A stretch of 64,000 nucleotides of DNA from Candidatus Magasanikiibacteriota bacterium (GTDB taxonomy: Bacteria; Patescibacteriota; Patescibacteriia; Magasanikbacterales; UBA922), in assembly GCA_018650085.1 (NCBI GenBank), contig JABIGQ010000038.1:4388-68387 (forward strand). Reading direction: 5' to 3'. The translations under genes were made by a program, and so were the position numbers. The notes below the pieces were generated by a model, which saw nothing but the letters and a program-made list of their open reading frames with translations, searched no databases and was not told where the DNA came from. Numbering within the stretch: the first letter of the stretch is position 1; the number at the start of each line of letters is the position of its first letter. Positions 1 through 64,000 of the stretch are shown piece after piece.

Positions 1-720
1 TTAGATGGAGATGTGATTAGTGCTCCTACGGTGCAAGCAGTTATTACTGGTGGAGAAGCCGTGATTAGTGGGAGTTTTTCTTTACTAGAAGCGCGTGAAT
101 TGGCACAGAGATTAAATACTGGTGCGCTTCCTGTACCAATTCATCTTATTTCACAACAATCTATCGGAGCAAGCTTAGGGGCAGAATCATTGTCAAAGAG
201 TTTGTATGCAGGAATAGCAGGAGTGCTGATTGTCATGTTATTTATGCTACTCTATTATAGATTACCTGGATTGCTGGCTGTATTGTCATTATCAATGTAT
301 ATTATCTTTACATTAGCAATATTTAAGTTAATTCACGTGACACTGACATTGGCTGGTATTGCTGGATTTATCTTATCTATTGGTATGGCTGTAGATGCCA
401 ACGTTCTTATATTTGAACGATTAAAAGAAGAATTACGTGAAGGGAAGAGTCTAAAAGCAGCAGTAGAAGAAGGATTCCTTCGTGCATGGACATCTATTCG
501 TGATGGGAACATTTCTACACTTATTACTTGTGCATTGCTTATCTGGTTTGGATCTAGTTTTGTCCAAGGGTTTGCAGCGACACTTGCTATTGGTATTTTA
601 CTGAGCATGTTTACAGCAATTACTATTACAAGATTTATGTTACGTTATATTGTCCCATGGTTTGGTCAATATGGGAATAAATTATTCTTAGGGTATTCTT
701 CTCATGAAAAAGAACAATAA
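1..720 (+). CDS. secD: Protein-export membrane protein SecD, C-terminal part. The 5' end lies upstream of the window.
   Basis: The frame is open from base 1. Conserved SecD C-terminal TM block motifs are present: 'LSIGMAVDANVLIFERLKEE', 'DGNISTLITCALLIWFGSSFVQGFAATLAIGIL'. It sits directly upstream of, and overlaps, secF. Confidence 0.85.
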   Translation, partial: LDGDVISAPTVQAVITGGEAVISGSFSLLEARELAQRLNTGALPVPIHLISQQSIGASLGAESLSKSLYAGIAGVLIVMLFMLLYYRLPGLLAVLSLSMYIIFTLAIFKLIHVTLTLAGIAGFILSIGMAVDANVLIFERLKEELREGKSLKAAVEEGFLRAWTSIRDGNISTLITCALLIWFGSSFVQGFAATLAIGILLSMFTAITITRFMLRYIVPWFGQYGNKLFLGYSSHEKEQ

Positions 721-1765
721 GCATATGATTAATATTATAGAAAATAGACGCATTCCATTTATTATTTCAGGTATTGTATTTGTAGCAAGTCTTATTGCTC
801 TTGTGACATTACAATTAAAACCAGGGATTGATTTTACTGGTGGATCACTGCTAGAAGTGCAATTTACTGGTGAACGTCCAACGATTGATCAAGTAGAAGA
901 GGTTATTGCTTCTGCAGATCTGGGGAATGTAGTCATTCAACCTGCTGGAGATGATGGCATGATATTAAAAATGCGTTTTATTTCAGAAGAAGAACATCAA
1001 CAATTGTTTACTGTATTAAAAGAAACATTTGAAAAAGTAGAAGCTGTAGAGCTTATTACAGAAGAAGGAGAAGATGTGGTTGATGGTTCTACTGGTCTAG
1101 AAGTGTTGACAGTAGAAGGGGACAGTGAAGTTGTTATGCTAGATATTGAAACAGAACTTCCAGATGATGCTCTTTCTGCACGTGTGCTAGAAAAACGATT
1201 TGAAACTATTGGAAGTGTGATTAGTAATGAGCTGCGTGAACGATCATGGCAAGCTGGTATTGCTGTGGTATTAGCGATTGTCTTTTTTGTAGCATATGCG
1301 TTTAGACGAGTGTCAAAACCAGTATCTTCATGGAAATATGGGATTACTGCTATTATTGCACTTGTGCATGATGTGACTATCACTATGGGTATCTTTGCAC
1401 TATTAGGGTATTTTTACGGCATAGAAATTGATGTTCCGTTTGTGGTCGCCATGCTTACTATTTTAGGATATTCGGTCAATGATACTATTGTTGTGTTTGA
1501 TCGTGTTCGTGAAAAACTTATAAAACGTGGGCGAGATAAATTTGCTGAAACAGTAAATATGGGAGTAAATGAAACGCTTATTCGTTCTATAAATACATCA
1601 GTAACAACATTACTTGTATTAACAGCCTTATTCTTATTTGGTGGTGAATCTATTCATTATTTTTCACTTGCCCTTATGATAGGTATAGTATTGGGAACAT
1701 ATTCTTCTATATTCCTTGCAAGTCCGTTGTTGGTTGTCTGGGAAAGAATAGCAAACAAACGATAG
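704..1765 (+). CDS. secF: Protein-export membrane protein SecF, with an acidic insertion in the periplasmic loop.
   Basis: N-terminal TM segment followed by 'GIDFTGGS', and a C-terminal six-TM SecF core ('ILGYSVNDTIVVFDRVRE'). It overlaps secD by 17 nt, the classic secDF arrangement. Confidence 0.85.
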   Translation: MKKNNKHMINIIENRRIPFIISGIVFVASLIALVTLQLKPGIDFTGGSLLEVQFTGERPTIDQVEEVIASADLGNVVIQPAGDDGMILKMRFISEEEHQQLFTVLKETFEKVEAVELITEEGEDVVDGSTGLEVLTVEGDSEVVMLDIETELPDDALSARVLEKRFETIGSVISNELRERSWQAGIAVVLAIVFFVAYAFRRVSKPVSSWKYGITAIIALVHDVTITMGIFALLGYFYGIEIDVPFVVAMLTILGYSVNDTIVVFDRVREKLIKRGRDKFAETVNMGVNETLIRSINTSVTTLLVLTALFLFGGESIHYFSLALMIGIVLGTYSSIFLASPLLVVWERIANKR

Positions 1766-1782
1766 TAAAAAAAATTATTAAA

Positions 1783-1820
1783 AAGAAACACTTCATATAC
1801 TCGAGTGTTTCTTTTTTTTA
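1783..1820 (+). terminator. Rho-independent terminator after secF.
   Basis: Inverted repeat AGAAACACT-N11-AGTGTTTCT followed by a T8 run. Confidence 0.6.
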
Positions 1821-1858
1821 TGGTATAATATAAGTATATAATTTATAGAAAAGTATTT

Positions 1859-2020
1859 ATGTCAGATAAATTTATTCGACATCTTATTTCTGCTATTGTG
1901 TTTATTGTCTCAATACTTATTTATGTGGCTGCATATACGGCAGGAACACATGGATGGTGGTGGACGTCTATAGGGCTTGTAGCAGTTTATTTTATTATCT
2001 ATACACTTGTCGAAGCATAA
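1859..2020 (+). CDS. Small hydrophobic peptide, 53 aa, two predicted TM segments. Not in the ORF track because it is under 60 aa.
   Basis: ATG at 1859 is preceded by an extended -10 'TGGTATAAT' at 1822-1830. Translation: MSDKFIRHLISAIVFIVSILIYVAAYTAGTHGWWWTSIGLVAVYFIIYTLVEA*. The stop abuts the ATG of the next gene at 2022. Confidence 0.35.
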   Translation: MSDKFIRHLISAIVFIVSILIYVAAYTAGTHGWWWTSIGLVAVYFIIYTLVEA

Positions 2021-2021
2021 T

Positions 2022-3455
2022 ATGATAGTGTCTTTTGGAGTGCTTACTATTGATTTTACATCAATTATCTCTTTTTTCCAGTCAAGCTCGACTATTGGTA
2101 TTGTTTGGGCTATTTTTATTATAGCCGGATATTTAGGATTTATTTATGTATTATTATATTTAGGCATTGGGTATTATCAGGGATATCGTGAAGACAAGGC
2201 AACTGCTGATTGGAAATATGTCCTCCTTGCAGTAGATGTTCCCCCTATGAATGTCCAAACACCAAAGGCGGTAGAGCAATTATTTGCACAATTATCGGGT
2301 GCATTTGATTCTCCAGATATAGCAGCTAAATTTCGTGGTGGGTATAAGCAACGCTGGTTTAGTTTTGAAATTGTTAGTGTAGAAGGATATATTCAATTTC
2401 TTATTTGGACAGAAGCGGGTTTTCGTGATTTGGTAGAAGCTTCTGTATATGCGCAGTATCCAGATGCCGAAATTATAGAAGTAGAAGATTATGTAAATAA
2501 TGCACCAGAAACATTCCCAAATGATACACATGATATTTGGGCTGCTGATTTTGGGCTTGCAGAGGATAATGCATATCCTATACGCAATTATCGTGAATTT
2601 GAACATAATATCTCAAAGGATACTATCTTAAAAGATCCTATGGGAGCGTTTCTTGAAAGTTTTAGTCGTATAGGTCCTGGAGAGCAAATGTGGTTCCAAA
2701 TTATTATTGAGCCTATCTCAAATAGTTGGAAAGAAAAGGCTATTAAAAAAATAAAAGAATTAATTGGAGAAAAAGTAAAAGAAAAAGGCACTGGATTTGT
2801 GGGAAAGTATTTTGTAGATAAACCTATTGCTTTAGGCGCTGAATTAGCAAATCATATTACTGGGGCAGAAGCAGGAGATTGGGCTGCTAGTAGTTCAGAT
2901 GATGGGGATAAAAATGAATTGAAATACATGACGCCTGGACAAGTGAAGATATTAGAATCTATGGAACAGAAAATTAGTGCTATTGGATTTAAAACAAAAA
3001 TGCGTGGGGTGTATATAGCAAGAAAAGAAGTTTTTAATCCAAATCGTGGAGTGCATGCTATGATAGGGGCTATCAATCAATTCAATGTACCAACTTCTAA
3101 TTCGATTGTTCCTAAATTTGGTGTGGGTGCTTCTTACTTTTTTACAGAGTATAGAAAAAGAGAAAAGAAAAAGTTAATGATGAAAGCGTATAAAAAAAGA
3201 AAAATAAAACCAGGGGCAAGTTCTTGTATTTTAAATGTAGAGGAACTAGCTACTATTTGGCATTTTCCTATGTCTCATGTACAAACACCTATGGTTCAGA
3301 AAGTGGAAGCAAAACAATCTACTCCTCCTGTGGGATTGCCTGTGGAACAGATTTTGCCTATGGCAGATGTATTGGAAAAAGAAAAGGCTGCACTAGAAGA
3401 GAAAGTATCTGGGACAGATGCATATGGGTATAGTGGAGATATGAAGTTTGGGTAG
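2022..3455 (+). CDS. Hypothetical membrane-anchored protein. N-terminal TM helices, then a large soluble domain and a basic K/R-rich segment.
   Basis: Long ORF. The first ATG is at 2022; the track begins at an in-frame TTG at 2007. No family motif recognised. Confidence 0.55.
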   Translation: MIVSFGVLTIDFTSIISFFQSSSTIGIVWAIFIIAGYLGFIYVLLYLGIGYYQGYREDKATADWKYVLLAVDVPPMNVQTPKAVEQLFAQLSGAFDSPDIAAKFRGGYKQRWFSFEIVSVEGYIQFLIWTEAGFRDLVEASVYAQYPDAEIIEVEDYVNNAPETFPNDTHDIWAADFGLAEDNAYPIRNYREFEHNISKDTILKDPMGAFLESFSRIGPGEQMWFQIIIEPISNSWKEKAIKKIKELIGEKVKEKGTGFVGKYFVDKPIALGAELANHITGAEAGDWAASSSDDGDKNELKYMTPGQVKILESMEQKISAIGFKTKMRGVYIARKEVFNPNRGVHAMIGAINQFNVPTSNSIVPKFGVGASYFFTEYRKREKKKLMMKAYKKRKIKPGASSCILNVEELATIWHFPMSHVQTPMVQKVEAKQSTPPVGLPVEQILPMADVLEKEKAALEEKVSGTDAYGYSGDMKFG

Positions 3456-3478
3456 TTATAGAAAAAAGAGTAAAATAA

Positions 3479-3553
3479 AAAACCGTCCCCTTGTCTCCTC
3501 TTTTATTTGTCGATAATTTCAACAAATAAAAGCGAAGTGGGACGGTTTTTTTA
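3479..3553. terminator. Bidirectional terminator with nested hairpins between two convergent genes.
   Basis: Outer stem AAAAACCGTCCC...GGGACGGTTTTTTT. Inner stem CTTTTATTTGT...ACAAATAAAAG. A-run on the left and T-run on the right. Confidence 0.55.
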
Positions 3554-3633
3554 TTCCATCAGATACCACTTGCAGATTGCCATATATAGAAGACAATCTT
3601 TTTTACCACAGGATGTGGATTTATATATAGTTT

Positions 3634-4302
3634 TTACAGAGACCAATACACTCTTGTGTAAGGGGTTCCATTGCTATATTGGGATTCCCGGACTTGGAAT
3701 GTTTCTATTTTTTTCCATTCGTAAGTTCGGGGGTATTGAACTTCTAAGACACCATAAACATGAAAGTCTATTGTTTTTTTTGGGTCGTCTTGTTCATCCC
3801 AAGTTCCATCTCCATTTGTGTCATTGATTGTTCTTTTTCCAGTATACTTAGGAGTTATAAATGACATGCCAGAATTATAATCATCTCCGGTTCGAGTACC
3901 TTCTATGATTACAGAACAACTGTGCTTAGAATTTTTTGGAGTAAATACATACTGTTCCAATTCTATAGTCATTTCTTGTGATGTAAATTGTTCCCCATCA
4001 CATTGGATTTGGATTTTATATTTAGGCGGATTAAAAATACCACCCCCTATTTCGAGAGTATTTTCAGGGTACTCAGAGATAGTATCATCTTCTAATATAG
4101 GCAATGAGTATCCAAGAGATGTCCGATATGTCCACCTTACAGTGATCTCACTGTTGGGGGGCTCTGCTGGCAGGACAACAGGAGTGGGGTTTTCTTCTGC
4201 CTCTGTTGTGAAGCCTTGTGGCTCACTACACTTGCAGCCTGCCATTAGGCTGGAGAGAATGAACAGAAGGGCACTGATGAGTTGGAAAGAACTGCGGCTC
4301 AT
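3634..4302 (-). CDS. Putative lipoprotein.
   Basis: Signal peptide ending in lipobox 'LMAGC'. Soluble domain with no recognisable motif. The N-terminal coding part is locally GC-rich. Confidence 0.55.
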   Translation of the reverse strand: MSRSSFQLISALLFILSSLMAGCKCSEPQGFTTEAEENPTPVVLPAEPPNSEITVRWTYRTSLGYSLPILEDDTISEYPENTLEIGGGIFNPPKYKIQIQCDGEQFTSQEMTIELEQYVFTPKNSKHSCSVIIEGTRTGDDYNSGMSFITPKYTGKRTINDTNGDGTWDEQDDPKKTIDFHVYGVLEVQYPRTYEWKKIETFQVRESQYSNGTPYTRVYWSL

Positions 4303-4462
4303 GATGGACTCCTATGCTTCACATGTTTGTAAAGCTATAGAGGTGGAATGTTCAGTATGCAGAAACAAGAGTTGATATCTGCATTGAACTAAAGTAAGCT
4401 AGCATAAAAAAAGTATTCTGTCAAGTATGGTGTATGGGTTTTTCATGATAGAGAACGTTATA

Positions 4463-4491
4463 TTGACAGTATCTTAAATAAATGCTATAGT
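4463..4491 (+). promoter_or_regulatory. Sigma70-like promoter: TTGACA-N17-TATAGT.
   Basis: Exact -35 hexamer, 17-bp spacer, 5/6 -10. Lies ~100 nt upstream of the small ORF at 4590. A 7-bp leader hairpin (GAAGCAC...GTGCTTC, 4545-4574) lies between. Confidence 0.4.
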
Positions 4492-4589
4492 TTTTAGTTG
4501 AAAAATAATATGTATTCCAGTATCTATAGATGTAAAAAATATATATATTGAAGCACATATTAACAGCCAGTGCTTCAGGAGGAAAGTGT

Positions 4590-4736
4590 ATGTATCCTGT
4601 AGTAGAGGATGAGTCTGTTTTGGAGAAAGTCGCTCTTTGGATGGGGGCAGTATTGCTGCTCATGGTAGTAGTCCTCGCGGGATACTATTGTGGTGGGTAT
4701 AACGGTCTCTGGACCGTGCACCCATTTTTTCTGTAG
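4590..4736 (+). CDS. Small predicted membrane peptide, 48 aa.
   Basis: ATG is preceded by GGAGG at a 7-nt spacing. Hydrophobic core 'ALWMGAVLLLMVVVLAGYY'. Own promoter upstream. GC-rich relative to its surroundings. Confidence 0.3.
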   Translation: MYPVVEDESVLEKVALWMGAVLLLMVVVLAGYYCGGYNGLWTVHPFFL

Positions 4737-4854
4737 AGAGAAGAATCTCTCTGCAGTCCAACGAACGCCGTCTTTGTACAAGTCAATTTTGACATGTATG
4801 GGGGCGGTTATTTTTATATATACATATTGCTAAAATAGTAAATTTTACGTATAC

Positions 4855-5901
4855 TTGAGCTATATGAAATCTATTGCACTCATAAACAATTTATATGGTA
4901 AGTATGCGAGAGGTGGGGCTGAGAGAGTCGTAGAGCAATTAGCAAGGCATTATCAGGCCGGAGGGAAGCATGTAATTGTCATAAGTTTAGGAAAGAAAAA
5001 TGAACGGATAGAACATGATGGTGTTGTGGTATATTATTATAAAGCACCGCAGATTTTTTCATATGTAGATTTAGACAAGCACGGATTGTTTTTAAAAATG
5101 ATCTGGCATGCTTTTAATATATGTAATATTTTTTCTGCTCTGGGTATTGTAAACATATTAAAAAAAGAAAAAGTATCACTAGTCCATACACATAATCTTA
5201 TGGGATTAGGATTGTGCTTGCCTGTAGCTTTTAGAAAAAGAAATATAAAGCATATACATACTGTGCATGATGTACAGTTGGTGGAGCCTAGTGGAGTATT
5301 GTCATGGGATCATAAAAAAGATAATTTGTTTCAAGTCTGTTATAAGTATATTACTAAATTATTGATGGGGAGTCCTGCAGAAGTAATATTTCCATCGCAG
5401 TATATGTCTGATTTTTATACATCACGTGGTTTTTTTAAGAAGAGTAAAAAAAAGGTATTGTCTATACATAATTCTTACAAACAAAAAACTTCTAAAAAGA
5501 TACAAACATATGTATTTGTAGGAACATTATCAGAGCATAAGGGGGCGCATCTTTTACCAGAGATATGGAATGATATTGATGATAAAACATTAATAATAGT
5601 AGGAGATGGAGAACTTCGAGAGCGTATTTCCTCATGGGCAAAAAAACAAGATACTGTTACGTATCTTGGGAGGTTAGAAAAAGTGGCATTAGAAGAAATT
5701 TATAAAAAAGCGGATTGTCTTATTTTCCCTTCAATTTGTATAGAAAACAGACCAAATGTTTTAGAGGAAGCATTGGCACATGGGCTTTCTATTATTGCTT
5801 CAGATACTGGTGGTGTGCGGGAGGTATTGGCAGAAGTGTCTCAGGCTCATTTAGTTACTCCGGGAGTTGTGGAGGAGTTTAGGGAGCAGATATTATCTTA
5901 G
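4855..5901 (+). CDS. Glycosyltransferase, family 4 (GT-B fold).
   Basis: N-terminal 'GGAERVV' motif. C-terminal 'ADCLIFPS...ENRPNVLEEALAHGLSIIASDTGGVREV' with the E-X7-E signature of GT4. The start may instead be the ATG at 4864. Confidence 0.75.
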   Translation: MSYMKSIALINNLYGKYARGGAERVVEQLARHYQAGGKHVIVISLGKKNERIEHDGVVVYYYKAPQIFSYVDLDKHGLFLKMIWHAFNICNIFSALGIVNILKKEKVSLVHTHNLMGLGLCLPVAFRKRNIKHIHTVHDVQLVEPSGVLSWDHKKDNLFQVCYKYITKLLMGSPAEVIFPSQYMSDFYTSRGFFKKSKKKVLSIHNSYKQKTSKKIQTYVFVGTLSEHKGAHLLPEIWNDIDDKTLIIVGDGELRERISSWAKKQDTVTYLGRLEKVALEEIYKKADCLIFPSICIENRPNVLEEALAHGLSIIASDTGGVREVLAEVSQAHLVTPGVVEEFREQILS

Positions 5902-6005
5902 ATTGAGATTTGTAATTTCACATTATAATTTTTTTCAAAATAATTCGGGCACATTTTTTTCTCAAATATAGCTTTCTCTTCGCTGTATAAGTATATATAG
6001 GTAAG

Positions 6006-8078
6006 TTATCTTACATACTCATATACCCATACTTCATCTGCGCCAAATGTCCACCATGCATTGGCTTCTTTTTTTGCTTCATCTCGCAGGTATGCTGCTG
6101 GTGACCAGTAGCTGGTGTGGATGAAATATGCTTTATTTACGCCTGCATAATCCATGGCTTGAATCATCCATGCTCTTTTTGGTTCATCATATACCATGTG
6201 TGCAAAGTAGCTGTACATTGGGGCGCCTGTGGGGATAGAATAGAAGTATTGTTCTCCATGTGCTACATTGTGATATTTTAGAAATCCAAATTCTTTCATG
6301 GCTGTTACACCGACCATCTGATTTGTTAATACTATGTAGTCTGGAGTATTATCATTTCTTTCATGAATAAAATGTACGGCTTCTTTATCTGCGTTACGGA
6401 TAGATATCCCTGTATAATATGACAGAGCATTTCTGGTAGGGTAGGTAAAAAACCAAGAGATAGTTAATAATATGACAAGAGAGAAAATAGAAATATATTG
6501 GATAATATGTTTTTGTTTTTTTATGTAGTGATATAAATATATCATTGTACTGGCAAATGCTGGAAGTAAAAATAAATATGCCATCATAAGAAGGCGTTTT
6601 GCATAGTTACCGTATTCATAGTTCGCCATATTTGGGAAACGTATGATAGTAGCAATGATTGCTCCAGAAAAAAAGAGCCCAAAAGATGTCGCAAGAAAAA
6701 ACAAGGATCTCTTTTCTTTTTTTGTATAGAAAAGTCCAACCCCCATTATTGTTAATATGATATATGGGATAAGTGCTTTATAATGATAGAGTAATTGTAA
6801 ATGTCTTGGGGCATTATCAAATAATTCCCAATGTGGTTTTTTGAAAAATGAGATAAAAACATCCAGTTCTTCCCACGGCATAATAACACGAAGTTCGCTA
6901 TGCATATATAGGATAAGCCCCAGTGGCAATGCAATGGCAAGTAGGATGCTGTAGAGAGGGTAGAGGTATGTTTTTGTCTGGTTTTTAAAACGCCACGCTA
7001 GGATAATAATTGCGAGTGGAATACCAGCAATGGCATGAGTAATAAGTGTCATGATGGTAAATAGTCCTATGAGTAGGTCATCTTGTTTTCTATGTGGTTT
7101 ATCCCATATATGCCAGATCCATAATGCAACGAGTGTAGAAAAAAGAAGGGTGAGGTTAAATGGGGTGGTAAAAATAAACCAAGAAAGTGGTACAAGTGTT
7201 AAAAGAATTGTTGCCCAGAGTGCTTTATGTTTGTATCCATATGTGTGCCAGAGAAAGAGAGGAATGTATATACTTGCAAGCAGTGGGACAAGTAGGGTGT
7301 CTATGCTAATAATAGATATATGGCTGAGTGCAGAAATAAATAATACAAGCATGTATTGTCCTAGATAATATGGATTTTTTGGTGAGATCATGCCATGATC
7401 TCTAATATAGGTTTCACTTGCTTGGTGAATCACAGGATCATAGCCATAGCCATTTTTAAATAATATAATGGCAACGGACAGTATGAGTATATAATGAATG
7501 ATGCTTCCAAGGAAAAGAAGCATGGGGTGGGTTTTTTGTTTTAATGCAATAAATAGATAAAGTATGGTAGTTATTGCAAATACGGTAAAGAATTTGGGCC
7601 CTACGAGTGTCCATGGGGAATAGAGTGTTCCTCCATATTGTTTTGTATATAATACGCCTAGGAGAAGGAGACTTCCGAGTATTGGTATTATACCCCAGAT
7701 GAGTTTTTTTAAGTCTAATGTATTGCGTTTTATCTTAGCTTTAGTATTTGATTTTTTATGTATGAGATATATGGATAGTATTGAAATAAGGCATATTATT
7801 CCACTTGCCAAAAAATTACTCCACCCAAAAAACCAGTAAACAGGGGTTGCAATGATTGGGATAGAGAGATATAGTAATAGTGATCCAAAGAGGAATTGAG
7901 GGATTGCAGATTGTTTTGGGATCCATGATTTCCCCCAGATATAACCGTGTGTGAGTGTAAATAGGGAGAATATGAGTATTCCTGCTATTTTTGAGATATT
8001 TGTGTATATACTAAAAAGCGCAAGGATTGTCACAAGTGTGAAAGTGGTGATATACTTGATATGTATGGAGTTTTTCAT
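6006..8078 (-). CDS. Large polytopic membrane protein, more than 12 TM helices plus a ~130-aa C-terminal soluble domain. Possibly a GT-C-type glycosyltransferase; speculative.
   Basis: 690-aa ORF, almost entirely hydrophobic helices with an aromatic-rich C-terminal domain. Divergent from a similar gene at 8254. Adjacent to a GT4 gene. Confidence 0.55.
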   Translation of the reverse strand: MKNSIHIKYITTFTLVTILALFSIYTNISKIAGILIFSLFTLTHGYIWGKSWIPKQSAIPQFLFGSLLLYLSIPIIATPVYWFFGWSNFLASGIICLISILSIYLIHKKSNTKAKIKRNTLDLKKLIWGIIPILGSLLLLGVLYTKQYGGTLYSPWTLVGPKFFTVFAITTILYLFIALKQKTHPMLLFLGSIIHYILILSVAIILFKNGYGYDPVIHQASETYIRDHGMISPKNPYYLGQYMLVLFISALSHISIISIDTLLVPLLASIYIPLFLWHTYGYKHKALWATILLTLVPLSWFIFTTPFNLTLLFSTLVALWIWHIWDKPHRKQDDLLIGLFTIMTLITHAIAGIPLAIIILAWRFKNQTKTYLYPLYSILLAIALPLGLILYMHSELRVIMPWEELDVFISFFKKPHWELFDNAPRHLQLLYHYKALIPYIILTIMGVGLFYTKKEKRSLFFLATSFGLFFSGAIIATIIRFPNMANYEYGNYAKRLLMMAYLFLLPAFASTMIYLYHYIKKQKHIIQYISIFSLVILLTISWFFTYPTRNALSYYTGISIRNADKEAVHFIHERNDNTPDYIVLTNQMVGVTAMKEFGFLKYHNVAHGEQYFYSIPTGAPMYSYFAHMVYDEPKRAWMIQAMDYAGVNKAYFIHTSYWSPAAYLRDEAKKEANAWWTFGADEVWVYEYVR

Positions 8079-8132
8079 ATATCCACAGTATAGCGAGTTT
8101 TTTATCTATTTGCAATGTATTGAGTGATTGGG

Positions 8133-8236
8133 TTTGTATAGTATATCTATTTTTTCACTGCATGATTGCTTCTTAAAACGTTCCTTTTGCGGAACTAAAC
8201 ATATCCGTTCAAAAATAAATATACTGCACTCTCTTT
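8133..8236 (+). repeat. Copy 1 of the ~100-bp TIR-flanked repeat family. Its left end is degenerate.
   Basis: Core 'TATCTATTTTTTCACTGCATGATTGCTTCTTAAAACGTTCCTTTTGCGGAACTAAACATATCCGTTCAAAAATAAATATA' shared with the copies at 24467, 56983 and 59344. Ends 18 bp before the ATG at 8254. Confidence 0.7.
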
Positions 8237-8253
8237 AATAGATATTATATATT

Positions 8254-10479
8254 ATGAAAAAACAAATAGTACAATCGAGTATTGCTTTTATATTTTTGTT
8301 AGGGATATTGGGGAATATGTATATTTGGCAGATGCCTTTTGTTGGCACGTTGTTATTTTTTTGTTTTTCTGCAACTATTGCGTGGATGTGGCAGCCGGGT
8401 GTTGCAAAAATATTTCATGTGAAGGTGCATAGTGCTATGACGCATTTGCTTGGGTGGAGTGTCGTATTATTTGGGTATGCGGTATTGTCTAGTGTTTCTG
8501 TAATGATTCATAGGCTGACGATGCATCATGTTTCAGGTATATTGTTGTGTAGTGTATTATTGCCTTTTATTTTTTCTTTTTTATATCATAAAGTAAAGCG
8601 GAAACGGGATAAAGGTGTTCGGACGTTGGTAAGTACAGAGTCTTGTAGTCGTCATGAAATATTTGGTGGAAGTTCGTGGTTTATGGTGGTCTATCTGTTA
8701 TTATGGGCTGCTGGTGTGGCATTGCTTGTTGGATCTACCAGTGATGTGGTCTTGCGTTCTCCATGGCAGGCAATTCATCATGTGTTCCCATATGTATTTT
8801 TCTTTGCCAGTATTGTATTTGGAATTATATTATTTTCTAGGTATAAAGTTCCTGTTATTTTATTTACTCTTATTTTACATACGTTTTTATTACATTTGTT
8901 TGTGCCATTATCCCATGTATTGCCATGGGGAGGAGATGTGTGGCGGCATATTGCTATGGAAGAGCGAGTGGTGGCTTCTGAGTATATACATCCCGTGCTT
9001 ATAGGAGATACTGTAGAGATGATCCCAATGTTTGGTGTGCAAATTCCACGATTGTTTTCTCATCCCCAAAAGCTTGGATATAGTATGCTGTGGGGTATGA
9101 CTTCTTTTATTCAATATATCACAGGGCTATCTTTTGAAATAATACATATTTGTTTGGTGCCATTGTTATTTTCTTTTATGGTGCCTGTACTTTTATTTCG
9201 TTTAGGCGCGGTACTTTTTGGGACTACCAGAAGGGGATTATGGTTGGCAGCTGCTTCTCTTATATTATATCCTATCCAAGCTGCGGGTTCTCTTACTGTT
9301 CCTGTAAGCCTTGGGTTTGTATTTTTCTTATTTGTCCTTACTATTTGGGCAACGTATTTACGTTATGGTTATAGATATATGCGGTGGATGTGGTGGGTGA
9401 CTACGGCATTACTTTTTTTTGGGTATTCTCTTTATGCAGTACTTGGATTATTACTTCTTGTATATACATATGCTTATCGTTATATAAAAGGTATCTCATC
9501 TCTGTGGATAAAAAGAAGTGTGCTTGGGATAGGAATGGGTTTGTCTATCTTTGTTATTCCTGTATTTGAATGGTTAGCGGGGACGTGGCAGATGGGTGGT
9601 GTTGATATCTTAAGAGAAATAAAACAAATACTCGGACAATGGAGTGGATTGTATTATATTTCTCAAATTCGTGATCACGATATTTCAAGTGGAAATATGT
9701 TGATAAATCAAACACCTCTATATGCATATGTGGAGACAGTATTTACGGTATGGCGTTGGTGGATATTGGGAGTATTGTCTGGTGTGTATGCCAGCGTATT
9801 TGTGGCTATGTGGTTTATTATAAAAGATAAAATAGATGATAGATGGCGTATATTATTGTGGTTTGGAATTTCACTTTTTGGTGGGTATCTCATAGGGTGG
9901 CATCTTGGTGGTGGAGATAGGGCTATTATTCGCCGTCTGGATTTGGTGTTGGGCTTATTGATTGTATTATTTGCTTGTTATGGATGGGTAAATATAATGG
10001 ATATGTTATCTATTCGTCTCTCTCGTGTGTGGTATAAAGTTGTGGTAATGGTGAGTGTATTATTTGTTATATTGTTAGGGGTGCAAACATATATAAGTGG
10101 GCCAGATGAATATGTATTACATAAGGATAGTTATGATGCTGCGCGTATTGTGGCTACAGAATTGGAATGGGAAAATCCGCAATGTATTATTGCAGACACA
10201 TGGGAATTACTTGCGTTAGAGCGATTTACTCATGCGTATATTATAGGTGGTGGATTTCCTATGGTACATGGATACGGTCAGCCAGAGCGTGTGCGTCTAT
10301 ATCATCAGTTAACAAGTGATTTTGTAGGAGATGAATTGGAAGTGGCGCATGAGCTTACTGGTGATGATAGTTGTGTGTTTATAACATCTGTGAATAATGT
10401 AGACGTTGAGGGTGTTACTGCATTGTTTGGGAGTGATCCAGAGCGGGTTGGTGGAGTATTTATTTGGAGAGAGGATTAA
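8254..10479 (+). CDS. Large polytopic membrane protein with the same architecture as the 6006..8078 gene. Possibly a paralogous GT-C-like transferase; speculative.
   Basis: 741-aa ORF with many TM helices and a C-terminal soluble domain whose layout parallels the divergent neighbour ('ADTWELLALERF..YIIGGG' vs 'DYIVLTNQMVGVTAMKEFG'). Confidence 0.55.
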   Translation: MKKQIVQSSIAFIFLLGILGNMYIWQMPFVGTLLFFCFSATIAWMWQPGVAKIFHVKVHSAMTHLLGWSVVLFGYAVLSSVSVMIHRLTMHHVSGILLCSVLLPFIFSFLYHKVKRKRDKGVRTLVSTESCSRHEIFGGSSWFMVVYLLLWAAGVALLVGSTSDVVLRSPWQAIHHVFPYVFFFASIVFGIILFSRYKVPVILFTLILHTFLLHLFVPLSHVLPWGGDVWRHIAMEERVVASEYIHPVLIGDTVEMIPMFGVQIPRLFSHPQKLGYSMLWGMTSFIQYITGLSFEIIHICLVPLLFSFMVPVLLFRLGAVLFGTTRRGLWLAAASLILYPIQAAGSLTVPVSLGFVFFLFVLTIWATYLRYGYRYMRWMWWVTTALLFFGYSLYAVLGLLLLVYTYAYRYIKGISSLWIKRSVLGIGMGLSIFVIPVFEWLAGTWQMGGVDILREIKQILGQWSGLYYISQIRDHDISSGNMLINQTPLYAYVETVFTVWRWWILGVLSGVYASVFVAMWFIIKDKIDDRWRILLWFGISLFGGYLIGWHLGGGDRAIIRRLDLVLGLLIVLFACYGWVNIMDMLSIRLSRVWYKVVVMVSVLFVILLGVQTYISGPDEYVLHKDSYDAARIVATELEWENPQCIIADTWELLALERFTHAYIIGGGFPMVHGYGQPERVRLYHQLTSDFVGDELEVAHELTGDDSCVFITSVNNVDVEGVTALFGSDPERVGGVFIWRED

Positions 10480-10535
10480 TTTCTTCTCTTGTTTCCTTTC
10501 CAATTTTACTGTATGATATCCACGTTGTTGTTATA

Positions 10536-13500
10536 ATAAAAGTTATGGATTTCGTCCACTTACATGTACATACAGATTATTCATTTTTAAATGGTTTACC
10601 AAAAGTAAAAGCCTTGGTTAAAGCAGCAAAAAAACAAGGGGCAAAGGCAATTGCTTTAACAGATTATGGTGGTATGTACGGGGCTATTGAATTTTATCAA
10701 GTATGTAAAAAAGAGGGGATAAAACCAATTATTGGATTTGATGCATATGTAGCACCACGAACCATGGCAGATAAAGATTTAGAAAAAGATAAGGCAGTGT
10801 ATAGATTAACACTCTTGGCAAAAGATTATACGGGATATGTGCATCTAATGAAGTTATGTTCAGAAGGGCACCTAGATGGATTTTTTAATGGAAAGCCACG
10901 AATAGATAAAGAAGCAATAAAAAGATATAGTGAAGGAGTTCTAGCATTGTCTGGGACTATTGATGGAGAAGTCTCACAATATCTATTGAAAGATAAATAT
11001 GAAGAAGCAAAAAAAGTTGCATTGGAATATGTAGATATATTTGGGGTAGATAATTTTTATCTTGAATTGCAAGATCACCCAGCAGTAGAAGGACAGATGA
11101 ATGTAAATAGTAAGCTTATTGAGTTATCAAAAGATACAGGTATTCCACTGGTTGTTACTCGTGATGTGCATTATCTAAAACCAGAAGATGCAGAAGCGCA
11201 AGATATTTTACGTTGTATTTCCGAGGGGTGGAAAGTAAATTATACAGATAGAGAAGACATGCGTCATGTGGATCGTTCATTAAATAGTGGAGAAGATATC
11301 TTTGCTCGTTTTCGCCATATCCCAGAGGCATTGGAAAATACAGTGAAAATTGCAGATCGTATCAATATTGAAATTGAATTAGATAATTGGCATTTTGCAC
11401 CAGTAGATAAACCAGATGATAAGACATATGATGATGTGCTTCGTGAGGACTCATATAAATGTGCGCCTGCATTTTATCCAGAGATGGGAAAAGAAATTAC
11501 AGAAAGAATTGAATATGAATTAGATATTATAAAAACAAAAGGGTATTCTCCATACTTTTTATGCGTAGCAGATTATGTAAGATACGCAAAAGATAATGGG
11601 ATCGTGGAATCTACTCGTGGATCTGCAGCAGGTTCTTTGGTCTCTTATGTATTGGGAATTACCACGGTAGATCCTATCCGTTTCAAACTTCCATTTGAAC
11701 GATTTTTAAATCCATTTCGTCCGAGTCCTCCAGATGTAGATACAGATTTTGCAGATGACAGAAGAGAAGAAATGATAGAATATGTTACAAAGAAATACGG
11801 GCAAGATAAAGTAGCACAAATTATCACCTTTGGAACCATGGCTGCACGTGCCAGTGTCAGAGACGTAGGGCGTGCTTTAGCATTATCTTATAGCTTTTGT
11901 GATCAGGTAGCAAAATTAATTCCTCCCGGAGCGCAGGGATTTCCTATGACGCTAGAGAGAGCATTGAAAGAAGAACCAGATTTAAAAGCATTGTATGATA
12001 CAAATGGAGATGTAAAAAAACTTTTAGATCTTGCACAGCAAGTTGAGGGGTGTAATCGTCATACCTCTATTCATGCTGCTGGAGTTGTGATCTCTCCTAC
12101 ACCATTGACTGATTTTACTCCAGTACAGCGAGAAACGGGTGGAGATAAATTGGTGACACAATATAGCATGTACGATGTAGAAGTAGCAGGAGTATTAAAA
12201 AATGATTTTTTAGGAATTCGTAATCTTGCTATTTTAGGAAATGCCGTAAAAATTGTACAAGCAACTACTGGTGTAGAAGTAGATATTTATACTCTTCCAC
12301 TAGATGATAAGAAAACATTTGATATGATTTCTCGTGGTGAGACTATGGGAGTATTTCAGTTTGGTTCTTCTGGAATAACAAAATGGACAAAAGAATTGCA
12401 ACCAACAGTGATAGAAGATATCATGGCTATGGTAGCTCTTTATCGACCAGGTCCAATGGATTTTATTCCAGAATATATTAGAAGGAAGCATAATCCAGAA
12501 GCTATTGATTATCCGCATCCAGATTTGGAAGAAATTTTAGAAAAATCTCTTGGTCTTCTTATTTACCAAGATGACATCATGCTTACAGCTATTAAACTAG
12601 CAGGGTATGATTGGTTAGAGGCAGACAAATTTAGAAAAGCCATGGGAAAAAAAATTCCAGAGTTAATGAAAGAGCAGGAAGAAAAATTTAAAAAAGGATG
12701 TATAAAAAATAATATTAGTACTAGTGTGGTGACTGATCTTTGGGCTAGGATTAAGCCGTTTGCATCGTATGGTTTTAATAAAAGTCATGCAGCAAGTTAC
12801 GGAATGGTTGCCTATCAGACAGCGTACATGAAGGCTAATTATCCGGTACAATACATGACTGCTATTTTACAAGCAGAGTTTGGTGATACAGATAAAGTGG
12901 CAGCTATTGTGGCAGAATGTAGACGTATGGAGATAGATGTATTGCCTCCAGATATCAATGAAAGTTTTAAAAACTTTGCCATGGTTTCAAAGCATGGAGA
13001 ACCTGGACGAATTAGGTTTGGGCTGACCGCTATTAAAAATGTAGGAGAACATATTTGTGAAGTGATTTATAGAGAAAGAAAAGAGCGTGGGTCATTTAAA
13101 GATTTGGAAGATTTACTTCATCGTGTGAATGATAAAGATTTGAGTAAAAGATCATTGCAGAGTTTAGCAGAAGCAGGAGCCATGGATGGCTTTGGTATAG
13201 ATAGGGGAGTGTTTATTGCAAACATGGAAAATATTTTGTTTTTATTAAAACAAATAAAAGAAAAACGAATTAGTAATCAGGCTTCATTATTTGCAGGGAC
13301 AGATATTGTTCTAGATAGTAAAGTGGTATTAAAAAAAGCAGAGAATGCTACTATGGAAGAAAAATTGATATGGGAAAAGAAATTGCTAGGGTTATATATC
13401 TCATCTCATCCTTTTTTATATTTTCAAGAAAAAATGAAAGATGTGTTAACACCCCTAGAAGACGTAGAAGAGGCGCCACGGGACGAATGGACGGTTGTGG

Positions 13501-14039
13501 GGGGCATTGTAGATAAGGTGCAGAAAAAAATCACAAAGCGTGGAGATGTCATGCTATTTGTCACTATTCAAGATACCACACGGGTTATGGAATTATTGGT
13601 ATTTCCAAAGGTGTATAAAAAAACACAGCCACTGTGGGTGGAAGGGAATATCTTATGTATTGTAGGAAAGACTCCTAGAGAAGAAGGAGAAAATAAAGTA
13701 TTTCCAGAAAATGTATATCTTCTTGATAAAGAAAATGCAGAACATATTGCACGGCAGGTGTCTCTGGGCAATAGTATTGGGAAAAAAGAAAAAAAGGAAA
13801 AAGGGGATAGTAATTTGGTATTTAAAGAATTGACTGTGTCTATCACTATGACGCAGGAGGAAGCAGGCAAGCACAGTGATGCACTAAAAACAGTATTTGC
13901 CAGTCACCCGGGGAAGCGTAGAGTCTATATTTGCATTGGAGCAGATACGATAAAGACGGATTTTATGGTTGATTGGAATATTGTGCTAGATAAAGCAATA
14001 GAAGAGATGGTTGGAAGTGGGCGAGTGGTTGTTTCTTAG
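10536..14039 (+). CDS. dnaE: DNA polymerase III alpha subunit.
   Basis: PHP domain at the N-terminus ('MDFVHLHVHTDYSFLNGL'), 'FLCVADYV', and the length and fingers/palm/OB order typical of DnaE. The first ATG is at 10536; the track ORF starts earlier at a non-ATG codon. Confidence 0.9.
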   Translation: MKVMDFVHLHVHTDYSFLNGLPKVKALVKAAKKQGAKAIALTDYGGMYGAIEFYQVCKKEGIKPIIGFDAYVAPRTMADKDLEKDKAVYRLTLLAKDYTGYVHLMKLCSEGHLDGFFNGKPRIDKEAIKRYSEGVLALSGTIDGEVSQYLLKDKYEEAKKVALEYVDIFGVDNFYLELQDHPAVEGQMNVNSKLIELSKDTGIPLVVTRDVHYLKPEDAEAQDILRCISEGWKVNYTDREDMRHVDRSLNSGEDIFARFRHIPEALENTVKIADRINIEIELDNWHFAPVDKPDDKTYDDVLREDSYKCAPAFYPEMGKEITERIEYELDIIKTKGYSPYFLCVADYVRYAKDNGIVESTRGSAAGSLVSYVLGITTVDPIRFKLPFERFLNPFRPSPPDVDTDFADDRREEMIEYVTKKYGQDKVAQIITFGTMAARASVRDVGRALALSYSFCDQVAKLIPPGAQGFPMTLERALKEEPDLKALYDTNGDVKKLLDLAQQVEGCNRHTSIHAAGVVISPTPLTDFTPVQRETGGDKLVTQYSMYDVEVAGVLKNDFLGIRNLAILGNAVKIVQATTGVEVDIYTLPLDDKKTFDMISRGETMGVFQFGSSGITKWTKELQPTVIEDIMAMVALYRPGPMDFIPEYIRRKHNPEAIDYPHPDLEEILEKSLGLLIYQDDIMLTAIKLAGYDWLEADKFRKAMGKKIPELMKEQEEKFKKGCIKNNISTSVVTDLWARIKPFASYGFNKSHAASYGMVAYQTAYMKANYPVQYMTAILQAEFGDTDKVAAIVAECRRMEIDVLPPDINESFKNFAMVSKHGEPGRIRFGLTAIKNVGEHICEVIYRERKERGSFKDLEDLLHRVNDKDLSKRSLQSLAEAGAMDGFGIDRGVFIANMENILFLLKQIKEKRISNQASLFAGTDIVLDSKVVLKKAENATMEEKLIWEKKLLGLYISSHPFLYFQEKMKDVLTPLEDVEEAPRDEWTVVGGIVDKVQKKITKRGDVMLFVTIQDTTRVMELLVFPKVYKKTQPLWVEGNILCIVGKTPREEGENKVFPENVYLLDKENAEHIARQVSLGNSIGKKEKKEKGDSNLVFKELTVSITMTQEEAGKHSDALKTVFASHPGKRRVYICIGADTIKTDFMVDWNIVLDKAIEEMVGSGRVVVS

Positions 14040-14063
14040 TTGCGGAATTAAGTAGAATATAAA

Positions 14064-14100
14064 TAAAAAAACAGCAATGATATGTGCTGTTTTTTTATTC
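14064..14100 (+). terminator. Rho-independent terminator after dnaE.
   Basis: AACAGCA-N8-TGCTGTT followed by T7. Confidence 0.6.
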
Positions 14101-14160
14101 TCAGATATATTTTTTATGTAACAATATATCTGGGAGGTGCAAGGAGGCCTGATGCGCTAG

Positions 14161-14394
14161 TTAATGGCTAGGCCTGCTCTTGCGGTTGGTGGGGGATACA
14201 TGGTAGGAAGGAAGGGTTGGCATATCATCCTCCTCAGGAGGATGTTGTATGCGTATGCAACATTGAGTGCATCTTAGATTTCCTCCTTCTTTAATAAATT
14301 CGCTTTTCGCAAATTCAGTAGGATAGGGATACTCTTTGCCACAGTCTGGGCAAATCATAGGTTTTCTCTCGAGGGGGGAAGTTGAGCCCCTCAT
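14161..14394 (-). CDS. Small zinc-ribbon protein (CxxC...CxxCC), uncertain.
   Basis: 'MICPDCGKEYPYPTEFAKSEFIKEGGNLRCTQCC' is a four-Cys ribbon. The likely start is the internal Met at 14358. The ORF lies in a GC-rich patch, and the C-terminal part overlaps a near-perfect palindrome CATCCTCCT(C)AGGAGGATG. Confidence 0.3.
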   Translation of the reverse strand: MRGSTSPLERKPMICPDCGKEYPYPTEFAKSEFIKEGGNLRCTQCCIRIQHPPEEDDMPTLPSYHVSPTNRKSRPSH

Positions 14395-14457
14395 TATATA
14401 TTCAATAATTTCAATATATTACATATATAATGAGAGGATCAACAAAAAATCCTCAAA

Positions 14458-14490
14458 AAAAAGAAACCCAACTAGGGTTCCCTCCTTATA
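14458..14490 (-). terminator. Rho-independent terminator for tsaD on the - strand.
   Basis: On the - strand: GGAACCC-TAGTT-GGGTTTC followed by T8. Confidence 0.5.
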
Positions 14491-14538
14491 TTTTCAATGA
14501 ACAAATTATAAAAAGTGTACATCTATTTTTTATTTCAG

Positions 14539-15615
14539 TCAAGATTTGTCTGTTAATAACCACTGTGGATCTGCCACAATATCTTGCCATGTAGTGTACT
14601 CTTTTTTCTTTGCATGATAATACCCCGCTAGTGCAATCATCGCTGCATTATCCATAGAGTACCCAGATTTGGGTATACGCACTTCCAATGTTTGATCTTG
14701 TTTTTTTATTTCATCTTGTAGTGTTTTTTGTAATTTTTTATTTGCAGAAACTCCACCACCTAGGATAATTGTTTTTGGATTATATTTTTTTGTAGCTCGA
14801 AGTGTTTTTATAACTAACACATCTATAATTGCCTGCTCAAAGCTGGCACAAAAATCTTGTCGTGTTACCGCTTGTCTACCAAATAATTTTTTTATGTTAG
14901 CCATACATGGTTTTTCTAATCTATGATCTTGTAACCAGTAAAGTGCTGCTGTTTTTAATCCAGCAAAACTAAAATCTTCTGTATCTTTTTTTAGCATTGG
15001 GCGTGGAAAGGGGATTGCTTTTTCATTTCCAGTTTTTGCCAATGCAGATATTTGTGGCCCACCTGGGTATGGGAGACCAAGCATCTTTGCTACTTTATCA
15101 AAAGTTTCCCCGGCTGCATCATCTCTTGTAGCTCCTATTTGTACATATTCTCCATGATTTTTCATAAGGGTAAGAGAAGTATGACCTCCACTGACAGTGA
15201 GGCATAGTGCTGGAAATGTTATATCTGGGAGTGGTGTTTGGGTTCCTTTTTCTGGAAGGAGTACTGAATAGATATGCCCTTCCATATGATGTGTGCGGAC
15301 TAGAGGAATGTCTAATAGAAAAGAAAGGGACTTAGCAGCTTCCACACCCACGAGAAGGCCTGTAATGAGCCCAGGGCCTGCAGTAACTGCCAGAGCATCT
15401 GGTTTTGCTTGTCCTTTTAATACTTCTTCTATGACAGGTAATATTTGCTCTGCATGCTTTCTTCCGGCTAACTCTGGGATAACGCCACCATATTTTTTAT
15501 GTATCTCAATTTGGCTGGCAGTTTTTTCTGCAAGGATAGTTATATTGTTATTTTTTATCTGAAGTAATGCTACGCTGGTATCATCACAAGAAGATTCAAT
15601 TCCAAGGATAATCAT
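14539..15615 (-). CDS. tsaD: tRNA N6-adenosine threonylcarbamoyltransferase TsaD (Kae1/Gcp family).
   Basis: 'MIILGIESSCDDTSVAL' N-terminus, 'GPGLITGLLVG', 'GGVSANKKL'. Typical length of 358 aa. Confidence 0.85.
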   Translation of the reverse strand: MIILGIESSCDDTSVALLQIKNNNITILAEKTASQIEIHKKYGGVIPELAGRKHAEQILPVIEEVLKGQAKPDALAVTAGPGLITGLLVGVEAAKSLSFLLDIPLVRTHHMEGHIYSVLLPEKGTQTPLPDITFPALCLTVSGGHTSLTLMKNHGEYVQIGATRDDAAGETFDKVAKMLGLPYPGGPQISALAKTGNEKAIPFPRPMLKKDTEDFSFAGLKTAALYWLQDHRLEKPCMANIKKLFGRQAVTRQDFCASFEQAIIDVLVIKTLRATKKYNPKTIILGGGVSANKKLQKTLQDEIKKQDQTLEVRIPKSGYSMDNAAMIALAGYYHAKKKEYTTWQDIVADPQWLLTDKS

Positions 15616-15650
15616 AGAGTTTGCTCTTATTGTATGTATATTATCATAAC

Positions 15651-15679
15651 AAAAAAATGGCTTCTACGCCATTGTTTTT
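15651..15679 (-). terminator. Hairpin plus T-run downstream of tRNA-Glu. It reads as a terminator on both strands.
   Basis: AATGGC-TTCTAC-GCCATT flanked by A7 on the left and T5 on the right. Confidence 0.4.
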
Positions 15680-15735
15680 GTCTTTAAAGATTGTGCTTGC
15701 TAGGCGCAACTTGCCGAAGGACAAGTGGAGACTAG

Positions 15736-15807
15736 TATCGCCACGGGGAATCGAACCCCGATTACCAGGATGAAAACCTGGTGTCCTAACCATTAGACGA
15801 TGGCGAC
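15736..15807 (-). tRNA. tRNA-Glu, anticodon UUC.
   Basis: The reverse complement folds as a cloverleaf: GTCGCCA/TGGCGAT acceptor; D-arm GTCT..GGAC with an 'AATGGTTA' loop; anticodon stem CCAGG/CCTGG with loop TTTTCAT; T-arm CGGGG-TTCGATT-CCCCG. The D-arm resembles bacterial tRNA-Glu. No CCA is encoded. Confidence 0.85.
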
Positions 15808-16019
15808 TTGTATAACGAGAATATTATATAGTATCTGTATATAAAAGTCAAGGCATAGTCATCGCAGAACGAAAGTTGATATTGTAAGTTGGAGAATTTA
15901 ATTCAGATTATGCCTTAAAAAAATGAAGTCTAGCCTTAGCTACAGTGAACTTTTTTAAGGTATGAGATGGATAAAATTATATGCTTACGATGTTAAGTTT
16001 TGTTTTGTGGTGACTATAG

Positions 16020-18179
16020 TTATGTGGAAAACGAAATATCTATACTATAGACCTTTTTATCATCTAAAAGATATAGTATTTCTTTCTCTAAATCAATAGT
16101 AAACGATTGCGGAGATTCCCACATATCGCTTTGGTATTGGCGGATTAATTTGCCATCTTTCGTAATTTCTACAATTCGTTTTTCTCCACGATCAAGGATA
16201 TAAATATGATCATGTTCATATCGAACCCAGAGTTCTACCGGTTCTGCGAGTACTGGCTTTATGCTATCTGTATGAAATGATACAGGTTTTCCTCTTTCAA
16301 ATACGAGGACTTCTCCTGTTTGTTTTAAAATATAAATACGCCCATCTATCCCAATATCAATAGCTCCTGTAATATCTACATCTGTGGCTAACCATGCACT
16401 CCCTCTATCATATCCGCTCACAGTAGGATTATGTTTAAAGATTTGATTATGAATAGGATCTAGAGTATAAAGTCGTTTATTATATGTGGCAATAGCAGTA
16501 ATAGTTGTTTCTTCTGTTGGGTAAGAAATATCTTGTGATTTCACTCCTTTTGTCTCTACATCCCAAGATACAATGCTATTTTGATTGGTAACAAAAATAA
16601 TGTTTTCTTCTTCTTTTGGGACATAACTATGAATCATTGCAGGGACACTATCATAGTGTTTTGTTTCTATAGATTTAGTAGATGGATTTAGTAATAAAAC
16701 ATCTTTACTGTCATCTGTATAGAGAAATAATCCTCCATCTGCATAAGCAATTCTCGTAAGAGAACCGTAAGATCCAAGATCTTCAATAAGCATTGGATTT
16801 GCATCTTCTATCTTTTGGAGTTTTCGCTGAAGGGTTTTTGTTTTTTCTTCTACATTTGTACGGATGTCATTTATTTCTGCTCCTTCTGGAAGGCCTTCGA
16901 TAAGTGTTTGTATTTCTTCAAGCAATCGGAGTGCCTTTGATTCATTCCCATAGAGCATGCTTGCCTCTGCTGTTTCATATCGCTCTTGGATATCTGTGAG
17001 TGTTTGCTCTTGTATTGTTGCGATTTGTGCTTGTTCTTTTTTATATTTTACTCCCCATATACTCACACTAAATATAATGATGAGCCCCAGTGCGCTAACA
17101 AATAATATTTTACTTAGAAGAGAAAGACTGGTGATATATTGTTTTTTTCTGTAAATACTTTGTTTGTATTGGTCAAGAATGGTCTTTCTTTGATTCCCAT
17201 GATTTGTAGTAATAAGAAAGAGCACAAGTAATTGTTTCCAAATACCAATAACAATATGTTTTAAAAGCAAGGCAAACTGTACCAGCATCATCACCAATAT
17301 TTTTCCTACCATAATTAATATACGATTCCACAATGGTTCATCGGATTTTTTTTGGGATGGGCGTGGGCGATAATTTGTTTCTGAACGTGAAGTAGATTTT
17401 TTACTTTCTTGTGCAGTTATTTTTTGTTTATTTGAGGGTATGTTTTTTTTATGTGTTTCTGGAATAATAAGTGGAAGTTCTTTTTCTTTAAATGGACGTT
17501 TCTTTTTTGGTTGGTGGATAAGTAGCCCGCCAAAAGACCTGTCGCTGCGTTGGCTGTCTAGTGTTTTTTGGACATAGGCTATGGCACTTGCTGGTGGGCG
17601 AGAGGTAAAAATATGTTGGAGACGTCCTTCTGGGAATACTTGTGCTATTCCAGGAGTTCCTATAAATAATAAATCATCATCAGCCAAGCTGCCTTCTGTC
17701 ACACGAGAAAAAAGTTTTTCTGTATGATTCGTTTTTTTCCCTTCAAGCAAATTCATGATATTCCATGATTTTTCTTCATGGTACATAAGAACGGATTGTG
17801 GGGTTCCATGTGCTGCAAAATAGAGTGTATTGTCTTCTATGACTCCTACAAAACAATCAATCTCCCCACCATCTTTCCCTAAAACATGATGTCCTCTATG
17901 ATTTATAAATTCTAGTGCGCATTCAAAGGCGTGCTTTTTATCATCATTATTTGATTCATAATATCCAGATTCTAGGTCATCTATCATGCGTTGAACATGT
18001 TCTATTTGGTCTACAGTGCCTTCTTGTATTTCACAGATAGCAAAAAATGAGCCCTTCCCTTCTTCCTCGGGGGCGTTTTCTGTAATATGCAAAAGGACAT
18101 GCGACTGTGCTAGTCGTTTTCCTTCTGAAAAAAATTCATATAGTTCAAACGGTTCTCTCATAAATTTTGACTTCATCAT
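16020..18179 (-). CDS. Hypothetical bitopic membrane protein: N-terminal cytoplasmic domain, two TM helices, a coiled-coil, then a C-terminal beta-propeller-like repeat domain.
   Basis: 719-aa ORF. TM region 'ILIMVGKILVMMLVQFALLL' and 'LLSKILFVSALGLIIIFSVSIWGV'. Heptad-rich segment. C-terminal repeats with recurring 'YTLD/YILD/LYLLD' strands. Confidence 0.55.
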   Translation of the reverse strand: MMKSKFMREPFELYEFFSEGKRLAQSHVLLHITENAPEEEGKGSFFAICEIQEGTVDQIEHVQRMIDDLESGYYESNNDDKKHAFECALEFINHRGHHVLGKDGGEIDCFVGVIEDNTLYFAAHGTPQSVLMYHEEKSWNIMNLLEGKKTNHTEKLFSRVTEGSLADDDLLFIGTPGIAQVFPEGRLQHIFTSRPPASAIAYVQKTLDSQRSDRSFGGLLIHQPKKKRPFKEKELPLIIPETHKKNIPSNKQKITAQESKKSTSRSETNYRPRPSQKKSDEPLWNRILIMVGKILVMMLVQFALLLKHIVIGIWKQLLVLFLITTNHGNQRKTILDQYKQSIYRKKQYITSLSLLSKILFVSALGLIIIFSVSIWGVKYKKEQAQIATIQEQTLTDIQERYETAEASMLYGNESKALRLLEEIQTLIEGLPEGAEINDIRTNVEEKTKTLQRKLQKIEDANPMLIEDLGSYGSLTRIAYADGGLFLYTDDSKDVLLLNPSTKSIETKHYDSVPAMIHSYVPKEEENIIFVTNQNSIVSWDVETKGVKSQDISYPTEETTITAIATYNKRLYTLDPIHNQIFKHNPTVSGYDRGSAWLATDVDITGAIDIGIDGRIYILKQTGEVLVFERGKPVSFHTDSIKPVLAEPVELWVRYEHDHIYILDRGEKRIVEITKDGKLIRQYQSDMWESPQSFTIDLEKEILYLLDDKKVYSIDISFST

Positions 18180-18257
18180 GCATAGGTATTATACTATATT
18201 TACTTTAATGATGGAAGCCCCAAGATTGTTTCCTTATATTTTATAATTATTAGACAT

Positions 18258-18848
18258 ATGCTTGAACATTTATTTGGCTCAAAAACCCGTTATCGACTAC
18301 TGAGATTGTTTTTTCGTGAACCAACGAGGAAGTGTTATGTGCGTGAATTAACTCGTGAGCTAGATACACAGATAAATGCAGTTCGTCGTGAATTGGAACT
18401 TTTGCATAAAGCGGGGATTGTCGAGCTTGTGGATAAAGAACAATTACTGGATGCAGAAAAAACAGAGCGTAGAAAATATTATCGCCTCAATATGTCTTCT
18501 ATCTTTTATACAGATTTACAAGCATTGTTACTAAAAGAACATATGCTTGGTGAAGAGGACTTTGTTATAGAATTAGGACAAAAGTGTGGTGATATTAAAT
18601 TATTGTTATTGACAGGTGTTTTTTCTGGGGAAAAGAGAGCCCCAACAGATATTTTATTTGTGGGGGAAACAAAGGAAAGAGTAATTAATCGGATGATCAC
18701 AAAGCATGAAAAAGAATTTGGATCTACTATTCGATTTACTTGTATGACAGAACAAGAATTTTTTGATAGACGACATGTGATGGATAAATTTTTATTTGGT
18801 ATTTTTGAAGGGAAACATAGAAAAGTTGTGAATGAATTAGATATTTAA
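18258..18848 (+). CDS. Winged-helix DNA-binding protein, putative transcriptional regulator with a C-terminal domain of unknown function.
   Basis: N-terminal 'SKTRYRLLRLFFREPTRKCYVRELTRELDTQINAVRRELELLHKAGIV' is a typical wHTH. Confidence 0.45.
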   Translation: MLEHLFGSKTRYRLLRLFFREPTRKCYVRELTRELDTQINAVRRELELLHKAGIVELVDKEQLLDAEKTERRKYYRLNMSSIFYTDLQALLLKEHMLGEEDFVIELGQKCGDIKLLLLTGVFSGEKRAPTDILFVGETKERVINRMITKHEKEFGSTIRFTCMTEQEFFDRRHVMDKFLFGIFEGKHRKVVNELDI

Positions 18849-18860
18849 GTAAGTTGTATT

Positions 18861-19250
18861 ATGCACATTATTATTGACTCTTCAAAAAAAGATATTATTC
18901 GTGTAGGGGAGTGTGGCAATGATTTAGAAGAATATGCCTATAAAAATAGAGATATCTTGCAAGCAGTCCATGAGTATCTAGAATCACAGAAAAAAACAAA
19001 AAAAGATGTTTCGGGAATTGCTGTAGTTATTGGATCAGGAAGTTTTACAGCGACTCGTCTGGCAGTAACCCTTGCAAATACCTGGGGATATGTGTTAGAT
19101 ATTCCTGTTATGGGAGTATCTCTGGAGGATATAGATCATCCTAAACGTATTATTTTTGCATTAGAGGCACACCCAAAAGGACAATATATTTCAGCAACAT
19201 ACAGTGGAATGCCACATATTGGCCCACCAAAGAACTCTGTGGTACAATAA
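18861..19250 (+). CDS. tsaB: TsaB/YeaZ-like protein, short form with the N-terminal domain only.
   Basis: 'IAVVIGSGSFTATRLAVTLANTWGYVLDIPVMGVS' matches the TsaB GPGSFTG(L/V)R core. 129 aa, against ~230 aa for a full TsaB. Confidence 0.55.
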   Translation: MHIIIDSSKKDIIRVGECGNDLEEYAYKNRDILQAVHEYLESQKKTKKDVSGIAVVIGSGSFTATRLAVTLANTWGYVLDIPVMGVSLEDIDHPKRIIFALEAHPKGQYISATYSGMPHIGPPKNSVVQ

Positions 19251-19325
19251 TAGCTCGTGTATAAGTATGGGTTTGTTTTTTATTACATCATCATTAATTT
19301 ACATTATTTTTTATTATAATAATAT

Positions 19326-19916
19326 ATGTCTCGAGAGATTGTTTTTGATATTGAAACCATTGGTGATATAAAGAATTTATCAACAATGAAAGTAACCGTG
19401 GTGTCTATTTATGAATATGAATCAGATTCATATAGATCATTTGAAGAACATGAATTAAAAGATTTGTGGCCAATACTTGAGAAAGCAGAACGGATCATTG
19501 GGTATAATAGTGAGCATTTTGATGTGCCAATTTTAAATAGATATTATGCTGGCGATTTGACAATCATCCCACATTTAGATTTGTTAAAAGTGATAAAAGA
19601 ATCTTGTGGAAAAAGGTTTAAATTAGATGATGTAGCACAAGCAACTTTGCAGATGAAAAAAAGTGCAGATGGATTAATTGCAATGGAATGGTTTAAAAAT
19701 GGAGAAATTCAGAAAGTAAAAGATTATTGTGAGCAAGATGTGAAAGTCACAAAAGAGGTGTATGATCATGGAAAGAAAAATAGTATGATTTACTATCCTA
19801 CTATTCAGGGAGATATTATGCCTATTTCTGTAAATTTCGCATCATTTCCAGTAGCAGAAGGTGCTTCGCAGTCTGGTGCGGTTGGTGGTGGAATTAATTT
19901 GACTTTGCCGATATAG
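19326..19916 (+). CDS. DEDD-family 3'-5' exonuclease (DnaQ-like fold).
   Basis: Exo I 'VFDIETIG', Exo II 'IGYNSEHFDVPIL', Exo III 'YCEQDVKVTKEVYDHG' (DEDD-h). Confidence 0.65.
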   Translation: MSREIVFDIETIGDIKNLSTMKVTVVSIYEYESDSYRSFEEHELKDLWPILEKAERIIGYNSEHFDVPILNRYYAGDLTIIPHLDLLKVIKESCGKRFKLDDVAQATLQMKKSADGLIAMEWFKNGEIQKVKDYCEQDVKVTKEVYDHGKKNSMIYYPTIQGDIMPISVNFASFPVAEGASQSGAVGGGINLTLPI

Positions 19917-19923
19917 AATCGTT

Positions 19924-21261
19924 TTGCTGGCGTCAACAAAATGGTTTCTTGAAAAAATAAATAGTTACATTATGCCCATAACATTTTCAAAAAAAGCACA
20001 ACTTGCAATAGATAAGGTTCAAGAGACCAATGATAATATCTTTGTCACAGGAAAAGCGGGGACTGGAAAGTCTACGCTTTTAGAATATATAAGAAACTAT
20101 ACATCAAAAAAAATAATCCTTCTTGCGCCTACAGGGATATCTGCTATAAATATAAATGGAGATACTATCCATTCATTTTTTAAACTTAAACCAGGGTTTG
20201 AAAAGGCAGAGGCTGAGAAAATGAGAATAGATGAAAAAAAAGAAAAGAAATTTAAGCGAATAGAAACTATTGCTATAGATGAGATTTCTATGGTAAGGGC
20301 AGATCTGCTCGATGCTATAGATATAGTACTTCGGCGTACCAGAAAAAATGATCAACCATTTGGAGGAGTACAGATGGTGTTTTTTGGGGATTTATATCAG
20401 CTTCCTCCTGTAGTCACTAGCGTGGATAGAGAAAAGTTTTTTTCTGAATATACCTTACCTTATTTTTTTGGGGCAGAAGTTTTTAAAACGCGGTTTGATT
20501 TATTTTCTACAAAATTTGAATTAGAGATAATTGAACTGACAGAAATGTATAGACAAAAAGACATGGATTTTATTCATGTTCTAAATGCTGTACGAAATAA
20601 TTCTGTAGATCATAATCATCTAAATACATTGAACACTCGATTTTTCCCAGATTTCACGCCAGAAGATAAGGATAATTATATTTATCTCATGACCACAAAT
20701 GCGAGTGCACGGAAGGTGAATGATGAAAAGTTAGCGCAACTTCCAGAGGAAGAAAGGATGTATTTGTCAGAAAAAACAGGAGATATTGCAAAAAATCTTC
20801 ACCCAAATGATGAAATGATAACTATAAAAGTAGGAGCGCAGGTGATGTTTATTTGTAATGATGCAGAGAGAAAATGGGTAAATGGAACCATAGGGAAAGT
20901 GATTGAAATAAATGGGGATCGTGTCTTGGTAGAAAAAACAAATGGGGATATGGTAGATGTAAAAAAGCATACGTGGGAGATATCTCGTTATACATTTGAT
21001 AAAGGACAGTTTGAACGAGAGATTATAGGAAGTTTTACTCAGATGCCAATGAAACTTGCTTGGGCAATCACTATACATAAAAGTCAGGGGAAAACCTTTG
21101 ATAAGGTTATAATTGATTTGGGACGAGGAAGTTTTGCACATGGACAAACGTATGTAGCGTTAAGTAGATGTACGACGCTTGAGGGAGTTATCTTAAAAAA
21201 ACGTATGTATAAATCAAGTATTATTATGGATACGAGAATAAGGAATTTTGAGGTGAAATAA
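19924..21261 (+). CDS. PIF1-like SF1B DNA helicase (RecD/Dda-like).
   Basis: Walker A 'GKAGTGKSTLL', 'LLAPTGISAININGDTIHSFF', 'IAIDEISMV', 'FGDLYQLPPV', C-terminal 'MPMKLAWAITIHKSQGKTFDKV...ALSRC'. Typical bacterial Pif1 size. The start could be the ATG at 19969. Confidence 0.75.
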   Translation: MLASTKWFLEKINSYIMPITFSKKAQLAIDKVQETNDNIFVTGKAGTGKSTLLEYIRNYTSKKIILLAPTGISAININGDTIHSFFKLKPGFEKAEAEKMRIDEKKEKKFKRIETIAIDEISMVRADLLDAIDIVLRRTRKNDQPFGGVQMVFFGDLYQLPPVVTSVDREKFFSEYTLPYFFGAEVFKTRFDLFSTKFELEIIELTEMYRQKDMDFIHVLNAVRNNSVDHNHLNTLNTRFFPDFTPEDKDNYIYLMTTNASARKVNDEKLAQLPEEERMYLSEKTGDIAKNLHPNDEMITIKVGAQVMFICNDAERKWVNGTIGKVIEINGDRVLVEKTNGDMVDVKKHTWEISRYTFDKGQFEREIIGSFTQMPMKLAWAITIHKSQGKTFDKVIIDLGRGSFAHGQTYVALSRCTTLEGVILKKRMYKSSIIMDTRIRNFEVK

Positions 21262-21308
21262 AAATACTTATGGTGATGTATTTTTTGGTTTAGTAAAAAT
21301 TAGTAATT

Positions 21309-21782
21309 ATGTCACTTGATATTGATAATTTTGAAGAAGTAAGAGTAAAAGCAGAAGATTTTTATAAAGGTTTGTCTCAAGTGTATTGTCCTTATTTAAA
21401 AGATAAAATTTCTTTTAATAGTTCAGGATTACGACATATAAAATTTAAAAGGCAGAGACAATCTCGTTCTCGGCAGGATCAGTATATGCGTTTTAAATTA
21501 TTACATTTAGCGCCTAAGGTAATAAGTGCAAGTGCTACATTACAAGGAATTTTAGAAAGTAATAATTTTGAACGTGTAAGAGTAAATAGTAAAACTCAAA
21601 ATATAATGAAATTTGTTACGTATTATGAGTTTATTGCAGTGATTGATTCTATTCGTGTAAAGGTAATATTAAAACAAATTGAAGATGGTGAATGTTTTTT
21701 TTGGAGTATTATCCCATATTGGGGTGTTGATAAGGAACATAGAAGAAAAAAGTTGCATAGTGGGTATCCTGCGAACGATTAA
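21309..21782 (+). CDS. Hypothetical protein, 157 aa.
   Basis: ORF co-directional with and tightly spaced to the helicase. No motif recognised. Confidence 0.4.
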   Translation: MSLDIDNFEEVRVKAEDFYKGLSQVYCPYLKDKISFNSSGLRHIKFKRQRQSRSRQDQYMRFKLLHLAPKVISASATLQGILESNNFERVRVNSKTQNIMKFVTYYEFIAVIDSIRVKVILKQIEDGECFFWSIIPYWGVDKEHRRKKLHSGYPAND

Positions 21783-21917
21783 AAACAAAAAATCTACCAG
21801 ATGGTAGATACTTTGTAGGTATTTGGTTACAGCTTATGTATTAGCCGTGAGAGGGCGAACCCTCCAAACACCTATAAAAATAATAGCATAAAAATATATA
21901 TTTGTCAATAAAATATT

Positions 21918-23141
21918 ATGTCAGATCAACATATCGTATGTCCTAGTTGCAGTGTGAGTATTCCACTTTCAGAAGCACTGAGAAAACAAGTGACAGAACA
22001 ATTAGAAGTGAATTTTAGAAAAAAAGTGGAAAAGCAAATGGAAGAGGTAGCACTTCAGAAAAAAGAATTAGAAAAACAAAAACGAGAAGTAGAAAAATCT
22101 GTAGAAGTAAGATTACAAGCAGAAAAAGAAAAGATGTGGCTTGTAGCGCAAGAAAAAGCAAAGGAGAAAATGAATATTGAACTAAAAGATTTAGAAAAAA
22201 TAAATCAAGAAAAAGAAGTGAAGATACGAGAGATGCAAGAAAAGGAATTGGAATTGCGGAAACAAAAGCGTGAAATAGAAGAAAAAGAAAAAAGTCTTGT
22301 ACTAGAAATGGAAAGAAAGTTAGATGAAGAAAGAGAAAAAGTGTCAAAGCAAGTAAAAGAAGAAGCATTTGTAGAAAGCAGGCTAAAGATAGCAGAAAAA
22401 GACAAGCAAATGGAGCAAATGCGTTCAACGATTGAAGAGTTAAAAAGAAAAAGTGAACAAGGCTCCATGCAAATACAAGGGGATGTGCAAGAAAATGATT
22501 TGAAAGTATTATTACAGCAACATTTCCCAATGGATACTATTGATGATGTTCCTACTGGAATTAGAGGTGCGGATCTCGTACAAACAGTTCATGCACAATT
22601 TGGGAAAAAAACGGGAATTATTCTCTGGGAATCAAAAAACACAAAGGCATGGAGTAGTGACTGGATAAAAAAATTAAAAGATGATCAAGCAGCGGTAAAA
22701 GCAGATGTGTGTATTTTAGTTTCTCAATCTTTGCCAAGTGATATTCAAACGTTTGGATTAAAAAATGGCGTGTGGATTTGTCATTATAAATTTGCATTTG
22801 CGCTGGCATCTACGCTTCGTCTTCATTTAGAAGAATTATCAAAGGCAAAGCAGTCTCTGGTGGGGAAGGATCAGAAGATGGAGTATTTGTATGATTATTT
22901 GTGTGGAAATGAATTTAGAAATAAAATAGAAAATATAGTATCTGCTTTTTCTAGTATGAAGGAAGGATTAGAGACAGAAAAGCGTTCTATGCAGCGTATT
23001 TGGAGTAAAAGGGAAAAAGAAATAGAGCGTGTAATTTTAAACACGTCTGGTATGTATGGGGATCTGCAGGGGATTGTGGGGGCGAGTTTACCTACTGTGG
23101 ATGCATTGGAATTACCTGGTGGAGAAGAGGAAGAAGATTAA
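21918..23141 (+). CDS. DUF2130-like protein: N-terminal CxxC, a long K/E coiled-coil, and a C-terminal PD-(D/E)xK-like (restriction-endonuclease fold) domain.
   Basis: 'CPSCS' at the N-terminus. ~180 aa of heptad-rich E/K repeat. C-terminal 'GADLVQ...GIILWESKNTKAWSSDWIKKL' resembles the D...E-x-K pattern of DUF2130 proteins. Assignment from memory of the family architecture. Confidence 0.5.
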   Translation: MSDQHIVCPSCSVSIPLSEALRKQVTEQLEVNFRKKVEKQMEEVALQKKELEKQKREVEKSVEVRLQAEKEKMWLVAQEKAKEKMNIELKDLEKINQEKEVKIREMQEKELELRKQKREIEEKEKSLVLEMERKLDEEREKVSKQVKEEAFVESRLKIAEKDKQMEQMRSTIEELKRKSEQGSMQIQGDVQENDLKVLLQQHFPMDTIDDVPTGIRGADLVQTVHAQFGKKTGIILWESKNTKAWSSDWIKKLKDDQAAVKADVCILVSQSLPSDIQTFGLKNGVWICHYKFAFALASTLRLHLEELSKAKQSLVGKDQKMEYLYDYLCGNEFRNKIENIVSAFSSMKEGLETEKRSMQRIWSKREKEIERVILNTSGMYGDLQGIVGASLPTVDALELPGGEEEED

Positions 23142-23821
23142 AACACTTCTATATGTATCTGCGTTTTATCAACATTATTTTTTAAAAAAGCATTTCTTAC
23201 ATCTGCAACCATATGTGGGTTTCCGCAGATATAGATTTGTTCATCTGCTGCGATGTTTTCTGGGATGTGTTTTGTGACACGTCCTTTTATTCCACCCCAA
23301 CTATCATGAGCTTGTGATAGTGTTATTGTATATGAAAAGTTTGTGTAATTGTTTGCGAGTTCTTCTAACTTTTCTACCCAAAACAAATCTTTTTCTTCAC
23401 GCACGCCAAATAATAGTCGAATAGGAAGAGGATTGTTTTTTGTTGTGAGTTCATCATAAATAAGACTCATGTTTGGGGCAATACCAACTCCTGTCGCTAT
23501 GCAAGTGATTGGTTTTTTTTCTTTTGAAATATAATGTCCTATAGGTCCTCTTATTTCTAGTTTGTCTCCTATATTCATTTTATGTAGATATGTTGTGGCA
23601 ATACCGTTTGGGATAATTTTTATAGAAAAAATAAGATGAGTATTTGTTGGGTTGGATGCTATAGAATAGGAGCGGGGGACGATTGCTCCTTCATGTGGAA
23701 TCATTGTTTGTATAAATTGTCCTGCTATAAATGTAAATTCTTTTGGTTTAGAAAAATGAAACTCAAATACATCCTCACAAAGGTTTGTTTTTTTTAAAAG
23801 TGTTGTGGTGAAAGTGTTCAT
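23138..23821 (-). CDS. FAD/NAD(P)-binding oxidoreductase of the ferredoxin-NADP reductase superfamily.
   Basis: FAD-binding 'RSYSIAS' (RxYS). NAD-binding 'CIATGVGIAPNMS'. C-terminal 'ICGNPHMV'. Confidence 0.7.
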   Translation of the reverse strand: MNTFTTTLLKKTNLCEDVFEFHFSKPKEFTFIAGQFIQTMIPHEGAIVPRSYSIASNPTNTHLIFSIKIIPNGIATTYLHKMNIGDKLEIRGPIGHYISKEKKPITCIATGVGIAPNMSLIYDELTTKNNPLPIRLLFGVREEKDLFWVEKLEELANNYTNFSYTITLSQAHDSWGGIKGRVTKHIPENIAADEQIYICGNPHMVADVRNAFLKNNVDKTQIHIEVF

Positions 23822-23875
23822 AGTGTAGTATTTGGGGGGTATAATAAGTTCACACAGTATATCTATTTTTTTGTT

Positions 23876-23949
23876 CCTCCCCTATCAGGGGAGGCTAGGA
23901 GGGGTCTGTTTTGTAGAAGCCCCCCTCTAACTCCCCCTGGTAGGGGGAG
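23876..23949. repeat. Cluster of GC-rich palindromic hairpins in an AT-rich spacer.
   Basis: CCTCCCC-TATCA-GGGGAGG at 23876-23894 and CTCCCCC-TGGTA-GGGGGAG at 23931-23949, with a G4/C6 stem between. Preceded at 23860-23873 by 'TATATCTATTTTTTT', which is the left-end motif of the 100-bp repeat family. Confidence 0.45.
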
Positions 23950-23987
23950 GATAACTTAATGGAAGTTTAAATAGTATTAATATTTAC

Positions 23988-24016
23988 TTGACAGAGGAGT
24001 GATAATGTAATATCAT
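23988..24016 (+). promoter_or_regulatory. Sigma70-like promoter TTGACA-N17-TATCAT upstream of iscR.
   Basis: Exact -35, 17-bp spacer, 5/6 -10. 30 bp before the iscR ATG. Confidence 0.4.
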
Positions 24017-24046
24017 ACCACCTAGGTATGAATTATAACATTTTTT

Positions 24047-24460
24047 ATGATTTCTTTAAATAAGCAAGTGGATTATGGGGTGCAATTCCTTATAACTCTA
24101 TCACAGCTGGAGGAAAAACAACAAATAAGTTTACGTACATTCACTAATGAGCATAACATGTCATTTCTTTTTTTGCAACGCATTGCGGCATTGTTAAAAG
24201 GGGCTGGATTAATCACTGCAACAAAGGGGGCGCATGGGGGGTATACTTTAGCAAAGAAAGCTGAAGATATTACATTTTTAGATATATATGAGGCTATAGA
24301 AGGGGCATATGGAGCGGCGACCTGTCTGAAAAAAGGGTGTAGTTGTCCCCGCGAGCAGGCGTGTGATTCTCGTATGTTTTTTTCTGTATTACAAAAAGAT
24401 TTGCGTGTATTTATGAAGGGGTATACATTGGCGGATATGGCGGATTTGTCTCGTGCTTAA
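24047..24460 (+). CDS. iscR: Rrf2-family transcriptional regulator (IscR-like).
   Basis: 'KGAGLITATKGAHGGYTLAK' Rrf2 signature. Cys triad 'CLKKGCSCPREQAC'. Directly upstream of the cysteine desulfurase. Confidence 0.75.
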   Translation: MISLNKQVDYGVQFLITLSQLEEKQQISLRTFTNEHNMSFLFLQRIAALLKGAGLITATKGAHGGYTLAKKAEDITFLDIYEAIEGAYGAATCLKKGCSCPREQACDSRMFFSVLQKDLRVFMKGYTLADMADLSRA

Positions 24461-24466
24461 TAAATT

Positions 24467-24569
24467 TGTTCGTACAATATATCTATTTTTTCACTGCATG
24501 ATTGCTTCTTAAAACGCTCCTTTTACGATCTGAAGCATCTCCGTTCAAAAATAAATATATTGTACTCTC
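24467..24569 (+). repeat. Copy 2 of the ~100-bp TIR-flanked repeat family.
   Basis: TIRs 'TCGTACAATATAT...ATATATTGTACTC' and the shared core. The internal hairpin region is degenerate in this copy. Ends 51 bp before the iscS ATG. Confidence 0.75.
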
Positions 24570-24619
24570 GTATAGTTTTATTCATAATTATAGTAGTGAT
24601 AATTAATTTTTAAATAAAT

Positions 24620-25885
24620 ATGTTTCCAACAAAACCAGAAAATAAAAGAGTGATTTATTTAGATCATGCGGCTACTACTGCGACGGATGAAGAAGTATTT
24701 GAGGTGATGAGGCCGTATTTTAGTGAGCATTTTGGGAATCCTTCTGCTCTGTATAGTATTGGGCGGGAAGTAAAGGATGCGGTGGATAAGGCTAGAAGGA
24801 GTATTTCAAATATACTTGCAATTCAAGGTGGGGATAGTATTATTTTTACAGGTGGTGGGACAGAGTCAGATAATATGGCTATTTTTGGTATTGCATACAA
24901 GCATAGTAAAAATGGAAAAGGTCATATTGTTACGACAAAGATTGAACATCATGCTGTTCTTCATCCGTGTGAAAGGTTAGAAAAAGAAGGATTTGATATT
25001 ACGTATTTAGAACCAAATGAAGCAGGATTGGTGACAGAAAAACAAGTAAAAGAATCGTTACGAGAAGATACAATACTTGTATCAGTGATGTATGCAAATA
25101 ATGAGATGGGGGCAGTAGAACCTATTGCAGATATTGGAAGGGAAATATTAAAATGGAGAAAAAATAATAATACAAAATATCCATATTTTCATACAGATGC
25201 TTGCCAAGCTGCAGGAGTTTTAGATTTGAACGTGGAAAAATTACACGTAGATCTTATGACAATAAACGGAAGTAAGATGTATGGCCCAAAGGGGATTGGA
25301 ATATTATATAAAAGACGTGGGGTTTCTATTCAGCCATTGATTATAGGTGGTGCGCAAGAAATGAAATTACGTGCAGGGACAGAAAATGTGCCATCAATTA
25401 TTGGGTTTGCTCGTGCGTTGGAATTGGTTAATGAACATCGTAAAAAAGAAAACGCACGTCTGATAGAACTACGACAATATTTTTTCAATGGGTTAGAAAA
25501 ACGTATTGATAAAATTCAGATTAATGGACCAGAACTTGGGAATGAAACAGTGCGCCTTCCAAACAATTTAAATGTATCTATTTTAGATATAGAGGGAGAG
25601 GCATTGCTTCTTTATTTAGATGAGTATGGCATAGTATGTTCTACTGGTTCTGCGTGTACAGCTGAATCTTTAGATCCTTCTCATGTATTACTTGCTTGCG
25701 GATTGCCGTATGAATATGCGCATGGAAGTTTGCGCTTTACTCTAGGGAAAACAACGACAAAAGAAGATATAGATTATGTATTGGAATATTTACCAGGTAT
25801 AGTAGAAAAGCTTCGGGAAATGTCTCCTGTAAAATTATCTACAAATAAAAAAAACAACACACATCCTAAATATTTACAACGATAA
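24620..25885 (+). CDS. iscS: Cysteine desulfurase (NifS/IscS, class V aminotransferase).
   Basis: 'IYLDHAATT', 'GNPSALYSIGRE', PLP-Lys region 'DLMTINGSKMYGPKGIG', active-site loop 'STGSACT'. Confidence 0.9.
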   Translation: MFPTKPENKRVIYLDHAATTATDEEVFEVMRPYFSEHFGNPSALYSIGREVKDAVDKARRSISNILAIQGGDSIIFTGGGTESDNMAIFGIAYKHSKNGKGHIVTTKIEHHAVLHPCERLEKEGFDITYLEPNEAGLVTEKQVKESLREDTILVSVMYANNEMGAVEPIADIGREILKWRKNNNTKYPYFHTDACQAAGVLDLNVEKLHVDLMTINGSKMYGPKGIGILYKRRGVSIQPLIIGGAQEMKLRAGTENVPSIIGFARALELVNEHRKKENARLIELRQYFFNGLEKRIDKIQINGPELGNETVRLPNNLNVSILDIEGEALLLYLDEYGIVCSTGSACTAESLDPSHVLLACGLPYEYAHGSLRFTLGKTTTKEDIDYVLEYLPGIVEKLREMSPVKLSTNKKNNTHPKYLQR

Positions 25886-25886
25886 T

Positions 25887-26546
25887 ATGACACAAGAAGC
25901 AAAGATTAAAGATGACAAAGGGAATTCTTGGCTGTATACGGATACAGTAAAAGAACATTTTTTTAATCCAAAAAATATTTTAAAAGCAGGGGAAGAAGAT
26001 GCATATAAAGCAGATGCTATGGGAAGAGTGGGGTCTCCAGCTTGTGGGGATGAAATGGTATTGTGGCTAAAGATAGATAAAGAGACAGAGAAAATCCTTG
26101 ATTGCAAATGGCAAACATTTGGTTGTGGATCAGCAATTGCTTCTACGTCTATGTTATCTGTCATGCTTATAGAAAATGATGGAATGACTATTACGCAAGC
26201 ACTAAAGATTAAACCTCAAGATATCATAGCTCGCTTAGGTGGTTTACCAAACAGAAAAATTCATTGTTCAGTATTGGGGGACAAGGCACTTCATGCGGCA
26301 ATAAATGATTGGTTTAGAAATACAGATCAGCATGATAGAATTATGGTAGCTGGTGCAAAGGTTATTGACCAGGACTCAAATGTTACAGATAAAGATATAG
26401 AGGAGGCAGTACTAGAGGGAGCGCAAACTGTGGGGGATGTTGAAAAAAAGTTAAAAGTGAGTAAAATAAATGAGGATTCTGTTCCAGAAGTAGAGCAGTT
26501 GATTCGGTTTTATTCAGAGAAGTATTATGGAGAAAGTGTGATCTAG
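25887..26546 (+). CDS. nifU: Fe-S cluster scaffold NifU/IscU with a C-terminal extension.
   Basis: 'GSPACGDEM', 'KWQTFGCGSAIASTS', 'IHCSVLGDKALHAAINDW' are the three conserved Cys regions of IscU/NifU-N. Confidence 0.8.
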   Translation: MTQEAKIKDDKGNSWLYTDTVKEHFFNPKNILKAGEEDAYKADAMGRVGSPACGDEMVLWLKIDKETEKILDCKWQTFGCGSAIASTSMLSVMLIENDGMTITQALKIKPQDIIARLGGLPNRKIHCSVLGDKALHAAINDWFRNTDQHDRIMVAGAKVIDQDSNVTDKDIEEAVLEGAQTVGDVEKKLKVSKINEDSVPEVEQLIRFYSEKYYGESVI

Positions 26547-26561
26547 GATAAGATATAAAGT

Positions 26562-26849
26562 ATGCTTAAAAAAGAACAAATTATAGAGGCGTTAAAGACT
26601 GTGATGGATCCGCATATTGGGTTAGATGTTTGGACGCTTGGGTTTATCTATGAGATAGATATTTGTGATGAAAAAACTGTGTCTATACTTATGACGCTGA
26701 CTACTCCGGCGTGTCCTTTGGAATCTAATCTAAAAGAAGATATCCGTGAGTCTATTCATGCGCTTGGAGTGGAAAAGGTGGAAATAGAAATGACGTATGA
26801 TCCGCCATGGCAGCTTCCGGAGAGTGTTCGTGAACAAATGGGTTTTTAG
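26562..26849 (+). CDS. DUF59 / MIP18-family Fe-S assembly protein (SufT-like).
   Basis: 'VMDPHIGLDVWTLGFIYEI', 'TLTTPACPLES'. Position in the isc operon. Confidence 0.7.
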   Translation: MLKKEQIIEALKTVMDPHIGLDVWTLGFIYEIDICDEKTVSILMTLTTPACPLESNLKEDIRESIHALGVEKVEIEMTYDPPWQLPESVREQMGF

Positions 26850-26998
26850 ATTATCCTGTGACAGGCTCATGATATATTTATTTAATTTCTCATAAACTCA
26901 CGTAGCTGTCGCTCGCTCGGCCTAGGGCGGCAGCAGCTCAAAATTAAATAACCATATCAGGAGCCTTATTAGAATAATAAAAATTTAACTTGTGTTAT

Positions 26999-27304
26999 AT
27001 GAAAAAAATACGTGTTTGTCGTGGGAAAGTATGTCAGTCATTTGGGGCTGATAGAATTATGGATGAAATTGTAAAGTCTACGGGGGTAAAGCCAGGGCAG
27101 TCTGATGATAAACATGATGTGGATTTTTGTGGGTGTTTAGGATATTGTGGATATGCTCCAAATGTAGAAGTAGATGAAGAGCATATTGTTTGTCAGTGTG
27201 AAGCAGATACTGTGATGGAACGTATAGAGCATGCAGAAGATGAGAATTGTATTCCTTCTGCGGAGGATGTGAAAATTGAAGATACATTTCTGGGGGATAT
27301 ATAG
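26999..27304 (+). CDS. Thioredoxin-like [2Fe-2S] ferredoxin.
   Basis: Cys pattern 'RVCRGKVCQS...DFCGCLGYCGYAPNVEVD', as in NuoE-type 2Fe-2S ferredoxins. Start placed at the Met of 'MKKIRVC'; the track ORF begins 9 nt earlier. Confidence 0.5.
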   Translation: MKKIRVCRGKVCQSFGADRIMDEIVKSTGVKPGQSDDKHDVDFCGCLGYCGYAPNVEVDEEHIVCQCEADTVMERIEHAEDENCIPSAEDVKIEDTFLGDI

Positions 27305-27374
27305 TAGACTTGTTGTATATATTCTCTTGTTTTAGATAATATATGTGTGCTACTATATCTAGGTATTTATTAAT

Positions 27375-28397
27375 TTGTTTTCTATGGGGCACACTATTGC
27401 TGAGTATATTTGGGTGGATGGAGGGCAACCAACAAAAAAGTTGCGTTCAAAGACAAAAGTTTTACGTCATGATGTTAATAATTTAGAAGATATCCCAGAT
27501 TGGTCTTTTGATGGATCAAGTACATATCAAGCGACAGGGAAGGATAGTGATTGTGTATTGCGTCCTGTGTATCATATCCAAGATCCTATCAGGGGAAAAG
27601 CACATATTTTAGTATTGTGTGAAGTGTTACTTGCAGACGGTTCCCCACATATATCAAATACAAGGGCAGAATTACGGACTGTGGCTGCACGTTATGAATC
27701 ACAAGGGTCATTATTTGGTATTGAACAAGAATATACATTATTAAAAGGGAATCGCCCCCTAGGTTGGCCAGACAATGGTTTCCCTGCACCACAGGGAGGG
27801 TATTATTGTGGTATTGGAGCAGATGAAGTATTTGGACGCCCAATTGTAGAAGAACATATGCAAGCATGCTTATTTGCAGGTATTTCTTTTGAGGGTATTA
27901 ATTCAGAAGTTATGCCTTCGCAATGGGAATTTCAAGTTGGGACACTTGATCCATTGTCTGTTTCAGATCAATTATGGATGAGTCGTTGGTTGCTTTATCG
28001 TATTGCAGAAAAATATGGTGTATATGCAACACTTTATCCAAAACCAGTGAAAGGAGATTGGAATGGAGCCGGAGCGCATACGAATTTTAGTACAAAATTA
28101 ATGCGAGAAGAAGGTGGGCTTAACTACATTCAGTTTGCGATTGAAAAATTAGAAAAAAAACATACCGAAATGATAAAAGTATATGGCGCACATAATGAAG
28201 AACGATTGACTGGTTTACATGAGACTTGCCATATTGGAGAATTTCGTTATGGTGTAAGTGATAGAGGTGCCTCTATTCGTGTACCAGCACACGTAGCTGC
28301 AGAGGGAAAGGGATATCTGGAAGATAGGCGGCCTGCTGCAAATATGGATCCGTATGAGGTTTGTACTGCGATTGTTAAGACGGTTTGTGGGGAGTAG
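27375..28397 (+). CDS. glnA: Glutamine synthetase, type II (GSII, eukaryote-like short form).
   Basis: 'AEYIWVDG', 'DGSSTYQA', 'MPSQWEFQVG', 'GAGAHTNFS', 'DRGASIRVP'. ~340 aa is GSII length. The stop codon lies inside direct repeat A. Confidence 0.85.
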   Translation: MFSMGHTIAEYIWVDGGQPTKKLRSKTKVLRHDVNNLEDIPDWSFDGSSTYQATGKDSDCVLRPVYHIQDPIRGKAHILVLCEVLLADGSPHISNTRAELRTVAARYESQGSLFGIEQEYTLLKGNRPLGWPDNGFPAPQGGYYCGIGADEVFGRPIVEEHMQACLFAGISFEGINSEVMPSQWEFQVGTLDPLSVSDQLWMSRWLLYRIAEKYGVYATLYPKPVKGDWNGAGAHTNFSTKLMREEGGLNYIQFAIEKLEKKHTEMIKVYGAHNEERLTGLHETCHIGEFRYGVSDRGASIRVPAHVAAEGKGYLEDRRPAANMDPYEVCTAIVKTVCGE

Positions 28398-28448
28398 GTG
28401 GTGAATATTATTTCCTTCCGTAGGAATCTGTCCTTACATAAATTGGTG
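28384..28448 (+). repeat. Direct repeat A: GTTTG..GGAGTAGGTGGT...TCCGTAGG..CTGTCCTTACATAAATTG.
   Basis: ~65% identical to repeat B at 29766-29825. Overlaps the last codons and stop of glnA. Confidence 0.5.
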
Positions 28449-28484
28449 TATTTAACCTAAAAATAATTTCGAAAAAAGCGGATA

Positions 28485-29675
28485 ATGACTTTTATGAATT
28501 ATAAAAAAGGACTTGAAAGAAATCTGTGGTTATATGCATTGATACGTATTTTTCGTAAAAGAGCATATATTGCGGTGATTATTATTTATGCTGTTACATA
28601 TGCAAATATAACAGTTGAACAATTTGGAGTCATCGCCGCCATTTCTGCTTTTTTTGTGATGGTTTTAGAAATCCCAAGTGGATATATTTCTGATAAGATT
28701 GGTCATAAAAAGGCTATTACTCTGGGGTCTTTTTTTATGATGATTGCACCACTTGGATTTGTAATTGCACCAAATTTTTATGGAGTGCTATTTGCATCTC
28801 TCGCATATTTCGGTGGTGAAGCATTTCATTCTGGTACGATGCAGGCATTTTTACATGAAACTCTTATTGAGCTTGGGAGAGATGGTGAATTTGGTAAAAT
28901 GACAGCGCGTGCACAGAGGTGGGGAATATTTGGAAATATTTTTCTTGTAGGACTTGTTACGTTAACATATTCCATTGATCCACGACTCCCTTTTCTTATT
29001 GGATTTTTGTTGCAATCCATGATATTGATTATTTCTTTATTGTTTGTAACACCTCGTAAAGAACATCAAAAAATAACTGAAAGAATTCATGATGGTTTTT
29101 TTGCTCTTTTAAAGACTGTGCGGCACAGAAACGAGATTTTTTTATTTTTCTTTTTAGGTTTTATAGCAGCAGTTCACAATAAAATACCAGAGTATAAAGA
29201 ATTATATTTTCAAGATATTGGTGTACCCATGTGGTTTTTTGGGTTAGTGTATTCTCTTATGGGTGTTGTTGGTATTATTTTTACATATCAAATACATAAA
29301 TTTGAAAAATATAAAGCCAAGACATTTTATATGGTTGATTTTTTGATTGCATGTAGTGCGAGTATTATGGTAGGTATAGTATCAAATGTGTTTGTAGGCG
29401 TTGGTATATTTGTATTGTTAGGAGGTTATTATAGAATTCGTAGAATTTTGACTGATGTATATTTACTTAAAACCTGCCCCACTTCGAATTTGAAAGCAAC
29501 ATATTTATCAGTGTATGCATTTTTTGCTTCTTTAAATGCCATATGGGTGCCATTGGTTTTGGGGTATTTCATAGGACGTTTTGGTGTACAACAAGGGTAT
29601 CTGGCATTTGGATTTGGAGCTTTGATTATTTCAATAATCTCATATCTTTTGATTTTTAGAAAAATAAATAAATAA
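28485..29675 (+). CDS. Major facilitator superfamily transporter.
   Basis: 12-TM profile. 'EIPSGYISDKIGHKKAITLG' is an MFS loop 2-3 type motif. Confidence 0.7.
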   Translation: MTFMNYKKGLERNLWLYALIRIFRKRAYIAVIIIYAVTYANITVEQFGVIAAISAFFVMVLEIPSGYISDKIGHKKAITLGSFFMMIAPLGFVIAPNFYGVLFASLAYFGGEAFHSGTMQAFLHETLIELGRDGEFGKMTARAQRWGIFGNIFLVGLVTLTYSIDPRLPFLIGFLLQSMILIISLLFVTPRKEHQKITERIHDGFFALLKTVRHRNEIFLFFFLGFIAAVHNKIPEYKELYFQDIGVPMWFFGLVYSLMGVVGIIFTYQIHKFEKYKAKTFYMVDFLIACSASIMVGIVSNVFVGVGIFVLLGGYYRIRRILTDVYLLKTCPTSNLKATYLSVYAFFASLNAIWVPLVLGYFIGRFGVQQGYLAFGFGALIISIISYLLIFRKINK

Positions 29676-29692
29676 TTTATAATATAATTACT

Positions 29693-29764
29693 ATGAAAAA
29701 AGATATTAAAAAACATTTTTCAAAAACAGTAGGAGATTATGATACGGTTGTTGATAAAGACTGA
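29693..29764 (+). pseudogene. 23-codon remnant resembling the N-terminus of a class I SAM-dependent methyltransferase.
   Basis: MKKDIKKHFSKTVGDYDTVVDKD* resembles methyltransferase N-termini of the '...HFD.IA..YD' type. It stops immediately before direct repeat B. Confidence 0.3.
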
Positions 29765-29765
29765 C

Positions 29766-29825
29766 TGTTTGGAGTAGGTGGTCTTCCGTAGGGACAGGTC
29801 GCGACCTGTCCCTACATAAATTGTA
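29766..29825 (+). repeat. Direct repeat B, containing a perfect 28-bp palindrome GTAGGGACAGGTCGCGACCTGTCCCTAC at 29788-29815.
   Basis: Shares GGAGTAGGTGGT...TTCCGTAGG...CTGTCCCTACATAAATTG with repeat A. Repeat A carries only half of the palindrome. Confidence 0.5.
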
Positions 29826-29858
29826 AATAACTTCTCATTTAGTATATACATAAAACAT

Positions 29859-30212
29859 ATGAGTAAAAATAAAACAATAATTAACGATATTGTTAAAGTG
29901 CAAGAAAAGATAGTTGGCGCCTATATAGAAAATACAGAAGGTACTACTGAAATATTGAAAACAATGTCTGATACTATGGATAAAATAGTTGATAAATTAA
30001 TATTTTTATTTAGGTTATTACAAACTATAGTTTTTATTGTTACTTTAATTGTTTGGAAAGTTTTTTTATCAGAACCGTTTAATGGATTTTTATCTGGATT
30101 TATTGAATGGTGGCCAAGTTTATCAGAAGCGTGGAAAATATTTATTATAAGTATACCCACTTTAATATTAATTCAAATTATAGGAAGTTTAATAGTGAAA
30201 AAAATTAGATAA
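29859..30212 (+). CDS. Small membrane protein, hypothetical.
   Basis: ORF with two hydrophobic helices in the C-terminal half. Confidence 0.4.
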   Translation: MSKNKTIINDIVKVQEKIVGAYIENTEGTTEILKTMSDTMDKIVDKLIFLFRLLQTIVFIVTLIVWKVFLSEPFNGFLSGFIEWWPSLSEAWKIFIISIPTLILIQIIGSLIVKKIR

Positions 30213-30229
30213 CTCATAACACCATTACT

Positions 30230-30664
30230 ATGAAAAAAGAAAGATTAAAAATAATTCCAGGCATATATCTTGTTTTATTTAAAGAGAATGACGTTCTTTT
30301 ACTTCGACGATATAATACAGGATATGAAGATGGTAATTATAGTTTAGTTGGAGGTCATTTAGATGATAATGAATCTTATGAAAATGCAATTATCCGAGAA
30401 GCAAAAGAAGAAGCAGGAATTGATTTGGAATCTAAAGATATAAAGGCACTTCATGTTTTGCATAGAAATCAGGATGGGAATAGAATAGATATTTTCTTTA
30501 CAGCGAGTAAATGGGTAGGGGAGCCAAAAACTATGGAGCCTGAAAAATGTGACGATGTAAGTTGGTTTCCTATAGATAATTTACCTACAAATATAATTCC
30601 ATTTATTAAGCAAGCACTGGAAAAAAGTAAAGAAAAAACATTGTATAGTGATTTTGGGTTTTAA
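30230..30664 (+). CDS. NUDIX hydrolase.
   Basis: Nudix box 'GGHLDDNESYENAIIREAKEEAGI' (GX5EX7REUXEEXGU). Confidence 0.75.
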   Translation: MKKERLKIIPGIYLVLFKENDVLLLRRYNTGYEDGNYSLVGGHLDDNESYENAIIREAKEEAGIDLESKDIKALHVLHRNQDGNRIDIFFTASKWVGEPKTMEPEKCDDVSWFPIDNLPTNIIPFIKQALEKSKEKTLYSDFGF

Positions 30665-30758
30665 TGTGAATAAAAGTTTGTTTAAAAATTAGTTATTTGA
30701 TATATTACTAGGGCTGATCTTTAGAAATATTTAAGTAGAATACTCAACTTTTTTATAT

Positions 30759-31373
30759 ATGAAAATTACTACATTAATCTTTGATCTTGGACATGTTGTT
30801 TTAACAAATGATTGGCATGATGATTGTCCTGAAAAATTTCAAGCATATTCAGATTACTTTGGCATAACTTATGATGATATGGAAAGAGGCTGGGATGCTT
30901 TTTGGCCTCAATTTTCTACAGGAAAAGTTACTGAAGATGAATTTTGGAATGGATTTTTAAAAATTGCTGGTGCTAAAAAGATTGATATTAAACAGGCCAA
31001 AAAGCTTTGGAAAGAGTACCAAAAACCTATTGAGGATATGCTTGGTTTGTTGCAAAAGTTGAAAAAACATAATAGGCTTGCGGCTTTAACAACTCTCAGC
31101 AGAGAATGGCTTGATTACAAGAGGAAAAAATATGATCTTGACTCATATTTTGAAGTTATTGTTAGTTCTGGTTATTCAGGGTTAGTCAAACCTGATCCGA
31201 AGATTTATAAAATGGTTGTTAAACAATTAAATGTAAAACCGGGAGAGTGTTTGTTTATTGATGATGCTCAAAGAACCCTGCCGCCAGCCGGAGAATTAGG
31301 TATGAAAACTATTTTGTTTTCAGGACAATCTGAGTTAGAAAGAAATCTTCAAGAATTGGGCATAAAATATTGA
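30759..31373 (+). CDS. HAD-superfamily hydrolase.
   Basis: Motif I variant 'LIFDLGHVV'. Motif III Lys 'SSGYSGLVKPDPKIY'. Motif IV 'LFIDDA'. Confidence 0.6.
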   Translation: MKITTLIFDLGHVVLTNDWHDDCPEKFQAYSDYFGITYDDMERGWDAFWPQFSTGKVTEDEFWNGFLKIAGAKKIDIKQAKKLWKEYQKPIEDMLGLLQKLKKHNRLAALTTLSREWLDYKRKKYDLDSYFEVIVSSGYSGLVKPDPKIYKMVVKQLNVKPGECLFIDDAQRTLPPAGELGMKTILFSGQSELERNLQELGIKY

Positions 31374-31447
31374 GGTTAGTCTTGCGTTATACGCAAGTGG
31401 GCGTTGCATTTTGCTCTAGACAAACTTTAGATAGACTGAAACATTAA

Positions 31448-32125
31448 ATGAAATCTTATAAAAGGAATCTAAACTATAATTCTATGGTCAAACTAATTAT
31501 TTTCGATTACGATGGAGTAATAGTAGACAGCTTCCCTAATGTGCATTCTGTCTATCAGATCATTTGTGAAAAATTAGGAAAATCATGTCCTGATAATCTT
31601 GAAGATTTTAAAAAAGTTTATGGTCATTCTTCTTTGGAATGTTATGCTAATCTTAGTTTTACAGAAGAAGAAAGGGTTAAGGGGAACATGATGTTTAAAG
31701 AAGAAATATTAAAGAAAGACGCAAAACCTTTTGACGGAATAATAGAAGTTTTAAAAGAACTTCATAAAAGTTACAAACTTGTAGTGATTTCTTCTAGTTA
31801 CAAAGAAGAAGTCGAACAAAAATTGGAAAAATTTGGGATTTTGAATCTTTTTGATTTTATCCTGGCAAAAGAAAATCATATAGGAAGATTTGAAAAAACA
31901 GGATCAATAAAAAAAGTAATGGAAAATTTAGCAATAAAATCAAATGAGGTTTTACTTATAGGAGATAGAAATGTTGATTTTATTGAAGGAGAAAAAGCTG
32001 GTTTAAACAATATTCTTCTTGTAGAGTATGGTTGGGGTTATGATTTGAAAGAAATTCCCGAATATACACAAAAGGTGTTGATTAAAAATCCAATTGATCT
32101 TTTGGATTTTGTTAGTCTTAATTAA
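31448..32125 (+). CDS. HAD-superfamily hydrolase, subfamily IA-like.
   Basis: Motif I 'LIIFDYDGVIVDS'. Motif II 'VISSS'. Motif IV 'LLIGDRNVDFIEG'. The real start may be the Met of 'MVKLIIFDYDG' at 31481. Confidence 0.7.
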   Translation: MKSYKRNLNYNSMVKLIIFDYDGVIVDSFPNVHSVYQIICEKLGKSCPDNLEDFKKVYGHSSLECYANLSFTEEERVKGNMMFKEEILKKDAKPFDGIIEVLKELHKSYKLVVISSSYKEEVEQKLEKFGILNLFDFILAKENHIGRFEKTGSIKKVMENLAIKSNEVLLIGDRNVDFIEGEKAGLNNILLVEYGWGYDLKEIPEYTQKVLIKNPIDLLDFVSLN

Positions 32126-32145
32126 GGAATATTTTTTTAAATTCT

Positions 32146-32571
32146 ATGAATACACATATAGCTCAAGTTGAAATAATTGTATATAAAATCGTTAATGCTG
32201 AGCCACAATTTTTGCTATTAAAGCGTGTTCCAGAAAGAGGAAGTTTTTGGCAACCGGTTACTGGGGGTGTTCATAAAAATGAAGATTTGCTTAGTGCAGC
32301 TAAAAGAGAATTGTTTGAAGAAACACAAATAAAGGATTATATTAATTTTTTAAATGATGTGCATTATTTTGAGTTTCATGATGATGAACAAGGTATGCTA
32401 AAAGAATACGTTTATGGGGTTGAAGTGAATGAAAAAATTGACGTTAAACTTTCTCTGGAACATTCTGAAAAAAAGTGGTGCACAATAAATGAAGCTTTAG
32501 AGCTATTAAAGTTTGATACTAATAAAGACGCATTCAAAAAACTTTATAAATTATTAACAATAAAAGATTGA
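32146..32571 (+). CDS. NUDIX hydrolase.
   Basis: Nudix box 'GGVHKNEDLLSAAKRELFEETQI'. Confidence 0.7.
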   Translation: MNTHIAQVEIIVYKIVNAEPQFLLLKRVPERGSFWQPVTGGVHKNEDLLSAAKRELFEETQIKDYINFLNDVHYFEFHDDEQGMLKEYVYGVEVNEKIDVKLSLEHSEKKWCTINEALELLKFDTNKDAFKKLYKLLTIKD

Positions 32572-32613
32572 TAATGTACAAAAAACGATATATGAAGTCG
32601 TGTAATACAAAAC

Positions 32614-33987
32614 ATGAAAGTAAAAAATAATTTAACAGAAGGATCAATTCTAAGTTCATTACTAGCATTATCTGTCCCAATCATATTTGCTAATCTTTTA
32701 CAAACCGCTTATCAATTGACGGATACTTTTTGGGTTGGAAGATTAGGAACAGTTGCTGTAGCCGCTGTTTCAATTAGTTTTCCAATTATTTTCTTTATCA
32801 TTTCTCTTGGTGGTGGACTGGCAATGGCAGGGACTATTCTTGTTGCCCAATACAAAGGAAGAGAAAATAAAAAAGCAGTAGATCATGTCACATCTCAAAC
32901 AATGGTATTAGTTGTGTTTATCTCAATCATTCTTGCTACGTTGGGTTATGTCTTATCCCCATTTCTCATTAGCTTGATGGGAGCTGAACCCAGTGTTTTT
33001 TCAAGTGCTGTTTCATATATAAAAATATCTTTTATTGGGATGATTTTCATGTTTACGTACATGGCTTTTCAATCTTTAATGAGAGGAGTAGGGGATGTGA
33101 AGACTCCAATGTATATTGTTTTTGGGACGGTTTTATTAAATCTGATTTTAGATCCTTTGTTTATTTTTGGGTATGGTGTTATCCCAGCATTTGGTGTTTC
33201 TGGGGCGGCGGTCGCTACTATTGGAACACAAGGATTAGCCTCAATAATTGGGATAGTATTACTCATAAGAGGAAAGTATCAGATTCAATTGCACTTGAAT
33301 GATTTAAAACCTGATTGGGTATTGATAAAAAAAATGTGTACCATTGGGTTTCCAGCATCAATTGATCAATCGACGAGGGCTCTTGGAATGGTAGTTATGA
33401 CATTTTTGGTTACTACTTTTGGAACAATGACTCTTGCCGCTTATGGTATTGGAAGCAGAATACTAAGTTTTGTTATCATCCCGGCATTAGGATTATCAAT
33501 TGCTACCTCTACTATAACAGGACAAAATATAGGGGCAGGGAAGATAGATAGAGCAGAAAAGATAACAAAATTAAGTGCATTTGTTGGTTTTATTATTTTG
33601 ACAATCGTAGGTATTATAATGTTTTTATTTGCAAGTCAAATTTCTGCAATATTTATTCCTGGAGAAATAGAAACAATTCAATCAAGTGCGTTATTTATAA
33701 AGATCATGGCGTTAACTTTTGGTTTTATTGGAATTCAAATGTCTTTGAACGGATTGTTTAGAGGATCTGGAAATACGATGATCCCTATGATATTAACCAT
33801 AGTCTCATTATGGGTTTTACGATTTCCTTTAGCATATATATTATCAAAGCATACGGCACTTGCAGAAATTGGTTTGTGGGTATCTTTTCCAATAGCAAAT
33901 GTTATTGCAGCGGTGATAACGATAATTTGGTTTATGAAAGGGACATGGAAACACAAACAAATAACAGAAGAAACAGTTATTATATAA
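32614..33987 (+). CDS. MATE-family efflux transporter.
   Basis: 12-TM, 457 aa. N-terminal 'PIIFANLLQTAYQLTDTFWVGRLG' is typical of the NorM/MATE first repeat. Confidence 0.8.
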   Translation: MKVKNNLTEGSILSSLLALSVPIIFANLLQTAYQLTDTFWVGRLGTVAVAAVSISFPIIFFIISLGGGLAMAGTILVAQYKGRENKKAVDHVTSQTMVLVVFISIILATLGYVLSPFLISLMGAEPSVFSSAVSYIKISFIGMIFMFTYMAFQSLMRGVGDVKTPMYIVFGTVLLNLILDPLFIFGYGVIPAFGVSGAAVATIGTQGLASIIGIVLLIRGKYQIQLHLNDLKPDWVLIKKMCTIGFPASIDQSTRALGMVVMTFLVTTFGTMTLAAYGIGSRILSFVIIPALGLSIATSTITGQNIGAGKIDRAEKITKLSAFVGFIILTIVGIIMFLFASQISAIFIPGEIETIQSSALFIKIMALTFGFIGIQMSLNGLFRGSGNTMIPMILTIVSLWVLRFPLAYILSKHTALAEIGLWVSFPIANVIAAVITIIWFMKGTWKHKQITEETVII

Positions 33988-34048
33988 CTTTTTATATGCG
34001 CTACCTTTTGTGGAGGGTATGAAAAAGTATTTTAATGAATTTTAGTAT

Positions 34049-34417
34049 ATGAAGAAGAAAACACATCAAATTTTACCTAATTGGGAATTTTCAATTGAAA
34101 CTATAGAATCAGTAACTAAAAGGTATAATGGATTTGGGTATAAATTATTTCAAAAATTAAAACAATATCACCCAAATATTTATTCTAAAGTAGTATTTTA
34201 CAGATCTAAAACATATCAATCAGAAGATGTTTATGCAGTATGTGAAGGGATCCCCAATGAATTTATGATACAATTAGATCCAGATTGTGAAGTGATAGTA
34301 TTGAGTAATGGGAAAAATACTGTTGAAATTGGTAGTTGGTCAGATGATGAATATATAGAGGCAATAGAATGTATAATACGGCTCTATAGTTCCTCTATGG
34401 CTGTGAAGCCAGCGTAG
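34049..34417 (+). CDS. Hypothetical protein, 122 aa.
   Basis: ORF only. Confidence 0.35.
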   Translation: MKKKTHQILPNWEFSIETIESVTKRYNGFGYKLFQKLKQYHPNIYSKVVFYRSKTYQSEDVYAVCEGIPNEFMIQLDPDCEVIVLSNGKNTVEIGSWSDDEYIEAIECIIRLYSSSMAVKPA

Positions 34418-34512
34418 GCTAGGTGAAATCTCTCCATCCAGTATATAATAAAAAAAGATATTTCTGTGTGATATTAATATCCTATTACCAATAATTATAT
34501 TAAGTAATTTTT

Positions 34513-34553
34513 AATAAAAAAAATGGGCGCTGATTACTTTAGTAATCAGCGCC
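34513..34553 (-). terminator. Rho-independent terminator for clpB on the - strand, ~200 nt after its stop.
   Basis: Perfect hairpin GGCGCTGATTACT-TTAG-AGTAATCAGCGCC followed on the - strand by T8. Confidence 0.5.
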
Positions 34554-34756
34554 TGAGCACCTCCATAAGCGTGAGCCTTTTTTGGGGGGATTCCCCCAAA
34601 GGTGGTTCCCGTTTACATCAAAGGGCGGATGTTTATCTTATATCAAAATATCAAGAGTAATTGTGAGGAAACTGTGCATAAATCATTATTTTAGCTATTC
34701 TAAAATATATATAACAAAAAAAACAAGGGTTTTTATACCTTGTCCTTTTTTATATA

Positions 34757-37402
34757 TTATCGTTTCTTAATCACAATCACATCACCACTAACCACAATCT
34801 TCACAACATCCCCCTCACCAATAGTATTATCAATAATCTGCAAAGCAAGAGGATTTAAAAGTTCAGTCTGAAGGAGCCGTTTTAGTGGACGGGCACCAAA
34901 TAGGGGATCGTAGCCTTTTTTCGCTAACCAATCTTTTGCTTTCATACTTATCTCAAGTGTGATTTTTTGTTCCGCAAGTCGTTTCTCAATATGTACTAAT
35001 TGTAAATCCACAATAGCACGAATCTGCTTTTCCTCCAGAGGATGAAACATGATAATGTCATCTATACGGTTTAAAAATTCTGGCTTGAAGTGTTCTTGGA
35101 GAGTATCCATTACTTTTTTCTTAATCACAGTTTCATTTTCTTTCATTCCTTCTTTTCTCTCTGTACCAAACCCAAATTCACCTTTTTTACTCATATTCAT
35201 AATCATGCTAGAGCCCACATTGCTGGTCATGATGATCACAGTATTTTTAAAGTTTACTTTTCTTCCCTTTGCATCGGTGAGTTGTCCATCGTCTAAAATC
35301 TGTAACATAACATTAAACACATCTGGATGTGCTTTTTCTATTTCATCAAACAATACTACAGAATACGGACGGCGACGGATTTTTTCTGTTAGCTGTCCAC
35401 CTTCTTCATAACCAACGTATCCGGGAGCAGAACCTATCATCTTACTTACGGCGTGCTTTTCCATGTATTCACTCATGTCTACACGCACTATCGCTTCCTC
35501 ATCATTAAATAATATTTCTGCCAAAGCTTTTGCTAATTCTGTTTTCCCAACTCCAGTTGGCCCCATGAAAATAAAAGAACCAATAGGGCGTTTTTCTTCA
35601 GAAATTCCAGCTCGTGATCTTCGGATTGCATGAGAGACAGACTCCACTGCTTCTTCTTGGCCTATGACTCGTTTTCCCAATTCACTTTCCATATTTGCCA
35701 GCTTTTCTGTTTCTGTGCGGAGCATTTTTGACACGGGCACTCCTGTCCAGCGGGCAACTACCCCTGCTATATCTTCATCTGTGACTTCCTCTTTTAGAAT
35801 GCCACGTCCTTTCTGGATGCTCACTAATTTTTTTTCTAATACTCCTATTTCCTCTTCTTTTTTTGGAATTCTATCATAGCGAATTTCTGCTACCTTCTGT
35901 AGATCTCCACGTCTTTCTGTAATATCTGCTTCTTGTTTCAATTCTTCCATTTCTTTTTTTACCCCGCGAATGCTCGTAATAATTTCTTTTTCATTTTTCC
36001 AATGCATTTCTAGTTCATTACTTTCTTCACGGATATTTTCTAATTCTTTTTTAATATTTTTCAATCGTTCTTTCGAATCAGTATCTTTTTCTTTTTTTAA
36101 TGCTTCCACTTCAATCTCATACTTCATCATTTGCCGTTTCATTTTATCTAGCTCATCTGGCATAGAATCTATTTCCATACGAAGTGCAGAAGTAGCTTCA
36201 TCTATTAGGTCTATTGCTTTATCTGGTAAAAAGCGATCAGTAATATAGCGGCTAGAAAGTTCTACCGCTGCTATAATTGCAGGATCAGTAATACGGACTC
36301 CGTGATGCACTTCATATTTTTCTTTTATACCACGAAGAATAGCAATGGCATCATCCTTGTCTGGCTCTAGCACCATGATAGGTTGGAATCGTCGCTCAAA
36401 GGCAGCATCTTTTTCTATATATTTCTGATATTCTTTCAATGTCGTTGCCCCTATAGTGTGAAGTTTTCCACGTGCAAGCGCGGGCTTTAGCATATTACTT
36501 GCGTCTACCGCACCTTCCGTTGCCCCAGCACCCATAATGGTATGAAGCTCATCTATAAATAAAATAATCTTTCCGTCAGATTTTTCCACTTCTTTTATTG
36601 TTGCTTTAAATCTTTCTTCAAATTCTCCACGAAACTTTGTCCCTGCAACTAGTGCTCCTATATCTAGCCCTATGATTTCTTTCCCAACAAGAGATTCTGG
36701 AACATCTCCATTTACTATCCGTTGCGCCAATCCTTCTGCAATAGCAGTTTTCCCAACCCCGGGTTCTCCTATTAATACTGGATTATTTTTTGTCCTTCTG
36801 GTAATTACCTGCATTACACGGCGGATTTCATCGTCTCTTCCTATGACAGGATCTAGTTTTTCTTTGCGAGCAAGTTCTGTAAAATTTAATCCATATTTTT
36901 CTAGTGCCTGGTATGTGCTCTCTGGACTAGGGGAGTCTACCTTTTGGCTTCCACGCACTTCTGCTAATACCTTTAATACAGATTCATGCGTGACTTTTTC
37001 TGTAGCTAATATATCGCTAATTGGGTTTTTGTTTTTTAAATAAGATAACAAGATATGCTCTACACTAATATATTCATCTCCCATTGCCTTTGACTCATCG
37101 TGTGCTTGTTTTAATAAAAACATCATCGCTTGCCCCATCATAATTTGACCCATCCCAGTACTTGGCATATTCCCAAATTGTTTTGGAAGCATCTGGATCA
37201 TTTGCATGATAGTTTGTTTTATCTGGTCAATATTGACATCGAGTTTTTGTAATATAGAAATAACAACCCCATCAGTTTGCTCTAGTAATGATAAGAAAAG
37301 ATGTGGTGGTTCTATCTGAGGCTGCCCATGCTCATTTGCAAGCGCACTTGCTTGCTGGAGGGCTTCTTGTGATTTGTGGGTAAATTGTTGAGGGTTAAAC
37401 AT
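34757..37402 (-). CDS. clpB: ATP-dependent chaperone ClpB (Hsp100 class 1).
   Basis: Two AAA+ modules: '[18 protein letters not shown]...[11 protein letters not shown]' and '[19 protein letters not shown]...[14 protein letters not shown]'. Long coiled-coil M-domain between them. 881 aa. Confidence 0.9.
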
Positions 37403-37424
37403 ATAATTCTTGTAATTTATAAAT

Positions 37425-37523
37425 TGACGTCATTGCGAGCTGCCGTTAGGACAGCGCGGCAATCCCAGGCTTTATTGTGCTAAACTCTGGGATTGCTTCG
37501 TCGTACCTCCTCGCAATGACGTA
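37425..37523. promoter_or_regulatory. Nested inverted repeats in the clpB upstream region.
   Basis: Outer stem TGACGTCATTGCGAG (37425-37439) with CTCGCAATGACGT (37510-37522). Inner stem GCAATCCCAG (37459-37468) with CTGGGATTGC (37487-37496). Confidence 0.4.
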
Positions 37524-37541
37524 TTTAATTGTAGATTTAAT

Positions 37542-37568
37542 TTATCACTCACATACTTAGAGTGATAA
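37542..37568. promoter_or_regulatory. CIRCE-like palindrome TTATCACTC-N9-GAGTGATAA.
   Basis: Matches the HrcA operator consensus TTAGCACTC-N9-GAGTGCTAA except for one compensated position per arm. Lies in the divergent spacer between clpB (-) and the tagA-like gene (+). Confidence 0.4.
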
Positions 37569-37638
37569 TCATACTATACCATATTGAAAAGAACTGTCAA
37601 CTATGCTAAAGTTACACCATGTTTAGCTAAAATTATCT

Positions 37639-38373
37639 ATGTATTGTCTAGGTATCCGCATTAATTCATATAAAAAAGAAACGGTTATAGAACATATCCG
37701 TGGATTATTGCGTGATAATGAACAACATACCATTTTTACCCCAAATCCAGAAATGCTCGTAGACGCAAAAAAAGATGCTTATTTTACAGAAGTATTAAAC
37801 AGTAGTGATTTAAATATTTGTGATGGGTTTGGTATAAGACTTGTAAGTAAATTTCATATAGAAAGAATTACAGGAGTGGATCTTATGCAAGACATTTGCA
37901 ATGTAGCGGCAGAAGAAGGAAAGACAGTATATTTATTAGGATCAGGAGATGAGGATGTATTAAAAAAAGTAAAAGAGAAATTAGAAAAGAAAAAAGTAAA
38001 TATAGCAGGCATGCATGCAGGAGTAAAGATAACGACACGAGATGATGGCAGTATAGATTATGATGAAGAAGAACATGATGCTATGATAGATGATATTATT
38101 GTCTGTGCGCCAGATATATTGTTTGTAGCGTTTGGGCATGGAAAGCAGGAAAAGTGGATTTATGAACAGCTCCCACATCTCCCAAGTGTGAAACTCGCCA
38201 TGGGAGTGGGGGGGACATTTGATTTTATAGCAGGAAAAGCAAAACGAGCCCCTAAACTATTGCGAGTGCTTGGGCTGGAGTGGGCGTGGAGATTACTCTT
38301 GGAGCCTAGCCGTTTTAAAAGAATATGGAAAGCGACCGTTGTATTTTTATTTTTAGTATTAAAAAACAGATAA
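37639..38373 (+). CDS. WecB/TagA/CpsF-family glycosyltransferase (GT26).
   Basis: C-terminal 'GVGGTFDFIAGKAKRAPKLLRVLGLEWAWRLLLEPSRFKR' is the TagA family signature. Confidence 0.7.
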   Translation: MYCLGIRINSYKKETVIEHIRGLLRDNEQHTIFTPNPEMLVDAKKDAYFTEVLNSSDLNICDGFGIRLVSKFHIERITGVDLMQDICNVAAEEGKTVYLLGSGDEDVLKKVKEKLEKKKVNIAGMHAGVKITTRDDGSIDYDEEEHDAMIDDIIVCAPDILFVAFGHGKQEKWIYEQLPHLPSVKLAMGVGGTFDFIAGKAKRAPKLLRVLGLEWAWRLLLEPSRFKRIWKATVVFLFLVLKNR

Positions 38374-38383
38374 TTAACTATAT

Positions 38384-38929
38384 ATGAAACACCTAAAGAC
38401 CATAAAAGAAATAAGTTATTTTATACTAGATATGTTTGTGTTTTATACAGGATTTCATGTAATAAGTAGTTTTTTATCTAGTTATATCATTGATAATTTA
38501 GCTTTATCTCCGGAGGCTTTGTATTTTGGAGAAATGTTATGGACGAGTAGTTTTGTTCTTGTGCCTACAGTATTGTCTATTTATTTTATATTAATAAAGA
38601 AAAAAGTAAATGAAAAATATGTGTCTGTTATTTTTGCTGTATTGGGGAGTACATTGATGCTTGTGTTTTTAGAATTATTGAGAGAAGTTTATATGATTTC
38701 TTCAAATATGAGATCAGATACATGGTTGCATCATGTGAGTAATTTTTTTGAAGTAGGTATTGTATCATTTTTATTTCCAATAATATTTGTTATGATAAGT
38801 GCTAGCCTACTGATTTGGTATACAAAACAATCTAAGAGCATTGCACGATATATAGCAAGAGTAATTATGGGGGCTATATTTCTAAATATGCTGTATATTA
38901 TGAAACAGTTTTTGATGTTATATTTTTAA
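38384..38929 (+). CDS. Hypothetical membrane protein with 4-5 TM helices.
   Basis: ORF with hydrophobic helices. No motif. Confidence 0.4.
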   Translation: MKHLKTIKEISYFILDMFVFYTGFHVISSFLSSYIIDNLALSPEALYFGEMLWTSSFVLVPTVLSIYFILIKKKVNEKYVSVIFAVLGSTLMLVFLELLREVYMISSNMRSDTWLHHVSNFFEVGIVSFLFPIIFVMISASLLIWYTKQSKSIARYIARVIMGAIFLNMLYIMKQFLMLYF

Positions 38930-38941
38930 ACATAGAATAGT

Positions 38942-39670
38942 ATGATAAAAAGCATAAAGAAACTACAGCAAAAAAAGTATAGAAAAGAATACCAGCAATT
39001 TTTTGTAGAAGGGGTAAAGGGAGTGACAGACTTGCTCAATTCTTCATATGAAGCAGCTGCAGTATGTATAGAAAGTGGTAGAGAAAAAGATGAAGACATC
39101 ATAGCGATTATTGATATTGCAAAAGAAAAAAAAGTCCCTGTACAAGTATTGCCGGAAAAAGATATAAAACAAATAAAAAGTACAGATACTTTTCCTGGAG
39201 TGATGGGAATTGCAAATATGAAAGAAAAGCAAGGACTAGGGGAAGGACATGTTATTTGCCTAGATGGTGTCATGGATCCTGGGAATTTAGGGACAATTAT
39301 TCGTACAGCAGATTGGTTTGGTATTACAAATATTGTCTTATCAGAAAATTGTGTTGATCCATATAATCCAAAGGTAGTTAGAAGTACTATGGGGTCACTG
39401 TTTCATGTACAGCTTATACGAGATGATTTGGAAACTCGTATTGGAGAGTTAAAAGAAAAAGGATATAAAACTATTGGGCTTACTCTAGATGGAGAATCGC
39501 TTGATAAACTCCCAGAAGGATTGCTCTGTCTTGTGCTAGGGAGTGAATCACATGGAGTGTCAAAAGAGGTAAAACCACTGCTAGATGCAAGCTACACAAT
39601 ACCAGGAAAAGGGGAAGCGGAATCGCTCAATGTGGCGGTTGCTGGGGGAATTGTTATGTCAAAATTATGA
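38942..39670 (+). CDS. SpoU/TrmH-family RNA 2'-O-methyltransferase (RlmB-like).
   Basis: 'LDGVMDPGNLGTIIRTADWFG', 'CLVLGSESHGVS', 'SLNVAVAGGIVM' are SPOUT motifs I-III. Confidence 0.75.
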   Translation: MIKSIKKLQQKKYRKEYQQFFVEGVKGVTDLLNSSYEAAAVCIESGREKDEDIIAIIDIAKEKKVPVQVLPEKDIKQIKSTDTFPGVMGIANMKEKQGLGEGHVICLDGVMDPGNLGTIIRTADWFGITNIVLSENCVDPYNPKVVRSTMGSLFHVQLIRDDLETRIGELKEKGYKTIGLTLDGESLDKLPEGLLCLVLGSESHGVSKEVKPLLDASYTIPGKGEAESLNVAVAGGIVMSKL

Positions 39671-39721
39671 ATGATAAATGATGAATGATAAATTAATTTG
39701 TAATTAAGTTTTTTTGTATAT

Positions 39722-40084
39722 ATGGGGGATAATATAATAAAAACAAAGTCATTTTCTTTTGCAATTAGAATAATAAAGCTTTCCCAATTTTTGAAGGAAG
39801 AACGAGAATATGTATTGTCAAAACAGATTTTACGTAGTGGTACTGCAGTAGGTGCTTTGATAAGAGAATCTGAACATGCAGAAAGTACCTTAGATTTCAT
39901 TCACAAATTTGCAATTGCCCAAAAAGAAGCAAATGAAACAATGTATTGGTTAGAATTATTATGTGAGTCAGATTATATAAATAAAAATCAATTTGAATCT
40001 TTGGAAAAAGATTTAGTAGAAATTAGAAAAATAATAGCATCAATAATTATTTCATCAAAACAAAAAATTAAAAAAAAGGTATGA
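39722..40084 (+). CDS. Four-helix-bundle protein (the family often encoded in 23S rRNA intervening sequences).
   Basis: 'SFAIRIIKLSQFL...EREYVLSKQILRSGTAVGALIRESEHAES..DFIHKFAIAQKEANETMYWLELL' matches the family pattern. Confidence 0.55.
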   Translation: MGDNIIKTKSFSFAIRIIKLSQFLKEEREYVLSKQILRSGTAVGALIRESEHAESTLDFIHKFAIAQKEANETMYWLELLCESDYINKNQFESLEKDLVEIRKIIASIIISSKQKIKKKV

Positions 40085-40132
40085 GTTATAAAAATTCATA
40101 ATTAATAACTCATAATTTATAATTAAATACGT

Positions 40133-41764
40133 ATGATCAAAACAAGATTTGCACCATCACCAACAGGATTTTTACATGTAGGGAGTTTACGTACAGCACT
40201 TTATGCGTATTTGTATGCAAAAAAACACAATGGAAGCTTTATTTTGCGAGTAGAAGATACAGATAGAGCGAGACTAGTAGAAGGAAGTGTAGAAGCTATG
40301 GTTCGCTCACTTGCTTGGGGTGGAATTGATATTGATGAAGGTGTGAAATTTGATGATGCTGGAGATATTACACAAGTGGGGGAGAATGGGCCATATATTC
40401 AGTCAGAAAGGCTAGATATTTATAAAAAGTACATGGATGAACTCTTGGAAAAAGAACATGCATATCATTGTTTTTGTACAAGAGAGCGATTGGATGATTT
40501 GCGAAAAATGCAAGAGACAAATAAAATGCCTACAGGGTATGATGGACATTGCAGAGAAATGAGCAAAGAAGAAGTTCAAGTAAAGATTGATGCAGGGGAG
40601 AAATATGTTATTCGCCTAAAGATGCCAAAGGAAGGGGTAACGAGTTTTGATGATTTAGTTCGTGGAAAAGTTGAATTTAAAAATGAATTGGTGGATGATC
40701 AAGTACTTATGAAGTCAGATGGTTTCCCTACGTATCATTTTGCAGTAGTGGTGGATGATCACCTTATGGAAATTACGCATGTTATCCGTGGCGAGGAATG
40801 GATTTCTTCTACTCCTAAGCATATTATGCTTTATGAAATGTTTGGTTGGGATAAACCACAATTTGCACATCTTTCTCTTCTCGTAAATGAGAAAAAAGCA
40901 AAATTATCTAAACGTCATGGAGATGTAGCGGTAGAGGATTTCAAAGAAAAAGGATATTTGCCAGAAGCTCTTATAAATTTTATTTCTTTTCTTGGTTGGA
41001 ATCCCGGTGACGAGAGAGAGATATTTAGTTTGAAAGAATTAGAAAAAGAATTTGATTTTGATAAAGTTGCAAAGTCTGCGGCAGTGTTTAATCGTGAGAA
41101 ATTGGCTTGGTATAATAATGAATGGATGAGAAAGTTAGATAAAGATGAGCTTGCAAAAAAATATAGAGATTATCTTGTCAAACCACGAAAAGATATACAT
41201 ATTAATGAATTAACAGATGAAGAGAGTCAAGATCAATATGCTACAGAAGGAAACTCAATATATTATACTTGGTCTGATAAAGAAAATGCTTTACAAGTTA
41301 CTGAAAGTATAGAATCTGAAAATAATAGAAAAATAACAGAAAGTAAATATATAAATTTAGATAAACTTAAAAAGATTTTAGAAATGGGAATGGATAGGGA
41401 TACTTATTTTATGGCTATTGAAATGAATAGTAGATATTTATTTACTACTCAATTAAAATATGAGCCAGAGCTTCTGGTGTGGAAAAAAAGTACTCGGGAA
41501 GGTTCAAAGGAAAAATTAGAATTATTACATGCATTTTTGTCAAATATTTCTGAGGATGATTGGAATGAAAAGTATTTGGAAGAAAATCTCATCGCTTGGA
41601 TAAAGGAAAATGAATATGGTGTGGGAGATGTGCTTTGGCCAATGCGGACTGCTTTGTCTGGACGGAAGAATTCTCCGGGGCCGTTTGAGATTGCGGGGGT
41701 GCTTGGGAAGGGTGTTGTGCTTGAGAGGGTGTTGAGGGGGAGTGATAACATTAAAATAATTTGA
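40133..41764 (+). CDS. gltX: Glutamyl-tRNA synthetase, with an extended C-terminal region.
   Basis: HIGH motif 'PSPTGFLHVGSLRTALYAY', 'RVEDTDRAR', KMSKS motif 'KLSKRHG'. 543 aa. Confidence 0.9.
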   Translation: MIKTRFAPSPTGFLHVGSLRTALYAYLYAKKHNGSFILRVEDTDRARLVEGSVEAMVRSLAWGGIDIDEGVKFDDAGDITQVGENGPYIQSERLDIYKKYMDELLEKEHAYHCFCTRERLDDLRKMQETNKMPTGYDGHCREMSKEEVQVKIDAGEKYVIRLKMPKEGVTSFDDLVRGKVEFKNELVDDQVLMKSDGFPTYHFAVVVDDHLMEITHVIRGEEWISSTPKHIMLYEMFGWDKPQFAHLSLLVNEKKAKLSKRHGDVAVEDFKEKGYLPEALINFISFLGWNPGDEREIFSLKELEKEFDFDKVAKSAAVFNREKLAWYNNEWMRKLDKDELAKKYRDYLVKPRKDIHINELTDEESQDQYATEGNSIYYTWSDKENALQVTESIESENNRKITESKYINLDKLKKILEMGMDRDTYFMAIEMNSRYLFTTQLKYEPELLVWKKSTREGSKEKLELLHAFLSNISEDDWNEKYLEENLIAWIKENEYGVGDVLWPMRTALSGRKNSPGPFEIAGVLGKGVVLERVLRGSDNIKII

Positions 41765-41765
41765 T

Positions 41766-42080
41766 ATGAAATTTATAAAAAGTATTTTAGGATATTTTAT
41801 TGAAATTATACTAGCTATAATAATTTTATATGTCATTAAAGACATTAATTTATTTTTATTATATGCTTTTATCATTTATTTAATTAGTTCAGAAAAAAGA
41901 ATTGATTATATTAGAAAGTTAATTCGTGTATATCAGGTGGGAAATGAAGTAAAATTATTATCTATTATAAAAAAGTTAAAAATAACAGATGAAGAAATAG
42001 AAAATATTTTTGAAAATACTGTAACTGAAGAAGAAAAAAATAATTTAGATAAGGAGTTTAATGATTTGAAAAAGGAATAA
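41766..42080 (+). CDS. Small membrane protein, hypothetical.
   Basis: ORF with an N-terminal TM pair and a charged C-terminus. Confidence 0.35.
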   Translation: MKFIKSILGYFIEIILAIIILYVIKDINLFLLYAFIIYLISSEKRIDYIRKLIRVYQVGNEVKLLSIIKKLKITDEEIENIFENTVTEEEKNNLDKEFNDLKKE

Positions 42081-42096
42081 GATTTTTTTGGTTATT

Positions 42097-42123
42097 GTAG
42101 AGACGCAGCAATGCTGCGTCTAC
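42097..42123. repeat. GC-rich palindromic hairpin GTAGAGACGCAGCA-A-TGCTGCGTCTAC, REP/IS200-end-like.
   Basis: Near-perfect 13-bp stem, 66 bp upstream of the HUH transposase ATG. A second copy lies inside the gene at 42588-42610. Confidence 0.55.
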
Positions 42124-42191
42124 ATCAACAAACAATTCTATGTATAAACAAATAATATCATCTTTATCTAACCCATAAATCACAAAACCCC

Positions 42192-42866
42192 ATGCAACCC
42201 ACCACCCAAAACTTCCTATATAAAAACAAATACAAAACAAACACAATTCGCCTAAAAAATTGGGATTATTCAAAAGACGCATTTTATTTTATAACCATAT
42301 GTACAAAAAATAAACAAAATTTATTTGGAAAAATTGAAAATGATGAAATGGTTTTAAATTCATTTGGGGAAATAATAAAAAAATATTGGTTTGAAATCCC
42401 AAAACATTTTGAAAACGTACGATTGGATGAATTTATTGTCATGCCAAATCATGTACATGGAATTTTGATAATTGATGATGGAAATGGTGGTGGAAATGGT
42501 GGTGGAAATGGTGGTGGAAATGGTGGTGGAAATGGTGGTGGAAATGGTGGTGGAAATGGTGGTGGAACAAAGAACAATGCAAAGATGGAGACGCAGCAGT
42601 GCTGCGTCTCTACAAACAAAATAGACGAAAAGATTCAAAAATCAAATACATTTTATAAATTGAAATCTGGTTCATTACCTGTTATAATTCGTTCATATAA
42701 ATCAATTTGTACAAAAACAATAAATAAATTTCAAGATAATATTCGTTTTGCCTGGCAACCAAGATTTTATGAAAGAATCATTAGAAATCAAAAAGAATTT
42801 TTTAATATAAAATATTATATAATTAATAATCCCGCTAATTGGAGGGATGATAAAAATTTTAAATAA
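42192..42866 (+). CDS. IS200/RAYT-family HUH (Y1) tyrosine transposase, with an in-frame ~60-aa insertion.
   Basis: 'FYFITICTKN', HUH motif 'VMPNHVHGILII', 'SLPVIIRSYKSICTKTINK', catalytic-Tyr region 'FAWQPRFYERIIRNQKEFFNIKYYIINNPANW'. Between the HUH motif and the 'IIRSYKS' helix lie (GNGG)x7 and a hairpin-encoded segment. Confidence 0.6.
   Translation: MQPTTQNFLYKNKYKTNTIRLKNWDYSKDAFYFITICTKNKQNLFGKIENDEMVLNSFGEIIKKYWFEIPKHFENVRLDEFIVMPNHVHGILIIDDGNGGGNGGGNGGGNGGGNGGGNGGGNGGGTKNNAKMETQQCCVSTNKIDEKIQKSNTFYKLKSGSLPVIIRSYKSICTKTINKFQDNIRFAWQPRFYERIIRNQKEFFNIKYYIINNPANWRDDKNFK
42481..42564 (+). repeat. Perfect tandem repeat (GAAATGGTGGTG)x7 inside the transposase ORF.
   Basis: Seven identical 12-bp units encoding GNGG repeats. 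In-frame. Confidence 0.9.
42588..42610. repeat. Second copy of the palindromic hairpin GAGACGCAGCA-G-TGCTGCGTCTC, inside the transposase ORF.
   Basis: Perfect 11-bp stem immediately after the tandem repeat. Confidence 0.55.
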
Positions 42867-42874
42867 AAAACAAT

Positions 42875-43567
42875 ATGAAACTCAAACAAATAAAATCGAC
42901 ATACTTCAAAGAAAACCAAAAGTATGATTTTCTTTTTCCTATTGGTTCTACTGAACAACATGGAGCATTTATTCCATTTGGGACAGATACATATATTACA
43001 GATTATTTAGTTGATAAAATTTCTAAAGAATTTCCAGAATTAATTGTTTTACCAACTTTAGAAGTTTCAAGATCAGAAGAACATAGAGGTTTTTATGGTA
43101 GTCTTTGGATAACAGAAGAAACATTAAAAGCTGTAATGTTTGATATTTGTAATTCACTTAAAGATAGGGCAAGAAATATCTTTATTACATCTTTTCATGC
43201 CAATGGTTCATATATTGAAAGTTTTATTAAAGAAAATAATTTTGATGGTGTAAATATTGTTCATCTTGAAATAGAACATGAAGAAGATGATAAGGTAATA
43301 GAGCAAATTCTTGGAGGAGAAATGGATAATCATGCTGGAAATTCAGAAATATCAAATATGCTCGTAATTGATGAAAAATTAGTAAAAGTTCCTTCCGAGA
43401 ACGAGCCTAAAACACAAGTAGACAATCCTTTTGAAACAGATAAATTGATAGAGAAGTGTCCAAACGGAATAGCAGATAATCATCCAAAATGGATAGTAGA
43501 TAAAGAAATTGGGAAGAAAATTCTTGATATTTATGTTGCTAGGATGATTGAGAATTTGAATATATGA
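42875..43567 (+). CDS. Creatininase-family amidohydrolase.
   Basis: 'FLFPIGSTEQHGAFIPFGTDTYI' matches the creatininase-fold metal-binding signature (GSxEQHG...D). Confidence 0.65.
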   Translation: MKLKQIKSTYFKENQKYDFLFPIGSTEQHGAFIPFGTDTYITDYLVDKISKEFPELIVLPTLEVSRSEEHRGFYGSLWITEETLKAVMFDICNSLKDRARNIFITSFHANGSYIESFIKENNFDGVNIVHLEIEHEEDDKVIEQILGGEMDNHAGNSEISNMLVIDEKLVKVPSENEPKTQVDNPFETDKLIEKCPNGIADNHPKWIVDKEIGKKILDIYVARMIENLNI

Positions 43568-43860
43568 CAAACCTACAAAAAATCCAAAAACAAATATACC
43601 AAAATAAAATAGATAAAGGATTTAATATAACAGATATTCCTTTACAATTTTGTCTTACACAAGGGGAACTTGCAGAGGCTTTTGAAGCATATAGAAAAAA
43701 ACTTCCAAGTGTAGGTGAAGAATTGTCAGATGTTGCAATATATTTGTTTGGATTAGCTGAAATTCTAGGAGTAGATTTGGAGGAAGAGATTTTGAAGAAG
43801 ATGGAAAAGAATTCGAAGAGAGTATATGAAAAGGTGGATGGGGTATTGAAAAGAGTATAA
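43564..43860 (+). CDS. MazG-like nucleotide pyrophosphohydrolase (small all-alpha NTP-PPase).
   Basis: 'GELAEAFEAYRK...GEELSDVAIYLFGLAEILGVDLEEEI' has the EExxE/D metal-binding helices of MazG-type NTP-PPases. Confidence 0.6.
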   Translation: MTNLQKIQKQIYQNKIDKGFNITDIPLQFCLTQGELAEAFEAYRKKLPSVGEELSDVAIYLFGLAEILGVDLEEEILKKMEKNSKRVYEKVDGVLKRV

Positions 43861-43906
43861 TAATTAAAAAACTGTTACCAGTGGTTGCATAAATAAACAA
43901 AAACAT

Positions 43907-44923
43907 ATGACAAAAACCCTTCAACAATTTTCAAATTTCGTTATATTCAAAACATCTACAGGGAAAATAAATATAGATGTATTTTTTCAGGATGACACAC
44001 TTTGGCTCACACAAAAGAAGATTGCAGAGCTTTTTGAAACCACAACTCAAAATATAACATTGCATTTGAAAAATATATTTCAAGAAGGAGAACTTATTAA
44101 AGATTTAACTTGTAAGGAATTCTTACAAGTTCAAAAAGAAGGTAATAGAGAAGTAAAAAGAAAATATAAATACTATAACCTAAAAGCAATCACAGCTGTA
44201 GGATATCGTGTAAATTCTACTCGAGCAACAGAATTTAGAAAATGGGCAAGTGAGATTTTAAATGAGTATATTGTAAAAGGATATGCCATGGATGATGAAC
44301 GCCTTAAAAATATAGAAAATTTTGGTATTGATTATTTTGACGCCATGCTTGAGAGGATTCGAGAAATTCGCATGAGTGAACGGCGTTTGTATCAAAAAAT
44401 TACCGATATTTATGCTCTTTCAGCAGATTATAGTACACAATCAGATATTACAAAACATTTTTTTGCTACTGTACAAAATAAATTGCATTGGGCTATTACA
44501 GGAAAAACAGCAGCAGAAATTATTTATAATGAAGTTGATGCAAAAAAGATTTATATGGGTTTAAAGACATGGAAGAACGCTCCAGATGGTAAAATTTTGA
44601 AAAGTGATGTAACTATTGCAAAAAATTATTTGAATGAAAAACATATTGACGCACTTAATCGTATTGTAAATAGTTATCTTGATATTGCAGAAAATAAAGC
44701 TCGAAATGGTAAGGTTATGAATATGACAGATTGGGATATTTATTTAGAACAATTTTTGGAACTTTCTAATTATCCACTTTTGAAAGATGCTGGAAAAATA
44801 TCTATGTTTGAAGCAAAGTTAAAAGCAGAGTCAGAATATGACGTTTTTCGTGTTGAACAAGACAAAAATTACATTTCAGATTTTGACAAAGAAGTACAAA
44901 AGATGCTTGATGTAAAAGAATAA
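43907..44923 (+). CDS. RhuM-family protein (Virulence_RhuM).
   Basis: 'YYNLKAITAVGYRVNSTRATEFRKWASEILNEYIVKGYAMDDERLKN' closely matches the conserved RhuM core. Recalled from memory, not searched. Confidence 0.55.
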   Translation: MTKTLQQFSNFVIFKTSTGKINIDVFFQDDTLWLTQKKIAELFETTTQNITLHLKNIFQEGELIKDLTCKEFLQVQKEGNREVKRKYKYYNLKAITAVGYRVNSTRATEFRKWASEILNEYIVKGYAMDDERLKNIENFGIDYFDAMLERIREIRMSERRLYQKITDIYALSADYSTQSDITKHFFATVQNKLHWAITGKTAAEIIYNEVDAKKIYMGLKTWKNAPDGKILKSDVTIAKNYLNEKHIDALNRIVNSYLDIAENKARNGKVMNMTDWDIYLEQFLELSNYPLLKDAGKISMFEAKLKAESEYDVFRVEQDKNYISDFDKEVQKMLDVKE

Positions 44924-44944
44924 TATATTAATAGAATAAACCAT

Positions 44945-45490
44945 ATGAAAAAAACATTCACCACAACTCTCTTAATAGCACTTTGTTTTATTACAATAGG
45001 ATGTACAAAAACTGATGTAAAAAATAATACAGAACAAGAAGAAACCGATACAATAGAGATTATCGATGAGGTGGAAGATATGGATGTGAAAGAAACTGAA
45101 ATAAATATAGAAAAAGTAGTATATGATTGGGAAGGAGATTTAGAAGATGTAACAAAAGGAAAAACAATACTTGGAGTAAACACGGAAGGAACCTCATCTG
45201 GATTTGCTCAAGCAGTATTTAATAATACATATACATTGCAAGCGGTATTTGAAGGATTACCAGATCCAGAAGGAACAGATTTTTATGAAGGATGGATTGT
45301 GCGGAGAGAAGGGAGTTTTAATGTTATTAGTACAGGAAAAGCAAGCAAAATTGATGGGGTGTATAAAAATGTCTATGAATCTGAGAAAGATCTAAGCGAT
45401 CATACATTTTATGTGCTTACTATTGAACCAGATGATGGAGATCCCGCACCTGCAGAGCATATATTAGAAGGAGTATTGATGAGAAATTAA
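44945..45490 (+). CDS. Lipoprotein, paralog set A.
   Basis: Signal peptide 'MKKTFTTTLLIALCFITIGC' with lipobox ITIGC. Acidic mature domain. Confidence 0.6.
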   Translation: MKKTFTTTLLIALCFITIGCTKTDVKNNTEQEETDTIEIIDEVEDMDVKETEINIEKVVYDWEGDLEDVTKGKTILGVNTEGTSSGFAQAVFNNTYTLQAVFEGLPDPEGTDFYEGWIVRREGSFNVISTGKASKIDGVYKNVYESEKDLSDHTFYVLTIEPDDGDPAPAEHILEGVLMRN

Positions 45491-45491
45491 T

Positions 45492-46160
45492 TTGTTTAAA
45501 AATATGTCACAAAAAAACACACAAGAATACTGGGACACTGTGTATAAAAAAGTAGACACCGTACTTGGGCCAACATTATTTGTAAAAAAAGTGAGTACAT
45601 ATTTCAGTCCACCAAAACATATTTTGGATGTGTGTTGTGGAGATGGAAAAGATTCTCTTTATTTTGCTACACTTGGATATACTGTTACTGCGACAGACAT
45701 TTCTGCTGTGGCACTTTTTGATAATTTACAAAAAAACAATTTAGATATAGAACGTATACAAAGTGATGTTCGTGAACTTGTTCTTGATGCAAATATATAT
45801 GATGTTGTATACTCTTGTTTAGGATTACATTATTTTTCATGGGAGGAAACAAAAAAGATTTTTGCAAACCTTGTACAATCGCTTAAACTAGATGGATATA
45901 TTTGTGTCAGAGTCAAATCTATATATGATGCTGATTATGGAAAAGGAGAAAAACAAGAGGGTAATTTGTTTATTTCAAACAGAAAACAAAGATATTTTTT
46001 TTCTAAAGAAGAAATGGAGAAGTTATTTTTTGAAAATAATATAGAAATAATATGTTCGGAATATGTAGAAGATGTCTTGAAACGATTTGATAAAACAGAA
46101 TATACTGCAAATTTTGTAGATATTATAGGAAAAAAATTAATGAATAATACATTATATTAA
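45492..46160 (+). CDS. Class I SAM-dependent methyltransferase.
   Basis: Motif I 'ILDVCCGDGKDSLYFATLGYTVTATDIS'. Motif II 'YDVVYSCLGLHYF'. Confidence 0.7.
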   Translation: MFKNMSQKNTQEYWDTVYKKVDTVLGPTLFVKKVSTYFSPPKHILDVCCGDGKDSLYFATLGYTVTATDISAVALFDNLQKNNLDIERIQSDVRELVLDANIYDVVYSCLGLHYFSWEETKKIFANLVQSLKLDGYICVRVKSIYDADYGKGEKQEGNLFISNRKQRYFFSKEEMEKLFFENNIEIICSEYVEDVLKRFDKTEYTANFVDIIGKKLMNNTLY

Positions 46161-46173
46161 TATAAAAGAACAT

Positions 46174-46746
46174 ATGAAAAAAACACTTACAACAACTCTT
46201 CTCATCGCACTTTGTTTCATTACCATAGGATGTACAAAAACAGATGTAGAAAATGACTTAGAAAAAGAACGAGGAAATCAAGAACTTTTGACCCAAGAAG
46301 AATTTGATGCGCTTCGAGCAGATGGAGATATTGAATTTGAAGAAGATTATATTCGAGAACTTGATGATGCAACAGAAGAAAGACGTGTAAATGATGCTTT
46401 AGAACTTATTGATGATATAGAAGGATCAAAAGCAGATAAACTTGCTGGAAAAGGCGCTGTAGGAAGTTGTGAGGCTATTGCAGAAAGTTCAACATGTGTT
46501 GAATATCATGGTTCATTTTGGACAAAAGAATCAGCACGATTGAATTGTAGCGATACAGGCAAGTTTTCTACAGAATCATGTCCTACTGATCATGCAGGTG
46601 GATGTAATACTGGTGTGGGAACTATGGCAGATATGGTTTCTTGGATGTATCTTCGTGGTGATGGAGGCATAACAGCAGAATCACTGAAATATGCAAAAAT
46701 GGTTTGTGATGCAACTATGGCGTCACAGTGGATTGTGAGTAAATAA
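46174..46746 (+). CDS. Cys-rich lipoprotein, paralog set A.
   Basis: Signal peptide 'MKKTLTTTLLIALCFITIGC', near-identical to that of 44945. The mature domain carries 8 Cys. Confidence 0.6.
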   Translation: MKKTLTTTLLIALCFITIGCTKTDVENDLEKERGNQELLTQEEFDALRADGDIEFEEDYIRELDDATEERRVNDALELIDDIEGSKADKLAGKGAVGSCEAIAESSTCVEYHGSFWTKESARLNCSDTGKFSTESCPTDHAGGCNTGVGTMADMVSWMYLRGDGGITAESLKYAKMVCDATMASQWIVSK

Positions 46747-46786
46747 AAAAAAGCACGGTATTTGTAGATGCTTTTTTTATCCTCTG

Positions 46787-47032
46787 TTATCCTCGAATTG
46801 TTATAATTTTTATAGAGTCAATATCTGTAAAACGGATAAATCCGTCTATGTCTTCTATTTGGAAGCCATCATCCCTTAGGAATGATATATCATCCAGATT
46901 ATTTAACAGGTATGGATGTTTTATCCCTTCTCCATTTTCGTGGAGTGTGATTTTAAGTTGTTCTGCGCCGTATCGTAGCTCTTCTAAAAGAGCTTTGAGT
47001 CTACTAAGAGTAATCTTTCTTTTTCTTGCCAT
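46787..47032 (-). CDS. Hypothetical small protein, 81 aa.
   Basis: ORF convergent with the lipoprotein gene. No motif. Confidence 0.35.
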   Translation of the reverse strand: MARKRKITLSRLKALLEELRYGAEQLKITLHENGEGIKHPYLLNNLDDISFLRDDGFQIEDIDGFIRFTDIDSIKIITIRG

Positions 47033-47126
47033 GAGTGTTCTCCTTGAGTTGTGCTGTAGTTCAAATACCGTGCATTGCTAAAAGATCATAGCATAGATAT
47101 TTAATTTATTCAATTATATAGATTAT

Positions 47127-47155
47127 ATTGACGAAATGACAGTATACTAGTATAA
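47127..47155 (+). promoter_or_regulatory. Sigma70-like promoter TTGACG-N17-TATAAT driving tRNA-Thr.
   Basis: 5/6 -35, 17-bp spacer, perfect -10. ~95 nt upstream of the tRNA. Confidence 0.45.
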
Positions 47156-47253
47156 TATTGTCTATAAGATTATACGCCATCATAGCTTCCTACCATATAC
47201 TCACTATCGTTCGTATTGGGCGGACAAGCTGTATGTGCTAAAATAATTTACAC

Positions 47254-47326
47254 GCCATCATAGCTCAGTTGGTAGAGCGCAGCCATGGTAAGGCTGAGGT
47301 CTCCAGTTCAATCCTGGATGATGGCT
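47254..47326 (+). tRNA. tRNA-Thr, anticodon GGU.
   Basis: Acceptor GCCATCA/TGATGGC. D-arm GCTC-AGTTGGTA-GAGC. Anticodon stem CAGCC/GGCTG with loop ATGGTAA. T-arm TCCAG-TTCAATC-CTGGA. Discriminator T. No CCA encoded. Followed by a terminator at 47335-47367 (AACAGTTT..AGCTGTT plus T7). Confidence 0.9.
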
Positions 47327-47518
47327 CATTAGTAAAAAACAGTTTCAGAAGAGCTGTTTTTTTATTATCATAGACATACCATACTTGACAAAAATCTTAT
47401 TTTGTTCTAGGCTGATTTACTCATTAACCTAAGTAGACCAAGTCGAGCCTATATCATATAGGTGGTTTACACCTCTCTGGCAGGGAGGTAATTCGAAGAG
47501 CCTGGGAGGGCTTATATC

Positions 47519-48367
47519 ATGGCAGAACTGATACTTAGTGCTAAAGAGAGGACATTGCTTACAGCAATGCAGGACATGGGTGGGTATGCATCAACTTTGG
47601 ATTTGAAAGGAATCCTTGGTATAGAAAGTTCTTCAAATATAGATGCAGTCAGAAGAATAAAGGCAGTCATAGAAAGGATTGGGGAAGCATGTGAGGATGT
47701 GGGAATGGAGAACCCACTTCACGCTTGTTGGTTTCAGGAAGAAGGGGAACGCCATAGGGGGTATAGACTGGCAACTCCTTTGGATAAATTGCTCGTTGCA
47801 GGAGTACTTCCTAGACCATCACAGCGATTCATCAGGGAGCTTCAACGGCGTCAAGCTGTTGGAATCCACTGGGTCATGAAGACCTTTGGGTTTAGCAGAA
47901 AGATAGCTGTTGGTTCAGTCATTGAGCCCATAGTCAGGATTGCTGGTGAACTTGGAATCACACCTTTTGACATAGGTGTGCTGAAGGTGGATGGGGATCC
48001 GCACTGTAGAGTGTGGTTTTTGCACGGTTCCGAAAATCCAGATCCAAAGTGGATCCAGGGTCCTAAGTACTCTCCTCGTCACCCAAAAAAGAAAAAGCCA
48101 TCTCGTCCTCGGAGTACTTCGCAACCTGTAGTGATACGCCGACCAAGCAGGCAGCGTACCAAAGGTAGTGAGTTGAGAGGAAGGATCTTTGATGCGCTTA
48201 AGAGTAGCGGCACTCTTACCATCTTGGAGATTTTTGATCTAACTGGATTAGATGGAAATGAAGTTGTTGGACTACTCAAGCAAGCTAAACCTCCAGAGAG
48301 CGGCGATTTTCGCTGGGCTACTGGTCCTATGGGGCATGAGTACTTACGCTGGATTGGGCCTAGGTAA
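47519..48367 (+). CDS. Hypothetical protein encoded in a compositionally atypical (GC-rich) island. Basic Pro/Arg/Lys-rich linker; possible wHTH.
   Basis: 282-aa ORF in a ~1-kb segment much more GC-rich than its flanks. GGGAGGG lies upstream of the ATG. No family motif. GC-rich DNA yields long ORFs by chance, so coding status is not certain. Confidence 0.45.
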   Translation: MAELILSAKERTLLTAMQDMGGYASTLDLKGILGIESSSNIDAVRRIKAVIERIGEACEDVGMENPLHACWFQEEGERHRGYRLATPLDKLLVAGVLPRPSQRFIRELQRRQAVGIHWVMKTFGFSRKIAVGSVIEPIVRIAGELGITPFDIGVLKVDGDPHCRVWFLHGSENPDPKWIQGPKYSPRHPKKKKPSRPRSTSQPVVIRRPSRQRTKGSELRGRIFDALKSSGTLTILEIFDLTGLDGNEVVGLLKQAKPPESGDFRWATGPMGHEYLRWIGPR

Positions 48368-48449
48368 GTAAAAAATTATTTTGTTTTAGTATAGGAGATT
48401 TTAATGGTCCAATACGCTATAGCGTATGGAACATTACGAAAGTGACTTT

Positions 48450-48489
48450 CAGCGGTTTTTCATTAGGAGATCCCGCTGTATTTTTTTTT
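48450..48489 (+). terminator. Rho-independent terminator after the GC-rich island.
   Basis: CAGCGG-N16-CCGCTG followed by T9. Confidence 0.55.
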
Positions 48490-48500
48490 GGAAATTATTC

Positions 48501-48529
48501 TTGACAAAACAGGTATATTCGTGTATAAT
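48501..48529 (+). promoter_or_regulatory. Consensus sigma70 promoter TTGACA-N17-TATAAT for typA.
   Basis: Both hexamers perfect, 17-bp spacer. ~58 nt upstream of the typA ATG at 48588. Confidence 0.6.
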
Positions 48530-48587
48530 ACTGCATCGAACACTCTCTCAAGTGGGGGAGCGTTTTTTATTTAAATCAATCTCTTGT

Positions 48588-50378
48588 ATGGAAATTAGAA
48601 ATATAGCGATTATCGCTCATGTAGATCATGGAAAAACAACGCTTACAGATGCACTTATGCGTCAAACAGGCATGGTAAGTGAAGACGATACAGTAAGTAT
48701 GGATAGCAATGCGCTAGAACAAGAGCGTGGTATTACTATTTACGCTAAAAATACATCAGTTTTTTATAAAGATACAAAAATCAATATCGTAGATACACCA
48801 GGGCATGCTGACTTTGGGTCAGAGGTAGAGCGTGTACTTCGTTCTATTGATTCTGTATTACTTATTGTAGATGCACAGGAAGGGCCTATGCCACAGACGA
48901 AATTTGTATTAAAAAAATCTCTAGAATTAGGACTAAAACCAATCCTTATTTTAAATAAAATAGATAAACCAGCTGCAGATGTAGAAAGATCACATGATCA
49001 AGTATTAGAGTTATTCATGGATCTAGGAGCAAATGATGAACAGCTTGAATTCGTCACTATTTACGCAAACGGAAAAGATGGCTTGGCAAAAAAAGACATG
49101 GCAGATGAAGCAACAGATCTTATGCCTATCTTAGATGCAATTTTAGAACATGTTCCACCAGCTCCTGCAAATATAGACCTTCCATTTCGCATGCAACCAT
49201 TTAATCTAGGATATGATAATTACCTAGGGCGTTTAGCTATTGGTCGTGTATATGAAGGAACAGTAAAAGCAGGAAGTAAAGTAATGATTAGAAAACCAGA
49301 TGGTGAAACACGAACAGGAAGCATTACAAAAATCCAAACATTTAGAGGTATAGTAAAAGAAGACGTAAAAGAAGCTTTCGCTGGAGATTTGGTTATGATT
49401 GCTGGAATCCCAGATATCTACATTGGAGAAACAATTTGTGAAAAAGCAGACCAAGAACCATTGCCAGCTATTACTATAGATGAGCCAACTATTTCTATGA
49501 ACTTGCTTGTAAATAGTTCACCATTTGCAGGACGTGATGGAAAATTTGTTACTACTCGTCAGATAAAAGAAAGACTAGAAAAAGAATTAGAAGTAAATGT
49601 AGGATTGAAAATTAATTTTGATGCTATAGATTACTATAAAATATATGGTCGTGGAGAAATGCATATCGCAGTATTGCTAGAAAATATGCGTCGTGAAGGA
49701 TTTGAAATGCAAGTATCTCAACCACAAGTTATTATAAAAGAAGTGGATGGAAAAAAACACGAGCCATTTGAAGAAGTAACAGTAGATGTACCAGATGCAT
49801 CTGCAGGAGTAGTAATAGAAAAATTAGGAAAAAGAAAAGGAATTACTACAAACATGATGACAAAAGATGGTCAAACTCGTATTATGTTTGAAATTCCATC
49901 TCGTGGACTTCTAGGATATCGTGGACAATTTGTCATGGATACAAAAGGGGAAGGAATTCTCTGTAGTCAAGTATTGGGATTTAAACCGTATGCTGGAGAA
50001 ATTAAAAAGAGAAGTGTAGGGTCTATGATTTCTGGAGAAACAGGAAAAGCACTTGGATATTCACTTGCAAATTTGCAAGATCGTGGTGTCTTATATATAG
50101 GACCAAATACAGAGGTATATACTGGAATGGTTATAGGAAATACTGCAAAAGGTGAGGATATGAGTGTAAATGCTATCAAAGGAAAGCAACTTACAAACAT
50201 GCGTGCAAGTGGTGCAGACGATGCATTGAATCTTACTCCACCTATTTTAGTTACACTTGAGCGTGGACTTGAAATTATTGCAAATGATGAGTATCTAGAA
50301 ATCACACCAAATAATATTCGTATTAGGAAGCAACTTCTTACAGAAAATGAAAGAAAAAGAGCAGGACGAAAAGCGTAA
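48588..50378 (+). CDS. typA: Translational GTPase TypA/BipA.
   Basis: '[21 protein letters not shown]' G1, 'DTPGHADF' G3, 'NKIDK' G4. EF-G-like domain order. The start is placed at the Met of '[11 protein letters not shown]'; the track ORF starts upstream, within the promoter region. Confidence 0.9.
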
Positions 50379-50388
50379 GAATACATAA

Positions 50389-50549
50389 TAGACCTGTTGC
50401 ATAATAAGCATCTGCTGCAATTTCCATATATTTGGACAGCTTTCATAAAATTTTCCTCTACGTAGCATGGCTATGTATCAAAAAATATTTATAAAATCTG
50501 CCTCAAAATCTGAAAATTTCGCAACGAAGCTTATTATGCAACAGGTCTA
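50389..50549. repeat. 161-bp element bounded by perfect 21-bp inverted repeats TAGACCTGTTGCATAATAAGC / GCTTATTATGCAACAGGTCTA.
   Basis: The inverted repeats are at 50389-50409 and 50529-50549, enclosing 119 bp of AT-rich sequence immediately after the typA stop. Confidence 0.55.
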
Positions 50550-50553
50550 ATAA

Positions 50554-50592
50554 ATAAAAAATCATCTTGATAAATTCAAGATGATTTTTTTA
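50554..50592. terminator. Bidirectional terminator between typA (+) and the chorismate mutase gene (-).
   Basis: ATCATCTTGA-TAAAT-TCAAGATGAT flanked by A6 on the left and T7 on the right. Confidence 0.6.
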
Positions 50593-50593
50593 T

Positions 50594-50872
50594 CTATCTA
50601 TAAATATGTTGTAGCATATCTTGTTTGGATTGTTCAATCACTTCTTGAAATATAGATTCTATAATATGTATATCTATATGATATTTGTTAGCCAAATGTT
50701 TACGCAGTTGTTTCATTTCTTCTTCTCTGGGGATATCCACAATGGGAAGGCCAATTTTTTGTTTTGATTGACCAATATTTCGAGTAGTTTGAAAACGTTT
50801 AGCTAGAAGAGAAATTATTTTTTTATCTATTGAGTTAATCTTCTTGCGCATAGATGCAATGTCTTTTTTCAT
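50594..50872 (-). CDS. Chorismate mutase, AroQ class.
   Basis: 'MRKKINSIDKKIISLLAKRFQTTRNIGQSKQKIGLPIVDIPREEE' matches the AroQ helix-1 Arg and ligand-binding pattern. 92 aa. Confidence 0.65.
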   Translation of the reverse strand: MKKDIASMRKKINSIDKKIISLLAKRFQTTRNIGQSKQKIGLPIVDIPREEEMKQLRKHLANKYHIDIHIIESIFQEVIEQSKQDMLQHIYR

Positions 50873-50881
50873 AATTATATA

Positions 50882-51340
50882 TCAATGGACAGTAATAGTA
50901 ATATCTTCCTCTCCATCTGTATCTGTGTATATGGTTTTCATAGAAAAAAATCTGTCCTCATCCATCAACGGGAGAAAACGACGATTATCTTCCCAAAGGT
51001 TTAAATCTAGGAGTTCTTCATCTGGAATCCACGAAAGTGTTCCTTCTGCACATGTGCTTAATTCTCCTGTGTAGTCACATGCACTAAATATAAAAATCAT
51101 CCAATCTTTCCCTTTGAAATTTAGAGACGTGAGTAGTCCGCTCAATTTTGGATTTTCAATCTCTAGTCCAGTTTCTTCTTTTACCTCTCTTATAATACAT
51201 TCTTCTGGCGATTCTCCCGGTTCAAATTTTCCTCCAAGTCCTACCCATTTTCCTTCATGAATATCTCCTTTACGTGTATTTCTGTGTATCATGAGTGTTT
51301 TTCCATCCTTTTTTATGTAGCAGACTGTTGCGAGTTTCAT
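50882..51340 (-). CDS. NUDIX hydrolase (MutT-like).
   Basis: Nudix box 'GGKFEPGESPEECIIREVKEETGL'. Confidence 0.75.
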   Translation of the reverse strand: MKLATVCYIKKDGKTLMIHRNTRKGDIHEGKWVGLGGKFEPGESPEECIIREVKEETGLEIENPKLSGLLTSLNFKGKDWMIFIFSACDYTGELSTCAEGTLSWIPDEELLDLNLWEDNRRFLPLMDEDRFFSMKTIYTDTDGEEDITITVH

Positions 51341-51452
51341 ATAATGGGTACTTTATTAATGCTCTAGAGCCTATAATAGCAAGTTTGTGCTTCCTTTGCA
51401 ATCGTATTGCAAAAATAGCCTAAATTATGCTATATTTAGACAAAACTATCCT

Positions 51453-52688
51453 ATGAAAAAAGATACGCTCACAGCAAGACTTTCTCAATTACCAAGTAGC
51501 CCAGGGATCTACTTATTTTTTAATATCAAAAGAGAACTAATTTATGTAGGAAAAGCAACTTCTCTAAATAATAGAGTGAAGAGTTATTTTCGTGGTGCAC
51601 GGACAAGTCGCCCCATAGAACAGATGATTCATACCGTAGAGGATATAAAATGGATAGAAACAGATTCTGTATTGGAAGCAATTATATTAGAAGGAACATA
51701 TATAAAAAAATACCGCCCAAAGTATAATATAGATTGGAAAGACGATAAAAGCTGGAACTATATTGTTATTACAAATGACACATATCCACGAGTACTTACT
51801 ATTCGTCAGCATGAGCTAGACGCTATCACACATGAATTCAAATATGTATTTGGGCCGTTTCCAGGATTAAATACAAAAGCAACTATGAGATTATTATCTC
51901 AATTATTTTATATATCTTCTTGTACCCCAAAAGCAAAACGACCTTGCCTTTATTATCAGATGGGGCAGTGCCTAGGCGTGTGTACTGGAAATATTAGCGC
52001 AACAGAATATAAGAGAAAAGTAATACAGCCATTGATTGCTTTTTTAAAGGGAGGAAAAAAAAGAGTTCTCTCTACATTGAAACGGAGAATGAAAAAAGCC
52101 TCAAAAGAACATGATTTTGAAGAAGCGGCTAGACTGAGAGATCAAATAAATAAATTACAGAGAATACATGATATTGCATTATTAAATAAAAGTTTCATAT
52201 CTGACATCTCTGAGAAAAAAGATACAAACAGAAATAGAATAGAAGGATACGATATTTCGAATCTAGGAGCTACAGGAAAAGTAGGATCTATGGTAGTAGC
52301 CGAATATGGGGAGCAAAAGAAAAGTGATTATAGAAAATTTAAAATAAAAACAGTAAAAGGACAAAGTGATGTAGATTGTTTAGATGAAGTAATAAGAAGA
52401 AGGCTAAAACATTCGGAATGGCCATTTCCTGCGTTATTTCTTATAGATGGTGGAAAGCCACAAGTAAATCGTGTCGTGCGTATATTAAAAGAAAAAGGGA
52501 TTGCTATTCCAGTCGTAGGAATTGCAAAAGGAAAAGAAAGGAAAAAGAATGAATTTATAGTAGGGGAGGGAGTGGGCGCAAAGAAAATTCATTGGATAGA
52601 ACGGCATAAGGTGCTCTTGACACAAGTCAGAGACGAAGCACACAGATTTGCTATTTCTTATCAGAGAAAATTAAGGAAAATAAAATAA
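51453..52688 (+). CDS. uvrC: Excinuclease ABC subunit C, short form lacking the C-terminal HhH domain.
   Basis: GIY-YIG 'PGIYLFFNIKRELIYVGKATSLNNRVKSYF'. Cys motif 'CLYYQMGQCLGVC'. UVR domain 'DFEEAARLRDQINKLQ'. RNase H-like endonuclease 'IEGYDISNLGATGKVGSMVV'. Start at the Met of 'MKKDTL'. Confidence 0.75.
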   Translation: MKKDTLTARLSQLPSSPGIYLFFNIKRELIYVGKATSLNNRVKSYFRGARTSRPIEQMIHTVEDIKWIETDSVLEAIILEGTYIKKYRPKYNIDWKDDKSWNYIVITNDTYPRVLTIRQHELDAITHEFKYVFGPFPGLNTKATMRLLSQLFYISSCTPKAKRPCLYYQMGQCLGVCTGNISATEYKRKVIQPLIAFLKGGKKRVLSTLKRRMKKASKEHDFEEAARLRDQINKLQRIHDIALLNKSFISDISEKKDTNRNRIEGYDISNLGATGKVGSMVVAEYGEQKKSDYRKFKIKTVKGQSDVDCLDEVIRRRLKHSEWPFPALFLIDGGKPQVNRVVRILKEKGIAIPVVGIAKGKERKKNEFIVGEGVGAKKIHWIERHKVLLTQVRDEAHRFAISYQRKLRKIK

Positions 52689-52694
52689 TAATAT

Positions 52695-53696
52695 ATGTGG
52701 TTTAAAAATATTTTAGATAACAATAAAAAAATCCTTGCACTTGCCCCTATGGCAGACATGACAGACTCACCATTTTGCCAAACAGTAAAGCATATTGGTG
52801 GGTGTGATATTGTATTTAGAGAAATGGTATCTAGTGAAGCTATTGTTCGAGAGAATGAAAAGACACTCTACATGACAGATATAGAAAAAAGTGAACGCCC
52901 TATTGTCCAGCAAATATTTGGCGCAGACCCAAAAATAATGGCACATGCCGCAGCATTAATTGTAGAGAGAACAGCACCAGATGGTATTGATATAAATATG
53001 GGATGCCCTGTCCATAAAATTACGAGCAATTTTAATGGATGCGCCCTTATGAAAGATCCAGATAATGCTGCTGCAATTGTTCAGGAAGTAAAACGAGCAA
53101 TAGGGGACACCCCATTATCTGTAAAAATCCGTCTGGGGTGGAATGATCCAGATACATTTAAAGAATTTATACCAGTACTAGAAGATGCTGGGGCAGAGCT
53201 TATCACTGTACATGGAAGAACGAGATCAGATGGATATAGTGGGCAAGCAGACTGGCAACGTATAGCAGAAGCAAAACGTATTGCCACTGTACCACTTCTG
53301 GCAAATGGAGATATTTCTACCCCTGATCTTGTTTCAAAAGCGCTCGATGTTACAGGTGCAGATGGAGTTATGATAGGACGTGGGGCACTTGGGAATCCAT
53401 GGTTTTTTTCATTGGCGAGTGCTTGTAAAAGTAATGATAGTATTTCATGGGAAGAACGAATAAAGATTATCATGTATCATCTAGATCTACATCTAGCGCA
53501 TTATGGAGAAAAGGCGATAGTGACATTTAGAAAACATATTGGATGGTATTTGAAAACACAATCACTTGGACGAGTGGTTCCTGGTATAAAACAATGGCGT
53601 ATGAAATTGGTGCAGGTTTCTTCTAGGGAGGAAGTGGCGGAGTGTCTGTGGGAGATGAAAGTACTGCTACTTGAAAATAGAGAACCTTTAGGGTAA
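52695..53696 (+). CDS. dus: tRNA-dihydrouridine synthase.
   Basis: 'LAPMADMTDSPFC', 'DINMGCPV', 'VKIRLGW', 'ITVHGRTR', 'ANGDI' are Dus TIM-barrel motifs. Confidence 0.85.
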   Translation: MWFKNILDNNKKILALAPMADMTDSPFCQTVKHIGGCDIVFREMVSSEAIVRENEKTLYMTDIEKSERPIVQQIFGADPKIMAHAAALIVERTAPDGIDINMGCPVHKITSNFNGCALMKDPDNAAAIVQEVKRAIGDTPLSVKIRLGWNDPDTFKEFIPVLEDAGAELITVHGRTRSDGYSGQADWQRIAEAKRIATVPLLANGDISTPDLVSKALDVTGADGVMIGRGALGNPWFFSLASACKSNDSISWEERIKIIMYHLDLHLAHYGEKAIVTFRKHIGWYLKTQSLGRVVPGIKQWRMKLVQVSSREEVAECLWEMKVLLLENREPLG

Positions 53697-53709
53697 GATA
53701 CATTCATAT

Positions 53710-55500
53710 ATGTCAGACATCCCAGATATAAAAGAAAAAATAGATATTGTGGATCTCATGAGCGAATATTTGCAAGTGAAACCCGCAGGAACATATCATA
53801 AAGCATGTTGTCCATTTCATAATGAAAAGACACCGTCTCTTATGATTAGCAGAGAAAGGCAACGGTTCCATTGTTTTGGGTGTAATGCAGATGGAGATAT
53901 CTTTACCTTTATAGAACATATGGAGGGGATGGAATTTGTGGAAGCATTGAAATATCTGGCAGATAGGGCAGGAGTTCAACTTTCCCAAAGAAAATCAGAT
54001 CCAAATAAAAATCAAAAAAATAGAATAAAAGATATCAATGCAGCAGCTGCACGGTTTTTTCATCAATTCCTTTTACAAATGCCAGGAGCAAAACCAGCGA
54101 GAGAATATATAGCGAATCGTGGATTAAAAGAAGAAACAATTGAATCTTGGCAAATAGGGTTTATATCGGATCAATGGGATTTACTTACAAAATATTTATT
54201 AAAAAAAGGACATGCTATTGACGATTTAGTCGCTGCAGGATTAACCATAAAACGAGATAATGCAAACTCAAGTACTGGAAAGGGATTTTATGATAGATTT
54301 CGCGGAAGGATTATGTTTCCTATTTGGGATATTCATGGATATGTGGTTGGGTTTACTGGAAGAGTCCTTGTAGAAACAGAAAAATCTGGTGGAAAATATG
54401 TGAATACACCTCAGACCATTGTTTATGATAAATCACGAGTTGTGTTTGGATTAAATAAAGCAAAACAATCTATAAAAAAACAAGATCAAATAGTGATGAC
54501 AGAAGGGCAAATGGATGTTATAGCTTGTCATCAGGCGGGGATGGAGCATGTGGTTGCTAGTAGTGGGACCGCTCTTACAGAGCATCAAGTCGCATTATTA
54601 AAAAGATATAGCAGTCATATGCGCATTGCATTTGATGCAGATGATGCAGGGCAAAAGGCTGCAAAGCGGGGGATAGATATTGCCCTAGAAGCGGGGATGA
54701 GTGTAAAAGTTATTTGTATTCCAGAAGGTCAAGGAAAAGATCCGGATGAGTGTATAGAGCAAAATAAGGATAATTGGTTTACTGCAGTAGAAAATGCACA
54801 AGATGTTATGGATTGGTATATAGATAAAGCATTTGCAGGAAGATCACTTACAGATCCAAAGGAAAAACAAGCCATAGCAGAAGAAATTTTACCAGAGATT
54901 GCTCGTGTACCATTTGCCATAGAAAAAGATCATTGGTTGCAAATTGTGGCAGATAAGCTGGGAGTAGAGAGTAGGGTATTACGAGAGGATATGGCAAGGA
55001 TAAAGAAGCAAACACCAGAAAAAAAACAACAAATAGTGAAAAAAGAGGTAAAATCAGTGAATACTGAGCAAAAGACAGCAGTACCTACTTCACGAGTTTT
55101 ACAGATAGCGGAACAGTTTTTTTGCCTTATTTTAGCAAAGAATATAGAAGGAGCACCTCAATTATTTGATGAAATTGCTCCTGTATTATCCAACCACCCT
55201 CTTTACGAACCGCTAAAAAACACGTATAATGCTGGGAGAGATATAGAGGCATTGCGTGCATCTGTTTCTTTAGATACGCAGGTGATGATAGATAATTTAC
55301 TTATGCAAGCTGAATTAACGTTTTTATCTTTATCAGATAAAGAGGCGCAGAAAGAAGCAAGTAATTTGGCTACACAGGTAGTGCATATTTGGAAAAAAGA
55401 ACAGCGTACCACTTTACAACAACAAATAGAGGTTGCAGAAAAAGTAGGAAATATAGAACAAGTGAATACTTTATTAAAACAATATCAACAATTAGGCTAA
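53710..55500 (+). CDS. dnaG: DNA primase.
   Basis: Zinc-binding 'CCPFHNEKTPSLMIS...FHCFGCNADGDIFTF'. RNA-polymerase domain. TOPRIM 'MTEGQMDVIA...FDADDAGQKAAKR'. Confidence 0.9.
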   Translation: MSDIPDIKEKIDIVDLMSEYLQVKPAGTYHKACCPFHNEKTPSLMISRERQRFHCFGCNADGDIFTFIEHMEGMEFVEALKYLADRAGVQLSQRKSDPNKNQKNRIKDINAAAARFFHQFLLQMPGAKPAREYIANRGLKEETIESWQIGFISDQWDLLTKYLLKKGHAIDDLVAAGLTIKRDNANSSTGKGFYDRFRGRIMFPIWDIHGYVVGFTGRVLVETEKSGGKYVNTPQTIVYDKSRVVFGLNKAKQSIKKQDQIVMTEGQMDVIACHQAGMEHVVASSGTALTEHQVALLKRYSSHMRIAFDADDAGQKAAKRGIDIALEAGMSVKVICIPEGQGKDPDECIEQNKDNWFTAVENAQDVMDWYIDKAFAGRSLTDPKEKQAIAEEILPEIARVPFAIEKDHWLQIVADKLGVESRVLREDMARIKKQTPEKKQQIVKKEVKSVNTEQKTAVPTSRVLQIAEQFFCLILAKNIEGAPQLFDEIAPVLSNHPLYEPLKNTYNAGRDIEALRASVSLDTQVMIDNLLMQAELTFLSLSDKEAQKEASNLATQVVHIWKKEQRTTLQQQIEVAEKVGNIEQVNTLLKQYQQLG

Positions 55501-55539
55501 TAAGTCTTTTTATATATTTATTTGGGTAATACATTTACC

Positions 55540-56928
55540 ATGCCACGTAAAAAAGTGACAACTAAAAAAAGTGCGCCTAAAAAACGTACAACAAAGAAAA
55601 CAGCAGTGAAAAAAACTGCTGTAAAAAAACGCAGTGTTAGCGCTAAAAAACCTAGTACAAAAAAAGTAAAAGGTACAGCGAAAAAAATAACTAAAACAAC
55701 TGCAAAGAAAAAAGTAGCCGTTAAAAAAAAGACAAAGACAATTAAAAAAACAACACCAAAACAAAAAGAACTGAAAACAAAGAAAAAGAAGAAACAAGTA
55801 TTTGCTTCACTAAAAGAACCATTTGATTACCCTACAAAAGAACAAATTAATAAACTTCTCCAAAAAGGGCGTGGTCGTGGATTTCTTACAGAATCAGAAA
55901 TATTTTATACATTTACAAGATTAGAAGAATATACACATTATTACGATGGATTTCTTGATCTGCTTGATGCAAATAGTGTAGGAGTTGTGGAACAAAAAGC
56001 CACAGGATTACTAGGAGCGCAAGTAGAAAGAAAAGAAATTCTTACTTTTGTCCAAGGAGAACAACCAGATGTAAGCAGTGGTTCATTTGATCTTGCAAAG
56101 ATTTCTCAAGATTCTATTCAAATGTATTTGCGTGAAATTGGGAAAATTCCATTATTAAAAGCAGAAGAAGAAGTCACATTGGCAAAAGCAAAAGAACGTG
56201 GTGACAAGTTATCTGAACAGAAAATGGTAGAAGCAAATTTACGTTTAGTTGTATCTATTGCAAAGAAATTTGTAGGAAAACAATTGACCTTACTTGATTT
56301 AATTCAAGAAGGGAATATTGGATTGTTCCGTGCTGTGAGAAAGTTTGATTATAGAAAAGGATATAAATTTTCAACCTATGCTACATGGTGGATTCGTCAA
56401 GCAATTACTCGTGCGCTAGCAGATCAATCTAGAACTATCCGTATTCCGGTGCACATGGTAGAGACGATCAATAGATTTAAACAAATTCAAAGACGACTTT
56501 TACAAGATCTTGGGCGTGATCCTACTCCAGAGGAATTGGCAGCAGAAATGGGAGAAGAATTACCAAAGGTTAAGCAAATTATAAAAATTTCTCAAGAAAC
56601 TATTTCACTGGAAACATCTGTAGGTGATGATGACGATGATGATTCACCATTGTCTGATTTTATTGAAGATGTAAAAAATGTAAGTCCATCTCAGGTAGCG
56701 GGTGTAGAGTTATTGAGAGAATATATCAATGAAGCGATTACACAATTATCTGAACGTGAACAAAAGATTTTAGAAATGCGTTTTGGGCTTTGTGATGGAG
56801 TGACGCATACGTTAGAAGAAGTTGGACGTGAGTTTGATGTTACTCGTGAACGTATTCGTCAGATTGAAGCAAAAGCGTTGGAAAAGATAAAAAAATTCCA
56901 AGTGATTACAAAGTTACGAGATTATTAA
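55540..56928 (+). CDS. rpoD: RNA polymerase sigma-70 factor RpoD with a Lys-rich (histone H1-like) N-terminal extension.
   Basis: Region 2 '[40 protein letters not shown]'. Region 3. Region 4 '[24 protein letters not shown]'. The N-terminal ~90 aa is KKxA/KKT repeats. First ATG at 55540; the track begins at a TTG at 55522. Macromolecular-synthesis operon order dnaG-rpoD. Confidence 0.9.
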
Positions 56929-56947
56929 AGAACAATATATCTTAAAA

Positions 56948-56978
56948 GAATCCAAGTGAATAACTTGGGTTCTTTTTA
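56948..56978 (+). terminator. Rho-independent terminator after rpoD.
   Basis: AATCCAAGT-GAATA-ACTTGGGTT followed by CTTTTT. Confidence 0.5.
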
Positions 56979-56982
56979 ATTT

Positions 56983-57085
56983 TGTTCGTACAATATATCT
57001 ATTTTTTCTCTGCATGATTGCTTCTTAAAACGTTTCTGTTTCGTGACTAAACATATCCGTTCAAAAATAAATATATTGTACTCTC
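56983..57085 (+). repeat. Copy 3 of the ~100-bp TIR-flanked repeat family.
   Basis: TTCGTACAATATATCTATTTTTTCTCTGCATGATTGCTTCTTAAAACG...CTAAACATATCCGTTCAAAAATAAATATATTGTACTC. Ends 68 bp before the pilM ATG. Confidence 0.75.
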
Positions 57086-57152
57086 ATGTATTATTTAAAA
57101 AATTATGAGAGACTTACATTTTTTATAGATTATATGGTATAATATAATTACT

Positions 57153-58262
57153 ATGGCATTATTTCAAAAAACTGAAGGAAGTGTGGGAGTAGACATTGGT
57201 GCGCATGGCATCAAATTAGTTGAACTTCACAAGGCAAAAGGCCGCCCACAACTCTGGACTTACGCAATGGTAAAAGAATCTATTCCTATTCATCAGGTGT
57301 CTGTTTTTGATAACCAAACTCCTATAGAAATAGGAGCCAGAAGTAAAGATCTAGAGCCTCCTAAATTTGATGTGATGGCACAGGTAGATCATTATGCGTC
57401 ATTGCTTTCTCTGGCAGTAAAACAAGCAAAAGTAACCACACGTAGAGTGACTGCTAGTTTGCCAGTATCTCAAGTATTTCATACATTGATTACTTTACCA
57501 ATGGTGCCTGAAAAAGAAATAGAGTATCATGTGCGTGCAAAGGTAGCAAAAATGCTTCCACAACCTATAGAAGAAATGCAAGTAGTACAACAAGTGGTAA
57601 ATAATGAAACAATGAAGCAAGATAATTATCTACGCATTTTAGTCACTGCTGCCCCAAAGAAATTAATTACATTTTATACGCGTATTTTTCAGAAAGCAGG
57701 ATTGCAGTTAGAAGAATTAGAAACAGAGGCATTTGCATTGGAACGTTCACTTATAGGAAATGATAAAGCAACTGTCATGCTAGTAGATATTGGAGTTGAA
57801 AGAACAAATCTATTTATTGTAGATGGTGGTGTTCCTATTACTCATAGAAGTATTCATATAGGTGGAAAGCAATTTGACCGTGTGGTGCAAGAATATTTAG
57901 GGGTAGAAGATGTATATGTAGAGCAAATAAAAAAAGACATGTCATCATATAATAAAGTTATTGTACCGGAATTATTTGAAAGTGTTATGGCTCCTATATT
58001 AAAAGAAATAGAATATAGCATGGATATGTTTTTACACCAGACAGGAAATGAAAAAAAACGTGTAGAAAAGATTATGTTAACTGGTGGTGGTTGTCTTGCA
58101 AATCCGGTAAGTTATATGATAAAGCAAGCATTTTCATTAAATGTATTTGTAGGAGATCCTTGGGCACGAGTTGTCTACCAACAGGGGCTTAAGAAAATAC
58201 TTGATAGTATAGGGCCGAGAATGTCAGTGAGTATTGGTTTAGCCATGCGCCATATTGGATAA
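57153..58262 (+). CDS. pilM: Type IV pilus assembly protein PilM (actin-like ATPase fold).
   Basis: N-terminal 'VGVDIGAHGIKLVELHK' and C-terminal 'IMLTGGGCLANPVSYMIKQAF' match the PilM/FtsA-like fold. Lies in a pilin/pilD cluster. Confidence 0.65.
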   Translation: MALFQKTEGSVGVDIGAHGIKLVELHKAKGRPQLWTYAMVKESIPIHQVSVFDNQTPIEIGARSKDLEPPKFDVMAQVDHYASLLSLAVKQAKVTTRRVTASLPVSQVFHTLITLPMVPEKEIEYHVRAKVAKMLPQPIEEMQVVQQVVNNETMKQDNYLRILVTAAPKKLITFYTRIFQKAGLQLEELETEAFALERSLIGNDKATVMLVDIGVERTNLFIVDGGVPITHRSIHIGGKQFDRVVQEYLGVEDVYVEQIKKDMSSYNKVIVPELFESVMAPILKEIEYSMDMFLHQTGNEKKRVEKIMLTGGGCLANPVSYMIKQAFSLNVFVGDPWARVVYQQGLKKILDSIGPRMSVSIGLAMRHIG

Positions 58263-58336
58263 GTATATTTGTCTTTTATATATAAAATAGTGTATAATAG
58301 ATTTATAATAAAGTAATTTGTTTAATTTTTTAACCT

Positions 58337-58720
58337 ATGTCAGAAAAACAGATTCTCGTTCTATTGGTAGAAGATGATACATTCCTCGCCAATATTTATA
58401 AAACAAAATTTGAAATGGAAGGGTTTAAAGTTATTGTTGCAGAAAATGGTGAGTTAGGATTGAAAGAAGCAAAAAAGAAAAAACCTAATATTATATTACT
58501 TGATATCTTATTACCAAAGATGGATGGATTTACTGTTTTAGAGCATTTGAAAGAAGAAGATGATTTAAAAGAGATTCCTGTAATATTACTAACAAACTTA
58601 GGACAAAAAGACGATGTAGAAAAAGGATTAGCGCTTGGCGCAATAGATTATTTAATCAAGGCACATTTTAAACCATCTGAAACAGTAGGAAAAGTAAAGA
58701 AAGCACTGGACATGTCCTAA
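58337..58720 (+). CDS. Single-domain response regulator (CheY-like receiver).
   Basis: 'ILVLLVEDD', phospho-acceptor 'ILLDILLPKMDG', 'LLTNLG', 'YLIKA'. 127 aa. Confidence 0.8.
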   Translation: MSEKQILVLLVEDDTFLANIYKTKFEMEGFKVIVAENGELGLKEAKKKKPNIILLDILLPKMDGFTVLEHLKEEDDLKEIPVILLTNLGQKDDVEKGLALGAIDYLIKAHFKPSETVGKVKKALDMS

Positions 58721-58781
58721 TCAACTATAGCATTAATATACTTATGTATAAAAAACATAGCGGAGAGGGGGTGAGACACGT

Positions 58782-59225
58782 ATGAATAAAAAAGGTTTTA
58801 CTTTAATCGAGTTGCTTGTTGTAATTGCCATTATTGGTTTATTATCAACACTTGCAGTTGTGGCATTGGGATCTGCCCGTGAAAAGGCACGAGATTCAAA
58901 ACGATTATCAGATTTGAAACAAATGCAAACAGCGCTTGAACTATATTACACAGATGTAGGATCATACCCAACAGCTGCGGCTGGTGTGGTACTTGGTGTA
59001 GAAGCAAATGATACTGTTTGTTTAGATCAAGATGGTGATTTTGAAGATAGAGCAGCTTGTGCGGCTGATGCATATATGGCATTGGTACCTGCTGATCCAG
59101 GATCTACTAGTTACACATATACATCTGCTGCTGGAGCTACATATGCAGTTGTGGCTACATTAGAAGGTACTATGAGTAGTTTAGGCCCAGGTAACGTAAC
59201 TCTCAGCCCGTCAGGAATCCAATAA
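58782..59225 (+). CDS. Type IV pilin / pseudopilin (prepilin-type N-terminal cleavage/methylation domain).
   Basis: '[29 protein letters not shown]' is a class III signal with Gly at -1 and Glu at +5. RBS GGAGAGGGGG. Confidence 0.85.
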
Positions 59226-59245
59226 TATCTTGTCGTGGTTATAGA

Positions 59246-59274
59246 AACACTCACTTTTGTGAGTGTTTTTTTTT
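59246..59274 (+). terminator. Rho-independent terminator after the pilin gene.
   Basis: AACACTCAC-TTTT-GTGAGTGTT followed by T9. Confidence 0.65.
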
Positions 59275-59343
59275 ATGAATGTGTTATAATAGTAGAGGTG
59301 TTTAATCTGGGATATAGTTTTGTGAATTTTTGAAAAATAGATA

Positions 59344-59452
59344 TTCGTACAATATATTTATTTTTTCACTGCATGATTGCTTCTTGAAACGTTCCTTTTA
59401 CGGAACTAAACATATCCGTTCAAAAACAAATATATTGTACTCATCGTAATAA
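59344..59452 (+). repeat. Copy 4 of the ~100-bp TIR-flanked repeat family.
   Basis: TTCGTACAATATATTTATTTTTTCACTGCATGATTGCTTCTTGAAACGTTCCTTTTACGGAACTAAACATATCCGTTCAAAAACAAATATATTGTACTC. Ends 12 bp before the pilD ATG. Confidence 0.75.
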
Positions 59453-59463
59453 TTTGAAAGAAT

Positions 59464-60237
59464 TTGTTTAATATTAATATTTATATGATACATATCCTCA
59501 TATTGTTTATTATTGGTGTATTGCTAGGTAGTTTTCTCAATGCATGGATCTGGAGGACAAGAGAAAAAAAGTCTATTGTGCGTGGTAGGTCTATTTGTCC
59601 TTTATGTGGAGCAAGTATTATGTGGTTTGATAATATTCCTGTGATAAGTTTTTTGATTCTCGCTGGAAAATGTAGGGCGTGTAAAAAACCAATTGCTTTA
59701 CGCTATCCTATAGTAGAATTATTTGTAGGAATTGTATTTGCATATACTTATTGGAAACATGGGATGATATCGTTGGAGCTTATCCGTGATCTTTTTATTA
59801 TATTTTTTCTTACCTTTGTTTTTGTTTATGATTTATTCTATAAAGAAATTTGGGATCGTGCCAGTACTATTCCTGCAATTATCCTTGCATTGTTTACGTT
59901 AATATATGGATGGATGGCGTGGCAATCTATGCTTATTGGGGCTTTGGTTGGAGCTGGATTTTTTTTATTACAATTTGTCATTTCAAAAGGAAAATGGATT
60001 GGAGGAGGGGATATTCGATTGGGATTATTTATGGGAGTTATTTTAGGATGGCCACATATTTTAGTAGCACTTATGATTGCATATGTTGTAGGTGCTGTGA
60101 TAAGTATAATACTTATGGCATTAAAAAAGAAAACATTGGCGAGTGAAACTCCATTTGGTACGTATCTAGCATTTGCTACCGTTCTGACTATGTTTTGGGG
60201 AGAGCAAATTATGAGTTGGTATATTGGGTTGTTATAA
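59464..60237 (+). CDS. pilD: Prepilin peptidase (A24 family).
   Basis: Zn-binding 'CPLCGASIMW...CRAC'. 8-TM aspartic peptidase core ('GGGDIRLGLFMG'). Confidence 0.85.
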   Translation: MFNINIYMIHILILFIIGVLLGSFLNAWIWRTREKKSIVRGRSICPLCGASIMWFDNIPVISFLILAGKCRACKKPIALRYPIVELFVGIVFAYTYWKHGMISLELIRDLFIIFFLTFVFVYDLFYKEIWDRASTIPAIILALFTLIYGWMAWQSMLIGALVGAGFFLLQFVISKGKWIGGGDIRLGLFMGVILGWPHILVALMIAYVVGAVISIILMALKKKTLASETPFGTYLAFATVLTMFWGEQIMSWYIGLL

Positions 60238-60243
60238 TAGTAT

Positions 60244-62274
60244 ATGAATAATATAAAAGAAAAAATACAAAATTTAAGAAAACAAATAGATGAACTCAGG
60301 TACAAATACCATGTACTTAACGATCCAGAAGTAACGGATGCTATGTATCAGGGACTTATGGATGAGCTTATCAAACTGGAAGAAGAGTATCCAGAATATA
60401 AAACAGCAGATTCTCCTACACAAAGAGTAGCAGGGGCTGTTTTAGATTCATTTGAAAAAGTTCCGCATAGTGTACAACAATGGTCTTTTGGGGATGCATT
60501 TAATGAAGAAGATTTGAAAAATTGGGAAGAGAGAAATATTCGTATTTTAGAAAAAGAATTAGGTCATGTTCCTGAAGATTTAGATTATACGGTTGAGTTA
60601 AAAATTGATGGGCTTCATGCAGTGTTAACTTATAAAAAAGGGTTATTAGAAGTAGCGGCAACTCGTGGAGATGGAAAAGTCGGAGAAAATATAACAGAGC
60701 ATATAAAAATGATGCCAACGGTTCCTATCCGCCTTTCCGAAGATGTAGATATAATCGTAGAGGGAGAAATCTGGATGAATGAAGAAATCATGAAAGAACT
60801 AAATAAAAAGCGCGCTAAAGAAGAAAAACCTCTTTTTGCAAATCCAAGAAACGCTGCAGCAGGAACTGTTCGTCAATTGGATTCAAACATGGTAAAAGAA
60901 AGAAAGCTTGCTTGTACGGTTTATGATATTTCTAAGTATGATGAATCTCAAGATTCGAATGTGGATATTACTTCACAAGCAGTAGAATTAAAAAGTCTTG
61001 AAAATTTAGGTTTTCTTACGGATCATCATTGGAAAGTGTGTAAAAATGTTTCTGAGATCATTGCGTTTTATGATACATGGACAGGGAAGCAACGAAGCTT
61101 GGATTTTTGGATTGATGGGCTGGTAGTAAAGGTAAATAAAAAGAAGTATCAAGATATATTGGGGTATACAGGAAAATCTCCACGTTGGGGGATTGCCATG
61201 AAATTTCCAGCAGAGCAGGGGACAACACGCATTAAAGATATTTATGTGCAAGTAGGGCGTACAGGTGCGCTAACTCCTGTAGCACATATGGATCCTGTAG
61301 CACTTGCGGGAACCACGGTTACTCATGCGACATTACATAATTTTGAAGAGATTTCACGTTTGGATGTGCGAGTAGGAGATGTGGTTGTGGTAGAAAAGGC
61401 AGGAGACATTATCCCAAAAGTAGTTCGAGTGCTCACAAAAATGCGTACAGGAGAAGAAAAGAAAATTGAAGCTCCAGAGATTTGTCCAATTTGTCATGCA
61501 GAAGTATCTCAAAGAGAAATTCAAGGTAAAAAAGAAAAATCAGTCGCATACTTTTGTACAAATAAAAAATGTTTTTCTAAAGAGTTGAAAAATATTATTC
61601 ATTTTGTTTCTAAAAAAGCTTTTAATATAGATGGATTTGGGAAAAGAATTGTAGAACAGTTTCTCGAGTTGGGACTTATAAAAAACATAGCAGATATATT
61701 TACCTTATCAGAAGGAGATATTTCAGTTCTTGAAGGATTTGGAGAAAAATCTGCTATAAAACTTATTTCAGCAATAAAAAAAGCAAGACAAGTTGCTTTT
61801 GATAAATTTTTATTTTCACTTGGGATTCATCATGTAGGAGAAGAAAGTGCAGTGCTTCTTGCAAATACTTTTGAAAATATAGAAGCCTTGCAGATTGCTA
61901 GTCAAGAAGAAATTGAAGAAATAAATGAACTAGGGCCAAAGATGGCAGAATCACTTTTTCAATATTTTCGAGATGAAGAAAATGTAGAACTTCTAAAAGA
62001 ATTGTTTGAAAATGGAGTAGAAATTGTTTATGAAAAGAAAAAAGAAAAAGGGGAGCTTCCTTTTGAAGGAAAAACTTTTGTCATCACAGGAACGCTTGAA
62101 GGAATGAGTAGAGATGAAGTAAAAGAAAAAATCAGAACTTATGGCGGAAGCATTTCTTCTTCTGTGAGTAAAAAGACAGATTATTTACTTGCAGGAGAGA
62201 GTGCTGGGAGTAAATTGGAGAAGGCGAAGAAGCTTGGGGTTGCGGTTGTGGGGTTGGAAATTTTTGGTGTATAA
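60244..62274 (+). CDS. ligA: NAD+-dependent DNA ligase.
   Basis: Adenylation 'KIDGLHAVLTY' (KxDG). 'VVKVN'. Zn finger 'CPICHAEV...CTNKKC'. HhH and C-terminal BRCT ('GKTFVITGTLEGMSRDE'). Confidence 0.9.
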   Translation: MNNIKEKIQNLRKQIDELRYKYHVLNDPEVTDAMYQGLMDELIKLEEEYPEYKTADSPTQRVAGAVLDSFEKVPHSVQQWSFGDAFNEEDLKNWEERNIRILEKELGHVPEDLDYTVELKIDGLHAVLTYKKGLLEVAATRGDGKVGENITEHIKMMPTVPIRLSEDVDIIVEGEIWMNEEIMKELNKKRAKEEKPLFANPRNAAAGTVRQLDSNMVKERKLACTVYDISKYDESQDSNVDITSQAVELKSLENLGFLTDHHWKVCKNVSEIIAFYDTWTGKQRSLDFWIDGLVVKVNKKKYQDILGYTGKSPRWGIAMKFPAEQGTTRIKDIYVQVGRTGALTPVAHMDPVALAGTTVTHATLHNFEEISRLDVRVGDVVVVEKAGDIIPKVVRVLTKMRTGEEKKIEAPEICPICHAEVSQREIQGKKEKSVAYFCTNKKCFSKELKNIIHFVSKKAFNIDGFGKRIVEQFLELGLIKNIADIFTLSEGDISVLEGFGEKSAIKLISAIKKARQVAFDKFLFSLGIHHVGEESAVLLANTFENIEALQIASQEEIEEINELGPKMAESLFQYFRDEENVELLKELFENGVEIVYEKKKEKGELPFEGKTFVITGTLEGMSRDEVKEKIRTYGGSISSSVSKKTDYLLAGESAGSKLEKAKKLGVAVVGLEIFGV

Positions 62275-62327
62275 TAAAAATATTGGAGTATGTTTAATCA
62301 TGTATATCTATTTATAAATTATTTTTT

Positions 62328-64000
62328 ATGGATTTAAAAAGAAAACAAGATATTCGTAGTTTTTCTATTGAACATGGTCAAGAACGGAGAAATAAAGTTG
62401 CTGGAGAGATACGAGAGCAAAGAAAAAAAAATTTTGATAGGAAACAGCAGCTTCATGATGCGATTGAAGAATTATTAGAAAAAATAAAAGAAAAAGAATT
62501 AGATGTAGAACAGGTTGTGGAAGAAATTAGTGGGTTTCAGGAATATATTTTAAATATGGAAAGTTTTCTTATTCAAAAATTTCTTAAGTATTTTGAAATA
62601 AAGCATATTCAAGAGACTCTTCAAGAGAAAGAGGAACAAAAAAGTGAGTTGGTAGAATCCTATACCCAAATGAAAATGTTATTAGATGAATTGCAGATGC
62701 AGAGAGAAAATAGGAGTGAACTTGAGGAAGCAAAAAATATATTAGATAAATTTTATCATGAAGAGAATGAGCGTTGGGGAGAGTATAAAGAAGAAGAAAA
62801 AGCAAGGAGTGTAGAAGAAATTATCCGAGAATATGATAATTTTTTTGTCCATGGAATTAATCCAAAATATGTTCCATTACTTAATTCTATGTTAAATAGA
62901 GGAGTGGAATGGCAAAAAAAATTAAGAATTCTTTTAAGTTTAGAGCCATCATTATCCACATCTACGATAGAAAGTGGGGATGATTATACAAATATATGGT
63001 CTCGTATGGGTGTTGTTTTAAATGGAGGGCGTGTTGCAGGAGCACACCCGTTAGATGCTGGGACACAGGCAACTTCGTTAAATAATAGAATTGGGATTAC
63101 AGGGAATAGTGCAGATATTGAAAAAGATATCAAACGAGCTATTTCTGAAAAAAATAGATATAATGAATTCGTATTAGAGCAACCACAAGTAGCAGGTTTT
63201 TATGTTTGTATAGAAGATATAGGTGGTGAACAAAAGGATCTAGTCGATTTTTCTGAAATTTATTTAGAAACACAAGAGCTTGATATGCCTTTATTTGTAT
63301 TAGAACATGGTGAAATGTATGAGGCTATATATGATGAACAAAGCAATAGGCTTACCCCGGGGAAAAAAGTTTCTCCACAAGAAATGCTTACTACTCAATA
63401 TGATTTATCTGAAGATAGAAGAAATGAATTAGTAGATGAAATTCTCACAGATTCTCCATTTAAGATTAAATCTCCTGAACTACAGTATATTGATAGTCGT
63501 TCGACAGGTCAGCAAACATATTTAGAACTTTTACAACCAAAAGATGGTAATGAAGTTGTATATGAACAAGATAAAAGAAATGTTGGAACAGCTCGTTTAG
63601 AACAAGGAGATTCTTTAACATTGATATCAAAGGTAGAAGGTCCTTCAGAGGTAGTAAGATATTTTTCCCAAGATGGAAAAATAATAAGAGAACGAGTGTA
63701 TAGAGGGAAGGAGGAGGCTATTATTGACATACTTGATAGGAAAGAATCTTTATCTAGTGTAAAATTAGGTATTTTTTTTATAGAGCCTTTTGAAAGAGGA
63801 TTGAAAACAACGGATGATTATTTACAAGGGATGAGAGAAAAATTAATAGAGCTAAGAAAAGAAATAGAGGAAGAGGATGAAGATGCATTTAGAAAAAAAT
63901 TATTGGGAATGTATGCTTTTCATATTTATGGATTTATGGAAGAAGCCAAAAAACATAGCGATGAAGATGCTGTCCAAAAGGCCTTTGTTCTTGCTAATGA
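62328..64000 (+). CDS. Hypothetical protein, over 557 aa. The 3' end lies beyond the window.
   Basis: Long ATG-initiated frame that I translated by hand to the window edge without meeting a stop. It is absent from the ORF track, presumably because no stop lies inside the window. No motif recognised. Confidence 0.45.
   Translation, partial: MDLKRKQDIRSFSIEHGQERRNKVAGEIREQRKKNFDRKQQLHDAIEELLEKIKEKELDVEQVVEEISGFQEYILNMESFLIQKFLKYFEIKHIQETLQEKEEQKSELVESYTQMKMLLDELQMQRENRSELEEAKNILDKFYHEENERWGEYKEEEKARSVEEIIREYDNFFVHGINPKYVPLLNSMLNRGVEWQKKLRILLSLEPSLSTSTIESGDDYTNIWSRMGVVLNGGRVAGAHPLDAGTQATSLNNRIGITGNSADIEKDIKRAISEKNRYNEFVLEQPQVAGFYVCIEDIGGEQKDLVDFSEIYLETQELDMPLFVLEHGEMYEAIYDEQSNRLTPGKKVSPQEMLTTQYDLSEDRRNELVDEILTDSPFKIKSPELQYIDSRSTGQQTYLELLQPKDGNEVVYEQDKRNVGTARLEQGDSLTLISKVEGPSEVVRYFSQDGKIIRERVYRGKEEAIIDILDRKESLSSVKLGIFFIEPFERGLKTTDDYLQGMREKLIELRKEIEEEDEDAFRKKLLGMYAFHIYGFMEEAKKHSDEDAVQKAFVLAN

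Follow-up and report, generated by a model that had tools for sequence, protein, structure and literature searches.

A family of ~100-bp intergenic inverted-repeat elements, probably MITEs, in a Candidatus Magasanikbacteria genome

Four near-identical sequences of ~100 bp lie a short distance upstream of genes that include pilM, pilD and iscS in the 64,000-nt stretch of DNA analyzed here (the window), and the question raised by the copy in front of pilM is whether such sequences were brought to these places by transposition or are kept there as regulatory signals. Both answers had been put forward in the preliminary description of this DNA, in the form of a MITE-like mobile element on the one hand and, on the other, of a shared promoter plus 5′-leader module co-regulating pilus, envelope and Fe–S genes. 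We consider it likely that the element is a non-autonomous ~100-bp MITE family that spread in this Candidatus Magasanikbacteria lineage, our confidence being limited by the lack of a target duplication, of a partner transposase and of a genome-wide count.

Alignment and core-motif counts confirmed the four copies where they had been placed, all on the + strand. Copy c1 (8133–8233) occupies the divergent spacer between a 690-aa gene (− strand) and a 741-aa gene (+ strand, ATG at 8254). Copy c2 (24469–24569) is inside the iscR-iscS-iscU operon, between iscR (Rrf2) and iscS. Copy c3 (56985–57085), the one originally flagged, is situated between the terminator-like hairpin of rpoD and the promoter-like site of pilM (nhmmer E = 1e-31), and copy c4 (59344–59442) between the extended −10 motif and the start codon (59485) of pilD. 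The boundaries first reported thus required correction in detail but not in location, the right end of c4 having been set 10 nt too far, at 59452. Exactly four places in the window, always on the + strand, show the core motif CTGCATGATTGCTTCTTAAAACG, and the same holds for TCCGTTCAAAAATAAATATA, where shuffled sequences lead one to expect 0.00–0.02 occurrences, and a generic repeat finder returned the same four places as the top repeat family of the window. A fifth complete copy, c5, was found ~1.9 kb past the window end on a public contig of the same organism (L001:18764–18864, corresponding to about 65916–66016 in window numbering), between gatA and a LOG-family gene and in the same orientation as c1–c4. 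Restriction of the copies to the window had been named as a finding that would sink the MITE reading, and c5 lies outside it; no copies beyond c5 were detected up to window-equivalent 72.3 kb. Altogether, five full copies are present within 72 kb at unrelated loci, with a pairwise identity of 86–92% and a length of 99–101 bp, running from (G)TTCGTAC at the left to GTACTC(TC) at the right. A longer element, sought via conserved flanks, was not found, the flanks being unalignable beyond their AT-richness.

A partial left end had also been reported at 23860. The corresponding 24-nt stretch (23847–23870, + strand) does match the left end at 20–21 of 24 positions, but a right half cannot be told from chance, 216 of 300 shuffles scoring at least as well, and nhmmer returns the stretch at E = 1.8; it is probably the relic of another copy, as a borderline case. 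Directly 3′ of this stretch, GC-rich palindromes (CCTCCCCTATCAGGGGAGG; CTCCCCCTGGTAGGGGGAG) are clustered at 23872–23955 in the otherwise AT-rich spacer that precedes iscR, and have the appearance of a second, different kind of short repeat.

The terminal inverted repeats, first described as ~13 bp long, are present in an extended form of 18 bp, made up of 11 and 7 pairs around one C/A mismatch (GTACAATATATcTATTTTT / AAAAATAaATATATTGTAC). In c3 the left arm (56988–57006, + strand, GTACAATATATCTATTTTT) pairs with the right arm (57063–57081, + strand, AAAAATAAATATATTGTAC), and across the five copies 96.7% of the inverted-repeat cells are paired. The arms stand ~56 nt apart and are AT-rich, neither of them being itself a palindromic hairpin. 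Between them lies a short central hairpin (57032–57047 in c3, + strand) with consensus GTTCC-N6-GGAAC, degenerate in c3 and with 80% of its cells paired. No other segment of the element is as variable (0.16 non-consensus bases per site and copy, against 0.02–0.04 elsewhere), and 13 of the 28 non-consensus bases counted over positions 3–99 fall in the central 16 nt. Coding capacity is lacking, in that no open reading frame with a start codon exceeds 33 aa; one reading frame is stop-free, and a profile of its translation gave no match among 5.8 billion proteins. A separate 7-bp inverted repeat, CTCTCAT-N17-ATGAGAG (57082–57112), overlaps the right end of c3.

The host is a Candidatus Magasanikbacteria (CPR) MAG, the PilM encoded in the window being identical to a protein whose name assigns it to a Candidatus Magasanikbacteria MAG. 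Same-species contigs with an identical PilM were found in NCBI assembly GCA_018654465.1, in several ENA assemblies and in JGI and Logan data. Their divergence from the window is well below 1% of the compared positions, with the exception of L006, the first stretch of which does not align without gaps. These contigs, representing at least seven assemblies, keep every copy that they cover, with no insertion polymorphism seen among them and a single SNP inside c3 in one contig. The first base of three Logan contigs falls within c2 or c3, as would fit a repeat at which assembly graphs break, and the idea that such breaks signal extra copies was dropped, as the known copies explain them. Contig ends also gather elsewhere: six public same-species contigs, taken from different assemblies, start or end within 58838–59024, in the C-terminal half of the pilin gene (58782–59225), which suggests that strain-level pilin variation breaks assemblies there. 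In ENA assembly ERZ4200993 (L020:6400 region, window 8386–8422) the 741-aa gene has lost 37 nt close to its 5′ end, by strain variation or assembly error, and is accordingly predicted with a later start codon and a length of 680 aa.

Of the other organisms available, the closest has a PilM that is 71% identical (L010, L011), and the next relatives one that is ~58% identical (L013, L014); contigs L018 and L019 appear to come from the same organism or population as L010 and L011, since L011 and L019 derive from the same Logan run. The relatives share with this genome the gene order rpoD-pilM-response regulator-pilin-pilD-ligA-gatC-gatA-LOG, which allows the spacers to be set side by side. The rpoD–pilM spacer measures 224 nt in this genome versus 103 nt in L010 and 89 nt in L013, the pilin–pilD spacer 259 nt versus 94 nt in L010, 118 nt in L013 and 202 nt in L014, and the gatA–LOG spacer 152 nt versus 51 nt in L013, three orthologous spacers being ~100–165 bp shorter in relatives. 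The divergent spacer between the 690-aa and 741-aa genes, 175 nt here, is 185 nt in L018 and of unrelated sequence. Four of the five orthologous spacers, namely rpoD–pilM, pilin–pilD, gatA–LOG and the divergent one, are thus devoid of the element in relatives. All of the same-species copies are recovered by an HMM built from the five copies, with E-values between 1e-30 and 1e-34, while in the relatives' DNA (L010, L011, L013, L014, L018 and L019; ~59 kb non-redundant, ~74 kb including two overlapping contigs) nhmmer with the same HMM gave nothing better than E = 0.1, and that for short fragments only. The inverted-repeat motif has no copy in these ~59 kb either and is confined to the same-species loci. 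By the yardstick set in the preliminary description itself, the absence of the element from these four orthologous spacers rules out a conserved regulatory module, and the varied placement of the copies relative to promoter-like sites, described below, argues the same way. Gene order differs on a larger scale as well: in L010 and L013 SecDF-DUF8128 adjoins Dus-DnaG-RpoD, and here ~49 kb (~3500–52700) intervene, holding dnaE, the isc operon, clpB, gltX, a RhuM-family gene and a RAYT-like ORF, which points to a large rearrangement or insertion.

Small size, lack of coding capacity, 18-bp terminal inverted repeats, dispersed near-identical copies and filled versus empty orthologous sites together fit a MITE, and it is on these grounds that the MITE reading has held. 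Its further marks of mobility are incomplete. The target-site duplication that had been called for as a check was not found: none of 3 bp or more exists at any boundary offset, and only the dinucleotide TC flanks GTAC...GTAC on both sides, in four of the five copies, and may there belong to the element itself. The trinucleotide or tetranucleotide (G)TTC directly precedes the inverted repeat, again in four of the five copies. The window holds no transposase gene with matching ends, and no DDE transposase was found in its gene tables or by Pfam scans of those of its ORFs not already characterized.

A MITE of this kind would depend on a transposase encoded outside the window that binds both ends and mobilizes the copies in trans. 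Copies would have inserted, after the split from the relative with the 71% identical PilM, into short intergenic spacers, these being the only places where a compact CPR genome would tolerate them. Since then the copies would have diverged by 8–14%, with the unconstrained center decaying fastest and the ends and subterminal parts, as needed for mobilization, decaying most slowly. The distance from copy end to the next start codon, given earlier as 12–68 bp, proved to be 20–67 nt, and such nearness is largely forced, since the spacers would have measured only ~45–150 bp before insertion; subtracting the element leaves ~50–160 nt, much as in the relatives. Individual insertions may nevertheless have regulatory side effects on neighboring genes. 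Where co-transcribed, as would be the case for c2 in the isc operon and for c4 in the pilD leader, the element would add an 18-bp AU-rich hairpin to the mRNA, and a weak outward promoter-like motif in its right half could feed the downstream gene. The insertions in the pilD leader and the isc operon could alter expression of the pilus machinery, on which CPR cells are thought to depend.

Copy orientation is uniform, all five running with the downstream genes and with the G-rich strand (P ~ 0.03 for orientation relative to the downstream gene, n = 5), a uniformity that cut-and-paste transposition by itself does not call for. GC skew is positive across the whole window (0.07–0.28), so that the G-rich strand is presumably the leading strand. 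Orientation thus coincides with transcription and presumably with replication, but nearly all window genes are on the + strand, for which reason copy orientation informs little, and a bias drawn from five copies is only suggestive. A reading that takes this bias at face value is that of a strand-oriented mobile promoter/leader cassette that inserts or survives only along transcription and replication, perhaps by non-DDE single-strand mobilization without target duplication, and that by its outward promoter and RNase III-type hairpin would have rewired expression of the type IV pilus genes pilM and pilD and of the Fe–S gene iscS. We regard this combination as unlikely.

Its regulatory half can also be considered irrespective of where the element came from, as a portable promoter and leader module in which the element is kept for an outward sigma-70-type promoter or a regulatory 5′-UTR hairpin and couples pilM, pilD, iscS, the 741-aa envelope protein and the LOG-family gene. 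The downstream genes are indeed those first named, namely Aminotran_5 followed by NifU (iscS-iscU), PilM and peptidase A24 (PilD), while the 741-aa protein downstream of c1 has no Pfam match. All five copies face the gene that they precede, and all of the element save its central hairpin is well conserved. Promoter and terminator assignments were read from sequence motifs, and it is from these motifs that we infer promoter function. The outward motif in c3 is a weak candidate (TAAACA-18-TATATT, 57048–57077, + strand, right half of the element), and TAAACA-18-TATAYT recurs in c1, c4 and c5, thus in four of the five copies. The match is only 9 of 12 positions, however, in DNA of 33–36% GC in which promoter-like sites are not enriched over shuffles.

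The surroundings of c3 and c4 tell against a module. Upstream of c3 the rpoD terminator-like hairpin (56944–56976, + strand) ends its stem 8 nt before the element, and pilM has an extended −10 motif of its own, TGGTATAAT (57135–57143, + strand), which lies outside the element, 50 nt downstream of c3. For pilD the corresponding motif, TGTTATAAT (59282–59290, + strand), is likewise outside the element, here 54 nt upstream of c4, a position that would put c4 in the pilD leader, so that c4 is probably part of the pilD 5′ UTR. In three Magasanikbacteria both pilM and pilD have a conserved extended −10 motif of the form TGnTATAMT ahead of them, close behind the terminator-like hairpin of the preceding gene. 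In L010 and L013 the pilM motif reads TGGTATACT and TGATATAAT, respectively, and the pilD motif, directly after the terminator-like hairpin of the pilin gene, TGATATAAT and TGCTATACT; in L010 the two motifs are at 9955–9963 and 12072–12080. The pil genes of the relatives, which have no element in these spacers, thus carry their own motifs, and their retention in this genome, downstream of c3 and upstream of c4, means that the element is not the only candidate promoter there. The pilM motif of this genome ends 9 nt before the ATG (region 57135–57152), a spacing that suggests a nearly leaderless pilM mRNA.

The remaining copies differ from these two and from each other. Copy c2, the one without the outward motif, is separated by 8 nt from the iscR stop codon on its left and by 50 nt from iscS on its right; a promoter-like site upstream of iscR matches at 11 of 12 positions, with no terminator-like site between it and c2, and c2 is probably intercistronic. 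Copy c5 begins 13 nt after the gatA stop codon, and for both c2 and c5 the stop codon upstream is nearer than the start codon downstream. Copy c1 adjoins a TTGCAA-17-TATACT site of the gene on the minus strand. Only 20 nt separate c1 from the ATG of the 741-aa gene, which places the promoter of that gene either in the element or upstream of it and speaks for a module. As far as these signals go, then, copies appear before a promoter-like site, after one, within an operon and in a divergent spacer, a variety that fits insertion into any available spacer, unlike the uniform placement predicted for a promoter plus leader. Taken with the empty spacers of the relatives, this makes a portable module quite improbable as the explanation of the family. 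Terminator-like sites were found only upstream of c3 and c4, none overlapping any copy, and an intrinsic-terminator reading was dropped on that account.

The other half of the combined reading, single-strand mobility, would make the element an IS200/IS605-type palindrome-associated sequence or a REPIN-like doublet, moved by a Y1 (HUH) transposase and inserted with a fixed polarity toward the replication fork, on the 3′ side of a short target such as (G)TTC and without target duplication. This agrees with the common orientation of all five copies on the G-rich strand, with the lack of a target-site duplication and with (G)TTC 5′ of the inverted repeat in four of the five, and two arms ~56 nt apart recall the anatomy of a REPIN. 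The window even offers a candidate enzyme in the RAYT-like ORF at 42192–42866, which weakly matches Y1_Tnp and contains an HVH motif. That match, however, remains below threshold (E = 0.0066; 17 bits versus a cut-off of 23), and the ORF is bordered by GC-rich REP-like palindromes, GTAGAGACGCAGCAATGCTGCGTCTAC, at 42095–42126 upstream of it and at 42584–42615 inside it, which are unlike the AT-rich element; its sequence is that of what may be a RAYT-like gene with REP sequences of its own. IS200/IS605-derived elements have asymmetric subterminal hairpins, no inverted repeats, no duplication, a fixed 4–5-nt target 5′ of the left end and strand-specific insertion. For the present element, one orientation, the lack of a duplication and (G)TTC in four of the five copies speak in favor of such an origin, and 18-bp terminal inverted repeats, with arms that are not palindromic hairpins themselves, speak against it. 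With little statistical weight to be had from the orientation of five copies, we think single-strand mobility quite unlikely. The RAYT-like ORF also holds an in-frame 12-nt tandem repeat, GGAAATGGTGGT (42458–42577), of ~9–10 units encoding GNGG repeats.

Folding of the element yields z-scores of −4.2 to −5.9 on both strands, the minus strand being the stronger, a result for which the DNA inverted repeat accounts. Caution over the internal hairpin had been advised from the start and was well placed, this being the most variable part and showing no covariation. The covariance check proposed earlier gave no signal for the inverted-repeat stem, the central hairpin or a 3-bp hairpin, five near-identical copies giving it no power. 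The proposed Rfam check likewise produced no known cis-element: Rfam 15 at gathering score returned two tRNAs only for the whole window, and at E up to 10 nothing meaningful for c4 with 40–60 nt of flank on each side (59300–59500), the best sub-threshold match there being a microRNA hairpin at 17 bits versus a 119-bit threshold. Structured RNA genes or a cis-regulatory RNA (a riboswitch-like leader or sRNA) kept for its fold would fit the strong predicted fold (z = −4 to −6), the conserved small hairpins and the intergenic location, but are highly improbable given that the opposite strand folds equally well or better, that a compensatory double change occurs in 1 of 26 proposed pairs (169 of 500 shuffles do as well), that the internal hairpin is the most degraded part, that Rfam holds no match even at E = 10 and that the element is absent from relatives.

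Returning to the MITE reading, the element can be set against known families. RUP of Streptococcus pneumoniae, a 107-bp MITE, is close to it in length. Bacterial MITEs in general, MITEAba12 and Nezha being further examples, resemble the element in being ~100 bp long, non-coding and AT-rich with terminal inverted repeats, and in forming dispersed near-identical intergenic copies that are absent from orthologous sites in relatives (PMC10969869, PMC2229807). It departs from typical MITEs in that no target duplication or parent insertion sequence was found, and in its CPR host. The best functional analogue is the Correia repeat-enclosed element of Neisseria (CREE/NEMIS), which is of similar size, has a directional core enclosed by inverted repeats and frequently lies 5′ of genes (PMC2649163). 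CREE copies are located either between a native promoter and its gene, where they are transcribed and form an mRNA hairpin, or upstream of the promoter; their ends can donate promoter hexamers, and their hairpins are of the RNase III type (PMC2649163). The two are unrelated in sequence and in phylum, and the present copies all have one orientation whereas CREE occur in both (PMC2649163). The copy alignment contains none of the Correia IHF-site and core sequences (CTTCAGCACCTTA; CCGGTACGG; TCAGGACAA; PMC2649163), and no Correia-type TA target duplication was found at any copy; with these sequences, that duplication and a Neisseria host all lacking, we do not count the element as a Correia member.

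REP and REPIN sequences, in so far as their description in PMC2817692 extends, share with the element a doublet of inverted arms, a ~100-nt hairpin, an intergenic location, many copies and the lack of a target duplication, but the arms of the element are AT-rich and not GC-rich palindromes with a GTAG/CTAC head (PMC2817692). We have not placed it among REPIN–RAYT systems, its arms not being self-palindromic and the Y1_Tnp ORF being flanked by a different repeat. An integron attC reading was dropped after comparison of the element ends with the R″/R′ boxes of the attC consensus, which they do not fit.

No sequence similarity to any element was found in the collections searched. Exact scans of genome, metagenome and viral contigs for the core pattern GCATGATTGCTTCTT-N20–45-CGTTCAAAA, and of metagenome and viral contigs for the inverted-repeat pattern TATATYTATTTTTT-N50–80-AAAAAYAAATATAYTGNAC, both returned zero matches; the genome and metagenome collections evidently do not include this genome, so that these zeros are uninformative on its own copy number. 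A search of the genome-contig collection by PilM found no relatives, and blastn against phages and plasmids gave one chance-level 45-nt match (E = 0.07) and nothing else. In the literature that could be searched we came upon no account of a MITE from CPR bacteria, and a 2024 census of prokaryotic MITEs, based on RefSeq genomes, makes no mention of CPR or Patescibacteria (PMC11602168).

As a kind of object the element is most likely ordinary. CPR/Patescibacteria genomes are small, however, and their mobile elements have been little studied, while this family reaches a density of ~1 copy per 14 kb and would point to a transposase that is, or was until recently, at work in a reduced genome. It would also account in part for the broken contigs of these MAGs, three public ones starting inside a copy, and would offer a strain and lineage marker. 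A further repeat in the window, a 117-nt direct repeat of 83% identity at 44924–45040 and 46153–46269, joins the starts of a 181-aa and a 190-aa gene, one of which has a weak RskA_C match; the two genes are probably recent paralogues.
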